A stretch of DNA of 64,000 bases, taken from IMG/VR virus record IMGVR_UViG_3300044844_000428. One strand, written 5' to 3'. The notes under the pieces are model-generated. The model did not search any database and was not told the DNA's origin. It saw only the letters and a list, made by a program, of their open reading frames with translations. The DNA comes from a virus. Shown piece after piece: positions 1-64,000 of this stretch. The position numbers and the translations under genes were made by a program. Numbering within the stretch: the stretch's first letter is position 1; each line of letters starts with the position of its first letter.

Positions 1-547
1 TCCATTGAGCTTGAGTAACTCTTCTAGCATCGCTAGGAGTTCCGGTAGTGTCTGTTCTTATAACAAAACTTAAAGTACCGTCGCCAGCTTGTTCAAAATA
101 GATTCCATTTCTGTCGTCAAAATAACCAGTCCGTTTAACTACATTAGCAATAGGACTATAGAAGTTAATTGTTGACTTTATTAGTTGACTTTTACCTGGC
201 ATGTAGTTGTGATACTGTTTTGTCTGGTGTATAGCATAACTTGAACTATTTGATGTTGTCGTTAACCTTGCAGATGCTTGATTTGCATTATGAGTAATCG
301 TTCCACCATTAGATACAATATTCAGAAAGTTTTGATCTATACCATAAGTATGTTTATAATCACCTAAAGTAAATGCTTCAGATATTCTTAATCTACCAAA
401 AGCATCAGCCCCTCCCGTAGAAGGTGTCATCGATACTGGAAATCTATTGGTATCAGATACTACAGATCCATCATTATATACTTCAGTTGATATAGGATTT
501 CCAACATCATTTTTAATTTCTTGATTGTTTGTAAAAAGGTAACTCAC
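1..547 (-). CDS. Virion-associated hypothetical protein, runs off the window edge (starts MSYLFTNNQEIKNDVGNP...DAFGRLRISE...)
   Basis: Read manually: GTG start at 547 overlapping the TGA of the upstream ORF (GTGA), open to position 1; DAFGRLR and YMPGKSQL motifs recur in T4-like phage late proteins. Confidence 0.7.
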   Translation of the reverse strand, partial: MSYLFTNNQEIKNDVGNPISTEVYNDGSVVSDTNRFPVSMTPSTGGADAFGRLRISEAFTLGDYKHTYGIDQNFLNIVSNGGTITHNANQASARLTTTSNSSSYAIHQTKQYHNYMPGKSQLIKSTINFYSPIANVVKRTGYFDDRNGIYFEQAGDGTLSFVIRTDTTGTPSDARRVTQAQW

Positions 548-1284
548 ACTATTCTCCAGCCATTTCTATAAAGTAATTGAATTGCACCATTGTCTAATTG
601 AATAATGAAACCGGTTGGATCATTATCAACAGTTCCTAATACAGTTATTGGATTAACTGAAGCATTACCAGATTCATCTTTAATTATCAACATTCGACCA
701 GAACTTGGATTACTAGGTAAAGTAATAGTAGTTGGTCCGTTATAGGTAACACCAACATAATAATCATCAGATGAGATAGTATATGTATAAGTCGTTACAT
801 TATTAGTAGTATAAACTATATCATGTGGATTGACTTCAGCAAACTCAAATTTCTTTAAGGTTGCATTGTATCTCAGATATCTACCATCATAGATTGAACT
901 TCTTACAATGTCATCAAGATAACTAAGATTCACTTCACCACCACCAGGACCAGCAAGAGAAATCTTACCCATCCATTGCTCTATGAATTTTAACTTATCT
1001 CTAATTTGTCTAACGTCATTATCAACAGGACTAACTTCTGGTTGTTGATAAGATTGTTCGTTGAATAATTTAGTTAGTTCTGGTGTTAAAACAGATTCTG
1101 GTGATTCCTCCATAACAAGCTCTGGTTCAATATAAACTTCTTCAAGCGTATGAAACTTGAATGGATTTGATTCCTTTACCCGTTCTGATATTTCAATCAA
1201 TCTATTTTCTTTTTCAGATTGTTCTTGTATCTTTGCCAATTTGGCATCAGACATCAATTTTAGGAAATCACCAAATTCTGCCAT
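544..1284 (-). CDS. Hypothetical structural protein with C-terminal beta domain (TITLP...G..LIIKDE.G.A..NPITV)
   Basis: ORF track; motif typical of phage fibre-associated domains. Confidence 0.6.
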   Translation of the reverse strand: MAEFGDFLKLMSDAKLAKIQEQSEKENRLIEISERVKESNPFKFHTLEEVYIEPELVMEESPESVLTPELTKLFNEQSYQQPEVSPVDNDVRQIRDKLKFIEQWMGKISLAGPGGGEVNLSYLDDIVRSSIYDGRYLRYNATLKKFEFAEVNPHDIVYTTNNVTTYTYTISSDDYYVGVTYNGPTTITLPSNPSSGRMLIIKDESGNASVNPITVLGTVDNDPTGFIIQLDNGAIQLLYRNGWRIV

Positions 1285-1288
1285 TTGA

Positions 1289-1471
1289 TTACCCTTTGTT
1301 TAAATGTTTGAAGTATCCAATACGCTTTTCTTGCTTATTGATCCATTCTTCGGAAGGTTTCCCCTCACCTTTATAATAGGCAAGAGGTTTACCGGATTTC
1401 TTAGAAACAATTGCCCACTTGCCGTCTACTTGTTTCAATACTTCTTCAAGATATTCTTTGAAGGTAATCAT
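1289..1471 (-). CDS. Small basic putative internal head protein (capsid-targeting-sequence-like N-terminus MITFKEYLEE)
   Basis: ORF track; paralog of 1471..1656. Confidence 0.65.
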   Translation of the reverse strand: MITFKEYLEEVLKQVDGKWAIVSKKSGKPLAYYKGEGKPSEEWINKQEKRIGYFKHLNKG

Positions 1472-1656
1472 TACTTTTCAACCGTAATTGGTGGAACGTA
1501 TTCTTCTTTTTTATTCTGAGAAGTAAACCATCTGTCAGTATGCTTGTGTTGACCTTTATAATAGGCAAGAACCTTGCCGGTCTTCTTAGAAGTCATGGCA
1601 AGTTTCCCGTTGACAAGTTTCATTTCTTCAGTAATGAATTCTTTGAAGGTAATCAT
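1471..1656 (-). CDS. Small basic putative internal head protein (MITFKEFITEE)
   Basis: ORF track; shares SKKxGKxLAYYKG with 1289..1471. Confidence 0.65.
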   Translation of the reverse strand: MITFKEFITEEMKLVNGKLAMTSKKTGKVLAYYKGQHKHTDRWFTSQNKKEEYVPPITVEK

Positions 1657-2657
1657 TTGCTCAATTGGTCTTTAATTTTGTCAATGTGTTCTTTTTTCGC
1701 GTCAAGATATACTTTGCTTCCTCCTGCTCTTGCAAAAGTCCGAAGTTTTATCCCATTTGTAGCTTTAGTTCCTTTTGGAATAGATGAATTATGAGCATCA
1801 ACTGCAGCTTTTATTTTATCCATATGATCAGAGTCATTAACAGTTATGACATGACGGGTACCTGCAGTTTCTTCCGCGCTTGGGCCCGCATTATCAATTT
1901 TATTTTTTTCTCTTTGTTTTAATGATGTATCTAAATGATGTTGAGCAAGTTCTGCCTGTTTATTATGGAATTCAGCGTTTTTTTGCATACTTCCAGAATC
2001 TTTTAATTCAAATGAGCCGTGTTTTGCTTGATTTTTATGATAATTAATAGCTTTCTTAAAATGATCTTCCAAATCTTTTCTTACTGCACTATGCATACGG
2101 TCTTTCATCATGTCTTTATTTGCAAATTGAGGTTCTCCAACCATACTTTTTGGTTCTAATCCTTCACCAAGTTGTTCTAATGATTCTTTAAACTCTTTAA
2201 AGTTTTTGATTCCTTTCTTTTTACGAAGTAATGCAAAATCTTGAGCATCTACTTTACCGTTATCATTAGCATCCAATTTCTTATGATTAGGATGTGCAAA
2301 TTTTTCGTCCATTACATCTTCTTTTAAGTGCCCAGCACTGTGTGCTTGCTTATAAATTTTACGTGCGCTTTCATACCCTGTAATTTTATCTATAGGATAT
2401 TTCGAGTGATGTTTAGGATCTATCAATCCTTTTATTTCAGATTTTGCTTTACTAATAATTTCTGAAGATTGGACTTTAGGATCCCCATGCGAAACCATTT
2501 TAGAGTAAGCCATATCACTTCCTGCCTTTCTATCATCATTGCCCGAAGTGTTGTGTACTTTATCTTTATAACTTTTAAGAGTTGCTGTTGATAACTCATT
2601 CATAGTAATATAAGTTTCTTGGATTGATTGTAATGCTTCTAATTCTGATGTGTACAT
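1653..2657 (-). CDS. Putative internal head polyprotein (ELSxxTLxSY module, EF-hand-like LDANDNGKVDAQDF motif)
   Basis: ORF track; charged modules separated by L-x-E sites. Confidence 0.6.
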   Translation of the reverse strand: MYTSELEALQSIQETYITMNELSTATLKSYKDKVHNTSGNDDRKAGSDMAYSKMVSHGDPKVQSSEIISKAKSEIKGLIDPKHHSKYPIDKITGYESARKIYKQAHSAGHLKEDVMDEKFAHPNHKKLDANDNGKVDAQDFALLRKKKGIKNFKEFKESLEQLGEGLEPKSMVGEPQFANKDMMKDRMHSAVRKDLEDHFKKAINYHKNQAKHGSFELKDSGSMQKNAEFHNKQAELAQHHLDTSLKQREKNKIDNAGPSAEETAGTRHVITVNDSDHMDKIKAAVDAHNSSIPKGTKATNGIKLRTFARAGGSKVYLDAKKEHIDKIKDQLSK

Positions 2658-3104
2658 TTAGTTCTCCTTAATTAATTTATGGGTTTTTGCATTTTTGATT
2701 GATAATTTGTCCATAGCAACTAATATGTTATCAATTCCATGGTCACGCATCCAGGCATAACGATGTCTACCATTAATAAACATGACATTACCATTCTCAT
2801 CTACAGATACTTCACTAGCTTCAATACTTTTTGTTGGATGATTATCAATGACTACTCCAGGGGCAAGTTCCTGTTTTCCACCTATTACGAATAATTCAAA
2901 ATTTTTATATCTATCCTTAATTGAACCAATGCCGCCCTTTCCTATATAATATGTTGGGTTGTTTTTAAACGCCTCATCAAATTTAGCAGTGTTTATAGCA
3001 ACAAGTTTATCACCTTTGGCTCTGTCAGGAATAGTAATTGTAACAAGTTTACCATTTATCCTAACTTGGTTAGATTCATTGATATAAGTTTTAAAGGATA
3101 TCAT
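2658..3104 (-). CDS. ParB/sulfiredoxin-like domain protein with capsid-targeting-like N-terminus
   Basis: FINGRHRY motif; MISFKTYINE N-terminus. Confidence 0.6.
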   Translation of the reverse strand: MISFKTYINESNQVRINGKLVTITIPDRAKGDKLVAINTAKFDEAFKNNPTYYIGKGGIGSIKDRYKNFELFVIGGKQELAPGVVIDNHPTKSIEASEVSVDENGNVMFINGRHRYAWMRDHGIDNILVAMDKLSIKNAKTHKLIKEN

Positions 3105-3117
3105 TTTATAATAATTC

Positions 3118-3555
3118 CTATTTCAATATCGATTTAAGCATCCACTGGTGCTTTTTATGTGCCGTTAAACGGTCTGCTAAGAAATTAGCATAACCTTGTT
3201 CATTTACTTCCTGTGATACTTGAAATGCAGATTCCAACGATTCAATCATCAACACATTAGCTTCATATAGATTAACCAACATAGCATTTACATTGTCTGG
3301 TTTAACCATATCTTCATTAATTGTTTTGTATCTAGTCAATTCAGTCAAACTAATAGGAGCATAAGCATCAAAAGTTCTAATGAATTCAGCTAATGTATCT
3401 ATAGCACCATAAGTGGCAGCATAGAAATCACCAAAGAAATCATGGAATTGTGGAAAATAGAAAGATTCTACATTCCAATGATATGAAGCACTTTTAAAGT
3501 ATAGTACAAAGTTGTTAGCAAATACTATTCTTGAGGTTGCAATTAACTTATCCAT
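3118..3555 (-). CDS. dps: Dps/ferritin-like DNA protection protein
   Basis: YHWNVE, FPQFHDFF, DTLAE, H-K-H-x-W-M-L signature motifs. Confidence 0.93.
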   Translation of the reverse strand: MDKLIATSRIVFANNFVLYFKSASYHWNVESFYFPQFHDFFGDFYAATYGAIDTLAEFIRTFDAYAPISLTELTRYKTINEDMVKPDNVNAMLVNLYEANVLMIESLESAFQVSQEVNEQGYANFLADRLTAHKKHQWMLKSILK

Positions 3556-3557
3556 GT

Positions 3558-5252
3558 TTAGTCTCTGTTGATTGGATGAAGACGAGCATTTTCAATTTTT
3601 CTAATTTTAGGCACTAACTTCATTGCGGCTTTATCGATTAGTTTCTTTTTCTTAGCCACGATTCTTTCAATACGTTCTTTTTCTTGGACGGTCAATTGAC
3701 TCAAAGGTTTCCTTGCAAGTTTTGCTTTAAGTGCATTGATTGCGGCATTACGCGCTCGATGATTAATTCTTTGCGGACTAGAACGAGTATGCAAAGCAAT
3801 CTTCATCTTACGCATACGTTTACCTTGAGACTGTTTGAATCTTATAGCAGCTTTGATGCGTTCCATTCTTGATAATACTTCAGTAAGATATGATTCGTTC
3901 ATTCCATCTAGTTCTTTAACATGAGCAACATGGTTACCTTCATCGTCAACTACATGGAGTTCATCATCGTCATAGGTACTTAGAATATCTTCATCAGACA
4001 CTTTATCAACCATATCATCCAATTCGTCATCTGACATTTCAGAATCGTCTTCTTCAGAATCTTCATGTAATTTATATTTGATTTTCATTCTGCGTAAAGA
4101 GTCTTTATCTCCATTTGGTTCTATAGTACTTCCTACTCTACCATGGCCTTTACTTTCATCGTCAAAATCACTTTGAGTATTTTTTGAATCATCGGAATCT
4201 TGATCTTCTGGACCGCCATTATCATCTTCATCACCATCGTTTGGGTGAACTTGGTCTGGATTAGTAACTCTTTTTACTTTGGGTGAACTTACTAATTTGG
4301 ATGAATCTTCTTTTACTAATGCCGGCATAAGTTTCTTATCATACATGATTCCTGCTTCAGTGGCAGTATTCAGCATATTTTTAAGAATCTTTAATGAATC
4401 AGATTTTAATGGATTCTTTGAAAGTGTTTTGAGTGCCTTATTGATAAGTTCTTCTGGTGATGAAGAATCAGAATCAACACCAAGAGTACCAGCAACAATC
4501 TTGGCAATTTTTAGTTTGTCTGAACTTGAGTATGTCATTTCTTGTATTTTTCCTGCTGAATAAGAATCTTGGCTTCCATAATCGGATACTACTAATTCCA
4601 TTTTGTGATATGAATTCATTAAGTAATCTTCGTGATGAAGATAGACACCCAATCTTTTAAGAATATCCACGGCTACTTGTTGAGCTCTTTGGAATGTATG
4701 GAAATCGTCTATAGATAATGAACCCGATACGATGCTTTTTTGAATACCAAATGCTTGGTCAGTTGCCTTAATGGCATTAAGCAATGCTACGGGATCAATG
4801 TTCGGTGTTTGAGTTAATTTCGTGTATTCAAAGATTGCTTCTTTACTTATATCAAAATTCTTAGTAGTAAATCCTTTATATGTAACTTGGTTTGTTGTGA
4901 CATTACCAAAATCTTCTTTTAAAAGATTACTAGTTTCTTCATCAACCATCTTAACTTCTACAAGCCATTTGCGTTGTATATTACCATCAGAATCTGTAAC
5001 TGTAAGGTAATTGCTACCTCTACTAAGTATTTCCAAATATGTATCATTGGATTCAACTATATCTCCCACATTAAAGATTTCTCCGCGAAAGTATTGCTCA
5101 CGAATAGTATCTAATTCAGTGGTTTTTTCAAATTCGATATTTGGATTAGAATGCTTTGAATATGGAGAATTATCCAAAGACTCAATGAGATCAACCTTTT
5201 TAAAATCTATCTTATTAGTCTTTGGATTAAATAATGATTGGTATGTTTTCAT
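3558..5252 (-). CDS. Putative prohead core/internal protein with acidic tracts and a very basic C-terminal module
   Basis: ORF track; late promoter upstream; REQYFRGEIFNVGD SH3-like segment common in T4-like phages. Confidence 0.55.
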   Translation of the reverse strand: MKTYQSLFNPKTNKIDFKKVDLIESLDNSPYSKHSNPNIEFEKTTELDTIREQYFRGEIFNVGDIVESNDTYLEILSRGSNYLTVTDSDGNIQRKWLVEVKMVDEETSNLLKEDFGNVTTNQVTYKGFTTKNFDISKEAIFEYTKLTQTPNIDPVALLNAIKATDQAFGIQKSIVSGSLSIDDFHTFQRAQQVAVDILKRLGVYLHHEDYLMNSYHKMELVVSDYGSQDSYSAGKIQEMTYSSSDKLKIAKIVAGTLGVDSDSSSPEELINKALKTLSKNPLKSDSLKILKNMLNTATEAGIMYDKKLMPALVKEDSSKLVSSPKVKRVTNPDQVHPNDGDEDDNGGPEDQDSDDSKNTQSDFDDESKGHGRVGSTIEPNGDKDSLRRMKIKYKLHEDSEEDDSEMSDDELDDMVDKVSDEDILSTYDDDELHVVDDEGNHVAHVKELDGMNESYLTEVLSRMERIKAAIRFKQSQGKRMRKMKIALHTRSSPQRINHRARNAAINALKAKLARKPLSQLTVQEKERIERIVAKKKKLIDKAAMKLVPKIRKIENARLHPINRD

Positions 5253-5280
5253 TTGGGTTCCATCTATAACAGTAATAATC

Positions 5281-5288
5281 TATTTATA
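5281..5288 (-). promoter_or_regulatory. T4-type late promoter TATAAATA
   Basis: Exact consensus upstream of 3558..5252. Confidence 0.8.
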
Positions 5289-5310
5289 AATTTTTAGAAC
5301 CCAAATAATA

Positions 5311-5802
5311 TTAACAATTCCATTTTTTGAGGGCTAATGCTTTTCTAGTTGGATTTCCGTCTTTATCTTTCATAGGTCCATCAACTCCGCTCATGCGAGC
5401 ACAAAATGATTTTCTTCGTTTTGCGGCCTTACTTCCAGGTTTCAGTTTTGAAGGTGGAGTAGTAACAGCAGTTTGTAGATGACCACCAGTTTTTCTATTA
5501 TAGGCATCAACTCCTTTTTGAGTTAATCCGCCAGTAGAACTTTTATGACCTTTTGCGTCAATAGCATATTCTAGTAGTTCTTCATCAGTAAATTCTTCAA
5601 AGTTTTCCCAAAAGATTTCAGAATCGATTCCGTGTTCTAATGATAGTTCTTCAATTACTTCTTCAATTAAATCAAACTGTTCTTCTAGACTTTCGGGAAT
5701 ACAATTAGGGACCTTTTTTCCATTTTTCTTTTTCATTCCATATTGTTCATATCCTTTCCAACATGGGTCTTGTTCTGCAATAAAACTTTTATACGTTTTC
5801 AT
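5311..5802 (-). CDS. Conserved T4-like hypothetical/internal head protein (PCWKGY and RRKSFCARM...KWNC modules)
   Basis: MKTYKSFIAE N-terminus nearly identical to T4 internal-protein CTS MKTYQEFIAE. Confidence 0.7.
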   Translation of the reverse strand: MKTYKSFIAEQDPCWKGYEQYGMKKKNGKKVPNCIPESLEEQFDLIEEVIEELSLEHGIDSEIFWENFEEFTDEELLEYAIDAKGHKSSTGGLTQKGVDAYNRKTGGHLQTAVTTPPSKLKPGSKAAKRRKSFCARMSGVDGPMKDKDGNPTRKALALKKWNC

Positions 5803-5841
5803 TTGGATTCCATTTCGACAATAATAAATTATTTATCAATT

Positions 5842-7218
5842 TTAGAATACAAATCCTGAGGTATCTTTTTCTTGTTTGTTAGATCTTGCTACAAATGGAG
5901 TGTGATTAGAAATTCCAGTTTGAGCTTCTGATTCAACATCAAATATCCTCATTTTATTTCTGTCTATTCCTACCATGAATTTGCTGTAATAACTTGGATC
6001 ATTATAACGATTCTTTAATTGCTTAATCATTATTTGACCAAGATTTGTTAATTCTTCTGTAGAAATTAATGCTAGCATCAAATCGCATGTCTGAGGAAGA
6101 CCAATACTTTCAGAAGTATTGGTCAAATCCAAATCTGAACTATTGATACCTTCTCTATTAGATTGAGTAGCACTAACAAGTGGAACATTATACTCTACTG
6201 CCAATCCTCGTAATTCTTCAGCAATTGCTTTCACATAAGAATAACTGTTTACGCCTGCTCCATATTTCATTCGCTGTGAAGAACAAATGTTTAAGTAATC
6301 AACAAAGATTATATCTGGAGAGAAACTTTTCTTTGATTTTAATTCTTCAATCAATGCTCTAAAATGGCCGGTATGAGCAGTAGATGTCGGATATTCTTTA
6401 ATGATTAATGTGCCATGAGACTTCTGTTTAAGCTTATTAACACGAGAAGAGAAAATATTCTGTTCTATAGTCTTTAATTCTGACATTCCAAGATTTAGAA
6501 GATTAGCATCAATGCGTTCAGCAATTCTTTCTTCTGCCATTTCCATAGTAATGTATAACACATTCTTACTTTGCATTAGAGCTGCAGCAGCAAAATGGCA
6601 CATCACCAAAGATTTCCCAACACCAGTTCCCGCAAGTAATATATTGAGAGATTTTCTTGCTAGACCACCATTAGTAATTTTGTTTAGTATATCAATATCA
6701 AACGGAATCTTTTCTTCTACTCTTCTATAATATTCAAATCTAGAGTCAGAATCTTCGAAGAAATCATGGCCAACATTAGTATCAAAACAAATACTAAGAG
6801 CTTCTGATAATAAGGTTGGAATTGCTTCCTGAGTATATTTTTTATCTTTGCCATCAATGATTTGCATTGAAGAAATGATTGCATTGAATACTGCCCTGTT
6901 TTTGCAAAATTTCTCGGTTTCTTCAATAAGCCATTCGTCATTTGTTGGTTGATTCTCTAATGACTTAATTAAGTATTCAACTTCTACTAAAGTTTGGTCA
7001 TTGACATCCTGACGGTTTGATGCTTGAATTGACAGGATTTCCTGAGTTGGCATCTTATTGAACTGATCAACAAAAGACAGAATTTCTTCAGTTACAATAA
7101 TTTCAGGTCTTTCTTTAAAATATTCTCTTTTAATAAATGGAAGAACTTTTTGACTATATTCAGCGTTATGAATTAAATTAGATAAAATAGTAGTTTCTAT
7201 CTTACTCATCAATGCCAC
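5842..7218 (-). CDS. 41: Replicative DNA helicase gp41 (DnaB-like)
   Basis: AGTGVGKS Walker A, YITMEMAEERIAERIDAN, IFVDYLNI, SATQ, KQLKNRY. Confidence 0.97.
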   Translation of the reverse strand: MALMSKIETTILSNLIHNAEYSQKVLPFIKREYFKERPEIIVTEEILSFVDQFNKMPTQEILSIQASNRQDVNDQTLVEVEYLIKSLENQPTNDEWLIEETEKFCKNRAVFNAIISSMQIIDGKDKKYTQEAIPTLLSEALSICFDTNVGHDFFEDSDSRFEYYRRVEEKIPFDIDILNKITNGGLARKSLNILLAGTGVGKSLVMCHFAAAALMQSKNVLYITMEMAEERIAERIDANLLNLGMSELKTIEQNIFSSRVNKLKQKSHGTLIIKEYPTSTAHTGHFRALIEELKSKKSFSPDIIFVDYLNICSSQRMKYGAGVNSYSYVKAIAEELRGLAVEYNVPLVSATQSNREGINSSDLDLTNTSESIGLPQTCDLMLALISTEELTNLGQIMIKQLKNRYNDPSYYSKFMVGIDRNKMRIFDVESEAQTGISNHTPFVARSNKQEKDTSGFVF

Positions 7219-7492
7219 CTTTGAAAACAGTAGTTTTGTCTTTAAGAGATTCTTCTAAAATTTGTACTAATATATCACCCAAGCAATTTTTGAAATCTTC
7301 CTTATTATCATCAGAGATATATCCTTGATGAAGAGTATATTCGAAATTAAGGATTGGTTCATTAGGATCTGGAAATTCTACCTTTCCAAATGAAAATATA
7401 GAGCCTTTGAATTTATCTTCTAGAATTTCTAATGCAACAACTTCTGTTCCAGAAGCATCAAAGTAGTTATATGTTTCGAATTTAGTAGTCAT
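7202..7492 (-). CDS. Hypothetical protein in gp40 position
   Basis: ORF between uvsX and 41 with own early promoter. Confidence 0.6.
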   Translation of the reverse strand: MTTKFETYNYFDASGTEVVALEILEDKFKGSIFSFGKVEFPDPNEPILNFEYTLHQGYISDDNKEDFKNCLGDILVQILEESLKDKTTVFKGGIDE

Positions 7493-7509
7493 AATATTCT
7501 CAAAATGTT

Positions 7510-7556
7510 ATTATATCATAAAAATAGAGAGTGTACACACTAGCATACACTCTCAA
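7510..7556 (-). promoter_or_regulatory. Early-type promoter (GTGTAC-N17-TATAAT) overlapped by the uvsX terminator hairpin GAGAGTGTA/TACACTCTC
   Basis: Direct reading of sequence. Confidence 0.7.
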
Positions 7557-7561
7557 CACTG

Positions 7562-8659
7562 TTAAACTAATTCAGAAATTTCTTCCAAATCCTCTAATTC
7601 AACCTTTGATAATTCTGATTCAATTACTGAATCAGATAGCATTTCCGATTCAGTCAATTTATAAGATTCTTTTATCCATTGCTGGAAATCCTTTTTTGCT
7701 AATATAGGAAGCCAGAATTCTTTATTGATAGTATCTTTTAATCTATATCTTTTATCTTCAAGCTCACCAGTAATTTTATCTACTCTAGAATACCAACCAT
7801 TATTTGGCTTAATGACATGACCAGATTCTAATGCCATTTCTAATAATCCTGACCATTTAGAAACACCACCTTCAAATAGAACACTAATTGGAATTTTTGA
7901 TTTTTCTCTTACATATCTTGATTTTTCTACATTGATGATAAAGTTATAACCAATGACTTCTGTTCCTTCTTTTTCTTGTTGTCTTCCAAGAATAAAAATA
8001 TTATCAGCAGATAAGTAAACACCAGTTCCACCAGAAACTACAGGTTTGCTGTAAAGCTCCTGGGTCATATAGATGTGGTTAACTGCTACCATTGGAATGT
8101 CTAATCTATTAAGATATGGTGTAATCATTCTAAAAATTGATTTCATTTGTTTAGCTCTAGACATATCTTGTACTGATTTTCCATCAATAGCATCTTCCAT
8201 TTCTTTTTTGGAAGACATATTACCTAGAGAGTCAATGATAAAAATTACCCTATCTCCTCTATCAAGTCCTTCTAATTGTTTAATGACATCAAATTTGAAT
8301 TCTTCCATATTCATTACAGGAACATGAAGAATTCTATTTGTATCAATATTAAGAGAACTAAAATATGCAGTTGGAGTTCCAAATTCGCAATCATAAAAAA
8401 TCATAATTGCTTCAGGATATTTGTCCATGTAAGCTTTAGCCATGATTAATGAAAACATCGATTTGAAATGTTTACTTGGACCACACCATAATGTCAGACC
8501 AGGAACAAAACCTCCATCCAATTCTCCAGATAATGCAACATTTAATGCAGGAATCTGAGTTTGAATCATATCCTTTTTATTAAAATATTTTGATGCACTC
8601 AATACAGAAGAATCTTTAATGGTACAAGTCTTTTTAATTTTTGCTAATAATTCTGACAT
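7562..8659 (-). CDS. uvsX: RecA-like recombinase UvsX
   Basis: GPSKHFKS Walker A variant, FYDCEFG, IDSLGN, SGGTG. Confidence 0.97.
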   Translation of the reverse strand: MSELLAKIKKTCTIKDSSVLSASKYFNKKDMIQTQIPALNVALSGELDGGFVPGLTLWCGPSKHFKSMFSLIMAKAYMDKYPEAIMIFYDCEFGTPTAYFSSLNIDTNRILHVPVMNMEEFKFDVIKQLEGLDRGDRVIFIIDSLGNMSSKKEMEDAIDGKSVQDMSRAKQMKSIFRMITPYLNRLDIPMVAVNHIYMTQELYSKPVVSGGTGVYLSADNIFILGRQQEKEGTEVIGYNFIINVEKSRYVREKSKIPISVLFEGGVSKWSGLLEMALESGHVIKPNNGWYSRVDKITGELEDKRYRLKDTINKEFWLPILAKKDFQQWIKESYKLTESEMLSDSVIESELSKVELEDLEEISELV

Positions 8660-8688
8660 AATATTTCCTTTTTAAATAATAAAATAAT

Positions 8689-8717
8689 ATTATACACTAT
8701 ATCGATTATAATGTACA
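8689..8717 (-). promoter_or_regulatory. Early-type promoter TGTACA-N17-TATAAT for uvsX
   Basis: Same motif recurs before many replication genes. Confidence 0.75.
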
Positions 8718-8719
8718 CA

Positions 8720-11206
8720 TTAGAAGAATGCATCTAAAGTCGATTGCTCTTTTAAATTCCAACCAATAGCATCGACAATCTTTTCTAATGGATTCAAGAA
8801 CACTTTTTCAAACTGAGTGTTGTAGTCAATATACTTATGTAATCCGAATTCCATTGGTAATTCAGTAGGGAATCCAATAACATCTTCTTTAATAGTATTT
8901 GGGAGTTTCAAATAAACATATTTTAATTTGTCTCCTGCGCCTATTAAAGGATACTTCTGATCAAGTTTCATATCTTTAACAACTTTATTGTATAATAAAC
9001 CTCCTCTGACATAAATCGGACAGCCTTTAGAATAAATAGTTTTGTCATTAGAAAATTTTATCATTCCGTTAACTGTACTTGGAATAGCAATATCTTCTAC
9101 TGCTAATGTTTTAAATTCCTGTCTAGTGTCTTCAATGAATCTTATGAGGTCCAAATTAGTGTCATTAAAAATAATATCAATAGTTGACTTCAATTTTTCT
9201 CTTATGGCAGTTGGAGTCGATGACTTTACAATCTCAATGCCCATAATTTTCATTTTTGGTTTATCATACTGAACACCTTCAGAGTTATGAACTCTTAATG
9301 CATATCTTTTCTTAGCCGTCCACAAACCTTTATCAGCAAGTACTTCTCGTTTCATTTGCATCTTTTGTTCATAGGCATTCATGTACTCTGCTAACTCGAT
9401 ATATGATTTTTCTATTAACGGAGTTAAGACTTTGCCACAGAATGAATCCATGAATTTGATTTTATCTTCTGTCGATTTTTCACCTTGAGTTGTTTCGACC
9501 AAAGTTTCCAATGATACGTACACAGAATCGGTATCCGAAGCAATAATATAATCAGTGTTATTTGTTTTCAAAGCTGAATTCAAATATTTGTTAATTCTGT
9601 TTGCTATCCATTTTATCGAGAACTGTCCAGATGATGTTATGGATTCTGCCATTCTCAAATCATAATATCGGAAGTATGGCATTCCAATAGCTCCGTATGC
9701 ACTGTTTAGTGTTTCCTTTAGAGCTAGTTGCAAGTTATTAAGTCTTGAAATTTCTTTTGATAGTTCCTTATTGTTCTTATCACTCTCGTATTGCTGTTCA
9801 TGCTTTAACATTTGTTTCTTATGCATAGAACGATTTGCATACATAGTGTCCATCAACTCTGGTAGGAATCCGCGCTTATCTTTAGAATAGCACCAACCAT
9901 TAGCAGTAATTGCATAATCAACTTTTGGAAGTTCAATTTTGTCTAATAAATTATCAATAGTGAATGACAATTTCGTAGTTGTTAATGTTTCTGGGCTGAT
10001 ATTGTATTGCATTATTAGATGAGGATATAATGATGCCAAATCGAATGACGCGATCCATTTATGAATGCCAGTAATAGGGGTCTTTACATAGGCACCCATT
10101 AATTCTCCTTTAACATTTCGGTCCATGTTAGGAATAATAATGTTCTTATTAATAAGATAGTGATAGATTGTAGAGTCCCATAGTCTAACCGGACTAAATG
10201 CTTCTTGATAATTAATCTTGGCAGTATATGCCATTGTGAGTTGTAACTCGATAAACTTTAATTGCTCATCCAATTTATCAATAAGCAATACGTCATGATA
10301 ATTGTAATCAGTATATGTAGTCCAGTCATTAGAGTAAAATTCCTTGAAAGTATTCCATTGGCTATGATCCAGTTTTCTTTCACCAAGTTCTACAAATGCT
10401 ATATGGTCTAGTCTGTATGACTCCTGGTTCTTTTTAGAATATTTCTTATAGAGTTCAATATAGTCTAAAGATGACACTCCAAGTATTTCATAAGTCTGTT
10501 GTTCTACGTTATTAACCTTTTTAGAACGTTCATTGACTATATTCCATGGAGAAAGTTTTTTAACATAATCTTCTCCTATAGTTCTTAGTAGTCTATTAAT
10601 AATGTACGGAATATCAAAGTTGTCAATATTCCAACCCGTAATAATGTCAGGGATTCTTTGTTGCCAATGAGTCACAAATTGCTGAAGTAATTGATTTTCG
10701 TCTTTACAAAGAACAAAATCTGCTTTATGTTTTCCTTCATAAGGTCTAGATCCAAATATTTTTGTAGATTTAGTTTTAAGATCTCTGACAGTAATTAGTA
10801 GAATTTCTTCATTAGCATATTTTGGATGAGGAAAACCAGATTCTTCATTTGCAGTTTCTATATCGATAGCAATGATTTTTAATAAGTCAGAATCAAACTT
10901 TATATCGGTTTTGTAATTTTCTTCAATATATTGATATGCATAGTTTGTTTGTCCATACACAGGCATCGCATTTTCATAAGTTTTTATGAAATCTTTACAA
11001 TCATTTATGGTACCTGGTTTTATTTCGTATAATTCTACTCCATGTAAAGACTTGAATGAAGAAGATTCTGAAGATTTTCCTGATGTGGTATATAAGGTAG
11101 GGTAAAAATCGATTTTCTGCTTTTGTGGCAATCCATCTCTAATAGATCTGACAAGTATTTTATTACCATATTGGATTGTATTTGTATAAAATTCGTTAAT
11201 CATCAT
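8720..11206 (-). CDS. 43: Family B DNA polymerase gp43
   Basis: DIET exo I, GWNIDNFDIPY, SFDLASLYPH, KxxLNSAYG, SDTDS, KKRY. Confidence 0.98.
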   Translation of the reverse strand: MMINEFYTNTIQYGNKILVRSIRDGLPQKQKIDFYPTLYTTSGKSSESSSFKSLHGVELYEIKPGTINDCKDFIKTYENAMPVYGQTNYAYQYIEENYKTDIKFDSDLLKIIAIDIETANEESGFPHPKYANEEILLITVRDLKTKSTKIFGSRPYEGKHKADFVLCKDENQLLQQFVTHWQQRIPDIITGWNIDNFDIPYIINRLLRTIGEDYVKKLSPWNIVNERSKKVNNVEQQTYEILGVSSLDYIELYKKYSKKNQESYRLDHIAFVELGERKLDHSQWNTFKEFYSNDWTTYTDYNYHDVLLIDKLDEQLKFIELQLTMAYTAKINYQEAFSPVRLWDSTIYHYLINKNIIIPNMDRNVKGELMGAYVKTPITGIHKWIASFDLASLYPHLIMQYNISPETLTTTKLSFTIDNLLDKIELPKVDYAITANGWCYSKDKRGFLPELMDTMYANRSMHKKQMLKHEQQYESDKNNKELSKEISRLNNLQLALKETLNSAYGAIGMPYFRYYDLRMAESITSSGQFSIKWIANRINKYLNSALKTNNTDYIIASDTDSVYVSLETLVETTQGEKSTEDKIKFMDSFCGKVLTPLIEKSYIELAEYMNAYEQKMQMKREVLADKGLWTAKKRYALRVHNSEGVQYDKPKMKIMGIEIVKSSTPTAIREKLKSTIDIIFNDTNLDLIRFIEDTRQEFKTLAVEDIAIPSTVNGMIKFSNDKTIYSKGCPIYVRGGLLYNKVVKDMKLDQKYPLIGAGDKLKYVYLKLPNTIKEDVIGFPTELPMEFGLHKYIDYNTQFEKVFLNPLEKIVDAIGWNLKEQSTLDAFF

Positions 11207-11221
11207 TTTTCCTCATGATAT

Positions 11222-11260
11222 AAAAAGGGCTATTATATCATTAATAGCCCTCTGTGTACA
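11222..11260 (-). promoter_or_regulatory. gp43 promoter TGTACA-N17-TATAAT whose -10 lies inside the dexA terminator hairpin (AGGGCTATTA/TAATAGCCCT + T tract)
   Basis: Direct reading of sequence. Confidence 0.75.
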
Positions 11261-11262
11261 TA

Positions 11263-11823
11263 TTAGTTTGGGTGAAGCAGTTGCAATGCGTCGTAAGCAA
11301 TGTCGTGTATTGGATTATGTTTATCTACCCAGTCAATGTTAAAGTCTTCGCAATTGACTTTGCAGTATCCATTGACAGAAGATTCTGATAGTATATCAAT
11401 TCCAGTCCTAATGTCTCTGTAATGGTTATATCTTGCTAATGGTTCTAATTTTGCAGATCGGCATAAACTATCAATTACCATTTGATCAAGACTTCCTCTT
11501 ACCCAAATAATCTTAGTAGGATTAGTATCATTACTCAAGTATTCTCTTAATAAAGAAATTCCTTGTTCTACAGTAAGATCATCGGGCTTTGGTTTAAATG
11601 ATACTTCTCTTGCCGCATCAGATTGAGTATTCCACCATGACAGAGTGTCTTTAGATATAGTTCTTTTATATTTTTGAACTTGTTCTTTTGCATCAAATTT
11701 TACAAATACTGCCTTTTTCAATAAACTTGACCAAGTATCATTTTCGTCAAAGTATACCATTGATGCTGATAATACTACGGCAGTTGATTCAATATCAAGA
11801 GTTTCAATATCCAATACTAACAT
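11263..11823 (-). CDS. dexA: DEDDh 3'-5' exonuclease (DexA-like)
   Basis: LDIETL, WVRG..D, RDIRT, HNPIHDIAYD. Confidence 0.85.
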   Translation of the reverse strand: MLVLDIETLDIESTAVVLSASMVYFDENDTWSSLLKKAVFVKFDAKEQVQKYKRTISKDTLSWWNTQSDAAREVSFKPKPDDLTVEQGISLLREYLSNDTNPTKIIWVRGSLDQMVIDSLCRSAKLEPLARYNHYRDIRTGIDILSESSVNGYCKVNCEDFNIDWVDKHNPIHDIAYDALQLLHPN

Positions 11824-11837
11824 TCTATTTCTCCAAT

Positions 11838-12143
11838 CTAAACGATAATTTTTTGATTAGGAGGAGTGATGATTAGAGACTCTTCAAACTTTGATTTATA
11901 TTCATCAGCAAGACCTTGGGCAGGAATACAAATAGAAGCAATAGCATGTTTATTAAGAGTGATATTTGATTCTGCATAAGGTTGGAAAGCGGCAATCATA
12001 AGACCAATCTTGCCAGATTCTGTCATTTGAGTTGCAATTTGAGCGGGGTTTTCTAGTTCGTAAGTTGTATCAGTTTCTGAAGTAATGATAGAAATAACTT
12101 CATCACCTGATAATAGACGAAATGCGAGGATTGTTTGTGTCAT
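11838..12143 (-). CDS. Conserved T4-like hypothetical protein (Sm-like small beta-barrel)
   Basis: RLLSGDEVI...LENP motif; usual position next to hsp20. Confidence 0.7.
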   Translation of the reverse strand: MTQTILAFRLLSGDEVISIITSETDTTYELENPAQIATQMTESGKIGLMIAAFQPYAESNITLNKHAIASICIPAQGLADEYKSKFEESLIITPPNQKIIV

Positions 12144-12158
12144 AATATATCCATAAAG

Positions 12159-12186
12159 AAAAAAAAGGGGGATAACGAGTCCCCCT
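12159..12186 (-). terminator. Intrinsic terminator after hsp20
   Basis: GGGGGA/TCCCCC stem followed by T8 on - strand. Confidence 0.85.
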
Positions 12187-12193
12187 ATAAAAT

Positions 12194-12646
12194 TTAACCT
12201 AACAACAAATTATTGGAAGTATTGATTTCAAGTTTACGAGGACGGAGTTCCTCTGGGATGATATGGTCAAGAAAGATACGCAACATACCATCATTAAGTT
12301 TGATCTCAGATACTACCACATTTTCAGCAATTGTAAAAGTTCTAGTAAATGCTCTTGATGCCAATCCTTTATACAAGTAAACACTATCATCTGGTTCCGC
12401 GGATTTACCAGTCACAGTCAGTGTTCTGTTATAAAGTTCCACATCAATATCATTACGGCTAAAACCAGCAACAGCAATCTCAATTATGTAAGAATTATCA
12501 CCAACCGTTTTAATATTATACGGAGGATAAGACTTCTGATTTTTAAGATTTTCAGTGGCTTTTCTAATTGCTTCTGAATGTGTATCAAATCCTACAAAGA
12601 ATTTTAAGAGTTCTTTATCGAATTGAACTAATTGATTTGCTAACAT
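12194..12646 (-). CDS. hsp20: Small heat shock protein (Hsp20/IbpA family)
   Basis: YPPYNI, IEIAVAGF, YLYKGLASRAFTRTF, L.DGML.I. Confidence 0.96.
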   Translation of the reverse strand: MLANQLVQFDKELLKFFVGFDTHSEAIRKATENLKNQKSYPPYNIKTVGDNSYIIEIAVAGFSRNDIDVELYNRTLTVTGKSAEPDDSVYLYKGLASRAFTRTFTIAENVVVSEIKLNDGMLRIFLDHIIPEELRPRKLEINTSNNLLLG

Positions 12647-12740
12647 AATGTTCTCCTTTTCAGCGAGATTTTAGTAATAATCACTCCGAAGACGTGATTT
12701 GTTTTTGATGGGTTTTAATGTTCCCCATCAGAACAAACAA
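12647..12740 (-). promoter_or_regulatory. ROSE-like RNA thermometer in hsp20 leader
   Basis: Three hairpins; last is UCUCGCU-GAAA-AGGAGA, the U(U/C)GCU motif pairing the SD. Confidence 0.75.
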
Positions 12741-12741
12741 C

Positions 12742-12930
12742 TTATTCTGTTGGCTCTTCTGCTGGCAACAGTTCTTTAATCTGTGCCTCACCTTGAGCAT
12801 AAATTTTGCCAATTAATGCATTAATTTCATCAAATGGATATTTGCCTAGAATTGCTAGTAATTTATTTACATCAGTGATTGTTAAGACGATGTTCAATTC
12901 TGTAGTATTTTCATCTAAAGGTTGTGTCAT
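12742..12930 (-). CDS. Small hypothetical protein
   Basis: ORF track; early promoter at 12960-12988. Confidence 0.7.
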   Translation of the reverse strand: MTQPLDENTTELNIVLTITDVNKLLAILGKYPFDEINALIGKIYAQGEAQIKELLPAEEPTE

Positions 12931-12959
12931 ATTATATTCCAGTTTGTTAATAAAAAATA

Positions 12960-12988
12960 ATTATATCATACAAATAACGAATTGTAAA
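12960..12988 (-). promoter_or_regulatory. Early-type promoter TTTACA-N17-TATAAT
   Basis: Direct reading. Confidence 0.75.
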
Positions 12989-12990
12989 CA

Positions 12991-13407
12991 TTATTTGGAT
13001 GGTTTTCTAACACCAATATTATATTTCGGAGTTAATGTCCATTCTGATTTTTCTTGGTATGTTAAAATTTTAATAGACGATAATGAAGCTCTCTTAATAA
13101 CTTTATTAGCATCAATAACTTTTAACAGATTCCAATCTTGTAATAATATAGCAATTGCATTTCTTCTTTCGATATCATCTTGAGAAATATTAGATTCCTT
13201 TCCGTCAAGAGCAAATAATTCTTTGAAATGAACTAAATAATATCTTCCTTGTTTGTGTAGTATGTGGCATGACTGATATAATATATTGTCCTTTTTTGAA
13301 GCAACCCCAATACGTGACAGAGTTTCTTTTATTTTTAAAAAACTGTCTGGCTCAGGTATGGCAATCTCTAACATATTATCGGTCAAGTTGTCATAGTTTT
13401 CAATCAT
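12991..13407 (-). CDS. regA: Translational repressor RegA
   Basis: FLKIKETLSRIG, LYQSCHILHKQGRYYLVHFKELF, PKYNIG. Confidence 0.97.
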   Translation of the reverse strand: MIENYDNLTDNMLEIAIPEPDSFLKIKETLSRIGVASKKDNILYQSCHILHKQGRYYLVHFKELFALDGKESNISQDDIERRNAIAILLQDWNLLKVIDANKVIKRASLSSIKILTYQEKSEWTLTPKYNIGVRKPSK

Positions 13408-13787
13408 TTTCGACCACCTGTATATTGTTTCTCTTTTATGAACTTGATCTGTTCACTGCTTAGCATATCCAAAACATCTTTACCTCTCTGTTTAGAATAT
13501 CCATAATATGAACAGACTGCATCTAAGTTATCAGATTTTGATTCCTTTTCAGCCCACTTCGAGAAACGCTTTTTCCTTGCAATGATATTTATATAATAGT
13601 CGAATTGTTGTTTGTTTGTCAATTGAGGATACCTATTCATTTCTGAAGCAAACATGATAGTATCAACAAAGTATGACAGACTTCTATTTACCAAAAATGA
13701 ATTGTAATCCTTTTCAGATTGTGGATCATTAAACAAGTATTCCTTAGTATAATTTATAGCATTAACAAATTCAAATGGCTTAGTCAT
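13404..13787 (-). CDS. 62: Clamp loader small subunit gp62
   Basis: FLVNRSLSY, RKKRFSKW; position. Confidence 0.93.
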   Translation of the reverse strand: MTKPFEFVNAINYTKEYLFNDPQSEKDYNSFLVNRSLSYFVDTIMFASEMNRYPQLTNKQQFDYYINIIARKKRFSKWAEKESKSDNLDAVCSYYGYSKQRGKDVLDMLSSEQIKFIKEKQYTGGRK

Positions 13788-13795
13788 AATATATC

Positions 13796-14746
13796 CTATT
13801 TAAACCTACAGGTTGCCATAATTTCAGTCAAACATGCCATTGTGTTAATTTCACGGTCAATGGCAAATGCATTACGATATCCCCATTCACCAAGAATTAG
13901 AACGACTTCAGGAATGCTAGGTTGTTCCAAATAGTCAATTGCTTTGTCATATAGTTTTCTATAAATTTCACTAGGTTCCGAGTCAGTATTACTGCTTACC
14001 CATTTACGAACCTCAGTGAAGTTCTTTTCTTTTAATAATTTAACAAGATTAGAAAAATTATCATCAGAAAGATTCACTAATAATCCAACGTCAATTTTAC
14101 CTGATACAGAATACCTTTGAAGTTCATTCAATATTCTTCTATAATCTGGAAAGTGTTTGATGACCAATTCAGATACAACCTTAGCATCAAATTCAACATT
14201 TTCTGATTTTAAGATTTGTGTTACTCTTTTAAAGAATAATGCAGCTATTAATTGTTTATCTTTATTAGAAATTTTAAACTCAATGCATGTGCATCTGCTG
14301 TGAAGTGGTTCAATAATTCTATCTTTGAAATTACAAGTGAATATGAATCTGCAATTAGCAGAGAATTCTTCCATAAATGAACGTAACGCCGGTTGGACAG
14401 AATTGGGATTCATATAATCAGCTTCATCAATAATGATTACCTTTTTAGAATCAGTAAGAGATACAGTTGAAGCAAAACTTCGAATAGTACCTCTTAATAC
14501 TTCAATTGATCTTCCTTCATCTGATCCATTAATGACAATATATTCAGCACCAATTTCATTACATAGAGCTTTTGCTATTGTTGTTTTACCAACGCCAGCA
14601 GTTCCTGATAAAAGAAAATTTGGAAGTTGTGATTTGCTTACAAATTCTTTAAATGTCGTTTTGAGAGATTCAGGAAGAATGCAGTCTTCTATATTTTGAG
14701 GACGGTATTTTTCTACCCATAAGAATTGATTGTCAATAGTGTTCAT
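13796..14746 (-). CDS. 44: Clamp loader AAA+ subunit gp44
   Basis: WVEKYRP, GVGKTT, IIDEAD, PLHSRC. Confidence 0.97.
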   Translation of the reverse strand: MNTIDNQFLWVEKYRPQNIEDCILPESLKTTFKEFVSKSQLPNFLLSGTAGVGKTTIAKALCNEIGAEYIVINGSDEGRSIEVLRGTIRSFASTVSLTDSKKVIIIDEADYMNPNSVQPALRSFMEEFSANCRFIFTCNFKDRIIEPLHSRCTCIEFKISNKDKQLIAALFFKRVTQILKSENVEFDAKVVSELVIKHFPDYRRILNELQRYSVSGKIDVGLLVNLSDDNFSNLVKLLKEKNFTEVRKWVSSNTDSEPSEIYRKLYDKAIDYLEQPSIPEVVLILGEWGYRNAFAIDREINTMACLTEIMATCRFK

Positions 14747-14761
14747 TATATAAAGTTCCTA

Positions 14762-15424
14762 TTAGATATTAAAAGTAGAATCTGCCTCGATACCGACATA
14801 ATAGACCAAATCAGATGTTGTTGAAGAGAATCTTGATACTCTTTTAGAAGAAATAGAAACTTGATATTCTCCTGGGATAAATTTTAGCATGTCAACTTTA
14901 ACATTAACTTTGAATTCTAAGTCTGTATTGCCAAGTTCCAATTCAAAAGAATTTGAAGTGTCATTTTTCTTATCAGCAACTACAATTTTGACTTGACCAT
15001 CTTGACCAACAAATGACACATCAGACGCTTTTAATACTGATGCAGTTTTACTGATAAGTGATAAATTTTCAGCAGTGAGTAATAACTGAATCTCTGCTTC
15101 TGGAAAATTGATGTCCTTTTTTGGAACTTCAAGAACTGATTCATCAGCAGCATAATATTTTATGGAATTATTTTCTTCAAAGATTTTAACATATTTTTCA
15201 TTAAATTCTAATTCAGGATTTTGAAATAATGATAATACACTAAGGAACTCTGATAGATCGTAAATGCCAAATTCAATAGGGAATGTGTCAGATACTGTTG
15301 CTGTTGATAATAGAGTGTTTTGGATTGTTCTGGTTTTTAGAATATTTCCAGGAGAAAATAAAATATTTTGATTAATACTACTATAATTTTTTAATACAGA
15401 TAACGTGTCTTTGCTAAGTTTCAT
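14762..15424 (-). CDS. 45: Sliding clamp gp45
   Basis: MKLSKDTL..LKNYSSIN, FGIYDL.EFL; position. Confidence 0.95.
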   Translation of the reverse strand: MKLSKDTLSVLKNYSSINQNILFSPGNILKTRTIQNTLLSTATVSDTFPIEFGIYDLSEFLSVLSLFQNPELEFNEKYVKIFEENNSIKYYAADESVLEVPKKDINFPEAEIQLLLTAENLSLISKTASVLKASDVSFVGQDGQVKIVVADKKNDTSNSFELELGNTDLEFKVNVKVDMLKFIPGEYQVSISSKRVSRFSSTTSDLVYYVGIEADSTFNI

Positions 15425-15481
15425 AATAACTCCATAATTAATAAAATGATATTATATCACAGTTTGCTTAAATTTTAAACA

Positions 15482-15886
15482 TTATTCCTTTGAATATTTT
15501 ACTACATGTTCATAAAGGAACATTAAATTGCAGATAGCATGAGCAATATGATGAAGTTGAGATTCGGAATCTAATTCCTCACCTTCACGATATTCCCATT
15601 GGTGTCTTTGCGCAGCATTAAAATATCTGCGTTTAGCATCTGGTACATGAATCCAGTTATCAGGTTCATATTTATGAGCACCATAAGTCATTACTCTGGC
15701 AGTTTCAGTAAGTGCTAATGGTGGAATAAGACCAAACTCTGGTTTACCACCATCAAATTTTCTTCCACCAGTAGTAGCTGTTTGCGATGCTTTTACATCA
15801 TTTAATTTTGAAACATATTTCTGATCATATTCAAATTGAGTCATTCTTGCTCCTCTGTCATAGTCATCTGAAAATGCTAAACTCAT
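15482..15886 (-). CDS. dATP/dGTP diphosphohydrolase-domain protein (DUF5664-like)
   Basis: GRKFDGGKP, YGAHKY..DNW, DSESQLHHIAHAICNLMFL; start moved to ATG at 15886 after GAGGAAG. Confidence 0.8.
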   Translation of the reverse strand: MSLAFSDDYDRGARMTQFEYDQKYVSKLNDVKASQTATTGGRKFDGGKPEFGLIPPLALTETARVMTYGAHKYEPDNWIHVPDAKRRYFNAAQRHQWEYREGEELDSESQLHHIAHAICNLMFLYEHVVKYSKE

Positions 15887-15887
15887 A

Positions 15888-16094
15888 TCATCTTCCTCGT
15901 TGAGGTAGAACCGTATAAGATTTTTCCGGGTCCACGTTGTTAACATTCTTAATTTTCATCCGTTTTGTCTTATATGGCGAAGTCCATTTTGTGCCATCAT
16001 ATGTTGGTGAATATTCAAAACAATTCCATTGTCCATCAGCATCCTTTGCTATATATCGAGCCCAATATGGGTAAATCTCAACGGAAGTTGTCAT
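15888..16094 (-). CDS. Hypothetical protein (PYWARYIAKDADG.W..FE..P motif)
   Basis: ORF track; ATG at 16094 preferred. Confidence 0.6.
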   Translation of the reverse strand: MTTSVEIYPYWARYIAKDADGQWNCFEYSPTYDGTKWTSPYKTKRMKIKNVNNVDPEKSYTVLPQRGR

Positions 16095-16150
16095 CGTAAA
16101 ATTCCATAATGATAATTGTAAAGATAATAATGGCAGCAATCATCGTAGTA

Positions 16151-16597
16151 TTAGTAATCATTTTTGTAGTCTCCTAATTCGTAATCTTCATAAATGTAAA
16201 GGCGATATGGAAATTGCACATTACCAGCATTGCAATAATTTCCACTATAGAATCGATCAACAACTCCAGTTACTAATTTGATGCCATATTCCTGTTCGAA
16301 TTTTATCTTATCTTCATATAGAACATCGGTAAAGTTACCTTCAATATAAATTGGCAGTTTTGCTTTATAATATGACCAAGCTCCAAGATATTCATTTGCA
16401 TGATAGAATTGAAATAAATTAGATTCTTTTACTAGTTCTTCATAATCATTATTGTTCTTAATGGTTAAGGTGTAACCACTTTTAGGTTCAAGTTCACGAT
16501 AAGTAGTATTGGACAAAATATTTTTATGTTCAGTAAAATAATTACCACTAAAATAATCCTGAACTTCAATAATTTCTGGAAAGTTTTCAATTCTCAT
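16151..16597 (-). CDS. Hypothetical early protein
   Basis: ORF track, coupled to upstream ORF. Confidence 0.65.
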   Translation of the reverse strand: MRIENFPEIIEVQDYFSGNYFTEHKNILSNTTYRELEPKSGYTLTIKNNNDYEELVKESNLFQFYHANEYLGAWSYYKAKLPIYIEGNFTDVLYEDKIKFEQEYGIKLVTGVVDRFYSGNYCNAGNVQFPYRLYIYEDYELGDYKNDY

Positions 16598-16974
16598 TAT
16601 TCAACTCCTAAATCAACAGTACGAATTTTTCTACAAATGTGGAGTTCTGTCATTGGTCCATAACTAATTCCCATTGTAGATCTTCCCCATATTTGGTCAT
16701 ATAGGTATTTAGTACTCGACCAATGAGCTCCTAATGAAAATTCTTCTTCTGGAAGAGTGTCAAAAATGAAATCCCATTCTTCAATAGTTGGTAAACGATA
16801 GTCATAATGACGTTCTTCATCTAATGTTCCTGTTAGTATCAATGGTCTATCAATGCAAGTTTTCCAAGTTTCAGAATATTCAGTTTCTTTACAAGCAAGA
16901 ATTATGTGCGATTGTTTGCCATTTGGGTATGAAAATTTTCCGACATATATTTCGTCTTTATAATATGTAGTCAT
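16597..16974 (-). CDS. Hypothetical early protein (RLPTIEEW...HWSST, Lcl/DUF1566-like motif)
   Basis: ATG at 16974 follows GAGGAA in the conserved leader cassette. Confidence 0.6.
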   Translation of the reverse strand: MTTYYKDEIYVGKFSYPNGKQSHIILACKETEYSETWKTCIDRPLILTGTLDEERHYDYRLPTIEEWDFIFDTLPEEEFSLGAHWSSTKYLYDQIWGRSTMGISYGPMTELHICRKIRTVDLGVE

Positions 16975-17040
16975 GATGTAGTTCCTCTTCAAGTTTATTT
17001 AGTATGAGTCTATTATATACATGTTCCGTGAATATGTACA
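16972..17040 (-). promoter_or_regulatory. Early promoter + leader + RBS cassette, copy A
   Basis: TGTACA-N17-TATAAT; 39/46 nt identical to 18981-19026. Confidence 0.85.
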
Positions 17041-17042
17041 CT

Positions 17043-17333
17043 TTATTTTTCAGTTTGTCCGGTTATTTTTAGCCATAGATTATGAACATAGATTGATGAA
17101 ACTAATCCTAAAGCACCTCCAATGATATAACATGCGGATTCTGCTAGTCCAGCATTTGGTGTTGCTTTGTATAAGAATAATTGTAAAGAACCTACCATTA
17201 ATGCGGTGCAGAATGACGGTAGTACTTCCTTATTTTTGACTAATTGTGATTGAACTCCTAATAACATTATTATGAAAAACGATGAGAAGAAGAGTGTAAC
17301 CATTGAAACTATTTGATCTGAAATGCACAACAT
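17043..17333 (-). CDS. Small three-helix membrane protein
   Basis: Three hydrophobic segments. Confidence 0.65.
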   Translation of the reverse strand: MLCISDQIVSMVTLFFSSFFIIMLLGVQSQLVKNKEVLPSFCTALMVGSLQLFLYKATPNAGLAESACYIIGGALGLVSSIYVHNLWLKITGQTEK

Positions 17334-17341
17334 ATATGTCC

Positions 17342-17737
17342 TTAAATCTTTTTTCCAATAGTTTTAGCATCTGTTTCATCAGTGATATACTGATAACTTC
17401 CCTTATTATATGCTATTCCTATTCTTTTGGAATTACGAATAATTTTTTCTGCAGTATCACCCGTAATTTTTCCTTGTGTTACTTTTTCTACCATTGAATT
17501 TTTACCTAGACTAGCTTTAGAATTTCCTATCAATGATGGTATATTATCTTTAGTTGCCCAACAAGGTCTTCCAACTATTATTGCTTTGTTAGATGCTTTA
17601 GGTTTAGGAGTTTTACCAAAAACCCAATTAGTATATTCGTCAAACGTCATTTTCAATTTTGGTTGGCCTCTGTATTGTTTATTAAAGTCCATCCAATCCT
17701 GTTTTAATTTGGCTTCTTTTGATAATTTCTTATTCAT
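17342..17737 (-). CDS. Conserved T4-like hypothetical protein (GIAYNKGSYQYIT motif)
   Basis: Start placed at 17737 because an early promoter -10 lies at 17768-17773. Confidence 0.65.
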   Translation of the reverse strand: MNKKLSKEAKLKQDWMDFNKQYRGQPKLKMTFDEYTNWVFGKTPKPKASNKAIIVGRPCWATKDNIPSLIGNSKASLGKNSMVEKVTQGKITGDTAEKIIRNSKRIGIAYNKGSYQYITDETDAKTIGKKI

Positions 17738-17796
17738 TATAATTCCCATTTGAGTTAGTATGGTATCATTATACACTAATTTTCCAGATTGTACAC

Positions 17797-17824
17797 AAAA
17801 AAAAGCTCAATATTTAATTGAGCT
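17797..17824 (-). terminator. Intrinsic terminator ending tRNA cluster
   Basis: AGCTCAAT/ATTGAGCT stem then T8. Confidence 0.75.
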
Positions 17825-17850
17825 ATAGTGTGTCACCTTAGGAGAGTGAT

Positions 17851-17924
17851 TGGAGCGGGATAAGGGAATCAAACCCTTACTAGGAGATTGGAAATCTGCT
17901 GTTCTATCATTAAACTAATCCCGC
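17851..17924 (-). tRNA. tRNA-Gly(UCC)
   Basis: Cloverleaf GCGGGAT...ATCCCGC-U-CCA, anticodon TCC. Confidence 0.9.
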
Positions 17925-17930
17925 AATATA

Positions 17931-17976
17931 AAGGGCGTATTCTGTTTTTAACGTGGGCCACGCCTAGCACCATTTC
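17931..17976 (-). ncRNA. Candidate small H-type pseudoknot RNA between tRNA-Thr and tRNA-Gly
   Basis: UGG-U-GCUA/UGGC-CCA stem with GGCG(U) loop complementary to downstream ACGCC. Confidence 0.35.
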
Positions 17977-17982
17977 TACATT

Positions 17983-18058
17983 TGGAGCCACTGAAAGGAA
18001 TCGAACCCTCAACCCCCTGATTACAAGTCAGGTGCTCTACCAATTGAGCTACAGTGGC
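17983..18058 (-). tRNA. tRNA-Thr(UGU)
   Basis: Canonical 76-nt cloverleaf with CCA. Confidence 0.96.
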
Positions 18059-18073
18059 ATTTAAAATTTATTA

Positions 18074-18149
18074 GGGGTGACTAGTGGGACTTGAACCCAC
18101 AAAATCTCGAATCACAATCGAGGACGTCTACCAATTCCGTCATAGTCAC
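18074..18149 (-). tRNA. tRNA-His(GUG), no encoded G-1, incomplete CCA
   Basis: GTGACTA/TAGTCAC acceptor, C73, anticodon GTG. Confidence 0.92.
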
Positions 18150-18170
18150 ACCTAATAAATCTTTGTAAAG

Positions 18171-18254
18171 TGGTGGAGATCCCTGGATTCGAACCAGGTG
18201 CCCTTTGGGCACGGGTTTACAGCCCGCTGCAGTCGCCTATGCCGCTCGACCTCC
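18171..18254 (-). tRNA. tRNA-Tyr(GUA)
   Basis: Long variable arm GCCC-AAA-GGGC, anticodon GTA, A73-CCA. Confidence 0.9.
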
Positions 18255-18263
18255 ATTATTTCG

Positions 18264-18271
18264 TATTTATA
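18264..18271 (-). promoter_or_regulatory. Late promoter TATAAATA inside tRNA cluster
   Basis: Exact consensus 9 nt upstream of tRNA-Tyr. Confidence 0.7.
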
Positions 18272-18273
18272 AT

Positions 18274-18348
18274 TGGACTCCATGATCGGATTTGAACCGA
18301 TACCACAAGGTTTTGCAGACCTGCACACTACCATTATGCTACATGGAG
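18274..18348 (-). tRNA. tRNA-Cys(GCA)
   Basis: CTCCATG/CATGGAG acceptor, U73-CCA, anticodon GCA. Confidence 0.93.
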
Positions 18349-18354
18349 AAATTA

Positions 18355-18488
18355 TAATGTGCTTGTCTTTCCAAGCTGTCACCAGTCCACTCATTGTGCA
18401 CAAGCTGGTTTGGTGCACTCCTATCTTATTTAATTCCCGATAGGCTAAGGAGAAACAAGAACCCCGACCCTTACGGTTAGGCTTGTAT
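18355..18488 (-). ncRNA. Structured non-tRNA RNA in tRNA cluster (T4 RNA C/D-like position)
   Basis: Multiple stems incl. GNRA hairpin and GUGACA-GCUU-GGAAAGAC-AAGC 3' hairpin. Confidence 0.55.
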
Positions 18489-18489
18489 T

Positions 18490-18565
18490 TGGTGCCCCCA
18501 CCAGGACTTGAACCTGGAACCTACCGATTATGAGTCGGGTGCTCTACCAATTGAGCTAAAGGGGC
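18490..18565 (-). tRNA. tRNA with CAU anticodon (Ile2-like, possibly elongator Met)
   Basis: GCCCCTT acceptor, CGACTCATAATCG anticodon arm resembling bacterial tRNA-Ile2; not initiator-like. Confidence 0.9.
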
Positions 18566-18572
18566 GTGTTAA

Positions 18573-18764
18573 TTATACAAATTTTAATTTATAGTCCAAA
18601 GTTTTCATTGCTTTTTTAGCGTGTTTCATTGCTTCAGTTTTTGTTCTTCCATTAAAAAACGATATTTTCATGGAGTAACCATCATCAGTAGGAACGTATA
18701 CCTTAACAACGAAAAAGCTTTTTGGCAATTTTGTTTCAGAAACTTCAGCTTTTATACTTTTCAT
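18573..18764 (-). CDS. Small basic early protein, paralog 1
   Basis: KVYxP and FNGxTKTEA shared with next ORF. Confidence 0.75.
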   Translation of the reverse strand: MKSIKAEVSETKLPKSFFVVKVYVPTDDGYSMKISFFNGRTKTEAMKHAKKAMKTLDYKLKFV

Positions 18765-18782
18765 ATGTATTTACTCAATTCT

Positions 18783-18983
18783 CTAAATAAATTTTATCTT
18801 GAAGCCTTTAACTTTTAAAGTATTTCTTGCCTTTTGTTTTGCTTCAGTTTTGGTATTACCATTGAAGTACATCTTATCCATTGAGATACAACCTTCGATT
18901 GGAATATAAACTTTTGCAGTGAACGATTTACCCATATAACTTTTTACTTCTAAAACTTCAGCTTCTACAGTTTGGGTTTTCAT
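18783..18983 (-). CDS. Small basic early protein, paralog 2
   Basis: Directly behind early cassette B. Confidence 0.8.
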   Translation of the reverse strand: MKTQTVEAEVLEVKSYMGKSFTAKVYIPIEGCISMDKMYFNGNTKTEAKQKARNTLKVKGFKIKFI

Positions 18984-19049
18984 AATTTAATTCCTCATCA
19001 ATGTTATTTAATATGAGTCTATTATACTATATCATTGTTGCAAAGTAAA
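18981..19049 (-). promoter_or_regulatory. Early promoter + leader + RBS cassette, copy B
   Basis: TTTACT-N17-TATAAT; matches copy A. Confidence 0.85.
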
Positions 19050-19058
19050 CATTTATTT

Positions 19059-20771
19059 TCAAATAATTACACTAAAATCATTTCTTTTTTCTACCGTTAA
19101 TACTCTGTCAAATTTATCCACTATTTGATCTATATTGTGGCTAATAACGAACACATTACAAATATCACCAAGTTGAGTCAATAAATTTATAATGAAATCT
19201 GTACCATTAACATCAAGACTACCATCTAATACCTCATCCAGTAATAATAGATTAGTATTTGCAGAGTTCTTAAGTTTTGCTATTTCTCTCCATGCAAACA
19301 GTAATGCCAAATCTATGCGATTCTTTTCACCTTCAGAAAAGCTAGAATATGTAAAATCGTCGCGGTGTCTGGATTTTATAGTTTCTGAGAATGTTTCATC
19401 AAGTTCAAATTTAACATAAAAATCCATTGCAGAAAGGTACTTATTTATTAGTGTATTCATTACTGGTAAGTATTCACGAATAACTGCAGATTTTATACCA
19501 GTATCTTTTAAAAGAATTGATGATATGTCTTCAATATTTCTTCTTTCTTGTAGAGAAGTTTTTTGTTTAACATTTTCCATAGCAATGTTTGCTAATTCTT
19601 TTAATTTTAATTTCTCTTTATCTATATCACCCTTGTCTAATTGGAGGTTATCAATGTCAGATTGTAGTGATCTGTTTTGAGAAGTTAATATTTCTAATTT
19701 TGAATTGTAAGTATATATTTCATTTCTCAATTGACGAATTTTATTATCTATTTGCTCTATTTCTTTTTGTCTTTGAACATAACTAGTAATCTCTGAAGTT
19801 ATGCTTTCAATTTCTGATTTGTTCATTTCATATTCTAAGACTAGATTGTCCTTTATGGAAAATTTATGTTCATGAGGGATTTCTTGTGAACACTGAGGAC
19901 AGTTTTCATTATTGTCAAAGAATTTTATAGTCTTATCCAATAGATCATTATTATGAGTATGAGTTCTTAATAAAGATTTAGCATGTGATATGACTTCAGT
20001 GAGTGTATTTGCATCGGATATGCTCATTACTAATGAATCAACTTCAGATTCAATTTTTGATATAGATTCATTAGTATCGTTAATCTCAGTAATATTACTA
20101 TCTATTCTTGTTCTGATACTATCAACATGTTTATTTTTGCTAGTTTCTAAATTCTTTATTATGGACTTTTGGCTTTCAATTTCAGACTTTGATCTATTAA
20201 TAGTATTGTCTACTAATTCCAATTCTCTTTTAGTGGTTTGGATCTTTTCTTTTAGTAGAGAATTCATAGTACTAAAAATACGGATGTCAAGAATATCTTC
20301 TATGACTTCTCTTCTGTTCCCTGTTGATAATTGCATGAAAGGAACGAATGATGATGAACCAAGGATTACCACTTGAGTGAATGCTCGATAATTCATTTTA
20401 AGAATTTGTTGTTCAAGGATTAGTTGATAATCTTTTAATGCCGCATCTTGTGTTAATAATTCTTCATTTTTGTATATTTCAAAAATGTTTGGTTTTATTC
20501 CACGAATTACTTTGTAAGAACTTCCATTGGTATCAAATTCTACTGAAACTTTAGTATTTTTTCCATTGATAGAATTTATCAATTGGTTCTTACTGATGCT
20601 TCTGAATGATTTCCCGAATAACACGAAAGTTAATGCATCAAGAACTGTTGATTTTCCATTACCATTTTTTCCTATAATAAGAGTAGTGTTATGACTATCT
20701 AATTGGATTCTGTTAGGAACATTACCGGTAGATAATAAATTTGACCATTCTATTGACTTGAACTGTATCAT
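19059..20771 (-). CDS. 46: Rad50/SbcC-like recombination ATPase gp46
   Basis: GKNGNGKST, CPQC hook, FSEGEK, LLLDEVLD, VISH. Confidence 0.97.
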   Translation of the reverse strand: MIQFKSIEWSNLLSTGNVPNRIQLDSHNTTLIIGKNGNGKSTVLDALTFVLFGKSFRSISKNQLINSINGKNTKVSVEFDTNGSSYKVIRGIKPNIFEIYKNEELLTQDAALKDYQLILEQQILKMNYRAFTQVVILGSSSFVPFMQLSTGNRREVIEDILDIRIFSTMNSLLKEKIQTTKRELELVDNTINRSKSEIESQKSIIKNLETSKNKHVDSIRTRIDSNITEINDTNESISKIESEVDSLVMSISDANTLTEVISHAKSLLRTHTHNNDLLDKTIKFFDNNENCPQCSQEIPHEHKFSIKDNLVLEYEMNKSEIESITSEITSYVQRQKEIEQIDNKIRQLRNEIYTYNSKLEILTSQNRSLQSDIDNLQLDKGDIDKEKLKLKELANIAMENVKQKTSLQERRNIEDISSILLKDTGIKSAVIREYLPVMNTLINKYLSAMDFYVKFELDETFSETIKSRHRDDFTYSSFSEGEKNRIDLALLFAWREIAKLKNSANTNLLLLDEVLDGSLDVNGTDFIINLLTQLGDICNVFVISHNIDQIVDKFDRVLTVEKRNDFSVII

Positions 20772-21829
20772 AATGACTCCTGAGCTTCCAAATATAATGT
20801 TCTAAGAAATAGTTTAATATCAGACTTGTTAGATTCATCGGCAATAGAATCAATATAATTTTCTAATACATCAAGAGTATTTTCTATATTGATGGATTCT
20901 GAATCAATATCTCCTTCAGAGAAATCTGAAAGGTCTTCCAGTATTTTTAGTTCGTGAATATTAGAGTCATATAACTTGTTAATAAATTGGTCAAATTTAT
21001 AAAAGTCAGTTTTCTTTACTACTATGATTTTGATATACTTTTGACGAAACTGTTCAATATCAATCTTACCATAGTCTATCAATTCATCATTGTATTCATG
21101 GCGTAGGAACATAGTATATGGGTTCTCGATGAATTCAATTTGTCTAGTTACTGTATCAAATACATGGAACCCCTTTTGGTCGTTCAAGTCGGCATAGGTG
21201 TTTTCGTATGGAGTTCCAACATAAAGAATATTATCTTTATCAGACCTTGTATGAAAGTGTCCAGATAATACCTTTTCATACTTTGCAAATATATTAGTAC
21301 GTATTCCATCGTGAGATTCCATACCTTTCTGCATTGAGAATCCTTGAATTTCAAAATGACCAAAGCATAAATCTGAGTTACTATTAAGCATAAACTCAAA
21401 TGTATCTAACTCATTATCTTTACATATCCAAGGTATAACATCAATGGTCGTATCATCAAACATAACCTTAGTAGGTTTGTCATACATATGAACATTATCA
21501 AATTCACCAAGCAACAATCCCGTTGAGTTTATTGATAAGGATTCTCTGTAATACAAATCGTGGTTGCCGAGAAGGGTATGGAAAGCAATTCCTGCTTCCT
21601 GCAACGGTTTGAATAAAAACCTCTTACTCTCGGCCAATGAAAGAAAATCTATAGAACGTCTCTTGTCAAAAAGGTCTCCTAGTTGGAATACAGTTTTGAT
21701 GTCATTATCCGCTAGATATGGCATAAATACGTTAGTATAAAATTTATCAAAATACGAGATAAATTTAGGATTCGCATTACGAATTCCGAGGTGGCTATCG
21801 CCGAGTATACAGATTTTAATTGGATTCAC
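20768..21829 (-). CDS. 47: Mre11/SbcD-like nuclease gp47
   Basis: GDSHLG, LGDLFD, GNHD, GHFE, SGHFH. Confidence 0.96.
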   Translation of the reverse strand: MNPIKICILGDSHLGIRNANPKFISYFDKFYTNVFMPYLADNDIKTVFQLGDLFDKRRSIDFLSLAESKRFLFKPLQEAGIAFHTLLGNHDLYYRESLSINSTGLLLGEFDNVHMYDKPTKVMFDDTTIDVIPWICKDNELDTFEFMLNSNSDLCFGHFEIQGFSMQKGMESHDGIRTNIFAKYEKVLSGHFHTRSDKDNILYVGTPYENTYADLNDQKGFHVFDTVTRQIEFIENPYTMFLRHEYNDELIDYGKIDIEQFRQKYIKIIVVKKTDFYKFDQFINKLYDSNIHELKILEDLSDFSEGDIDSESINIENTLDVLENYIDSIADESNKSDIKLFLRTLYLEAQESL

Positions 21830-21854
21830 CTTTATGATTTATGTTACTTTACTT

Positions 21855-21944
21855 ATTATACTATAGAGTTATCTAAAAGTAAATAGCAGAGATTTCAATT
21901 ATTATAAATAGTTATAGGTCACGATACTAGACATATCTACCTAT
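21855..21944. promoter_or_regulatory. Divergent control region: early promoter for 47 (-), late promoter TATAAATA at 21903-21910 (+) and leader hairpin for the endonuclease
   Basis: Direct reading. Confidence 0.75.
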
Positions 21945-21969
21945 TCTAAAACTTTCAAGGAGTATCAGC

Positions 21970-22764
21970 ATGAATATTTATACCTCAATAATTCCAACTC
22001 GTCTTTATATTAAGCAACATTCAATAACCAAAAAGAAATATTTTGGCAAGACTACTAGAGACCCATACAAATATAATGGTTCTGGCGAATATTGGTCCAA
22101 ACATATCAAGAAGCATGGCAAAAGATTTGTAGAAACTATCTGGATATCAGATTTGTATTATGATACATCTATCTCGGACTATGCTCTTCATTTCTCAGTC
22201 GAAAATGATATAGTTAATTCTAAAGAATGGGCTAATCAAAAACCAGAAAATGGGTTAGATGGGGGTGCTATGTCTAAAGATTCAGCAGCAAAATTATCGA
22301 CATCTTGGGCAAATAAATTAGAGGCAGAAAAACATATTATTATATCAAAACGTATATCCACTAGAAACGCTAAATCGGAAGAGGAATTATTAGCATCAAA
22401 TATGTTGATGAAACTAAGCATAGCCTCCAGAACTCCTGAGCAAGAACAAACTAGAAAATTGAAAGAAAAAATTACCAAGGATTCTAAGTCTATAGAAGAA
22501 AAACAAGCATCATTACAAAAACAAGTAGATTCTTATAATTCTAGAACGATAGAACAAAAACTAGAAACTAAAATAAAGAAACAACATAAACGAGACAATA
22601 AATCTTCTCAAGAACTGAAAGAAATAGAATTAAAAAAGAAAGAAACTAGAAAGAAAAACGGAACTGGAGGTAAAATTCCGTTCCTTTCTATGATCCATAA
22701 TAAAAAAACCTACGATAAAGGAAATTTATCAAAATGGTATCCAGAATTCAAACAGTTCTATTGA
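21970..22764 (+). mobile_element. Free-standing GIY-YIG (Seg-like) homing endonuclease
   Basis: LYIKQH...YFGKT...Y.GSG.YW, E and N catalytic positions, repeated basic helical motifs; opposite strand between 55 and 47. Confidence 0.82.
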
Positions 22765-22773
22765 ATGCAATCT

Positions 22774-23316
22774 TCATACTAATTCTCCGTATAATGAATC
22801 AAGAGTAGAAGTGCTTAATAATTTCTCTTTTAATACTTTATCTTTTTTTAATACTTCTGGCTGTTCAACATTAGAAAATTGTTGTAAGAATTCTCTGTAA
22901 GAATTCACAAATTCTACGTCGTCATCATGCCCCTGCAGATCTAAGACTTTATTTCCAACAGATTGTATAATTTTGTGTTTAAGAAGAAATTGATGTTTTT
23001 CTTTTGCAATTCTTCTAAGATAAGCAAAATAGACTATTTGAGTAAAGTATGCAAATGGATTAGAATATTTTTCGTGATCGAATTTATCAAAGTATAGTAT
23101 GCAGTTTTCAATAGCATCAGAAATCATTTCGTCTTTGAATGAATAACCATTAAAATTGCCTTTTGCTGCTAATTTTGAGGCGATTAGTAAGATACATTCA
23201 CCAAGGTATTCAGTAATGACTGGTTTAGGAAGACCCTGTTCCTCTGATAATTTTAATAGTTGTTTTCTTTCTACAATAGCTTCATAGAAGGCTTTGTTGT
23301 CTATATAATCTGCCAT
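22774..23316 (-). CDS. 55: Late-transcription sigma factor gp55
   Basis: YIDNK.F, NF.GYSF.DEMISDAIENC, NPFAYFTQI..AYLRRI.KEK; start at 23316 because promoter lies at 23347-23375. Confidence 0.96.
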   Translation of the reverse strand: MADYIDNKAFYEAIVERKQLLKLSEEQGLPKPVITEYLGECILLIASKLAAKGNFNGYSFKDEMISDAIENCILYFDKFDHEKYSNPFAYFTQIVYFAYLRRIAKEKHQFLLKHKIIQSVGNKVLDLQGHDDDVEFVNSYREFLQQFSNVEQPEVLKKDKVLKEKLLSTSTLDSLYGELV

Positions 23317-23346
23317 GATATAACTCCAATTAGTTTTGTATTCTTT

Positions 23347-23375
23347 ATTATATAATGCAAACACACATTTGTAAA
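23347..23375 (-). promoter_or_regulatory. Early promoter TTTACA-N17-TATAAT for 55
   Basis: Direct reading. Confidence 0.8.
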
Positions 23376-23602
23376 CATTATGATTTTCGTAAGATAGTCA
23401 GAACCGTGTGTTTTTCATGAAATTACTAGTAATAGAATCATTGACTTAGGGACTAGTTTTTCATGATTTTCTTGAAGATGATGGAATATATGTCTTATTT
23501 TTAAAAAAGCTTGTCTGGTTGACCCGTTCTGAATAAATCCATTACATATCATTAACTTATATTAAAGTTACCATTTTCATTAAAAATAATTATTTCATAA
23601 TG

Positions 23603-23631
23603 TTTACTTTTGACCAGAAGTGATGTATAAT
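23603..23631 (+). promoter_or_regulatory. Early-type promoter TTTACT-N17-TATAAT (extended TG -10) facing antisense into uvsW
   Basis: Direct reading; no + strand gene follows. Confidence 0.6.
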
Positions 23632-23658
23632 TCTATTAACTGGTTTTATCAATACTAA

Positions 23659-25143
23659 TTAAAGATTAATATTAATAATTTTCATATCAAATTCTTCATT
23701 TGTATAAGTCTTAATTCTTTCTGCTAAATGACCTAAAGTATGATTAGATTTTGATTTATAAGAAAAGTTATCAGCAATGTCATACAGATTACAACTATTC
23801 TTTCCTTCTTTTAATCTTAGTCCTCTACCAATGGATTGTAAATTTCTAATTTTTGATTTTGAAGGACTAGAGAAGATAATATTTTCTATTGATGGCATAT
23901 TTACACCAGTAGACATTGTTCCAAAACTTGCAAGAATAATAGCATTAGATTCTTTTTCAGCAGTATGTCTTATTAGTTCTCTTTCTTCTGTAGCAGTTTC
24001 ACCACTTATATAATAAACTTTTCTATTGTTGTCTATTTTTTCATTAATCATTTTTTGTAATACTTTTCCGTGTTTCTCAACAAATTGGAAAAGTATTAGA
24101 GTATTTCCTGACTGTTGTAATGCTAAATTGACTATGAATTTATTACGTTTTTCATTTGAAATAATATAGTCCATTTCTGCTTGGTATTTAGCAGAGCACA
24201 TAATCTTTCTAATTTCTTCAGGGTATTTTAACAACAAACATTTTATAGAAAGATTGACTACTCGGTTTGAATCCATTAATTCTTTAGTAGTAATTACTCG
24301 GTGAACTGGACCAAGTATTCCTTCTAATTGAAGTTGTGAAATTTGTGTATTGTCTATTGTACCAGTAGTTCCAATTCTATACTTTACATCTGTCATTTTT
24401 TCAAACATTGAAGTTTGACTTGTAGCCTTTGCTAAATGTGCTTCATCTGAAATTACTACGTCAAATTGATTACACCATTCTTTGGACAATTTAAATGTTG
24501 ATTGCCATGTTGTTAATAGTACGTTTTTTTTGAAATCCTTAGACAGCCCTGAATATAATTTTTGACAGTTGTTCTCAGTTGACCAACCATTATGAGAAGA
24601 ATAATCCACAAAATCTGAGTATAATTGTTCTACTAATGACGTATTAGGAACGATTATTAGACACTTTAAATTCTTTGCAGTGAACCATCTTATTAGAGTG
24701 TAAATGATTGCTGATTTTCCACTTGAAGTAGGGCTTATTAGTAATGTTCTGCATTCATTCAATGCCTTATGTATTGCATTGAATTGATAATCGCGTAATT
24801 CTATTGGCTTATTCTTTGAATGAAGTTTCAATAATTTAGCAAAATCTTCTACATGATTTAGCTTTATTCCATTGTCGTAAGTAATTCCGTCATCAATTTG
24901 TAATTCATAATCATTTCTTTCTGCAAATTCTTTTACATAATTTATTAGTCCAGCATATAGGGTTTTTGTTTGAGTATTATAAAGTCTGCAATATCCATCC
25001 CATATTTTGGCTTTAAATTTGGGCATGTACTTTGCTCCAGGAACCGCAAATTTAAAAAACTCTGAAAGTTCCTGTTCAACTCCTCTGTCAGAGAATATTC
25101 TAATAAAGGCTTCATTGTATTTTTCGACTTTAATAATTGTCAT
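23659..25143 (-). CDS. uvsW: SF2 helicase UvsW
   Basis: PTSSGKS, DEAH, GTTGT, STGVN, LQSIGRGLR. Confidence 0.96.
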   Translation of the reverse strand: MTIIKVEKYNEAFIRIFSDRGVEQELSEFFKFAVPGAKYMPKFKAKIWDGYCRLYNTQTKTLYAGLINYVKEFAERNDYELQIDDGITYDNGIKLNHVEDFAKLLKLHSKNKPIELRDYQFNAIHKALNECRTLLISPTSSGKSAIIYTLIRWFTAKNLKCLIIVPNTSLVEQLYSDFVDYSSHNGWSTENNCQKLYSGLSKDFKKNVLLTTWQSTFKLSKEWCNQFDVVISDEAHLAKATSQTSMFEKMTDVKYRIGTTGTIDNTQISQLQLEGILGPVHRVITTKELMDSNRVVNLSIKCLLLKYPEEIRKIMCSAKYQAEMDYIISNEKRNKFIVNLALQQSGNTLILFQFVEKHGKVLQKMINEKIDNNRKVYYISGETATEERELIRHTAEKESNAIILASFGTMSTGVNMPSIENIIFSSPSKSKIRNLQSIGRGLRLKEGKNSCNLYDIADNFSYKSKSNHTLGHLAERIKTYTNEEFDMKIININL

Positions 25144-25580
25144 TATGCACCAGCTAGAAATTGTTTGAAACCAATAGAATTTTTAATTGACCATGTTCTA
25201 TCAGAAATTGATTTTAGAATCGATTCTAAAAGATAAATCATAGTATCAATATATTCTATTTTTAATTTCATATTAGCAATTTCAGTATCACCTTCTAGCA
25301 ATTGTTCCATTTCATTTTTTAATGGTTTTGCATATTGCCATTGTTCCCATCCTAAATCTATTAATTCTTGACGAGATAATTCACCACGATAATAACGAAA
25401 TTTAGTTTTCTTTAATACAACAAAATCATTTTTAATTTTACTTAATCTAAGTTTGGCGTCAATTAGTAGTCTAATATATTTAGAATGAAGTTTTGCAGTT
25501 TTTACAGATTCCGTATCTAGGTGGTCGTTATTGATTTCACAGTCAATTTCCCAATTTGCTTGGATTTCATCAAGTGTCAT
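25143..25580 (-). CDS. uvsY: Recombination mediator UvsY
   Basis: LHSKY, YYRGE, RTW.IKN.I...F.AG. Confidence 0.93.
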   Translation of the reverse strand: MTLDEIQANWEIDCEINNDHLDTESVKTAKLHSKYIRLLIDAKLRLSKIKNDFVVLKKTKFRYYRGELSRQELIDLGWEQWQYAKPLKNEMEQLLEGDTEIANMKLKIEYIDTMIYLLESILKSISDRTWSIKNSIGFKQFLAGA

Positions 25581-25595
25581 AATATCTCCAATAAT

Positions 25596-26120
25596 TTACT
25601 CAAAAATAAAGTATGTGTACTCAAATGTAGCCGATGCAGTTATATATGTGACGTCCGTATTAGTTGTAGCAAAAGTTAATCCTGAAAGATTAGTAGGAAT
25701 CAAATCAACAAATCTTACTGTTTGGACCACCGTATTATTTGAACCTAAAATCTCAAGAGTACCGTCTGAAAAGTTTCTTGCTGAATCAGACATAACAAAC
25801 TTTGGATTTCTATTTTGAAATGAAGTGTACTGTTCATATTCTTGAGGATGACCTAATCCAGCAATCCAGTTAAAGATAGCAAGATAGTTTGCCATATTCT
25901 CATCAACTAGAAAATTAATAGTCAATGGTTCGAATTCCATTTTAGTACTAGGAAGTTTTATCTGAGTGAATGGAGTGTCCATATCCATTCTAGGAAGTGA
26001 TATGCCTGGCAATGGTACTTCTTGAGTAAAGTAAACCATTTCGGGTATTTTCTGAATAACAAATTGGAATCCATTAGGAGATAACGGATTTAGATTTTCT
26101 GGTATAAGAGAGATTGCCAT
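25596..26120 (-). CDS. 3: Tail tube terminator gp3
   Basis: N.LSP.GF.F, LPGI, FLVDE...NY, P..LS.L.F; late promoter 26145-26152. Confidence 0.88.
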   Translation of the reverse strand: MAISLIPENLNPLSPNGFQFVIQKIPEMVYFTQEVPLPGISLPRMDMDTPFTQIKLPSTKMEFEPLTINFLVDENMANYLAIFNWIAGLGHPQEYEQYTSFQNRNPKFVMSDSARNFSDGTLEILGSNNTVVQTVRFVDLIPTNLSGLTFATTNTDVTYITASATFEYTYFIFE

Positions 26121-26219
26121 GATAGTTCCTTACGATGTTTGAACTATTTATATATTTACATTGTGGTAAGAATGGTGTATAATTATACTAATGGTGCTTT
26201 ATTGTTAAAGGAAATACTT

Positions 26220-27953
26220 ATGGATGACTTGAAAACGAGATTGATAGAATACAGAAAAACAGCAAATAATACATGGACAAAAAAAATTACAGATACTGAT
26301 CTGGAACAAGATTTACTTGAATATCCAAACTATTCAGAGCTACCCCCAAATCAAAAGGCAGCTGCTATTATTCTGGGTAGAATTCCGATATGTGAATGTG
26401 GTAATGCAGTATCATTTCAGGGTAAACGAAAAGAAACTATCAATGGAACTCCATTTGGAGGATGGTTGGAATTCTGTTCATCTAAATGCGCTAAATCATC
26501 TAATAAAACAATAGAAAAAAGAAAACAGACGTGTATCGATAGATTTGGAACTGACAGTTGGTCAAAGACTGATATTGCTAAAAAGACTATGAGTTTACCA
26601 TGGTCAGAAGAAAAGAAAGTAGCATATAATGCTACTGTATCAAAGACATGTATTGAAAAGTATGGTGTTGACCATTATAGTAAAACAGAAGAATATTTAG
26701 ATAAGCGGAATGCTACAGTACTTAGGCAAACTGATGGCAAATATACCAATCATTTTCAGAATGTTGACAAGATAAAAGAATCTAATCTTGAAAAGTATGG
26801 TGTTGACCATTATAACAAAACTGAATCTGGTAGAAATAATCTTAGAACTAATAATGGTATGTTTAATCATGACGTCGCTATTAGATCAAAATTTAACAAG
26901 ATGAAATCTAAGTATTCTGAAGAACTATTGGAAATACTTATCAATAAAGATAATATAAGATTCAAATCATTCATTGATAGTATTGTTACATCGAATCAAT
27001 ATAAACATAGACACCAAATTGCAGAACACTTGAATTTAAGTTATTCTTATCTTAATGCTATATTTAGAGAGTATGGAATGCAAAATGAGTATCTAACACT
27101 AGGAACTTCAATCTCATTTAAAGAACAAGAAGTATTCGAGTATGTACAATCATTAGGTTTTACTATTAAGAGAAGCGATAGAACAATACTTGATGGTAAG
27201 GAAATAGATATACTTATTGAACAAAAGAAACTTGGAATAGAATTTAATGGGTTATATTATCATTCTGAGTATAGTGGAGGAAAAGATAGTAGATATCATC
27301 TTGATAAAACTGAACTATGTGAATTAAAAGGTTACCAACTTTTGCATATATTTGAAAATGAATGGAATGATTCTAGTAAGAATAAAATATGGAAATCCAT
27401 TATCAAATCAAAATTAGGTCTTATTACTAATAGAATATTTGCTAGAAAATGTACTGTCGTTGAACTAACACCAAAAGAAAGCAGAAAGTTCTTTGATGCA
27501 AATCATTTATCTGGATTCGTGGGAGCAAGTTTACATGTTGGACTATATTATAATGATACCTTGGTTTCTGCTATATCTTATGGTAAATCCAGATTCTCAA
27601 ATAATGAGAATGAAATTTATAGATTTGCTTCACTACTAGATTACCAAGTAGTTGGAGCATTGGGAAAATTAATATCAAAAATACCAAATGACAATTTAGT
27701 TTCTTTTGCAGATAGAAGAATATCAGGAGTAGATTCAGCATATTCTAAATTCTTTAATTTCAAGCATAAAGTTGGTCCAAATTGGTGGGGAATTGAATCT
27801 GGTAATCTTAAACATAGAATGAGTTATACTAAGAAGAATGTTAAGATGTTACTTGGTGAATTATATGATGAAAACTTATCAGTAAAAGATAATATGTTTG
27901 CCAATAAGATTGATATCATTCACGACTGCGGAAATTGGAAATTCTATAATTAA
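26220..27953 (+). mobile_element. Hef-like homing endonuclease (Zn ribbon, EKYG repeats, PD-(D/E)XK/Vsr-like nuclease domain)
   Basis: EIDI..KKLGIEFNGLYYHS, LLHIFENEW, ARKC; own promoter TTTACA-N17-TATAAT at 26155-26183; 27-nt repeat at 26653 and 26788. Confidence 0.8.
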
Positions 27954-27967
27954 ATTTCAGACATAAG

Positions 27968-27990
27968 AAAGGGGCCGTTAAGCCCCTTTT
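27968..27990. terminator. Bidirectional terminator between endonuclease and gene 23
   Basis: AAAGGGGC/GCCCCTTT stem between convergent genes. Confidence 0.85.
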
Positions 27991-28019
27991 CTACAACAAC
28001 AAAAGTTGTTATAAATCAA

Positions 28020-29363
28020 CTACATAAGATTTGCTACCGCGACCTTGCGATAATATGAGTTTGCATTAGCATACAAACCATTTGGATCTTGTGGACCTGT
28101 ATAATCAGCTACGGCAAATGGATTGCTAGCAATACCATAACGTGTTTTGAAGCCAATTTTTGGTTGGAATGTATTAGGATCAGTTGCACGAACTAATTGC
28201 AATGGTACATATGGGCAGTAGAACATACCAGCATCAAATGCTGAACTACCTTTATAACCAGCAACAAAGAATTGTGTAGCTGAACTGTTTGCTGCATATG
28301 GATCAACATAAACTTTATAACGACCGTTTAAGATACCAGCAAAAGTTGTTGAAGTATCATCAACATTCAATGAAGTAGATAATGCAGGAGCATAATCAAG
28401 TACACCAGCCATAGCAAGTGCAGATGCTACGTCAGCAGAAGTGATGATGAAGTTAGCTTTACCACGACGTGTTAATTGGCCAACAGCATTTGCTTCACGT
28501 TCAATTTGGAACAATAAACCTTTGAATTTTTCAACTGACCAACGACCATTTGAATCGATATCAAGATCGAATGAACCAGCAACAGCAGTACCAGTTTGAG
28601 CACCAACTTTAGCAGAGATATAAACGCGACGAACAACTTCACGGTTGATTTCAGCAAGAATTTCTTGAGTTAAGATGTTGCTCAATTCAGCAGCAGCATC
28701 TAAACCATGAACTGATTTAAGATCTTGTGCTAATTCATCTGTGTATTCTGCTTTCAACGCGCGGGTTTGAGCAGTAACAGATGTTTTTTCGATTGAGAAT
28801 GCCATTTCAGCAAAAGTAGTTGCTTCACCTTCAGCAGTAGTCATACCATAACCTGTAGTAGCGTTAAAGATGTCTGTTAATGCCGATTGTGTACCAGAAG
28901 CGGGAGTACCAGTACCGTCAAACAATGAAGCTGAACCAGAGAATTGAGTGTTTGCTTCGTTAACCAACGCTTCAGCACCATTTTGTGATGTGTAACGCGA
29001 TTTCATAGCAAAGATCAAACCAGTAGGTTGAGTCATTGGTTGAACACCACAGATATCATAAGCAATCATTTGTGGCATTGCACGACGTACTAATGAGATT
29101 AATACTGGATCGTAACCTTGAACAGCTGCAGTAGTTGCACCAGCAGCCCAACCAGCAGAACCTAAAGCGATAGATGAACCACCAGCGTTAGCGTGTGTTT
29201 CATACAAGCCCATGCTCATTGAACCTTCTTCACGCATTGCTTTTTCTTGGTTTTCTAATAATACCGCAGTAACTTCTTTACGGTAGTTGTCTTTGATAGG
29301 ACTTAAAGATTCGTGCTCTAAGATAGGAGCCCATTTTTTTACTAATTCAGGACGAGTTTGCAT
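28020..29363 (-). CDS. 23: Major capsid protein gp23
   Basis: LVRRAMP, GVQPMTQPTGLIFAM, RALKAEY, YCPYVPL, FQPKIGFKTRYG. Confidence 0.99.
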   Translation of the reverse strand: MQTRPELVKKWAPILEHESLSPIKDNYRKEVTAVLLENQEKAMREEGSMSMGLYETHANAGGSSIALGSAGWAAGATTAAVQGYDPVLISLVRRAMPQMIAYDICGVQPMTQPTGLIFAMKSRYTSQNGAEALVNEANTQFSGSASLFDGTGTPASGTQSALTDIFNATTGYGMTTAEGEATTFAEMAFSIEKTSVTAQTRALKAEYTDELAQDLKSVHGLDAAAELSNILTQEILAEINREVVRRVYISAKVGAQTGTAVAGSFDLDIDSNGRWSVEKFKGLLFQIEREANAVGQLTRRGKANFIITSADVASALAMAGVLDYAPALSTSLNVDDTSTTFAGILNGRYKVYVDPYAANSSATQFFVAGYKGSSAFDAGMFYCPYVPLQLVRATDPNTFQPKIGFKTRYGIASNPFAVADYTGPQDPNGLYANANSYYRKVAVANLM

Positions 29364-29381
29364 TTTTGTAATTTCCTTATT

Positions 29382-30860
29382 TTAAAGTTTAATTCTGTTA
29401 AAAGTTTCTAAATATTGAGCTACATTTGGATCAATGTTTTGTACACTTTCAGTAAGTTGTACTGGTGAATCAGTTACGATAGATTGTACTGTACCAGCAG
29501 TGGGTTTTTTACCAAAGTAATTTTCTTTGATGATTTGCAATTTAGAAGAATATGTGTCTGAATCTTCAAAAGATAATTCTTCAGCAAGAGATTTGAATTT
29601 CTCTACTTCAGTATCAGTCATTGTTTTGCAGAATTCTTCTGTAATTGTATTTCTTTCTACATAATTGATGTACTTAGACATCTCAACATTCGATTCCAAA
29701 GATTCATCAAGTTTAGATTCCAAAATAGCTACTGATTCTTGTAATTCAGCAACAAGATCAAGTTTTTCATCTGGAACTTCAATATAATGCTCTTGGAATA
29801 AATTTTTCATTCCACTAACAAATCCTTCAAGAATGTCATTTTTAATGCCGGTTGTAACGGCAAGTTCATTATCATTCATCCACTGCTCAACAACATAGTT
29901 GAGGTATCCATCAACTTTTTCAACAATTTCTTCTTTAGCACCTTCATAGTATTCTACGAGGCGGTCTTGGAATTCTTCTTCTAATGATTCAACTTCTTGA
30001 GTCACTCTTGACATTACAGCAGCTTCAAAGATTGCAGTAGCTTTTTCTCTGAATTCTTCTGTAAGGTTTTCGCCATTCATTAAAGCATCAACATCGGCAT
30101 CGATATCTTCTTTAGTCAATCTATCGACTGCTCTATTAATACCAACCTTACGTTTTTTATTCATACTAGCTGCGTGTTCATATTCTTTACTTCTTGTGGG
30201 ATCAGTAACAGTTACACCCTTAACAAAACCCGCAAGACCAACATCAGATGTTGCTTTCTTGACATAAGAACCCAAAGTTTTCTTTGATAATTCATCAAGT
30301 TGCTCATAATCTTCTGACATCATAAAGTCTTCTAATTCTTCAATTGAAAAATCTTCAAGATCTTCTTTAGTCAATTTGTTGACTGCTTTAGCAATACCTT
30401 TTTGTCTCGTATGTATTTTTCTTCCATGATATGCTGAATTTTCGATATCTCCTCTTTCAAGAGAACCGACCATATTAATACCATGAGATGAAAGTTTATC
30501 AGATGCTTTCTTGACATAAGAACCCAAAGTTTTCTTTGACAATTCGTCAAGTTGTTCTTCATCAAGATCATCAATATCTTCGTTGACATTAGTATTTAGA
30601 ACTTTTTTAGTTTTTCTTTTGAATGTATCGTGTGGTTCATTGTGCTGTTGACCAGAACGATGTAATGACCAACCTGGACCTTTAGGTCTTTCGCCTACTG
30701 GAACCTTGACTTTTTCCACATCTAATGCTTCATCAAGATCTTCTTCAGAATCTTCATCATCTTCTTTATCAGACTCTTTCATTTTGGTTTTGCATGCTTC
30801 AGCCATTTGCAATGCTTCAGATTCTCTTAATAAATCTGCAATTTTATCTTCTATAGACAT
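29382..30860 (-). CDS. 22: Prohead core scaffold gp22 with inserted repeated modules
   Basis: LTEEF.EKATAIFEAAV, KVDGYLNYVVEQW, LF.EHYIEVP. Confidence 0.93.
   Translation of the reverse strand: MSIEDKIADLLRESEALQMAEACKTKMKESDKEDDEDSEEDLDEALDVEKVKVPVGERPKGPGWSLHRSGQQHNEPHDTFKRKTKKVLNTNVNEDIDDLDEEQLDELSKKTLGSYVKKASDKLSSHGINMVGSLERGDIENSAYHGRKIHTRQKGIAKAVNKLTKEDLEDFSIEELEDFMMSEDYEQLDELSKKTLGSYVKKATSDVGLAGFVKGVTVTDPTRSKEYEHAASMNKKRKVGINRAVDRLTKEDIDADVDALMNGENLTEEFREKATAIFEAAVMSRVTQEVESLEEEFQDRLVEYYEGAKEEIVEKVDGYLNYVVEQWMNDNELAVTTGIKNDILEGFVSGMKNLFQEHYIEVPDEKLDLVAELQESVAILESKLDESLESNVEMSKYINYVERNTITEEFCKTMTDTEVEKFKSLAEELSFEDSDTYSSKLQIIKENYFGKKPTAGTVQSIVTDSPVQLTESVQNIDPNVAQYLETFNRIKL
30252..30539 (-). 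repeat. 36-nt perfect direct repeat (30252-30287, 30504-30539) in gene 22 insert
   Basis: Encodes SKKTLGSYVKKA twice. Confidence 0.9.
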
Positions 30861-30879
30861 CGTGTCTCCCTTGTTATAG

Positions 30880-31521
30880 TTACTTAATACGTGTTAAGAA
30901 ATTTTGAAATTCTTTCAGTGATACTTCATTTATTAAACTAGATTTGGCACCTGAAATTGCTTTGCGAGCATCATCAATATGGCGTTCTGTAAAGATACCA
31001 TTAACGTAAACCCATTCTTTACCTTCCATGATACCATTAACCCAACAATCAATACCACTTGGTTCGTGGACAATATCCACTGTATTCAATTTATAGTCTG
31101 ACTGGACTTCATTGATATTACCTTTACGAACTACTGAACCAAGTCCTCTTGAAGATACTCCTAACTTAACACCTTCTTCTAAGAAGTTCTGAGCAATCTT
31201 ACCCATAGGGGTATCAAGGATTTTAGCTTTACCAACAATGTCATTACCATCAAATCTCAATTCAGTAATCAAGTGAGATACTTTATCAAGATTAAGAGAA
31301 GGAGAGTCTGGATGACCAAGTTCGCCAAGTGAGCGTTTTTCTTTTATAGAAGATTGGTATTTTTTGAGTTCTGATTCCATAATAGACTTAGGATAAGTTC
31401 TTCCATTTCTATTAGGTGTATCGGCTTGCATAAAAACACCACTGATGTAATGGGATTTCTTTGTGCCATCTGATTCGACCAGATATTGCACATCCATTAC
31501 TTGTTCTGTGATTAATTTCAT
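30880..31521 (-). CDS. 21: Prohead protease gp21
   Basis: NRNGR.YP, GELGHP, GVSSRGLGS. Confidence 0.97.
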   Translation of the reverse strand: MKLITEQVMDVQYLVESDGTKKSHYISGVFMQADTPNRNGRTYPKSIMESELKKYQSSIKEKRSLGELGHPDSPSLNLDKVSHLITELRFDGNDIVGKAKILDTPMGKIAQNFLEEGVKLGVSSRGLGSVVRKGNINEVQSDYKLNTVDIVHEPSGIDCWVNGIMEGKEWVYVNGIFTERHIDDARKAISGAKSSLINEVSLKEFQNFLTRIK

Positions 31522-31529
31522 ATCTGTCC

Positions 31530-31937
31530 TTAGATTGATTGGATAGTACTTAATTGATCTGTATTTTTATAACCAGAAACCTTTTTAAGTCTAACCCAAA
31601 GTTCCATATTGCCAGTACCAGTAACAGTAAACACTAATGGATATGTATTATTGATTGGATCGTTAGCAAATCCAGCTTCTGATAAATTGATACTACCAAT
31701 AGTATTAGATTGGAAGGTATATGACCTTACAGAATTTCTATCAATAGCAATAGTACAATCAGCATTGCCAGACCAAAATAGATTAGCAATATTAACTTTC
31801 TGAGTAGCACCATTCAGTGCTTCGTTTACTGCAAGGATATCCGTTGTCAAGTTAAGTGTTGCTGAACCAGCAGTGCCTGCAACTTTAACAACAACATCGC
31901 TATAGGTTTTTGATACAACTGTTATAGTTACAGCCAT
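31530..31937 (-). CDS. Hypothetical head-region protein
   Basis: ORF track. Confidence 0.65.
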   Translation of the reverse strand: MAVTITVVSKTYSDVVVKVAGTAGSATLNLTTDILAVNEALNGATQKVNIANLFWSGNADCTIAIDRNSVRSYTFQSNTIGSINLSEAGFANDPINNTYPLVFTVTGTGNMELWVRLKKVSGYKNTDQLSTIQSI

Positions 31938-31940
31938 CTT

Positions 31941-32291
31941 TTATTCCTTAATTGTTTCTTGAATAACACTAAAGAAGTTATCTTTAGATTCATTCATAAA
32001 ATTAATTGCTTTAGTATTATTTATTAAAATCTGATTTAGGAGATTCTGTGTTTCTTCGGTAATTGAAACACAAGAACCGTCATCCAAAGTATATTCATAC
32101 CGACAACTTAATGAAGATTGTTTCTCTCTTAACTCCAATATTACTGGATCAACTGTAAATCTATTGGTTTCCAATAACGAAGAATAAGATTCAATTAAAG
32201 ATGGACTTGCTTCAACGCCGTAATGTTCTTTTATAGAATTGGATATATTCTTTTTGATACCAATAGATTGTACAAAAGATGAATAGTTCAT
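31941..32291 (-). CDS. Hypothetical head-region protein
   Basis: ORF track. Confidence 0.6.
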   Translation of the reverse strand: MNYSSFVQSIGIKKNISNSIKEHYGVEASPSLIESYSSLLETNRFTVDPVILELREKQSSLSCRYEYTLDDGSCVSITEETQNLLNQILINNTKAINFMNESKDNFFSVIQETIKE

Positions 32292-32452
32292 TAGTCGTCC
32301 GTGTCTTTAAACATAGTTTGAGCAACTTCCATTTTTCTATCTTCAATAGCAGATGAAATCTTATCAGACATTACTGCTTGAAAAGAGTTCTCGATATCAG
32401 TTGCTTTACCAGAAATAATAGCATCAACTAAATTTGAAGTAAATTCTGTCAT
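32291..32452 (-). CDS. 67: Prohead core protein gp67-like (53 aa, MTEFTSNLVDAIISGKATDIENSFQAVMSDKISSAIEDRKMEVAQTMF...)
   Basis: Read manually (below ORF-track cut-off); position after portal and helical pattern. Confidence 0.75.
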   Translation of the reverse strand: MTEFTSNLVDAIISGKATDIENSFQAVMSDKISSAIEDRKMEVAQTMFKDTDD

Positions 32453-32461
32453 AATATGTTC

Positions 32462-33967
32462 CTATTGTTGTGTTGTATCTTGAGTAACTTGTCCAGAATC
32501 TTGTTCTTGATCTACTGGAGAAGGTTCCTTTTTAATCTGAGCAGCAATCTCTTTAATATCTTTTTCTGATTGCATCAATACATTCTTTTGTACCCAATCG
32601 ATTGAGAAATATTTACCAACATAAGGATCCAATAATTGAAGAGTCTGGAGTCTGTTTTGCAGAATCTCAGTATCTTTCATTTCTTGGAAATGATTATCTT
32701 GGTTGAAATCGTATCTTATACTATTAGCAAATTCATCCCATTCATCTTCACGAATGATACCCTTTGTGACAAGTTGGATTCTTAATATTTCATTGAATAC
32801 ATTAGAAAATTTATTTCTTAATCTATTTATAAACTTACCAAACTTAATCTCATCCCGAGTAATTTCTGAACTTCTACCAAGAGAGAAACCAGTATCTGGT
32901 CTAAGTCTTGAAATAGGAACATTAAGTGCTTGGAATAATTTATTTTGGAAGTAGTTGATATCTTCAATTTGACCAAGATTCTGTGCACCATCAAGAGTAG
33001 TAATTTCAGTACCTTTACCACCTTCTCTTCTAGGCATCCAGAAATCTTCCATCATAGAAAGATTTTTCTTATCAGTTTTAACTTCACCTGTAACAGCATC
33101 ATAAACAAGTTTGTTTCTAAACTTATTCATAATGTCTTGAACGTATTGTTCAGCTTTCAGTTTAGGTAAATTACCAACATCAATATAGAATACTCTACGT
33201 TCTGGTGCTCTTGATACTCTGTAAATTACTAGAGCATCCTCAATCATTTTCAATTGGTTTGTAGGTTTGATTGCTTTATGCAAGTATCCCATAACCATAT
33301 TAGTATTACCATCAAGAATACCAGAATGACAATAGGCAACTGAATCCAAACTCATACGAACACCTTGAGTAGTTTGGGTAGTTAATCCTTTATCATTGTA
33401 TAGGTAGTATTCTTCTTGGATACTTGAAAGTTCTACACCTTTAGGAGAACGCGAAGATTTTACAACTTTAACACGTCTGATTTTTTGTGGTTCGATGATT
33501 CTTAATTCAGTGATGCCAGATTTCTTATTATTCTCATCAAGCATGATGTTATAATAGATTCTACCATCAATGTACCAAGTTCTGAAAATATCATGACCTC
33601 TATCATTGAACTTCAATAGAGTAAGTACATTCTCAAATTCATCTCTAATTTTCTTTTTGATGCCATCGGAAACTTTAGTATCGTCAAGAACGATATCGAC
33701 AGTTTGGCCAGTATCACTAGTAACGATTGCTTCATTAACAATATCTTCAATTGCTGAATCGCAATCTGGGTATTGACTGATTTCACGATATTTCCGAATT
33801 AGATCATTTTCGTTTTTAATGCCGCCATCTAAATCTACAGAAAGACCATAGTAATTTGCGGCAGATACCAAAGCAGAACCGTCTTCAAGAGACGGTGGCA
33901 CTACTGAAGCCACCACCGCCTTTTGATTCGCTTTCTTTTTGGTTAAATTAATTCCAAAAATTTCCAT
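32462..33967 (-). CDS. 20: Portal protein gp20
   Basis: YLHKAIKP.NQL.MIED, RAPERRVFYIDVGNLP, EDFWMPRREGGKGTEI. Confidence 0.99.
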   Translation of the reverse strand: MEIFGINLTKKKANQKAVVASVVPPSLEDGSALVSAANYYGLSVDLDGGIKNENDLIRKYREISQYPDCDSAIEDIVNEAIVTSDTGQTVDIVLDDTKVSDGIKKKIRDEFENVLTLLKFNDRGHDIFRTWYIDGRIYYNIMLDENNKKSGITELRIIEPQKIRRVKVVKSSRSPKGVELSSIQEEYYLYNDKGLTTQTTQGVRMSLDSVAYCHSGILDGNTNMVMGYLHKAIKPTNQLKMIEDALVIYRVSRAPERRVFYIDVGNLPKLKAEQYVQDIMNKFRNKLVYDAVTGEVKTDKKNLSMMEDFWMPRREGGKGTEITTLDGAQNLGQIEDINYFQNKLFQALNVPISRLRPDTGFSLGRSSEITRDEIKFGKFINRLRNKFSNVFNEILRIQLVTKGIIREDEWDEFANSIRYDFNQDNHFQEMKDTEILQNRLQTLQLLDPYVGKYFSIDWVQKNVLMQSEKDIKEIAAQIKKEPSPVDQEQDSGQVTQDTTQQ

Positions 33968-33983
33968 TATATACCTTTATTAG

Positions 33984-34580
33984 TTATAGACTAACTGTTC
34001 CGAATGGAGTATCTATTGATACATTAGCACCGAATCCATTACCTGGTTTGGTTGTATTAGAAGTCCAATAGTCATATAAGAAAGTAACATCGAAAGATTC
34101 GATTGCTGTGCCTGCTTCATAACTTAATTCGATAGAACCAATCATTTGTGGAAATGCATTGATGAATGTGTACTGTTTCATAGTATCGCCATTTCTATCA
34201 AGTTGTTCTACTCTCAATTGAACTTGATAAGCTAATGGATTAACGATGCCTGTAGTAGAAGCAGCATTTTGGATACCTTCAATCCATTCTTCAAAGCGGT
34301 TACGGATATTGAAGTTTGTATCATTATAGATGCTTACTGTCCATGGTTCGTAAGTACGTTCTCCAGCAATATGAACTTCACGACCACGGTATTGTACAGG
34401 AATAGTACCTAAATTTGAAGCTGGCAACTGAGCTGCATGACATAAGAATTGAGATTCTTGTGCAGCTAATAAACCAGAACCACCACCAACCCAACTTGGC
34501 ATTGATAACATTGCTCTAAAGTGATTAGCTCTAGCACCGCCACCCTTTAAGGTGCTCTTGAAATCGTTAATTTGCGCCAT
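33984..34580 (-). CDS. 19: Tail tube protein gp19
   Basis: GGARAN.F, AQLP, GR...AGERTY..W, QLDR.G. Confidence 0.95.
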   Translation of the reverse strand: MAQINDFKSTLKGGGARANHFRAMLSMPSWVGGGSGLLAAQESQFLCHAAQLPASNLGTIPVQYRGREVHIAGERTYEPWTVSIYNDTNFNIRNRFEEWIEGIQNAASTTGIVNPLAYQVQLRVEQLDRNGDTMKQYTFINAFPQMIGSIELSYEAGTAIESFDVTFLYDYWTSNTTKPGNGFGANVSIDTPFGTVSL

Positions 34581-34590
34581 TTATATCTCC

Positions 34591-36495
34591 TTATGCACCA
34601 ACAGTTGAGAACTCAACGCTTTGACGAGTAGCGATGAAGTTTAATGTGATGTAATTGATTGAGTAGTTTGGTTTGATGTATATATCAGCAACAAAGTTAT
34701 AACTTTCAATTACAGCAGCTGTATTGTTAGTCGTGTCACAAACCACTTGGAAATCAGTAATACCACGTCTTCCTTGAATATCTCTCAAGAATGGTTCAAG
34801 CATATTTTTGAACTGTGCTCTTGTGAAAGAATCATTGTATTCAAACAATTGGTATTTTGCCGCAACTGAAATAGATCTTTCAAGAATGATGAACAATCTA
34901 CGAGTTCCAATACGGTCAAAAGCAGATGGTTTAGCTAATAGAGTTTTGTCGCCGTATAACACAACACCTTGACCAGGGAAAGAAACCACTGGGTTAATGC
35001 CGTTGCTATAAATTGCATCTCTAGCACTTTTATCTGGATTGTAAGCTAATTTAACTACATTTTTAACTTGACCGCGTGTATAACCACCAGGAGAGAACCA
35101 AGGATCATTTGTGCCATCTGTACGAGCACATAATCCAGCAGTGTCACCATTTAATGGAATCCAACGGTAAACGTCATTATATCTGTCATACTGATATTTA
35201 TAACCAGAATCAAGAACAGCATAAGAAGATGATGGAAGTGCATCACGATATGCTGAAACTTTAGCAGTAATATCGGAACCATTACCGATTAAAATATCGC
35301 CAGTAGTATCTTCTGGAGAAGCAAATACGATAATATCTTTACGAACTTCAGCAATGTTGCTAATTAATGAAGTAACAGTTGCAGATGATGCTTTACCAGC
35401 AGCAATGTAAGCAATAGGATATAATTCTGGGTTAGCAATTAAATTGTATGCTTCTAATTGATTTGCTGAAGTTGATGTTAAGTCACTAACACCACCAGTC
35501 AATTGGTAGGTAGCATAAGCAGTAAGATTAGTATAAACTGTAGCACTAGTTAATGTAGTATCCCAATCTGTTGCTAATTTAGAAGTCCACCAAACGTAGT
35601 TAGATTGGTTATTCAATACGTTTTTATAGTAACTGCTTGTTCCGTTATCGGTTTTAGCATTAGCTGCTTTAGAAACAAATGGGAATTTTTCAAGAATCGT
35701 TCCAGGAACGCCAGTCCATTCACCTTTAGAATCAATAATAAGAATATGCAATTCATCAGAGGCAGTAGTAGCACCTTTTTGTGTAGCAAAAGATGAAGTG
35801 CCAGGAGCAGTAGAGAATTGACTTACGTATTGCCAATCAGCTTTAATAGCACCGTTTGTTAATGCAATAGTAGCATTAGCAGAAAGAGTAGCTACGCTAT
35901 CAGAAGTAATTGAAGCAACTGTACCAACAGTAGCACCAGTTGAATCTTTTACAACAGCGCCAACATATAATTCAGTTAAGAATTTAGTTTGAGCCGCACC
36001 TGAAGTTCCACCAGTTAAGGTAGTAGCAGATGTTAAAGTAGTAACAGTACCTGAAAGAGTAACTGCTTTAAATGTAGCAGCATCAGCAACAGCAATTGCA
36101 ATAGAATTACCTAATGCGCCAGGATATTTTGCTGTAAATTTAATTGTGCCTGTACCAGCAATGAAATTTTGTTCGTATACTGTTCTGTTATTGATGGTAG
36201 AAGCAGTGCCTGAAGAAACCGCATTTCTTTGAGCAGTAGTTCCAGTACGAATGTTTAATAAGTTACTAGAATAAGATAAGAAGTTTGCTGCAGTAAACCA
36301 TGATTGAGCATTGGTGTCAGTTGGTTTACCAAATTGAGCAACAAGTTCGTTTTCTGATGAGATAGTAGTAGGTTCTAATACAGGACCCCATGAATAAGCA
36401 CCAGCAACTGCGGCTGCAGAAGATGCTATTGTAGGTACAACATTAGTAAAATCCTTCTCTACAACTGCAACACCAGGAGATAATTGGATTGGCAT
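34591..36495 (-). CDS. 18: Tail sheath protein gp18
   Basis: SPGV.V.E.D, WFSP.G..RG, GDKT...PSAFDRI..RRLF; late promoter 36574-36581. Confidence 0.97.
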   Translation of the reverse strand: MPIQLSPGVAVVEKDFTNVVPTIASSAAAVAGAYSWGPVLEPTTISSENELVAQFGKPTDTNAQSWFTAANFLSYSSNLLNIRTGTTAQRNAVSSGTASTINNRTVYEQNFIAGTGTIKFTAKYPGALGNSIAIAVADAATFKAVTLSGTVTTLTSATTLTGGTSGAAQTKFLTELYVGAVVKDSTGATVGTVASITSDSVATLSANATIALTNGAIKADWQYVSQFSTAPGTSSFATQKGATTASDELHILIIDSKGEWTGVPGTILEKFPFVSKAANAKTDNGTSSYYKNVLNNQSNYVWWTSKLATDWDTTLTSATVYTNLTAYATYQLTGGVSDLTSTSANQLEAYNLIANPELYPIAYIAAGKASSATVTSLISNIAEVRKDIIVFASPEDTTGDILIGNGSDITAKVSAYRDALPSSSYAVLDSGYKYQYDRYNDVYRWIPLNGDTAGLCARTDGTNDPWFSPGGYTRGQVKNVVKLAYNPDKSARDAIYSNGINPVVSFPGQGVVLYGDKTLLAKPSAFDRIGTRRLFIILERSISVAAKYQLFEYNDSFTRAQFKNMLEPFLRDIQGRRGITDFQVVCDTTNNTAAVIESYNFVADIYIKPNYSINYITLNFIATRQSVEFSTVGA

Positions 36496-36585
36496 GTGTG
36501 TCTCCGTTAGGAATAAGGTTAAAATTATCTATTATAAATTTGTAGATCACATTGTAAAAGTTGGTTCTGTATTTATTTATACTAA

Positions 36586-38277
36586 TCAGAAATTCATCAT
36601 GATTTCTTTATCTGATTCATTCCCATCATTCAACCAACCAGTAGGCACCATCTGTTCATCTATAAGTTTCATTCTATCTTCATAGATTGACTTTCTCATA
36701 TCAATGTTATTAAGTGCAGTAAAATATGGATCTGTAGTTAACCATGCAAAAAGGACCAATGTCATGACAAGATCATCGTGATATCCATCATCGGCTGCAT
36801 AAGAACCTTTCGATTCGATAAACGTCGAGAATTCTGCAATGATATCAGCATCATATACTAATAGTTTATTTTCTTCTATTAGTGTTTTAAGATTATTACA
36901 ACCTATTCTCTTTATTTTCTTATCAGTATTGACACCTAATCTTGATTGCCCACCAAAGCCACCGGAAATACATTGACCTTTGGAATTTCTTCCAACTGAT
37001 AGTATATTTTCATATTCAAGATCTGCATGGAGAATATAACTAACTTGTTCAGAACTATTTATCTCCATAAGTACAAATGCTTCATTATAGTCATTAGCAA
37101 TTTTATAGATGACATTTGGATATAGAAGTGGACTTATGTTATTATCTCTATATTTTGCCACAACTTTATATGGAAGTTGGGTAACATCTATAACTGTAAA
37201 TGCTGAATAGTCACCACCAACACCTTTTGATGTATCCACAACCATAACATAACTATGGAATTGTATTGGATATTCAATAATGTCTAATCCATTATTGGAG
37301 TGTATATAAGAAATAGGTCTCATTTTGGACATTACATCACTACCAATAAGTGTATAAGATGAACCCAGAAAGTGCATCAAAACTTCTTGGTTGTACTTAA
37401 TTTCACCTAAAAGTTGTTTCTGTTTGGCTGCCCATACTTCATTATGTAAAGGATGTTCCCAGTATTCAACTCGTTTATGAATAAATCCATTTATATTTCG
37501 TTCTGCTTCATCCCACATCTTCCAAAAATGGTTGAAACCAATTGGTGTTGATGTTATAATAACCTTTGAAGATTCACCAGATGAGATTGTAGGATAAGTT
37601 GAAGCAAAGAATTCTTCAGCTACTGTGCCAGGTACGCTGGACAGTTCATCAAGATATAATAGGTTAACTGACTTTCCCCTAATTCCAGACGCAGTCGTGG
37701 CAGCAATAAATGCTTTGCTTTTGTTCTCTAGAGCTACTGAACCTTTATTCCATTCGACAACACCCTGTTGAAGCCATATTGGAAGTTCTTCATACATAAG
37801 TTGAAACCGTGCCATAACTTCACGAGCAGCAGCAACTTTGTTACCCAACATAGCTACATTTTTACTTTCATTGAATACACAATACCAGACAAGATAAGCG
37901 GCAACCGTGGTTGTATTATGAGATAGAATGTCATTAGTATAGAATGTATGTTTATCGGAATCTATAGATAAGTCATACATATTTTCAGAATATCCCAAAT
38001 TATCTAATCGGATGACTTTAGAGTTTCCTAACTTAGTTCTTATATGACAACCTAATGAATTCTTGGCAAATATTTCGTTATAATCGGAATCGATGAGAAT
38101 GTGTGTATCTGCGCATTTAAGACGTAATCCAGTATCTAATATTATTTCATATACTTCATATTCTATAGTTTTATTGGATGATAGTATATCAACAAAACCA
38201 TCTTCAGTTTCAACTTCCCAATCCGAAACATTGATGGATTCTACGAATTTTCTAGTTACATTATCAGAAAGACTCAT
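36586..38277 (-). CDS. 17: Split-intein C fragment (121 aa) fused to C-terminal part of large terminase gp17
   Basis: LKCADTH block B, MYDL block F, ILSHN|T junction; then TTTVAAY, IRGKS.NLLYLDE, STP.G.NHF, HDDLVM. Confidence 0.95.
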   Translation of the reverse strand: MSLSDNVTRKFVESINVSDWEVETEDGFVDILSSNKTIEYEVYEIILDTGLRLKCADTHILIDSDYNEIFAKNSLGCHIRTKLGNSKVIRLDNLGYSENMYDLSIDSDKHTFYTNDILSHNTTTVAAYLVWYCVFNESKNVAMLGNKVAAAREVMARFQLMYEELPIWLQQGVVEWNKGSVALENKSKAFIAATTASGIRGKSVNLLYLDELSSVPGTVAEEFFASTYPTISSGESSKVIITSTPIGFNHFWKMWDEAERNINGFIHKRVEYWEHPLHNEVWAAKQKQLLGEIKYNQEVLMHFLGSSYTLIGSDVMSKMRPISYIHSNNGLDIIEYPIQFHSYVMVVDTSKGVGGDYSAFTVIDVTQLPYKVVAKYRDNNISPLLYPNVIYKIANDYNEAFVLMEINSSEQVSYILHADLEYENILSVGRNSKGQCISGGFGGQSRLGVNTDKKIKRIGCNNLKTLIEENKLLVYDADIIAEFSTFIESKGSYAADDGYHDDLVMTLVLFAWLTTDPYFTALNNIDMRKSIYEDRMKLIDEQMVPTGWLNDGNESDKEIMMNF

Positions 38278-39341
38278 CTTTTATAGGTTTCCTTAAAAAG
38301 ATTCTCACAGTACTCTTTAGATGAAAGATTATTATATTTTGCCATAAGATTAGAAATATCAGATTCTTCAATAACTTCTGTCCAACCAAAACTACCATAA
38401 TCATTTTTGCGTATAGTGTCTTTGTAATCAAATTTTAATATTTGTTCTATGTAAAAAGCGTGCTTAATAGAATCAACTGCTTCAAATAATAAAACTTTGT
38501 ATTTCGACAGATATTCTTTATGATATCTATGATATATTGTCGGTTTTGAGGTTATTCCAATCTTATATTTATTTTCAGAAATCTGAATGATATAAAAACT
38601 GCCAGGATCAGTAAGATCTTTATTCCATAAAGATTTAAAATTTATCTTTGTAGATTTACTTCTATTTATAGATTCAATCTCATCTGGTGATTTACTCAAT
38701 AGTGTCTTTTGCCAATTCAACTGTCTTTCAGTCCAGATTTCCCGACCTCTGTTTTTGCCATGTTTAGCAATACATATTTCCAAACTAAAAGTTCTCTGTC
38801 TATCTGACAAGGAAGTATTTGCTTCTTCAACAGTCATACCTCGAGAAGTGTAATATTCTATCTTAGTGTTATCATTATTGTTTATATTCTTAGTGACAAC
38901 CCCCTTTTTCTTAGTGTTAGTTATTCTTTCTAACATCTCATTCTCGGGGAGTTCATTATATTTTATAAATTTCTCACTAAAAGGCGATAATTTTCCTCCA
39001 TGATTATGCCAGGGATTATTATCGCCTTTCATCTTATCTATTGCCTTTTGACTGTGAACTGGACCATATTTTGTTATATACTCGCCAGGAGTCATATCAT
39101 GGGACAATGGATGAGTGCCAAGATTATATGATCTGAATCCACATAATGCGCATTCACTATAATTATAGGGATCAGAACCATCAGGATATTTTAGTAAAGA
39201 TTTCTTGGCTTTCATCGCGCGATAATTTCTTGTTTGATATTTTGATTTGCAATTATCTGAACAGAATTTTGCATTATGATGGCGTGGTATAAATACATCA
39301 TCACATTCTTTGCATTTTATGGAATTCTTCAGCAGTGACAT
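38274..39341 (-). mobile_element. Free-standing endonuclease between split-intein halves (Zn ribbons + C-terminal GIY-YIG/T5orf172-like domain)
   Basis: CKEC..FCS..C, CALC..H, FYIIQ...YKIGIT...R...E. Confidence 0.72.
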
Positions 39342-39654
39342 TTAAGGTTTCTCCAGTTTTTTTATTTCGTACCTTATATATCGTTTCTTTGCCGACACAC
39401 TTCCCATGCTGTCTCGGAAACATCCCAATTGATCTAGAATTGTTATGAATGGTATTGATAAAATCTATTTGGTAATCAAATAGTTCAAATGGAACTAATC
39501 CATAATCAAGAGTAATGATTTTTATGTAAGTTCTTATGAAATATATGGGGTCGGATTTGCATTTTACATATTCTTGGACTTGGTATTCCGTATAATCGAC
39601 AGAAACACCAATAGATTTTAGGTTTGGATTTGAATTGTATGTCAAAGAAGCCAT
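39301..39654 (-). CDS. 17: N-terminal part of large terminase gp17 (85 aa) fused to 32-aa split-intein N fragment
   Basis: NPNLK, DPIYF..YIKI, LFDYQ, PRQHGK|CVGKET. Confidence 0.95.
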   Translation of the reverse strand: MASLTYNSNPNLKSIGVSVDYTEYQVQEYVKCKSDPIYFIRTYIKIITLDYGLVPFELFDYQIDFINTIHNNSRSIGMFPRQHGKCVGKETIYKVRNKKTGETLNVTAEEFHKMQRM

Positions 39655-39662
39655 AATTAGTG

Positions 39663-39691
39663 TTTACTTTTTCGTATAAATAAGATATAAT
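39663..39691 (+). promoter_or_regulatory. Nested early (TTTACT-N17-TATAAT) and late (TATAAATA 39675-39682) promoters facing the non-coding locus
   Basis: Both consensus motifs exact. Confidence 0.8.
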
Positions 39692-39697
39692 TATCAC

Positions 39698-39985
39698 ATA
39701 GCCTATATAATTACTGGACAATGGGACACCAGTTGCATGAGCAGGAACCTACCCCTGCCAGATGAGGATCGGGAATTTTCCTGTACCCTGTAGTAGCCAA
39801 TCTACAAATACGTCTGCCGTTATAGCAAAACTTGCAATGCAGACATGGACGATAAAGTTCAATATTATTCGCAGGTCGGATGTTTCTTTATCAGAATTCC
39901 AGTTTTTGCATCGGACCTACACGGCGCAGTTTATATAAACCATCAATGTAGGGCTGGAAAAATACCAAATAATCTAGTAGTCAAG
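39698..39985 (+). ncRNA. Candidate ~290-nt multi-stem, pseudoknotted non-coding RNA
   Basis: At least 7 stems, two long-range pairings, G-U pairs only on + strand, elevated GC, no ORF. Confidence 0.65.
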
Positions 39986-40102
39986 TGGTTGCGAACGCAG
40001 TGAGCAATCCACCATTCGTGAACGCAGTGAGCGAATTAAAAGGTCAATATTAGTATTAATCTGTTCAACCATTCACTGCGTTCATGGTTGCGAGCAAGCT
40101 CG
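39985..40102. repeat. Three hairpins sharing the 11-mer GAACGCAGTGA (two direct, one inverted)
   Basis: 39993-40003, 40020-40030, reverse complement 40073-40083, each closed by a different stem. Confidence 0.9.
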
Positions 40103-40112
40103 TGTATCAACA

Positions 40113-40838
40113 TTAGAATCCAGTTGGTGTATTATTTGACCATGTATCTATTATAAAAGTATCAGGTACATTAGATTTAACAAAATAATCCAATGGTTGA
40201 TTTGGTAAAGTAACATTGGCTTTCTTGATAACACCAGATGAAGTAATGGATCCAAATATATTTACTTTCATGGTAAAGTTAAATGTATAAATTATTTCCC
40301 GTCTTGATTGAAAATCACCATCATAAGAATCCTGGAAACTTACATTATTCAAGATGATTGGTACATCGTTTACTATATTCAAGTCTGGAATAGCATTAAT
40401 CGATAGTGTATAATCTGGTGTAAAGACTGGCAAGATTTGTTCAACTACTGCTAATGCATCTTCTGTTGTTTTGGTTAAAAGACTTAATTCTATATCCAGA
40501 TTGTATGGAACGGGACTGAATTGAGTTTTTAAAGTAGTTTGGTCATAACTAGCAATCTTGGTCATCTTGTTGGATTTTCTTGAGGCATCGTAAGTATAAC
40601 CAACAATTTCAAATGCCATTCTAGGAAGAATAGTATTGACGTTATTTTCCAGGTTTGGATCTTGTTCCAATCTAACTAGCCATTTTTCTTTTGGACCATA
40701 AGCAATTGGTACATTGATGGTTTGTAATACAGCACCTGCTTCATCCATTCGCTCGATCTGGATTTCTGAAAACATCCGTCCGAATGCTACAATTGCTTTC
40801 TTTATAATGCCAAAATAATATGGAGGATTGTTTAGCAT
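40113..40838 (-). CDS. 15: Tail sheath stabilizer/terminator gp15
   Basis: AFG..F..I, VPIAYGPKEKW, LPRM.FE, PVPYN, EQILP.F.P. Confidence 0.95.
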   Translation of the reverse strand: MLNNPPYYFGIIKKAIVAFGRMFSEIQIERMDEAGAVLQTINVPIAYGPKEKWLVRLEQDPNLENNVNTILPRMAFEIVGYTYDASRKSNKMTKIASYDQTTLKTQFSPVPYNLDIELSLLTKTTEDALAVVEQILPVFTPDYTLSINAIPDLNIVNDVPIILNNVSFQDSYDGDFQSRREIIYTFNFTMKVNIFGSITSSGVIKKANVTLPNQPLDYFVKSNVPDTFIIDTWSNNTPTGF

Positions 40839-41491
40839 TATAGTTCACCGAATGGATTTGTTTCTGAAAAGATAACATCAGTTGCTTTATCTATAAATTT
40901 AGAATTATCGCCATAGGATTGTTGATCGTCTGTATTAGGATTAACTGTAATGTCGAATGACTTTAATGTCTCAAATGCATCAATAGTATCATCTCCAGTA
41001 TTAATATATTCTGAAGAATACGAATATAATTCAATTTGGAGTTTGTAAACATAAAGTTTTCCAATTTGATAGAACGGATCCTGATGTTGAACAAACTTGA
41101 TTTCGAACAATCCTTTTGTTAATGGAAAGTAAATCAAATCGCCTTCACAAGGTCTATTTGGAAGAATGGTATCTTCGTATATTCCAATCAGTTGTTCCCA
41201 ACGCTTTCTAGCAATTACTAGAGTAGCAGACTGTTCAACCATAAGACCAAACTTTTGGATGAATGACCCTTGACCTTCAAAGTTATCTATGTTCTCAAAG
41301 TATGCTTCTATTGGATATTGACTATTGAATTGCGATAATCTATCCTCACCAAGTATTTCATCTTTAGCAATCAAAGTTCTTGGAATGTATCTAACATCCT
41401 GACCATAAATCTTTAAAGATTCGATGATAATATCCTCCCAAACATTCTGTTCGGAAGTAGTACCCATTGTAAAATATTTATTCCGTGGCAT
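40838..41491 (-). CDS. 14: Neck protein gp14
   Basis: IYG..V.YIPR, RP.EGDLIYFP, PFYQ.GK, NPFG. Confidence 0.95.
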   Translation of the reverse strand: MPRNKYFTMGTTSEQNVWEDIIIESLKIYGQDVRYIPRTLIAKDEILGEDRLSQFNSQYPIEAYFENIDNFEGQGSFIQKFGLMVEQSATLVIARKRWEQLIGIYEDTILPNRPCEGDLIYFPLTKGLFEIKFVQHQDPFYQIGKLYVYKLQIELYSYSSEYINTGDDTIDAFETLKSFDITVNPNTDDQQSYGDNSKFIDKATDVIFSETNPFGEL

Positions 41492-41495
41492 AGTA

Positions 41496-42458
41496 TCAGC
41501 CCATAAACCATGAGAGTGGAGCTGCTAATGTTATTAATTCATCTTCAAGATCTTTAATTTCTTGCATTGCCATATCGTACATGCCTTGACCATCAATAGA
41601 AACCCCGCCAGGTAACAACATTCCGGAAAATTTAGATAAATTCTGTCCCCATTGTCTACGAAATAAAGCAGTCACATAATGTTTCAACCATCTTTCATTC
41701 CAAACATTAGCAAATTCAGCAGGATCCAATGCTCTATAGCATTCTGCAATAACATATGTCCCTAAAGTAACATCAGTTTCCCAATTGAGGTCCAAATGTA
41801 ATCTGCCTTGGTATCTGTTGAATCTTATCGACGGTGCTCTATTCAACACAAAAGACATCAAATCAAGATAACTCATAGCAGTAGTATAGTAAATCATTGA
41901 TGTGGAAGTCAAGTCATGTAAATCATTTAATCGTAGTTGGTACTGAAGATTGAAAATAGTATTGGTCGATGTCGTACTATTGCTGATGGGTAGAATATTA
42001 GTAATACCATAAACCAAATCGGGAATCTCAATATACTTGTTATCATATACGCCAAGAACACAAGATACTATAGTTGTGTCGTATCCCGATTTTGAACCAA
42101 CAATGTGTTCACCTGGTACGAATGTGCCTTTAACCATTTTGGTCATTAGACTAGCACCAGAAGATGATTCGAAGATTTCTGTAGCAACTTCAGCGGTAGC
42201 ACCAGAAGTTAATCCAGTAACAGTTTCACCTACAGTAAAAGAAGTAGCAGTCTGTGTAGTTAATGTTATGATTGATGCTGAAATCTTGTGTTTCATATAG
42301 AGTTTTTCAACCCCATCTGGATGATACTGTCTCCAGTATTCCAATGCTTCGTCTAATCTATCTTCTAACTGGTCATCATCAACATTCACTTCAAGTACAG
42401 GGGCGCCTAATGCACGAAGGCAATATTGTTTAAGTTGTTCTCTACTATGTGTTGCCAT
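41496..42458 (-). CDS. 13: Neck protein gp13 (with inserted beta module)
   Basis: YCLR.LG.PV..VNVDD.Q, WLK.Y.TAL...QWG.NL.KF.G..LPGG. Confidence 0.95.
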   Translation of the reverse strand: MATHSREQLKQYCLRALGAPVLEVNVDDDQLEDRLDEALEYWRQYHPDGVEKLYMKHKISASIITLTTQTATSFTVGETVTGLTSGATAEVATEIFESSSGASLMTKMVKGTFVPGEHIVGSKSGYDTTIVSCVLGVYDNKYIEIPDLVYGITNILPISNSTTSTNTIFNLQYQLRLNDLHDLTSTSMIYYTTAMSYLDLMSFVLNRAPSIRFNRYQGRLHLDLNWETDVTLGTYVIAECYRALDPAEFANVWNERWLKHYVTALFRRQWGQNLSKFSGMLLPGGVSIDGQGMYDMAMQEIKDLEDELITLAAPLSWFMG

Positions 42459-42460
42459 TC

Positions 42461-42766
42461 TTATACTCTCTTTCTAACATCAAGTCTTATCAAATCTTTA
42501 CAAGTAAGAGTTTGAGTAGTTGAAGTGTTTGTTAATACTACATCAAAAGACATTGTTCCAGCAGTTAATTCATTTGCTATAAAAATGTACCGGACTATGC
42601 CATTAATATTATCGACCTTCTGCATAAGTTTAGATTGAAGAATTTTATTTTTTCTCCACTGTAAAGTAGCAGTATAATCTGTTAGATCGATAGGATCGAA
42701 GTTATTTGAATCTACACAAGTAAATTCTATAGCACTTCCTGTGTCGCCTTCTACAAAATCCGTCAT
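42461..42766 (-). CDS. BppU N-terminal-like Ig-fold protein
   Basis: GDT, PIDLT, G.VRY pattern. Confidence 0.55.
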   Translation of the reverse strand: MTDFVEGDTGSAIEFTCVDSNNFDPIDLTDYTATLQWRKNKILQSKLMQKVDNINGIVRYIFIANELTAGTMSFDVVLTNTSTTQTLTCKDLIRLDVRKRV

Positions 42767-45579
42767 GTAAATTTACCTTTTATTCTATGAGTTTCAATAA
42801 ACTGTAGTGAATCTTTATTGTTATGTACAGTAACAAATTGCAATGCTGTTTGTCCAATATGAGACTGAACAAACTGAACATTTCCAAGATGTTTGATGTA
42901 TAGTGGCTGAGTAGTTTTTACTATTGATACTGAACCTGTACCTAACACTCCAGATAATACAGTATCTCTTGTGATTGATAAACTATTTATACTGTTGGAT
43001 AATTGATTACCTGATACTGATATTTCTTTGGTAATTGATATCGAATCTAAAGTGATTGTGCTAGTAACACTGGATAGTCCAATAGTTTTATCTTTTCCAT
43101 AATCACTAGACTGGGTATTACATTGAACGCCATTAAGATCAATTAACAGTGATTTTGTGCAAGAATTTATTTGAGTACTAGAATAATTTCCGCTTATTCC
43201 AATAGTAATATTGTTCGATTCTTGACTAATACTGATATTAGATTGAACACCGGTAAGGTTTACAGTAGATGAACTTGTAATTCCAAATGTGCCAACATTA
43301 GTATTTGCTGTTACTTTTGATAATGGGTTAGATAATATTTTTACAACTGAACCGATATTACTAGAAGAAACTATATCAGTAATTGCTATCAAATAGTCGT
43401 CAGTAGTTCCAATATATCCTGCAATAGACGTACCAGCATTTCCTATTAATCCAACTGTAATGGATTTGGATACAGAACCAATATTAATACTAGTTGATAC
43501 TGATGATGGTTGTACAGATTTAATAACTAATGCTGTTCCAATAGAACCAGATGCTGATGTTCCTGTTATACCTTTTGTTCTAGTATTAGATAAGGTACCA
43601 ACATAAGAAGTAATACTAGAACCAAATAATGCATTATTAGTAAATGATGGTTCGTTTCCTATACTACCAGAAGCATAGTTTCCAGATAATGAAGTTGAAC
43701 CAGATTTAGTATAATCAAGTTGGCCAATATTAGTAGCAATTTGGTTACCAGAAGAACCTGATGATGTTACCGGTAATAAAGTTCCTGTTGATATACTAGA
43801 ACTATTACCAGATATTGCTATTACTGAACTATAAGATGGAGAATTTACTTCACCTAATAGTTGATTACCAGCAAGAGATGCTCTTCCAGTTTGTACTGCA
43901 GTTAAATTACCAACTGAAGTACTCGATGTGTTTTTAGTGACAGCAGTTGTGCTTGATACTGAAAGAGAACCAGTTTCAGTTGTACTAATAGCACTGGTCA
44001 ATCCAACGATGATATTATTAGGTTCGGTTCCTATTGATGTGGAACCAGTATTACCTGTAAGATTACTTGAACTTATAGCACTGATAGAACCAATATTAGT
44101 ATTGGACTGGATACTAGTAATCGATAGTGTGTTATAAGAAGAAACGGAATCAATATTAGTTGATGTTTGAACACCGGATGTGGATAAATCTATAGTATAA
44201 GACAGATTACCAATATCTGATGCTAATGCATTTCCACTAGTTGTTAGTATATGATTATTAGGTTCAGTACCGACTGAGGAAGAACCAGTATTACCAGCAA
44301 CATTTGTTTCTATAGAATAAACAACAGAACCAATTGAACTTATTAAACTAGTAGATAATATTTCCGAAGAAATTGTGCTAGTAAGATTACTTGTGCTGAT
44401 GGTAGAATTTAATCCACTCAAACTCAAGGTCAATTCTGTATTAGGATTATTCAATTCTGAAGTAATTGAATTTCCTGTTGTTGCTACTTCAAGATAAGAA
44501 TTTGTATTACCAACATTTGCACTAATAGAATTATTAGTTATAGGTGCAGTAGTGCTGTTAGGTTCTGTACCTAATGCAAATGTTCCTGTGTTACCTATTA
44601 CACCATAAGAACGGGCATGGTTTACTGAACCAACATCTGTAGTGCTAGTTACTGAAGTAATTTCTGACGATACTACAGAAGAAACTGAATTTAGTTGGCT
44701 TGATGCAGATACTGATGATAATCCGATAGTTATATTGGATAACGTATTACCAACATAAGATTGAATTTCATTGGCAGTTAGTAATACCGAACTGAATGTA
44801 GTTGATGAACCAACAGAAGTGCTACCTGTTACATTAGTAACTGATAGTGTAGTATTATTAGGTTCAGTTCCTATTACAAATGTTCCTATATTACCAGTTA
44901 ATGCAATGGTTGTAGCATTGGCAATAGAACCAATTGAAATCGATGAAACAACACCACTAGTTGTCAGTATATGATTATTAGGTTCTGTACCAACTGAAGA
45001 AGAACCTGTATTGCCTTGTAATGAAACTGTAGTTGATTCTAATACGGAACCCGAAGCACCAGTTCCAGATAAACCAGACAATGAGGTTGAAATATAACCA
45101 ACAACGGAATTGATACTAGAAGTGGCATAATTTCCAGATGATGTAACTGTATTGGATATTAATACTGAACCAATAGAGTTTGTTCCTTGGTTACCAATAT
45201 TTGCTGTAGTAGATGATGGTAATACTGAACCAATCGAACTAGAAGATGATGTTCCTGATATAGCAATACTGACATTAGAAACTGTTGTTCCTATACTACC
45301 AGAAGAAGTTACATTTAGAGTAGATATTGCGTGATTATTAGGTTCTGTTCCAACAGAAGTAGTTGCAGTATTACCGGTAAGACTAACGCCACCAGAAACT
45401 GTATAACCAAATGAACCTAAAGAAGAAGTGGCAGAAGTGCCTGAAGTAGATACTGAAAGATTGACGTAAGCTATTGAAGAAACGAAACCCGTACCAAGGG
45501 TAATATATCCTGGTACGGTATAATCGAGTGCTATCCAATCACTAGCATAATAAGATGAATTGTTAGATATAATAGCCAT
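42763..45579 (-). CDS. Ser/Thr/Gly-rich repetitive fibre-like virion protein
   Basis: ~21-aa periodicity, recurring GTEPNN motif. Confidence 0.7.
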   Translation of the reverse strand: MAIISNNSSYYASDWIALDYTVPGYITLGTGFVSSIAYVNLSVSTSGTSATSSLGSFGYTVSGGVSLTGNTATTSVGTEPNNHAISTLNVTSSGSIGTTVSNVSIAISGTSSSSSIGSVLPSSTTANIGNQGTNSIGSVLISNTVTSSGNYATSSINSVVGYISTSLSGLSGTGASGSVLESTTVSLQGNTGSSSVGTEPNNHILTTSGVVSSISIGSIANATTIALTGNIGTFVIGTEPNNTTLSVTNVTGSTSVGSSTTFSSVLLTANEIQSYVGNTLSNITIGLSSVSASSQLNSVSSVVSSEITSVTSTTDVGSVNHARSYGVIGNTGTFALGTEPNSTTAPITNNSISANVGNTNSYLEVATTGNSITSELNNPNTELTLSLSGLNSTISTSNLTSTISSEILSTSLISSIGSVVYSIETNVAGNTGSSSVGTEPNNHILTTSGNALASDIGNLSYTIDLSTSGVQTSTNIDSVSSYNTLSITSIQSNTNIGSISAISSSNLTGNTGSTSIGTEPNNIIVGLTSAISTTETGSLSVSSTTAVTKNTSSTSVGNLTAVQTGRASLAGNQLLGEVNSPSYSSVIAISGNSSSISTGTLLPVTSSGSSGNQIATNIGQLDYTKSGSTSLSGNYASGSIGNEPSFTNNALFGSSITSYVGTLSNTRTKGITGTSASGSIGTALVIKSVQPSSVSTSINIGSVSKSITVGLIGNAGTSIAGYIGTTDDYLIAITDIVSSSNIGSVVKILSNPLSKVTANTNVGTFGITSSSTVNLTGVQSNISISQESNNITIGISGNYSSTQINSCTKSLLIDLNGVQCNTQSSDYGKDKTIGLSSVTSTITLDSISITKEISVSGNQLSNSINSLSITRDTVLSGVLGTGSVSIVKTTQPLYIKHLGNVQFVQSHIGQTALQFVTVHNNKDSLQFIETHRIKGKFT

Positions 45580-45674
45580 TAACTTGTCAGTATCCTTTGC
45601 AAGTAGTTAAACCAAAACTTATATCATAGCAATTATCTAATTCTCTATAATAATATAAGATTTATAGTTATTTA

Positions 45675-46133
45675 TTAAGCAATTCTAATCAAAGCATTTG
45701 TTGAGTCGTTAGTAGGCATAGTCAATGTGAATGTACCTGCAGTAACGGTTTGAGCACCAAATGTATGAACTGATACAGCATTTTTACCACTAGCAGTATC
45801 GTTATAAAGAAGTACTGCATCAAATGCTGTAGTTAAAGTCACGTTAGAAAATACGATTGATGCTGATGGAGTAAAGAACGCTGTCGTACCTGAAGTTGAT
45901 GGAGCAGTAGCTGTAGTAACTGCAACACCACCAGGAGTATAACCTGTTCCTGATACTTCACCGGTTGATGAATAAGCACCAGTGCCTGCACCGATGTTAG
46001 CAGTAGATAAGTAAAGTGCTGCTTTGAAAGTGTCTTTAGTAGTTGCTGCACGGACAACTGTTGTTCCGAAAGCGTGAATACCGTTTAGAATATCTTGTTT
46101 GAAACTGGTTGCCATTGCCTGAGTATTGGCCAT
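45675..46133 (-). CDS. Conserved phage structural/tail-associated protein
   Basis: TSFK, FKAALY, EVSGTGY..GG, AGTFTL. Confidence 0.7.
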   Translation of the reverse strand: MANTQAMATSFKQDILNGIHAFGTTVVRAATTKDTFKAALYLSTANIGAGTGAYSSTGEVSGTGYTPGGVAVTTATAPSTSGTTAFFTPSASIVFSNVTLTTAFDAVLLYNDTASGKNAVSVHTFGAQTVTAGTFTLTMPTNDSTNALIRIA

Positions 46134-46328
46134 TTAAAATTCTCCTATTACTGTTTCTGTAAATGTAGCTGGTTGTTTAAGTGTTAAATGAACATCACGT
46201 CTTACCAATTCTCCATCAAGATGGTATTCGGTCCAATTTGAAATTTCATTTTCTGTTTCATCTGAACCTTCTGTTTTGATTAACAAAGATTCTTCAAGAT
46301 CACCGTGTGTTGTAAAAATTAAAGCCAT
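46134..46328 (-). CDS. Small acidic hypothetical protein
   Basis: ORF track; late promoter 46371-46378. Confidence 0.7.
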   Translation of the reverse strand: MALIFTTHGDLEESLLIKTEGSDETENEISNWTEYHLDGELVRRDVHLTLKQPATFTETVIGEF

Positions 46329-46362
46329 ATTATTTCCTCATTATTATTTATAAAATATCACA

Positions 46363-46926
46363 CTACAGTATATTTATACTATCTATTGACTCCGAACTTC
46401 CAGCAGGTTCAGATACGACTTCAACGGGAACACTTTCTTGTGTGGTTGATACTGGCGGTAATTCTTGTACAATTTCAGGTTGAACTGATTTATGCTGAGA
46501 TGGCCAAATCACATCAAAAGGAAATCCAGCTTGGGTTGTAATATCTCTTAGTGCTTGTCTATATTCTGCCCAGATTTGTTTATCAACTTGAACGTCAGCA
46601 ACCTGAGTCCAGTCTGTTTCTAGGAGCAACTGGTTACGTTTTGCTCGAACTTCGCTAGCCGCTACTAAGGTATCGGATTCAATATCTTCTTCAGTTTTAT
46701 CAACTACAGCGACAGTAAACACTTGATTGTCTTCGATATAGGGAGCAACAGAAATAAGTTTTTGAGTTGCTTTATCGTGTTGTTTCCAAACTGTTACACC
46801 AAGAGCATTGTTAGCTGCCATAAAATCTGCGTCTGGTCCAGTTGTTGGAAAAGACGTAGCAGGGAATAATTTTTTGTAATGACCGACTTCTATGATTTGG
46901 TCGTCTTGTATAAGTGCGATTTCCAT
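46363..46926 (-). CDS. Tail fibre assembly chaperone
   Basis: R..RN.LL..TDWTQ..D...W..YRQALRDIT.Q.GFP..V.WP. Confidence 0.85.
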   Translation of the reverse strand: MEIALIQDDQIIEVGHYKKLFPATSFPTTGPDADFMAANNALGVTVWKQHDKATQKLISVAPYIEDNQVFTVAVVDKTEEDIESDTLVAASEVRAKRNQLLLETDWTQVADVQVDKQIWAEYRQALRDITTQAGFPFDVIWPSQHKSVQPEIVQELPPVSTTQESVPVEVVSEPAGSSESIDSINIL

Positions 46927-46935
46927 TTATTATCC

Positions 46936-49900
46936 TTATGAGTAAGAGGTTGGTAATGGTGCTGTTGGTGGTGTGAAGTTTTGGGTGTATCTAGCAACAC
47001 CTTTGGTTATACGAAGGTCGTCAGCATACCCATTTAAACTGTTTAGAGTTCCTGGTGGAACTCCTGTTTTGCATGCACCTATAAAAGTAGAATATGCTGA
47101 ATTGCTACCAATTGCGTCAATAGTTCCAGACATTTTAGAAACCCCATTAATATACACAGTAGCAGAAACTCCAGCCGTAATAACTACCGCAAGATGAAAC
47201 CATTGATTAATTGGCAAATTAGATACAGCAGCCGTCAAATAAGTTGATTGCCCTCCACCTCCAAAATAAATATATGTACCATCAGCAAAACACCAAAAAT
47301 TAGACCCACCAGATGTTGAGGAGTTAGTTATATCAGTTTGGCAAAAGAAAGGCGCAGTGCTTCCTGGTCCGCCTGGAGATGCGTTTAGATAAAACCAACC
47401 TTCTAACGTAGAGTTTACGCTATTTAATAGCAAATTTGTGCTATAAGGAACACTCAAATAATCTCCACTACCATCAAAATACATACTACCAGTACCAAAT
47501 TTTTTCTGAGCAGTACTAATCTGAGCATTACCGTAAGCCGTAACAGTCTTAGGACTGCTACTCAAATCCTTGAATACCGTACTACCATTCGTCCCATCAC
47601 CATTCAATAACAACGATACCTGCGGATAGTTATAATCATACACAGTACCCGTAACAATTGGGTCTTCGTAGGTTGGTGGGGTGAAATTAGATGTGTATCT
47701 GGCGTAGCCTTTGGTTATACGAAGGTCGTCTATGTAACCGTTTAAGTATAAACCTGAAGCGTCCCATAATCTTCCAATTAACGCAGTAGTATTATTGGTG
47801 TTGATGATTCCTGATTGTGAAAATCCAGTAGCGTTATCGACAATGCCATTTACATAATGTTTAATTATTCCAGAATTTCTTACTGTAGCTATATGAACCC
47901 ACTGATTGGTTGGAATATTGTTAGTTGTTTTACAGTATGTACCAGCCAGATATAAATTTAGTTTAGGTCCGGATTCAAAGTTCCAAATATAGTTTGTTGC
48001 AGTTTGACCGGAACGGGTATCGAATAATCCTTGTACTGTAGAAACTGTTGCATATACCCATGCTTCTAATGTAAAATCCCCTGTACCAAAATCAAATATT
48101 GAATTACATGGAACACTCAAATAATTACTACCACCAAACGCCATACTACCCGTACCATACTTCTTAGTGGTTGTATTAACAGTAACAGAACCAGTATTAG
48201 TAACAGTCAAGTTATTAGGTGATTCATCTGTAAACGAGGTACTACCATTAGTACCATTACCTCTTAGCAATAACGATGTATCAACACGGTTAACGTCAAA
48301 TGCTGTGCCAGTTGTAGTAGCTAATGCGTAGGTTGGTGGTGTAAAGTTGGTTGTATAACGAGCGATGCCTTTGGTTATACGCAGGTCATCAATGTAGCCA
48401 GTAAATTTTGAACCTGTGGAAGCTAAATTATAATTTATATATCCATCTCCAGCAGAATAACTTGTTGCTATAGTTCCAGATACCACAGAAATACCATTTA
48501 AATATATATTTACTATATTAGCTGTATTTCTACTCACAGCAATATGATTCCAGGTATTTAATGGTAATGTAGTTGTACTATTTAATTGAAAAGTTACTCC
48601 TTGTAGTGCAATAGCTAGATAACCATTTACATCAAGACCAATTTGAACGCCACCAGTTATTCCTAAAAATACAGAATAACTAGGAGCAGCTGAACAATAC
48701 GCCCAAAATTCAATAGTAAATTCATTAGGGAATGCTAGATACGTAGAATTAGATATTGTTAAATAATTACTACCACTGAATGCAATACTACCAGTACCAT
48801 ATTTCTTAGCAGTTGTACTAGTAGTAACAGAATTGCTATTAGTAATAGTCTTAGGACTACTACTCAAATCTGTGAATGTTGTACTACCATTAGTCCCTTC
48901 ACCTGTTAATAACAACGACACGTCAGCGTAATTAGGGTCAAAACCTGTTGAGATATACTGATTGGCAAATGACTGGCTAGGTGGAGTAAAGTTTTGGGTG
49001 TAGCGAGCGTAGCCTTTGGTTATGCGGAGGTCGTCGATGTAACCTAAGTATGGATAATATGTAGTGCCGCCATTATAATGAGCGCCCACATAGGCATAAT
49101 TTAAAGTTCCGATATAATCGCTAGCACCTGCTGCACTACCAACAGAAACTCCATTTTGATATATAGTTATAGTTCCGGAACTTCGTATAATAGCAAAATG
49201 TACCCATTGATTTAACGGAAACGCTGTACTGGAACTTGTGATAACTGAAGAACCAGATTGTACAGCTAATTTATCGGTTCCAACTCCACCGGAACCTCCA
49301 TAAAATACAGGAACGTAGAAATTACTTGTAGAACCTTGTAGCGTAACTATTGCTTGGTCAGTAGAATTATTAATTTTATACATCCAACCTTCAACAGTAA
49401 AATCGCCCGTACCAAAATTTAAATTGCTAGATGGCGATAGATTTACATAATCCCCAGTACCATCAAAGAACATACTACCAGTACCATTCTTCTTAACATC
49501 AGTGCTAAGTTGAACATTACCGTAAGGTGTAAGTGTCAGGTTGTTCTGAGTACGGTCTTGGATTTTAAATGCTGGTAATGCTGCGATAGGTGGTGTAAAA
49601 TTAGCTGTGTATCGAGCTACACCTTTTGTAATTCTTATATCTGATAGTATCATATAAGAATTTGTTGAATACCCTGGGTCTTGATTATTACCAATAGTGA
49701 GCTTTTCTGTGCCAGCATATATTGCACTAATTGTTGTGGTCTTAACTAATGAACCATTTACAAACATACGTAATGTTGTTCCTGATACAGAAACCGCGTA
49801 GTGTGTCCAAGTATTTAGAACCGGTGCAACCCCGCTAAATATGAATACATTCCCGCCTCCACCCCCAGTTGTAGAGTATATAAAGAAGAATCCATTACCC

Positions 49901-51693
49901 ACTGTAATATCACATCCAATATGATATGAAAAATTACCATTTGCCCATTTAGATAAAACAACAGGGTTAGTTGACAAATTTGTAAATTTTGCCCAATATT
50001 CCATTGTGAAATCACCAGTCATATTTAATGCTGTGCTACTAGGTATAGAGAGATACGTAGTACCAGTGCCATTAAATTGTATAGCACTTGTTCTATATTT
50101 TGTGTCAGATGATATTAACGTAGTTGAACCACTCGTTGTTACTACACCATGCTGATTAGACCAATCAATAAAATCGTCACCGGTTAACATCAGTGACACG
50201 TTCTGCCAATACGGGTCGTATGCGTCAGTTGTGTTACCGTCTAGTAATAGCGATACATTGCCCCACCAAGGGTCAGCTGCAATAGTTGGAGGTATTGTTG
50301 GGAATGCTGCAGTTGGTGGTGTAAAGTTAGCTGTGTATCTTGCGTAGCCTTTTGTTATTCTTAGGTCGTCTATGTAGCCTTGGAAATAATTAGCTACTTG
50401 CGTATCTCCAAAATAACCTAAACCAACAGTATTAGCCCACGTTGTTGAGCTACCAAAATCAGTACAACCAGTCTGAGTACCTATTAGTAAACCATCTGCA
50501 TAAGCATACATAGTAGTACCAATTCTAGTAACTGCAATATGTTGCCATGATGTTAATGATGGGGTAAATGAGGTTGTTAACCCAACAGCACCAGAAGAAA
50601 TGGCTGAAATACTAATACCGGCATTAGTAATAATAAACAAGAAATTACCTTGAAGTCCACCTGTCCACCAACCATTACCTTGAACCATAATTGGTTGGAT
50701 AAGCCCGCTACCAGCTCCAGCACCACTACCTGCTGCTCGTGTTGGCCGAATCCAACATTCAATAGTAAAATCAACACCATTAAGTAATGTATTAGAACTA
50801 GCTGGTAACGTACAATAATCCCCACTGCCATCAAAATACATAGCACCAGTTCCATATTTCTTAGTAGCTGTATCGATTCTAGCGTTACCGTAAGTTGTCA
50901 CAGGTAATCTATAAACTGAACTATCTAATATCTCATGCGATGGTAATGCTTGCGTAGGTGGGGTGAAATTGGCTGTGTATCTGGCAATGCCTTTGGTTAT
51001 GCGGAGGTCGTCAAGATATAAGTTAGATTGATATGATGCATTAGTAGGCACATCGAAAATAGTTCCGGTTAAACCTCCAGTACCAATTAAATTATTCGTG
51101 AATGTAGCAGAGTATCCACTAACTCCATTAATAAAGGTTTTAATTGTACCGCTAGCACGACACACTGCAACATGCGTCCAACTATTTAATGATGTAGAAT
51201 TTGATGACGATGGCGATATACTACCGCTATATAACCATAATTTATTACTCGCATCAAATAAGAAAACAATTCCCATTCCGTCTGCGCCAGTTGTACTATC
51301 TCTTGTATCAAATATGGTATGATTTTTTGAAGATAATAGATATACCCAACATTCAATAGTAAAATCTCCAGTTCCAAACGCAAAATTGGAACTATTTGAA
51401 ACTCTCAAATAATCTCCACTACCATCAAAATAATAACTCCCAGTTCCAAATTTCTTATTAATACTTGTTACTGCCGCATTACCATAAGTTGTAACAGTTG
51501 CTTTATTATTAGACTTATCCAGCAAATCATTACCAGTCAACAGCAACGATACATTAGCAAAGTTAGTATCAACATCATTGTCACCATTTAACAGTAATGA
51601 CACCTTATCATAATATGGATCACTAGCACCTACTACTGGATAATAGCCGATACCACCAGTTGCTGCTGCATTTATAATCTTACGATTGCTCAT
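46936..51693 (-). CDS. Receptor-binding/adhesin protein with seven LamG (concanavalin A-like) domains
   Basis: 7 copies of FDG.GDY / DFT.E.W / W.H.A / DDLRITKG.ARYT.NFTPP. Confidence 0.9.
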   Translation of the reverse strand: MSNRKIINAAATGGIGYYPVVGASDPYYDKVSLLLNGDNDVDTNFANVSLLLTGNDLLDKSNNKATVTTYGNAAVTSINKKFGTGSYYFDGSGDYLRVSNSSNFAFGTGDFTIECWVYLLSSKNHTIFDTRDSTTGADGMGIVFLFDASNKLWLYSGSISPSSSNSTSLNSWTHVAVCRASGTIKTFINGVSGYSATFTNNLIGTGGLTGTIFDVPTNASYQSNLYLDDLRITKGIARYTANFTPPTQALPSHEILDSSVYRLPVTTYGNARIDTATKKYGTGAMYFDGSGDYCTLPASSNTLLNGVDFTIECWIRPTRAAGSGAGAGSGLIQPIMVQGNGWWTGGLQGNFLFIITNAGISISAISSGAVGLTTSFTPSLTSWQHIAVTRIGTTMYAYADGLLIGTQTGCTDFGSSTTWANTVGLGYFGDTQVANYFQGYIDDLRITKGYARYTANFTPPTAAFPTIPPTIAADPWWGNVSLLLDGNTTDAYDPYWQNVSLMLTGDDFIDWSNQHGVVTTSGSTTLISSDTKYRTSAIQFNGTGTTYLSIPSSTALNMTGDFTMEYWAKFTNLSTNPVVLSKWANGNFSYHIGCDITVGNGFFFIYSTTGGGGGNVFIFSGVAPVLNTWTHYAVSVSGTTLRMFVNGSLVKTTTISAIYAGTEKLTIGNNQDPGYSTNSYMILSDIRITKGVARYTANFTPPIAALPAFKIQDRTQNNLTLTPYGNVQLSTDVKKNGTGSMFFDGTGDYVNLSPSSNLNFGTGDFTVEGWMYKINNSTDQAIVTLQGSTSNFYVPVFYGGSGGVGTDKLAVQSGSSVITSSSTAFPLNQWVHFAIIRSSGTITIYQNGVSVGSAAGASDYIGTLNYAYVGAHYNGGTTYYPYLGYIDDLRITKGYARYTQNFTPPSQSFANQYISTGFDPNYADVSLLLTGEGTNGSTTFTDLSSSPKTITNSNSVTTSTTAKKYGTGSIAFSGSNYLTISNSTYLAFPNEFTIEFWAYCSAAPSYSVFLGITGGVQIGLDVNGYLAIALQGVTFQLNSTTTLPLNTWNHIAVSRNTANIVNIYLNGISVVSGTIATSYSAGDGYINYNLASTGSKFTGYIDDLRITKGIARYTTNFTPPTYALATTTGTAFDVNRVDTSLLLRGNGTNGSTSFTDESPNNLTVTNTGSVTVNTTTKKYGTGSMAFGGSNYLSVPCNSIFDFGTGDFTLEAWVYATVSTVQGLFDTRSGQTATNYIWNFESGPKLNLYLAGTYCKTTNNIPTNQWVHIATVRNSGIIKHYVNGIVDNATGFSQSGIINTNNTTALIGRLWDASGLYLNGYIDDLRITKGYARYTSNFTPPTYEDPIVTGTVYDYNYPQVSLLLNGDGTNGSTVFKDLSSSPKTVTAYGNAQISTAQKKFGTGSMYFDGSGDYLSVPYSTNLLLNSVNSTLEGWFYLNASPGGPGSTAPFFCQTDITNSSTSGGSNFWCFADGTYIYFGGGGQSTYLTAAVSNLPINQWFHLAVVITAGVSATVYINGVSKMSGTIDAIGSNSAYSTFIGACKTGVPPGTLNSLNGYADDLRITKGVARYTQNFTPPTAPLPTSYS

Positions 51694-52322
51694 TATTTTA
51701 AGTCCTTACCAATCACATATCCAGTCCAAGTTGCGCCAGCGTCATAGGTATAAAAACCAAATGAGTCTCTACCAGAAGATGTTAAACTTGATGGAGCAGT
51801 ACCGCTTACCCATTTAACTGTTGATGTACCGCCAGCGGTTACTGACAATGTCCATGTGATAGTTGCTAAGCCAGCATTAGTTAAGTCTAATATAAATGAA
51901 CCAACTGAACCAGTAGCAGGAATATTACTTACAGTAAATGTAGTTGCACCAGCGGTTAATGTCTTAGTAAAGTATGAACCTAATGACAAATCTATGTTTA
52001 ATGCAGCCATTGCTACTCTGGTTTCATAAGAACCCAATGCGGTAATAGTTTTGTTAGTTAAAGTCTGAGTATCAGTTGTACCAACAAGTGTTCCTGTTGG
52101 AGCAGTGACCGCAGTAAAAGCACCAGACCCATTTCCTTTAAGAATACCGGTTAATGTAGTAGCACCAGAACCGCCTTGTCCTACTGATAATGCTGTAGTT
52201 AAACCCGTTAATGATGTAATATCACTATTAGCACCGGATGCTGCTTGACCAGCTAGAGTATCTGCTGTTTGTAATTCTTGTATAGTTGTTCCATTTAATA
52301 CTAATGGATATCTGGCTGTCAT
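51693..52322 (-). CDS. Tail fibre adaptor protein
   Basis: GANSDITSL, TQTLTNKT, C-terminal KW..G.AP...D.F.F.T.D.G domain. Confidence 0.7.
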   Translation of the reverse strand: MTARYPLVLNGTTIQELQTADTLAGQAASGANSDITSLTGLTTALSVGQGGSGATTLTGILKGNGSGAFTAVTAPTGTLVGTTDTQTLTNKTITALGSYETRVAMAALNIDLSLGSYFTKTLTAGATTFTVSNIPATGSVGSFILDLTNAGLATITWTLSVTAGGTSTVKWVSGTAPSSLTSSGRDSFGFYTYDAGATWTGYVIGKDLK

Positions 52323-53239
52323 TAACTAACTCCTACTGGTATGGATGTCCCTGAACGATTGAGTACGGATAGTATTCCCGACAATACAGTTACACCTATT
52401 AGATTAACTGAACGATTCAATACTTGTAAAGTGGTTGAAATGCTTTGCCAAGTAGCAGTTGTACCATCCGTTTTTAAGTATTTATTTGCGTTGCCTGTCT
52501 GACTTGGTAATGATACTGGGGCAGGAGCAGATGTCCATTCTGTACCGTTGGAAGTCAGTATATAACCAGACGTTCCTGGAGAAGTTAATCCAGTACCACC
52601 AGATGCCACCGGTAAGGCATTAGATAGACTTAATGTTGGAATCGTTACCGAGTAAGCACCGCTGAATGTAAGATTACCACCAAGTGTCCAAGTCTGTGCT
52701 GCTATGTTGGTAATATTACCAGAATTCATATAAAGTGCATAGTTATTTGCACCATTTGCGGCATCAGCATAAAGACCAATATTCATACCACCAGCATGAG
52801 TATCGTTAGCGTAACCTCTTACGCCAATGGCAGAACCTGTATCGCCTGTAGCCGATACATGACCTTCACCAACGACACCACCAGAACGAGTGGCAGCATT
52901 AGTATAGCCTTTACCATAAACACCAACACCATAGATTGAAGTATCAGTAGCATGAGCAGTTCCTTCTGCCACAAGACCAATATTATGTGCTTCGTTCTTT
53001 TGGATTCCAGTAGCAGTATTTGATATTGCTGTTAATGAATTTGGGAATCTAGTAAGGTTAGCGGCGGTTGATGGACCAATCAAAGCAACAGTAAGAATTC
53101 TTGGTGAGTCTAAAGTTGGACCATTAGAAAGAACAAGATTGGTCGTTCCTGTTGATGTTGTTACACCTGTGCCTCCATTGAGTACAGGCAAGGTACCATA
53201 ATTGGTACCTCTTAATGTAGATGATAAACTTTTAGACAT
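52322..53239 (-). CDS. Tail fibre protein
   Basis: GGTG repeats; long block shared with 59374..60837. Confidence 0.75.
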   Translation of the reverse strand: MSKSLSSTLRGTNYGTLPVLNGGTGVTTSTGTTNLVLSNGPTLDSPRILTVALIGPSTAANLTRFPNSLTAISNTATGIQKNEAHNIGLVAEGTAHATDTSIYGVGVYGKGYTNAATRSGGVVGEGHVSATGDTGSAIGVRGYANDTHAGGMNIGLYADAANGANNYALYMNSGNITNIAAQTWTLGGNLTFSGAYSVTIPTLSLSNALPVASGGTGLTSPGTSGYILTSNGTEWTSAPAPVSLPSQTGNANKYLKTDGTTATWQSISTTLQVLNRSVNLIGVTVLSGILSVLNRSGTSIPVGVS

Positions 53240-53282
53240 TCGTTATTTCCTACTTAATTATAGTTTATTATCATATTTATTC

Positions 53283-54386
53283 TTACGAAGTTGGGAATGC
53301 TGCGGTTGGTGGAGTAAAGTTAGCTGTGTATCTGGCGATGCCTTTGGTTATGCGTAGGTCGTCTATGTAGCCCCACCAATCACTATCAAAGCCATTACGC
53401 CCAATAAATACTGTAGATACTCCTCCGTCACTAACACTGGATGTATTATTATAAGTTGTACTGCTTGCTACACCATTTATGTACACTGAAACAGTATTAT
53501 TTCTTTTAACTAACGCTAAGTGATACCAAGTATTAATTAATAATGGTGTTACGGGAGCTGGGATAGGAAAGTCCCATCCGCCTTGAGCCTCAGTCTGTCC
53601 ATTATACTGGGCAAACGCAATTGTAGATGAGTTAGTAATACGAAGATTCCAATTACCATTCATACCTGCAGTATAATATCCACCAGTAGAAACTAATCCT
53701 CGTTGTGCCGCAAAAGATGAGGAGTTAAACCATAATTCAACAGTAAAATCTCCAGTGCCAAAATTAAATGCAGTATTTGCTGATAATGACAGATAATCCC
53801 CACTACCATCAAACAATAACGAAGCCGTACCAAATTTCTTTTGAGTCGTGCTAATCTGAGTAGTTCCATAAGCTGTAATAACTTTAGGGCTACTACTCAA
53901 ATCCGTAAAGGATGTACTACCATTCGTCCCATCACCATTCAACAATAATGATACCGAACTAAAGTATGGGTCAGCCACAATAGTAACACTATTTGATGTT
54001 GCTGAACTATCACTTGTTCCTAGAGCACTTGTAGCAGTCACTGTAAACGTATAACTTGTTCCCGTAGTCAATCCAGAAACAACAATAGGACTACTCGCAC
54101 CTGTAGCAGTTTGTCCGCCTGAACTTGTCACAGTATAACTGGTAATAGCAGAACCGCCATTTTGAACTGGAGGAATAAATGCTACTGATATGGTTGTCGC
54201 ACCTGTTGCAGTTGCTGTTCCAATAGTAGGTGGATTAGGTCTTGTTTGACCTATTGCCCATAATGATGAACTTTTTGCCACAATCTGTTGAGGTAATGGA
54301 AACACTCCATTTGCCCTACCGGTATATGCAGTTCCGCTTGTAGCATTAGCGACACTGCCAATCATTCCGCCTTGATATTTCGACAT
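53283..54386 (-). CDS. FN3 + LamG domain virion protein
   Basis: GGS.IT.Y.V / GL..GT.YTF.V.A FN3 motif, one LamG domain. Confidence 0.88.
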   Translation of the reverse strand: MSKYQGGMIGSVANATSGTAYTGRANGVFPLPQQIVAKSSSLWAIGQTRPNPPTIGTATATGATTISVAFIPPVQNGGSAITSYTVTSSGGQTATGASSPIVVSGLTTGTSYTFTVTATSALGTSDSSATSNSVTIVADPYFSSVSLLLNGDGTNGSTSFTDLSSSPKVITAYGTTQISTTQKKFGTASLLFDGSGDYLSLSANTAFNFGTGDFTVELWFNSSSFAAQRGLVSTGGYYTAGMNGNWNLRITNSSTIAFAQYNGQTEAQGGWDFPIPAPVTPLLINTWYHLALVKRNNTVSVYINGVASSTTYNNTSSVSDGGVSTVFIGRNGFDSDWWGYIDDLRITKGIARYTANFTPPTAAFPTS

Positions 54387-54775
54387 TATGAAATCTCTTC
54401 GTAAGAAACCGTATAATTAATTTTGCTAGCAGTACCTGAAGTAACAATCACAGACACATTTTCCTCAAGATATATTGATTTATCTAACAGAGATAATGCT
54501 GATCCAGCAGGAACTGCCACAGTATAAATTAAAGGGTAAGCTGTACCGCCACTTGGAGCACTACCTTGAGCAACCGCACCATTAGTATAGAGTGAGATTG
54601 TAGCATTGATTGAATTCGTACCATCAACATTACTAGCCATAAGATTGTTTAACTTTATGACTTTACCACTAGATGCTGGATTAGTTAATAAGACAACATT
54701 AGTATTAACTGATGGTGTTAGATAAGTTGTTTTGCCGTATATGTTTGCTACACTGACAATATTAGGTGCTGACAT
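54386..54775 (-). CDS. Conserved tail-associated protein (APNIV.V..I.GKT ... SYEEIS)
   Basis: ORF track. Confidence 0.7.
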   Translation of the reverse strand: MSAPNIVSVANIYGKTTYLTPSVNTNVVLLTNPASSGKVIKLNNLMASNVDGTNSINATISLYTNGAVAQGSAPSGGTAYPLIYTVAVPAGSALSLLDKSIYLEENVSVIVTSGTASKINYTVSYEEIS

Positions 54776-55336
54776 TTAACCCCCAAAGACGATAGACATG
54801 GCAATTGCTTTGCCGGTTGAAAGTACTGCTGTAGCAGGAACTGATGGTGTTTGTAATAATCTCCAATTCGTTGATGCTAAATTATAAACGAATGAGACTG
54901 AAGTGCCATTAATATCCAATATGTACGAGGTAGAATCAGATTCAATAGTTTTACCGGTATTAGGTAAAACCGTAAGATTACTGGTGGCAAATGTACTAGC
55001 CATATCTAAGAACGCAATAGTAGCACCATCAGCAGGACTAGCAGGTAAAGTTACCGAGAATCCACCAGAAGTCGTATCACATCTTACCAAATCATTCGTA
55101 GAAGCAGTATATGCAGAAGTTTTTACAGCAGTTGGAGTTAAACTTGATCCACCACCAGAAATGACAATGTCACCAGATCCTAAAATGCTAGTGTTATTGA
55201 TGGTTTTGATATTGGTACCAGAAACTAGTGTTGCTTGCTTAGTACCTAGTTCGGTATTAAGAGCTGATAGATTATCATCGGCTTCTTGGTTTGTAAGAGG
55301 AGAACCCTTAACATTTCGTAGGGTTAATGATGCCAT
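54776..55336 (-). CDS. Short tail fibre/anchor protein (KGSPLT N-terminus, TGKAIAM.IVFG C-terminus)
   Basis: ORF track; late promoter 55368-55375. Confidence 0.72.
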   Translation of the reverse strand: MASLTLRNVKGSPLTNQEADDNLSALNTELGTKQATLVSGTNIKTINNTSILGSGDIVISGGGSSLTPTAVKTSAYTASTNDLVRCDTTSGGFSVTLPASPADGATIAFLDMASTFATSNLTVLPNTGKTIESDSTSYILDINGTSVSFVYNLASTNWRLLQTPSVPATAVLSTGKAIAMSIVFGG

Positions 55337-55370
55337 TGTTCATATCCTTATAAAGTATCTATAGTACTAT

Positions 55371-56084
55371 TTATAAAGAATTTCTCTTGATGTTCTCGAT
55401 ATAGTTATTCATGAAGTGATTATCAAGCAAATTCAGTTTTCCTTTCTTTATTCCAAACCAGAATCCTTTTACTCGGTCTTTGATTCTTTGCCAACTGTTG
55501 AAAGTTCTTATGTCACCATAGTGGTCAAAGTACATCATTTTGCCATGATGTTTATAAGGAAAGATTGGATTTCGAGTAACAATATCAGTATTATTAACAA
55601 ACCGATAGTGTTCTATGTTAAGACTATTCAAGAATCTAATATAGGTAAGGTTACCAACTCTAGGAGAACCAAAGGTATAAAGTGTTGGATTAGGTACGCC
55701 TTCTGTTCGATGGCATCTTGCAGCCATTAGAGTAGCCATTGCGGCACCTAAGGAATGTCCAGTAAGATAAACTCTACGATTAGGATATTTCTTGAATAGT
55801 TTGACTATATCATCCCAGACATGGTCAACAGATGCTTTGAATCCTTTATGGACTTTACCAATACCAGAACTACTAGGCACAAGTTTGAATCTAATATCAG
55901 CAACTATATCTTGCCATTCGGTAACTTGAGTACCTCGGCAAACTATGATGATAGTGTCTATATTGAATAGGAAATAGGCTTGAGAACCTTTTCTATCAAT
56001 AAGAATACTTTGATAGCCAGGGAAGTCCTGGTTATCGTTATAAGCAAGATTGCTAAATTGTGCTAGTAGTAATGGTGTTGTCAT
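55371..56084 (-). CDS. Class 3 lipase (alpha/beta hydrolase)
   Basis: RGT, VH.GF, GHSLG, YTFGSPRVG, N..DIV..P, C-terminal His. Confidence 0.92.
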   Translation of the reverse strand: MTTPLLLAQFSNLAYNDNQDFPGYQSILIDRKGSQAYFLFNIDTIIIVCRGTQVTEWQDIVADIRFKLVPSSSGIGKVHKGFKASVDHVWDDIVKLFKKYPNRRVYLTGHSLGAAMATLMAARCHRTEGVPNPTLYTFGSPRVGNLTYIRFLNSLNIEHYRFVNNTDIVTRNPIFPYKHHGKMMYFDHYGDIRTFNSWQRIKDRVKGFWFGIKKGKLNLLDNHFMNNYIENIKRNSL

Positions 56085-56088
56085 AGTC

Positions 56089-56490
56089 TTATACGATTTC
56101 GTCTAATTCTTCATGAGTAGTTGCCGATGAAATTGCTTCCAGTTTGGCAATCATATCTAATCTTGTTTGTTCTACTACTACAGCATCATAAATCTCAGAA
56201 TTATCTGCAATTTCATTGTGTGCTTGTTGATTTGCAGTCTGTAAAAATAAACTTCTTGCTTTGTTTTTTTCATTAGATTTTCTTTCATCCAATGACGCTT
56301 CTATAATAGAATATGAAACTTGTATTGGTGTTTTCGATAAATCGTATTGAGGAATTGCCAACTGTTTTGTAGTAAGTGTAGGTTCTTTTTCAGTTAAAAC
56401 TGCATCTCTCCAAGTAGAATCTAGTTCTTGCGGAAGTTTCCATAAGTTAATTGAACCATCATCGTTTATTCTTACTTTAACTATATTCAT
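56089..56490 (-). CDS. Tail-fibre assembly-like protein
   Basis: ATG at 56490 after GGAG; ends I..ATT.EEL..I. Confidence 0.55.
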   Translation of the reverse strand: MNIVKVRINDDGSINLWKLPQELDSTWRDAVLTEKEPTLTTKQLAIPQYDLSKTPIQVSYSIIEASLDERKSNEKNKARSLFLQTANQQAHNEIADNSEIYDAVVVEQTRLDMIAKLEAISSATTHEELDEIV

Positions 56491-56501
56491 TTTATTCTCC
56501 T

Positions 56502-57254
56502 TTAAATGTAATTGATTTCTGTTGTTTTCTTCTTGTGGATCCATTTTCTGTAGAATCCAGGTGCCGTAGTTCTATAGGTAAAATCTGCTTTGCCACTTTC
56601 TTGTTGTGTTATATATCCAACATCTGCTGTAATATTTTCTCTTTTATATGGTATAACATGAAGTAACGGCGTACCGGCGTAAATCTTAACGTGCATTTTT
56701 CTCAAAGGAGAAAACATTACATTTATAGTATGATAAGCGTCATAATCATTTATACCAGGATACAAAAATAAATCTCTCAAGAAAGGAGAATGAAATAATG
56801 CTGGCATAACAAAGGCAGAATATCCTGGTTTAGTAAAAACTTTCCATGGACATGGCAGTTTAAGAGCATGATGATTGATATCGTCATCTATATTAGCTGA
56901 ACCTGCAACTACTCTATAATCCATTCTTTGAAATGGTTTGCAAGGAAATTGTGGTCCATTACCTATAATTATATCCGCTTTTTCTTCATCTACAATGATT
57001 TCAAAATCTTCCCAAGCAGGAATAATATATCCAGTTCTGTAATAATCGTGCATTCCAGGACACGCAGAGAACTTATGAGTTCCATTTTTCTCAGCATCCT
57101 TTAACTGTTTAGTTAACCAATCCGGTTTAATATCCATTGCTCGTTTTACTGGTTGACCAACCTCATATCCAGGAACGTCACACTTGAATTTTATCATAGG
57201 AGATGTGTCTATAGAATTCAAAATTGCATTTTTAACATTAGATAATATAGACAT
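56502..57254 (-). CDS. DUF6065-like protein, paralog 1
   Basis: CPG..D....GYIIP, PW...T.PGYS, GTPL..VIP.KR. Confidence 0.7.
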   Translation of the reverse strand: MSILSNVKNAILNSIDTSPMIKFKCDVPGYEVGQPVKRAMDIKPDWLTKQLKDAEKNGTHKFSACPGMHDYYRTGYIIPAWEDFEIIVDEEKADIIIGNGPQFPCKPFQRMDYRVVAGSANIDDDINHHALKLPCPWKVFTKPGYSAFVMPALFHSPFLRDLFLYPGINDYDAYHTINVMFSPLRKMHVKIYAGTPLLHVIPYKRENITADVGYITQQESGKADFTYRTTAPGFYRKWIHKKKTTEINYI

Positions 57255-57973
57255 TATTTTTTCACTCTTAGATTGTTAACATAATAACTGTTTTGGTTGT
57301 CTTGTCTAGCTCTTGTTATTTCTCTTTTCTTCCATTCCTTATCGTTAAACGGTCTCACTGAAAATTTTGATATAGTATTTTCTCGTTTGAATGGGATGCA
57401 TTGAATTATAGGAGTTCCTGCTGGTAAAATCTCGTCGAAATTATTTGCCAACCATACTGATGGAAAATTTATTTCTCTATCATAAACATCAGTATCTACT
57501 ACCGCACCCAATGTCAAAAATCTTGTTTCTAGATGATTTATGGGAGCCACAAATAGACACGAATATCCAGGCGGAGTCTTAATAACAAAATGATTTAAAA
57601 ACTTTACCAAGTGTTTGCCTGGAAAAGGAAATACTGGTCCAACTTGTTCCTTTGAATGTTCTTCTGTCAATTTAACATAAGGATTTTCTGTTATATCAAT
57701 AAGTGATGCGTCTTCATTAGTTCTAATATGAATATCGCCAGCAAGAGGTATAATAAAGCCATTAGTCATTCCGTCTATCATAGGAAGACATTTCTTGGCT
57801 GACATAGCAGGACATCCTTTGTGGTCCCTAGTATTTTTACTATATGCCGGAATTGATTTATACCAATCTGGTATAAATTTACCAGCTGGTGCTGGAGGTA
57901 TTAGAACATTGGCATGTTGTTCGGTTGTTAGAAATTCAATCAAAGGCGTTTTGAAAATTGATATCAAAGACAT
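57254..57973 (-). CDS. DUF6065-like protein, paralog 2
   Basis: PDWYK, K.C.P..D....GFIIP, KTPPGYSCLF, VDTD, GTPI.Q.IPFKR. Confidence 0.7.
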   Translation of the reverse strand: MSLISIFKTPLIEFLTTEQHANVLIPPAPAGKFIPDWYKSIPAYSKNTRDHKGCPAMSAKKCLPMIDGMTNGFIIPLAGDIHIRTNEDASLIDITENPYVKLTEEHSKEQVGPVFPFPGKHLVKFLNHFVIKTPPGYSCLFVAPINHLETRFLTLGAVVDTDVYDREINFPSVWLANNFDEILPAGTPIIQCIPFKRENTISKFSVRPFNDKEWKKREITRARQDNQNSYYVNNLRVKK

Positions 57974-57989
57974 AATATAATCCAGTTAA

Positions 57990-58592
57990 TTATTTAAATT
58001 TTGGACCAAGTACCCAGCACACTAGACTTTTACGCTTTCCAGATGTTACTTCAGTTACTTGATGTGGTACAAAGGCTGGGAAAACTAAAACATCACCCTT
58101 TTTAACCTTTGTACTATGTATCTGTTCTGGATTTCCGCCAGGAATAAGTTGAAATTCTCCACCAGTATATTCAGTCTCTGGATCAGAGAGTATTACTGAA
58201 ATTCCTAATTTTCTATGATTAGGTCCATAAGTATCTTTTGAATCACCATCAATGTGCCATCCATAGAATCCACCTTCGGTGTATGTGGTATATTGGAAAG
58301 CATCAATATGAGACAAGTCAAATTGGAATTTATCGCTGTTGATTTTAGCAATAATTTCTGCCATTTTATTGAATAACCAAACTGTATTTTCTGCTGGATG
58401 TATCCAAGATACTTTGCTCTGTCTTATCTTAGAATCTACATCTCCACCTTCTTTAGAACTACCAACTTTAGCTTGTTGGAATTCTAAATTATCGCCAATT
58501 TTTATAATTTCTTCAATGTCTCGTTCAGAAAAAGCTCCAGACCAGCAAACGATTGGTTCTAATGCAGAATGAATATCAGGTATTGTAAACAT
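57990..58592 (-). CDS. 2OG-Fe(II) oxygenase (prolyl-hydroxylase/PKHD-like)
   Basis: Y.WHID, RKL, Y.GGEF, VFP...PH.V..VT.G.R.SLV.W. Confidence 0.93.
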   Translation of the reverse strand: MFTIPDIHSALEPIVCWSGAFSERDIEEIIKIGDNLEFQQAKVGSSKEGGDVDSKIRQSKVSWIHPAENTVWLFNKMAEIIAKINSDKFQFDLSHIDAFQYTTYTEGGFYGWHIDGDSKDTYGPNHRKLGISVILSDPETEYTGGEFQLIPGGNPEQIHSTKVKKGDVLVFPAFVPHQVTEVTSGKRKSLVCWVLGPKFK

Positions 58593-58606
58593 AATAAAGT
58601 CTCATA

Positions 58607-59362
58607 TTATAAAGTAAATGTTATAGTAACGTATCCGCCAGAAGGCACGGTTACGGAATAAGGGGTTCCGTAATTAGGAATAGAAGTAGCTCTTGTTGAT
58701 GGAACTACAGAAGCGGCTCCACCATATCCACCAGGCAAAGAAATTCCTAATATATTTGTGGCGGTTCCTGTATTAGTTGTTGGTGAATTTGTTCCTGCAT
58801 AAGGATATGACGTAGGATTAGTTCCTGTGTTCCCAGGAACGTATGTATTATAACTATATGAAGTGCCAGGAACGGTATAATAGTTGGTACCGGAATTATA
58901 AATTGCTGGTTGATTACCTGAACTCGGGTAGAAATCATTGGTATAATAAGTAAAGCTCCAGGCTGGTTCATAATTAGAATAAGGACTAAATCCAGATGCT
59001 CCAGTAAAGGAATAATATGCGGTCCAATTGCGATAGTGATATACTAATTTAGTCGTGGAATTCCAATTTTCTCCAAAAGTGCCCGCAGTAACAGTATATG
59101 TAAAATTACCTTGAACCGGATAGGATGGACTATTCGTTCCGTTTGTGGAGTAAGAATACGAGTTATCGAAGTAATTTCCTGGTACAACATTATAATATGG
59201 AGTTCCTGCAGCATAACTGCCATCACCACCTTTTCCTGATACATAAACTTTCTGTTTTCCATATCTAGGATTATACGTACCAGAAGAATTAAAAGTTACT
59301 GTACTAATGTCTTTAGTATTAGTAGTTTCTTTGAATAGTGCTTTAACTAATTTCGAAAACAT
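58607..59362 (-). CDS. Tyr/Asn/Pro/Gly-rich putative tail-tip protein
   Basis: Gly-rich framework at both ends with long aromatic insert. Confidence 0.6.
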   Translation of the reverse strand: MFSKLVKALFKETTNTKDISTVTFNSSGTYNPRYGKQKVYVSGKGGDGSYAAGTPYYNVVPGNYFDNSYSYSTNGTNSPSYPVQGNFTYTVTAGTFGENWNSTTKLVYHYRNWTAYYSFTGASGFSPYSNYEPAWSFTYYTNDFYPSSGNQPAIYNSGTNYYTVPGTSYSYNTYVPGNTGTNPTSYPYAGTNSPTTNTGTATNILGISLPGGYGGAASVVPSTRATSIPNYGTPYSVTVPSGGYVTITFTL

Positions 59363-59373
59363 TTAATTCTCCA

Positions 59374-60837
59374 TTAAGCATTTCTGACATCAGCCATTGA
59401 TAAACTACCAACAAGTGAACTTCCCGCATCATAAGTAAAGAATGTCCAAATGTCAATTGCATTTGCAGTTACTGTACTGGGCGGAATAATATTTCCAGTC
59501 CATTTAGGTAATAATGCTGAACCATGTCTCCATGCAACTGAAGTAGTATTAGTCAATGCTGTTACATGAGATAAAATTACCGAGAATGAGAATATAGTTC
59601 CTGATGTAGCTTTACTTGCTAAATTCGTAAATGTGATAGTAGCAGAAGTTGTTCCAGTTGGTAAAGGAATAATAATAGTTGATGAACTGACAGTAGAAAA
59701 ATCAACTGCAATAGTAGCAGCAGTTCCAGAAATGCCTGTTACCGTGTATGTATTATCGACCAAGGGAATGGAAGACCAAGTAGCAGTTGATCCATCGGTT
59801 GTTAGAAATTTGCCACCAGCCCCAGATTGGCTTGGTAATGAAATTGGTATAGTTCCCCAAGAAGCAGTAGTTCCGTCTGTTGTTAGGAATTTACCATTAT
59901 TGCTGGTTTGTGACGGTAATGTAATAGGAGCAGCAGCAGATACCCAAGTTGTACCATTGCTTGTTAGGATATTACCATTTGTTCCTGGAGCTACTACTTG
60001 TAATGCATTAGTACCATTACCTAATAAAACATTATTAGCAGTTAATGAGGTCGAACCTGTACCACCACTGGCAATCGGTAAAGCATTACCTAAACTTAAT
60101 GTTGGAATCGTTACTGTATAAGCACCGGATAAAGTCAAGTTGCCATTCAGAGTCCAACTTTGAACACCAGCAGAATAGATACCACCTCTATTCAAGTACA
60201 ATGAGTAGTTTGAAGCACCACCAGTAGCATCGCCATATAGACCAATATTCATACCACCAGAATGGGTATCGTTAGCATAACCACGAACACCAATAGCAGA
60301 ACCAGTGTCGCCAGTTGCTGATACATGACCTTCACCAACTACACCGCCGGATCTTGCTGCTCCAGCCGCATAACCTTTACCATAAACACCAACACCAATA
60401 TTACTAAATGTTCCAGTGCCAGATACTGTTCCAGTATTAGCAAGAGATACAGTTATTGTAGTACTGACGATATTAGTAACAGTAGCGTTAGGAGCAATGC
60501 CAGTGCCAGTTATTAATTGCCCGATTAAAATACCAGTTGCAGAACCTACAGTAATAGATGTAGCGCCAGAAGTACCACTAATAGTAGTAGTTAAAGAACT
60601 TCCTGTTCCTTCAGATATTAAACCTGCATTATGAGGTTCATTTTGTTGGATACCAGAAGCAGTATTACTAATAACAGTTAAGGCATTAGGAAACCGAGTG
60701 TTGTTGGCTCCTGTTCCAAGATATAAAGAAGTACCGCCAGTTTTATCTAGTTTGCCTGAATCGAGTGTAGTAAAGTTGCCATCCACTTCAGTGATGGTTA
60801 AAGGCGAACCTTTAACGCTTCTTAGAACGATTGCCAT
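59374..60837 (-). CDS. Tail fibre protein (KGSPLT anchor)
   Basis: GGTG and LPSQ..GKFLTTDG repeats; adaptor C-terminus. Confidence 0.8.
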   Translation of the reverse strand: MAIVLRSVKGSPLTITEVDGNFTTLDSGKLDKTGGTSLYLGTGANNTRFPNALTVISNTASGIQQNEPHNAGLISEGTGSSLTTTISGTSGATSITVGSATGILIGQLITGTGIAPNATVTNIVSTTITVSLANTGTVSGTGTFSNIGVGVYGKGYAAGAARSGGVVGEGHVSATGDTGSAIGVRGYANDTHSGGMNIGLYGDATGGASNYSLYLNRGGIYSAGVQSWTLNGNLTLSGAYTVTIPTLSLGNALPIASGGTGSTSLTANNVLLGNGTNALQVVAPGTNGNILTSNGTTWVSAAAPITLPSQTSNNGKFLTTDGTTASWGTIPISLPSQSGAGGKFLTTDGSTATWSSIPLVDNTYTVTGISGTAATIAVDFSTVSSSTIIIPLPTGTTSATITFTNLASKATSGTIFSFSVILSHVTALTNTTSVAWRHGSALLPKWTGNIIPPSTVTANAIDIWTFFTYDAGSSLVGSLSMADVRNA

Positions 60838-60861
60838 TGAATTTCCTTATTTGCGTTTTGA

Positions 60862-61083
60862 TTATATCTTATTTATTAACAGTTGAAGCATCTGTTTGAT
60901 ATCAGACATCTCATTTTTCAAGACCGAGATGTCCTCGGCATTCTTCATAACCATTCTAGCAGCATCCCTTTTGGATTGATGTTCACGCAATTTACTATTA
61001 TTAACTGTCAATAGTGCTTTAGAGTGAACATCTCGTACTAGGTCTTTAGTATCATCTAGTTCCATCAAATCCATTTTAATCAT
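60862..61083 (-). CDS. Small coiled-coil virion protein
   Basis: LVRD..S.A, LK.E...IK..L. Confidence 0.7.
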   Translation of the reverse strand: MIKMDLMELDDTKDLVRDVHSKALLTVNNSKLREHQSKRDAARMVMKNAEDISVLKNEMSDIKQMLQLLINKI

Positions 61084-64000
61084 CCAGTGCCATTACTCTC
61101 AAATCTCTAATTTTAGGAACCACAACTGTGTTGGCTGATAACATAACAATCTTAATTGAGAACTGATTGAATCTTTGTTTATTTGGTAATGCATATCTTA
61201 CACCAGGAAGAATATTGTCACCATAATCACATATAAATTTATGTTCAACAAAAGAACCAGCATAATTGGCATCACGTTCCGAAAGAACCATTTCGTGATA
61301 TGGAGATTCTTCAAGTGTAGTATTACCATCAACGAATGCAGCTTTGTAGTAAACTTTAACAGTAGAACCAATAGGAGTATAAGCATTAAATCTTACTACA
61401 ATATCAGTCGATTCGAACCCATCAGCAAGAACTACCTTTCTTGTCATGTATCTTGATAATGCAGTACCCCCAGCAGGAAGAAGTTCAGTGTCACCATTGT
61501 TAGTTTCACCCACGTATCTTAATAATGCCGTTCCATTCAATATATCACCACCAACAAATACTGGTGCGGCAGTTGATGTAGTTCCTGAAGTAATAACAAG
61601 ATACATTCTATAAGTTGTTCCAACAAGAACTTTTATATAATCGCCAGAAGTAACATCAGTATTGGCAACAAAATCTGGAGCAATAGTATCAGCATTAATT
61701 AAGTTTCTAACCAAAACATTTGATAATCTAGTGATATCAATAATTGGTGATAGTTTAGAATCATTGGTACTCAATTCAATTTTAGAGTAGATATCCTTAA
61801 CATTAGAATCTAATACCTTTCTTGATTCCATTTCGTAGTTTGAACCTATCATAATTTCTTTGAAATCTGTATCAAGAACACCTGATGAATTGGTACCTTT
61901 ATAGTAATGTTTTGCTTCAGAATTCTTAAATAATACATTCTCACCTTGAGCAAAATATACATCATAAGGTACTTCTGTATCTTGCCATCTTGTTGCTGTT
62001 GCTATAAACTGCAATGAAATTGTACCATTAGTAACAGTACCGGTAGTATGAGTTGGGGCACTAGCTCCAGAAGTCCCTGAGTTCATGACTTGATAAACTC
62101 TATCAGTATTAGTCGATGACTGTACTCTAATATAATCATTAATATTATAATGAGTAACTGCTTGGAACGTATTATAAGCTAAAGAATAGTTATTAACTGG
62201 TTTATCCGATTTGAATGCAACTGTTCCAGAAGCACTAAAATCTGCACGGTTAATCACAAAACACATATCTTGGTATGGAGATGGCAACCAAGTCTGACTG
62301 TTAGAACTCTTGAATAAGTCACCAGTATAAGGAATTTCAGCAATTCTGGAATCCAAATCACTTAATCTAAATCCACCAACCGTAGAAGTAAAGATCGAGT
62401 AATCTTTTGATGCTGATATAACAACAATGGCATAAGTTCCTGGAGTCAAATAGATTGGAGAATCAAATTTGAACTTTGTATAAGAACTGCTATCAGTAGC
62501 ATTAGGATAAGATGTAAGATTAACTGAATCTGGAGTTAGACTTGAAATTGCAAACGGTACGATTTCAGATGAACTTGGAAATCCATTTATTACAGGTCTA
62601 ATCTGAACAGTAATATCTTCTGTTGTCGATTTCTGTTTGAAGAATAAGTCTACAGAAGAAACAAAGTAACCGTCAGGATGATTAGATGAATCTATAAAGA
62701 ATGTTTGCGCCAATGGATCATTCTGAACAATACTAGATTTAATAAAAGAAGTCATATAGATTTTTAAATCATTTGGTAATACGTCATCATTAGTATAACC
62801 TATGAGCATATCCCAGCTTGAAAGAAATCCACCACCTGCATTAGTTGTTGTATTAAAAATATAATCTCTAATAACTTCTACTACATTTTCTTTGTATCTG
62901 GCAGCTATATCTTTCCAATTAGATAATTTTTTAAATTTAGACTGTGTTATAGAACCAACTAAACCAGTTTCTACATTCCAATCCCATGTAGGTTTCCAAT
63001 AGGTAAATGGCCATGTGAAAGTGATGTCGTATGTAAGATTTCCACCTGCAGGTATAGTAACAGGAAATCCAGAATAAGATGTTTTAATTTTATTGATGTC
63101 AGTTACTATAAGATTTGAAACAACTGCACTAGAACTAACAATGCTACTCCCATAAGGAGTTATAGTTATCGATGTTACATTGCCAGAATCAGTACCTGAA
63201 TTTCTAGTAATATAGGTTAATTTTTTTGTTCCTGCTGGAATTGCTATAAATCCACTAGTATCACCATATACAGTTTTTCCAGCAGCATTTTTATATTTCC
63301 AATTATCATGAACAAAAGTACCGTTTAAAACTAAACTTTCCCAACCGCCCTCATTAAAATGCTCCCAGCCAGTAATACCGTCCATAGAAACCGGTGAGAA
63401 ATAATCGCCGTCTCCAGTAATATTAGACGTTTTAAAGTTTGCTTTTCCTGCAATCGGAGTTACTGATGCTGGTAATACTTGATTCCATTCAAATGGTCCA
63501 TTTGCAGTTATTTTCAATAATGCAGTGGTAGGATTTGCTTTGGTTTTATTGAATCTATACTTTAATGGATTAGTAGATGATACACTTTGAGATATAGTGG
63601 CAAAAGTTGCCCCTGTAAATTTCTGAGATAACCAGAATTTATTATCTATTGGTCTATCTGAAGTCGAGACAAAACATGGTTTATCAATCGTTCCTCCAGT
63701 ACCAGCAACTGGTACTTTATTACCATCCCAGAACAATTGAGCAGAAATGCTTTTTCCAGTCATATCAGTAGTAATATCAAATCCGCATTCGCCAGTAGCT
63801 GTAGTAAAATCAAGAATATAATCGTAAGTATCACTACCAGCCCAATGACGATATCCAGAAGTAGCAACTGCTTGTACAGATGGCACTACAGATGGTGATA
63901 CGGTAGTAAAATCATAAGTCGTCGTTCCTACCCAGAATACTGGCGAACCTGCAGTATCTTTTATAGCAGTACCAGGGATGTCCAAATAATAATTAGTAGA
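61076..64000 (-). CDS. Large baseplate-associated structural protein (DUF4815/VrlC-like), 5'-truncated by window
   Basis: DPLAQTF, SVDLFF, T.F.F.SPIYL, LFKS.N..TW, SPIID, F..F.IKIVM, P.I.DLR..AL; frame open to window end. Confidence 0.85.
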   Translation of the reverse strand, partial: STNYYLDIPGTAIKDTAGSPVFWVGTTTYDFTTVSPSVVPSVQAVATSGYRHWAGSDTYDYILDFTTATGECGFDITTDMTGKSISAQLFWDGNKVPVAGTGGTIDKPCFVSTSDRPIDNKFWLSQKFTGATFATISQSVSSTNPLKYRFNKTKANPTTALLKITANGPFEWNQVLPASVTPIAGKANFKTSNITGDGDYFSPVSMDGITGWEHFNEGGWESLVLNGTFVHDNWKYKNAAGKTVYGDTSGFIAIPAGTKKLTYITRNSGTDSGNVTSITITPYGSSIVSSSAVVSNLIVTDINKIKTSYSGFPVTIPAGGNLTYDITFTWPFTYWKPTWDWNVETGLVGSITQSKFKKLSNWKDIAARYKENVVEVIRDYIFNTTTNAGGGFLSSWDMLIGYTNDDVLPNDLKIYMTSFIKSSIVQNDPLAQTFFIDSSNHPDGYFVSSVDLFFKQKSTTEDITVQIRPVINGFPSSSEIVPFAISSLTPDSVNLTSYPNATDSSSYTKFKFDSPIYLTPGTYAIVVISASKDYSIFTSTVGGFRLSDLDSRIAEIPYTGDLFKSSNSQTWLPSPYQDMCFVINRADFSASGTVAFKSDKPVNNYSLAYNTFQAVTHYNINDYIRVQSSTNTDRVYQVMNSGTSGASAPTHTTGTVTNGTISLQFIATATRWQDTEVPYDVYFAQGENVLFKNSEAKHYYKGTNSSGVLDTDFKEIMIGSNYEMESRKVLDSNVKDIYSKIELSTNDSKLSPIIDITRLSNVLVRNLINADTIAPDFVANTDVTSGDYIKVLVGTTYRMYLVITSGTTSTAAPVFVGGDILNGTALLRYVGETNNGDTELLPAGGTALSRYMTRKVVLADGFESTDIVVRFNAYTPIGSTVKVYYKAAFVDGNTTLEESPYHEMVLSERDANYAGSFVEHKFICDYGDNILPGVRYALPNKQRFNQFSIKIVMLSANTVVVPKIRDLRVMALDD

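Follow-up and report, generated by a model that had tools for sequence, protein, structure and literature searches.

The spacer between genes 15 and 17 of a T4-like phage, analysed here within a 64,000-nt stretch of its DNA (the window), contains at 39662 to about 39960 what we take, with somewhat more confidence than doubt, to be an independent non-coding RNA gene of about 265 nt that is read on the + strand, folds and acts in trans. At the level of sequence comparison the element is non-coding, conserved and folded, its strand can be assigned, its promoter motif belongs to a recognisable class, and it is an insertion. In the mechanism that we propose, transcription would be driven by GTTTACT-N17-TATAAT, begin near 39697 and run antisense to the surrounding late operon. 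As comparison of the relatives shows, the 5' half of the RNA forms six short hairpins (H1-H6) whose stems evolve fast yet stay paired, and the 3' half a near-invariant core (hairpin B1, a U-rich linker, and hairpins B2 and H8) that is tied to the loop of H6 by a loop-linker contact, PK1. The folded RNA would then act in trans, with a protein or other partner recognising the invariant 3' core. The original prediction had placed an undescribed, promoter-driven, pseudoknotted + strand RNA at this site, and covariation, a bias toward G-U pairs, the class of the promoter and the lack of a match in Rfam uphold that description.

The genes of the source phage lie almost all on the minus strand, and the spacer of 458 nt (39655-40112) is flanked as follows, gene 17 starting at 39654:

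41496-42458: gene 13
40838-41491: gene 14
40113-40838, minus strand: gene 15 (tail sheath stabiliser; Pfam PF16724, T4-gp15_tss, 1.1 × 10−69), the upstream neighbour of the spacer
39301-39654, minus strand: first piece of gene 17 (N-terminus of the large terminase and start of an intein), the downstream neighbour

The GC content of the spacer is 0.40-0.43, compared to about 0.30-0.33 in the flanks; the spacer holds no ORF, and many stops interrupt all three minus-strand frames. Reading frames and composition thus agree with the earlier description of a GC-enriched, non-coding spacer without a gp16 ORF. In the alignment of homologues, 1-nt indels occur inside the most conserved block of the spacer, which is therefore non-coding. 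Two small + strand proteins were considered and rejected: the ORF at 39762 has no start codon in L006, L003 and L128, and the frame of the ORF at 39845 is shifted by a 1-nt indel within near-identical DNA. The closest deposited relatives of gp15, all below 50% identity, come from Methylophilales phage Melnitz, T4-like cyanophages and Pelagibacter phage HTVC008M, in all of which a gp16 gene (127-139 aa) separates gene 15 from gene 17.

Gene 17 of the window (36586-39654) is split: its N-terminal part and the start of the intein occupy 39301-39654, the end of the intein and the remainder of the gene occupy 36586-38277, and between these two pieces, in a different frame, comes an endonuclease-like ORF of 355 aa (38274-39341), a layout that agrees with the 'fractured gene' arrangement (PMC2677866). 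The same arrangement is present in L006, and gene 17 is uninterrupted in L003, L004, L005 and L128. We also observed that the window and L090 are 95-100% identical across most of 28-38 kb, 79-90% identical in gene 15, 83-84% in the gene 17 N-terminus and 96-100% in the spacer; this mosaic of identities suggests recombination around the gene 15-17 junction.

Homologous spacers were found in four phage lineages only, as five distinct sequences. A gp15-based search of IMG/VR recovered a homologous spacer on four contigs: L004 and L005, which are 99% identical, L006 and L003. Scanning IMG/VR, JGI metagenomes and GTDB genomes by pattern contributed nothing beyond extra copies (L083-L086, L089, L090 and L106); many pattern matches in crAss-like contigs were discarded as a chance match within a coding gene. 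The fourth lineage, L128, is far more distant (~66% identical) and was found by a scan for the conserved 5'-domain motif, after which two further scans gave no additional lineage. Blastn of the spacer against 50,697 phage records detected no homologue, and a covariance model built without L128 had no match in 8 related loci that lack the spacer. Every known copy of the element lies directly upstream of gene 17, including that of L128, where the promoter is again on the opposite strand. The core at 39866-39952 is ~95% identical between the window and L006/L003; identity at fourfold sites is 57-76% for gene 15 and less for gene 17. The gene-15-proximal 160 nt (39953-40112) are confined to the window lineage, and an unrelated segment of 75 nt is found in L003 and L006.

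The structure was named from the window sequence, and its pairs were then scored in four sequences aligned with plain MAFFT: 11 of the 35 pairs of the 5' half were changed on both sides (double-changed) and 97% of the cells were paired. Not one shuffle out of 500 matched this pairing, and shifted controls yielded 0-2. A covariance model of the four sequences recovers the full-length L128 homologue (104 bits, E about 6 × 10−28). In the five-sequence alignment, which was fitted to the structure model and includes L128, a sequence unused in deriving the structure, 20 of the 35 pairs in the 5' half are double-changed and 99.4% of the cells are paired (0-2 for shifted controls). The covariation check on related 15-17 spacers that had been proposed earlier thus finds compensatory pairs well above the controls, the excess by which we recognise a structured RNA gene. 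The folding energy of the single sequence is unexceptional (z = −1.4 on the + strand and −0.7 on the minus strand). The elements of the 5' half are:

39696-39703, + strand: single-stranded 5' segment ACAUAGCC, the same in all five sequences
39713-39733, + strand: hairpin H1, ACUGG/CCAGU, with conserved loop ..GGACAC; 4 of 5 pairs double-changed, 100% of cells paired
39741-39758, + strand: hairpin H2, GCAGG/CCUGC, loop AACCUNCC; 5 of 5 pairs double-changed
39762-64/39789-91, 39766-67/39786-87 and 39770-74/39779-83, + strand: three-tier hairpin H3; 4 pairs double-changed
39793-39805, + strand: hairpin H4, GUAG/CUAC, loop CCAAU; no double changes
39812-39844, + strand: hairpin H5, GUCUGC/GCAGAC, with variable interior; 6 of 6 pairs double-changed
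39846-39861, + strand: hairpin H6, UGGAC/GUUCA; one double change, and a conserved G-U that is A-U in L128

Pairing in H4 survives the replacement of G-C by G-U and of U-A by U-G, which are pairs on the + strand only. Between the window and L004, only 4 of 458 nt differ, and two of these form the compensatory pair 39817/39839 in H5. The loop of H6, GAUAAA, is the 5' strand of PK1 (39851-39857). All of the stems listed in the original prediction exist in the window sequence, and compensatory changes in relatives back those corresponding to H1, H2, H3, the outer part of H5, and H6. Its fourth stem persists as a hairpin, although in the register GTAG/CTAC, which suits the relatives better than TGTAG/CTACA; of its fifth stem, the outer GTCTGC/GCAGAC is retained, whereas the inner GCAA/TTGC is broken or deleted in relatives.

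The 3' half consists of the following elements:

39866-39882, + strand: hairpin B1, UAUUCG-CAGGU-CGGAUG; 100% of cells paired
39883-39906, + strand: U-rich linker with the 3' strand of PK1, CUUUAUC (39886-39892), and the 5' strand of PK2, UUCC (39897-39900)
39907-13/39922-28, + strand: weak hairpin B2; 86% paired, one double change
39929-32/39937-40, + strand: hairpin H8, GUUU/AAAC; invariant
39941-39960, + strand: conserved 3' tail with the PK2 partner GGAA (39956-39959), where family-wide conservation stops
39985-40104, strand unassigned: lineage-specific module of three hairpins with head GAACGCAGUGA, then a short GC hairpin

In L128, B1 reads CACUAG-CAGGU-CUAGUG, which differs by two double changes and two changes from wobble to Watson-Crick pairs. 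PK1, predicted earlier as GAUAAAG:CUUUAUC, gains the backing of two compensatory changes, being GAUAA:UUAUC in four sequences and GAAUA:UAUUC in L128. Of the second predicted contact, UUCCAG:CUGGAA, a 4-bp core (PK2) is kept as UUCC:GGAA, as UUCC:GGAG in L003 and as CUCC:GGAG in L128, with a loose alignment register in the G/A-rich tail, and the remainder is lost. A closing helix ATTACTGG/CTAGTAGT had also been suggested; it clashes with H1, and its 3' partner is missing in the other lineages. Three lineages keep the last stem of the original list, AGGTC.GATG/CATC.GACCT, without a mismatch. In L128, 4 of its 10 positions are unpaired and it comes to +3.8 kcal/mol, and we rejected this long stem as the family-wide fold in favour of the shared B1, weaker B2 and H8. 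Because the core scarcely varies among the three lineages, it is L128 alone that informs the fold of the 3' half. In the window lineage, the computed energies (−14.5 kcal/mol for the long stem vs. −8.3 for B1 plus B2) indicate that the long stem may be a lineage-specific alternative fold.

No canonical intrinsic terminator marks the 3' end of the RNA: a search of 38500-41500 for terminator-like sites with a T-run found none, and the GC-rich 3' hairpin followed by a U run that marks an Hfq-type sRNA with intrinsic terminator is not present. The only resemblance to a terminator is B1 plus the U-rich run in L128, and B1 followed by such a run might be the end of a shorter RNA of about 195 nt. The module at 39985-40104, with a fold z-score of about −3 on both strands, may be a 3' extension or end structure of the RNA. 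Its three hairpins differ in their stems but share an 11-nt head, GAACGCAGUGA, which one of them carries on the strand opposite to that of the other two; two of the three also pair together in a 16-bp stem. The idea of a mobile repeat was rejected, since the module occurs a single time in the window and, in IMG/VR, in the window lineage only. In its place, L003 and L006 have the 75-nt segment, with a hairpin CUGACC-UGAAA-GGUCAG, which shares only the word GTGAGCGAA with the module.

On the + strand, the 60 proposed pairs in the five sequences include 36 G-U cells (11 positions) vs. 5 A-C cells (2 positions), and because G-U cells outnumber A-C cells to this extent we read the RNA on the + strand, as the original prediction had done from the wobbles of the window. 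Of three G-U pairs located mid-stem in short stems, one belongs to H6 and two to H3, where none of the five sequences departs from G-U. In 3 of the 4 sequences compared, the + strand version of the shared 5'-half structure exceeds the minus-strand one in stability by ~10 kcal/mol; for L006, in which H2 is misaligned, the advantage is only 3 kcal/mol. The conserved promoter also faces the + strand. Folded singly, the minus strand reaches a minimum free energy close to that of the + strand or a little below it, so that single-sequence energies do not separate the strands. These data bear on the reading that the functional RNA is the minus strand, a structured intercistronic leader of gene 17 that would serve as a processing site, translational operator or attenuator. 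Every neighbouring gene is on that strand, the similar folding energies would suit such a leader, Watson-Crick compensatory changes are equally valid on either strand, and the single A-C cell of H2, its closing pair in L003, becomes G-U on the minus strand. However, the 11 positions with G-U on the + strand would become A-C, including the invariant mid-stem pairs of H3 and the pair of H6, the shared structure would be weaker by ~10 kcal/mol, and the conserved + strand promoter would be left unexplained. We consider a minus-strand leader improbable.

The promoter of the + strand RNA and the other sites of its class are:

39662-39691, + strand: host sigma-70-type promoter GTTTACT-N17-TATAAT (TTTACT at 39663, TATAAT at 39686-39691)
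39675-39682, + strand: T4-type late motif TATAAATA, nested in the promoter
12960-12989, minus strand: GTTTAC-class site
19021-19050, minus strand: GTTTAC-class site
23347-23376, minus strand: GTTTAC-class site
23602-23631, + strand: GTTTAC-class site

Both the promoter and the nested late motif are located where they had been reported before. The pattern GTTTAC-N16-18-TAWAAT has 5 sites in the 64-kb window vs. 0.15 expected, and all 5 are intergenic; given this enrichment, the site at 39662 is a member of a real promoter class, and in its GTTTAC element, 18-nt interval, TATAAT element and intergenic position it belongs to the host-type (early) class of this phage. The homologue in L128 is preceded by the identical form, GTTTACT-N17-TATAAT; in L003 and L006 the promoter is TTGTTA-N17-TATACT, with TATAAATA unchanged. 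The nested motif is invariant across three lineages and absent in L128, so that a putative late-type element accompanies the promoter in three of the four lineages. Occurrences of TATAAATA in the window as a whole (16 vs. 12 expected) show no enrichment. A homologue of gp55, the gp55-type late sigma factor, is encoded at 22774-23364, and minus-strand copies of TATAAATA precede several late genes (e.g., 36574, upstream of 34591-36495). Going by the promoter motifs, the RNA may be made both early and late. We further noted that the promoter at 23602-23631 is also in antisense orientation, directed at the minus-strand gene 23659-25143 from its 3' end, and that no ORF follows it.

A promoter firing into an ORF-free region resembles T4 origin transcripts, and the transcript could accordingly be an origin or R-loop primer; the locus could also be an element acting at the DNA level (a pac site or a recombination hotspot), as its hairpins would form in single-stranded DNA too. 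The region, however, is GC-rich and stably folded rather than an AT-rich unwinding element, the strand-specific conservation of G-U pairs and the covarying tertiary contact indicate a folded RNA, and the element is missing in close relatives that still must replicate and package their DNA. We judge these origin and DNA-level readings to be very improbable, and the R-loop primer, one of the options raised originally, received no positive support.

The original prediction further placed the RNA in the slot of gene 16 and offered a stand-in for gp16 as one option, a reading that the relatives do not support. In a tree of gp17, all loci with gp16 beside gene 15 fall on one side, and the window belongs to a 16-row clade on the opposite side (support 97; 99 for the 15 rows excluding L007), throughout which gp16 is absent between genes 15 and 17. 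Members of this clade have at the junction either the RNA (the window group and L128), a 299-aa ORF (L009-L025 and L042, in a sister group) or nothing: gene 15 abuts gene 17, with gaps of ~6-82 nt and no RNA, in L007, L008 and L152-L156, and likewise in L055, L157, L158 and L165, which are outside the rows of the tree. The junction of genes 15 and 17 is a hotspot for insertions. From the clade-wide absence of gp16 and the existence of RNA-free members, it follows that gp16 was lost or relocated in the clade as a whole and that the RNA was inserted later. By this comparison of sequences, the RNA is a promoter-bearing inserted unit and no simple replacement of gp16. Like a moron, it was inserted with its own promoter, at a site where genes 15 and 17 of related phages adjoin each other; the gp17 tree does not settle the branching order within the clade and would fit a single gain of the RNA as well as two.

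Some of the other junctions have features of their own. The 299-aa ORF is rich in short repeats (L014:4766-5665; also L009-L025, L028, L030 and L042). Directly upstream of gene 15 in L007, and overlapping its start, is an ORF for a 270-aa GIY-YIG-type endonuclease (L007:8-820), in the position held by gene 14 in the window. The 82-nt 15-17 spacer of L156 (L156:2404-2485) has, on the opposite strand, AGTGTTTAC, a word of the -35 region of the window promoter, which may be a relic of the antisense promoter or its precursor.

Searches for the small terminase itself gave consistent results. Tblastn with two gp16 sequences showed no similarity in the spacer, and a profile of 39 gp16 sequences from related phages (2 × 10−70 on a control record) found nothing better than E about 1 in the spacer or the 64-kb window. 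The spacer does not contain a T4-type gp16, defined as an ORF of ~130-165 aa between genes 15 and 17 that matches PF11053 or the marine T4-like gp16 profile; a decayed or recoded gp16 was rejected as well, there being no tblastn or profile match and stops in all frames. No small terminase was recognisable by PHROGs among 30 small ORFs of the window, nor in a 117-kb record of a relative (G001, the record of L022; estimated to be 65% complete). The RNA might then be associated with packaging, either performing the small-terminase task of recognition or initiation, by analogy with phi29, or serving as an RNA cofactor of the large terminase. It adjoins gene 17, no gp16 or TerS is detectable in the window or the 117-kb record, and its loop and linker carry complementary sequences. 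Against such a role, the clade members in which gene 15 abuts gene 17 lack both gp16 in the slot and the RNA, a model of the 3' core gives no further match, whether in the rest of the window or in records from five relatives, and there is no match among 4227 Rfam families, the phi29 pRNA model presumably being one of these. Because the genomes are incomplete, a divergent TerS encoded elsewhere is the simpler reading. A packaging RNA, another option of the original prediction that found no positive support, is in our view the least probable of the readings considered here.

A cmscan of 36000-41500 on both strands with Rfam 15 (4227 families, E up to 1) gave no match; this set includes phi29 pRNA, 6S, tmRNA, group I introns, riboswitches and the Freshwater motifs. 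There is no tRNA or tmRNA in the spacer. The RNA thus belongs to no family described in Rfam 15. Conserved single-stranded GGA occurs only in the H1 loop (GGGAC) and in the junction GAGGAU, all other GGA being in stems or variable; by inspection of the alignments, the RNA thus lacks the many GGA in hairpin loops of a CsrA/RsmA sponge. The best matches to a possible trans target within the window are 12-14 nt long, with no strand bias, and fit chance or codon words.

The main rival to a trans-acting RNA gene is a + strand RNA that regulates the terminase gene in cis, because the RNA is complementary to the probable read-through route into gene 17. It would either pair with the 15-17 spacer of the late polycistronic mRNA, leading to cleavage of double-stranded RNA, or, through convergent transcription, block read-through, and by either route it would control how much gp17 is made, or when. 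In T4, some early transcripts run antisense to late genes, and cyanophage S-PM2 has an antisense RNA, CfrI. Regulation in cis would also fit the position of the RNA, always directly upstream of gene 17, with its promoter 8-37 nt from the gene 17 start codon, and the lack of a minus-strand TATAAATA in the spacer (the nearest upstream copies are at 42984 and 46345). However, overlap with the late mRNA is limited to the gene 15-gene 17 spacer: with a predicted start near 39697, the start region of gene 17 is outside the RNA, and its ribosome-binding region would be left uncovered. Moreover, close relatives without such an element express gene 17, and in L128 there is a minus-strand terminator-like site upstream of the RNA locus. 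Nor does this reading explain the ~95% identical core, the conserved G-U pairs and the covarying loop-linker contact, as complementarity in cis is automatic and requires no constraint on the primary sequence. We regard regulation in cis as possible but doubtful.

A near-invariant core together with conserved wobbles and a covarying tertiary contact argues that the RNA must fold precisely and be recognised. Pseudoknotted, covarying RNAs of such size usually bind protein, catalyse, or assemble into a complex. As judged from these patterns of conservation, the evidence points to a trans-acting RNA that would bind a protein or ligand, or to one that would self-assemble. Action in trans is inferred from the conservation pattern, and the transcription and the ends of the RNA are likewise predicted. 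To our knowledge, very few folded RNAs of this kind occur in lytic phages. The promoter and the RNA would make up a self-contained unit in the most conserved late operon, at the terminase gene, and are thus readily testable.

Several known systems resemble the element in part. Like phi29 pRNA, it is phage-encoded, has its own promoter, a covarying fold on fast-evolving sequence and complementary loops, and is adjacent to the gene of the packaging ATPase; unlike phi29 pRNA, it has no Rfam match, is found in a T4-like myovirus with a TerL motor, and is missing in close relatives. If the packaging reading were true, a packaging RNA would for the first time be known from beyond the phi29 group. 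With the T4 'anti-late' RNA and CfrI of S-PM2 it shares a host-type promoter and an orientation antisense to the T4-like late gene cluster; those RNAs overlap coding genes, whereas the spacer RNA is wholly intergenic, and unlike them it has at least 20 compensatory pairs and a near-invariant core. We know of no conserved pseudoknotted fold in T4 'anti-late' RNA or CfrI. The likeness to T4 gp16 (PF11053) is one of position only, between genes 15 and 17 as in most T4-like phages: the spacer has neither coding capacity nor residual similarity, and the slot is without gp16 across the whole clade. A T4-like clade without a recognisable small terminase in the usual place raises the question of how packaging starts. 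Similarly to ROOL, GOLLD and the ~10,000 unnamed IMG/VR candidates of PMC10690425, the element is a phage-borne covarying RNA found by comparison of intergenic regions; unlike ROOL and GOLLD, it has no homology in Rfam 15, is smaller (~265 nt) and is so far found in four lineages. Finally, the element resembles phage morons in that it bears a promoter, has a different base composition, is inserted in a conserved late operon and is present in only some relatives, although its product would be an RNA rather than a protein and it has no clear terminator. Phages could thus acquire RNA genes in the same way as protein 'morons' are acquired.
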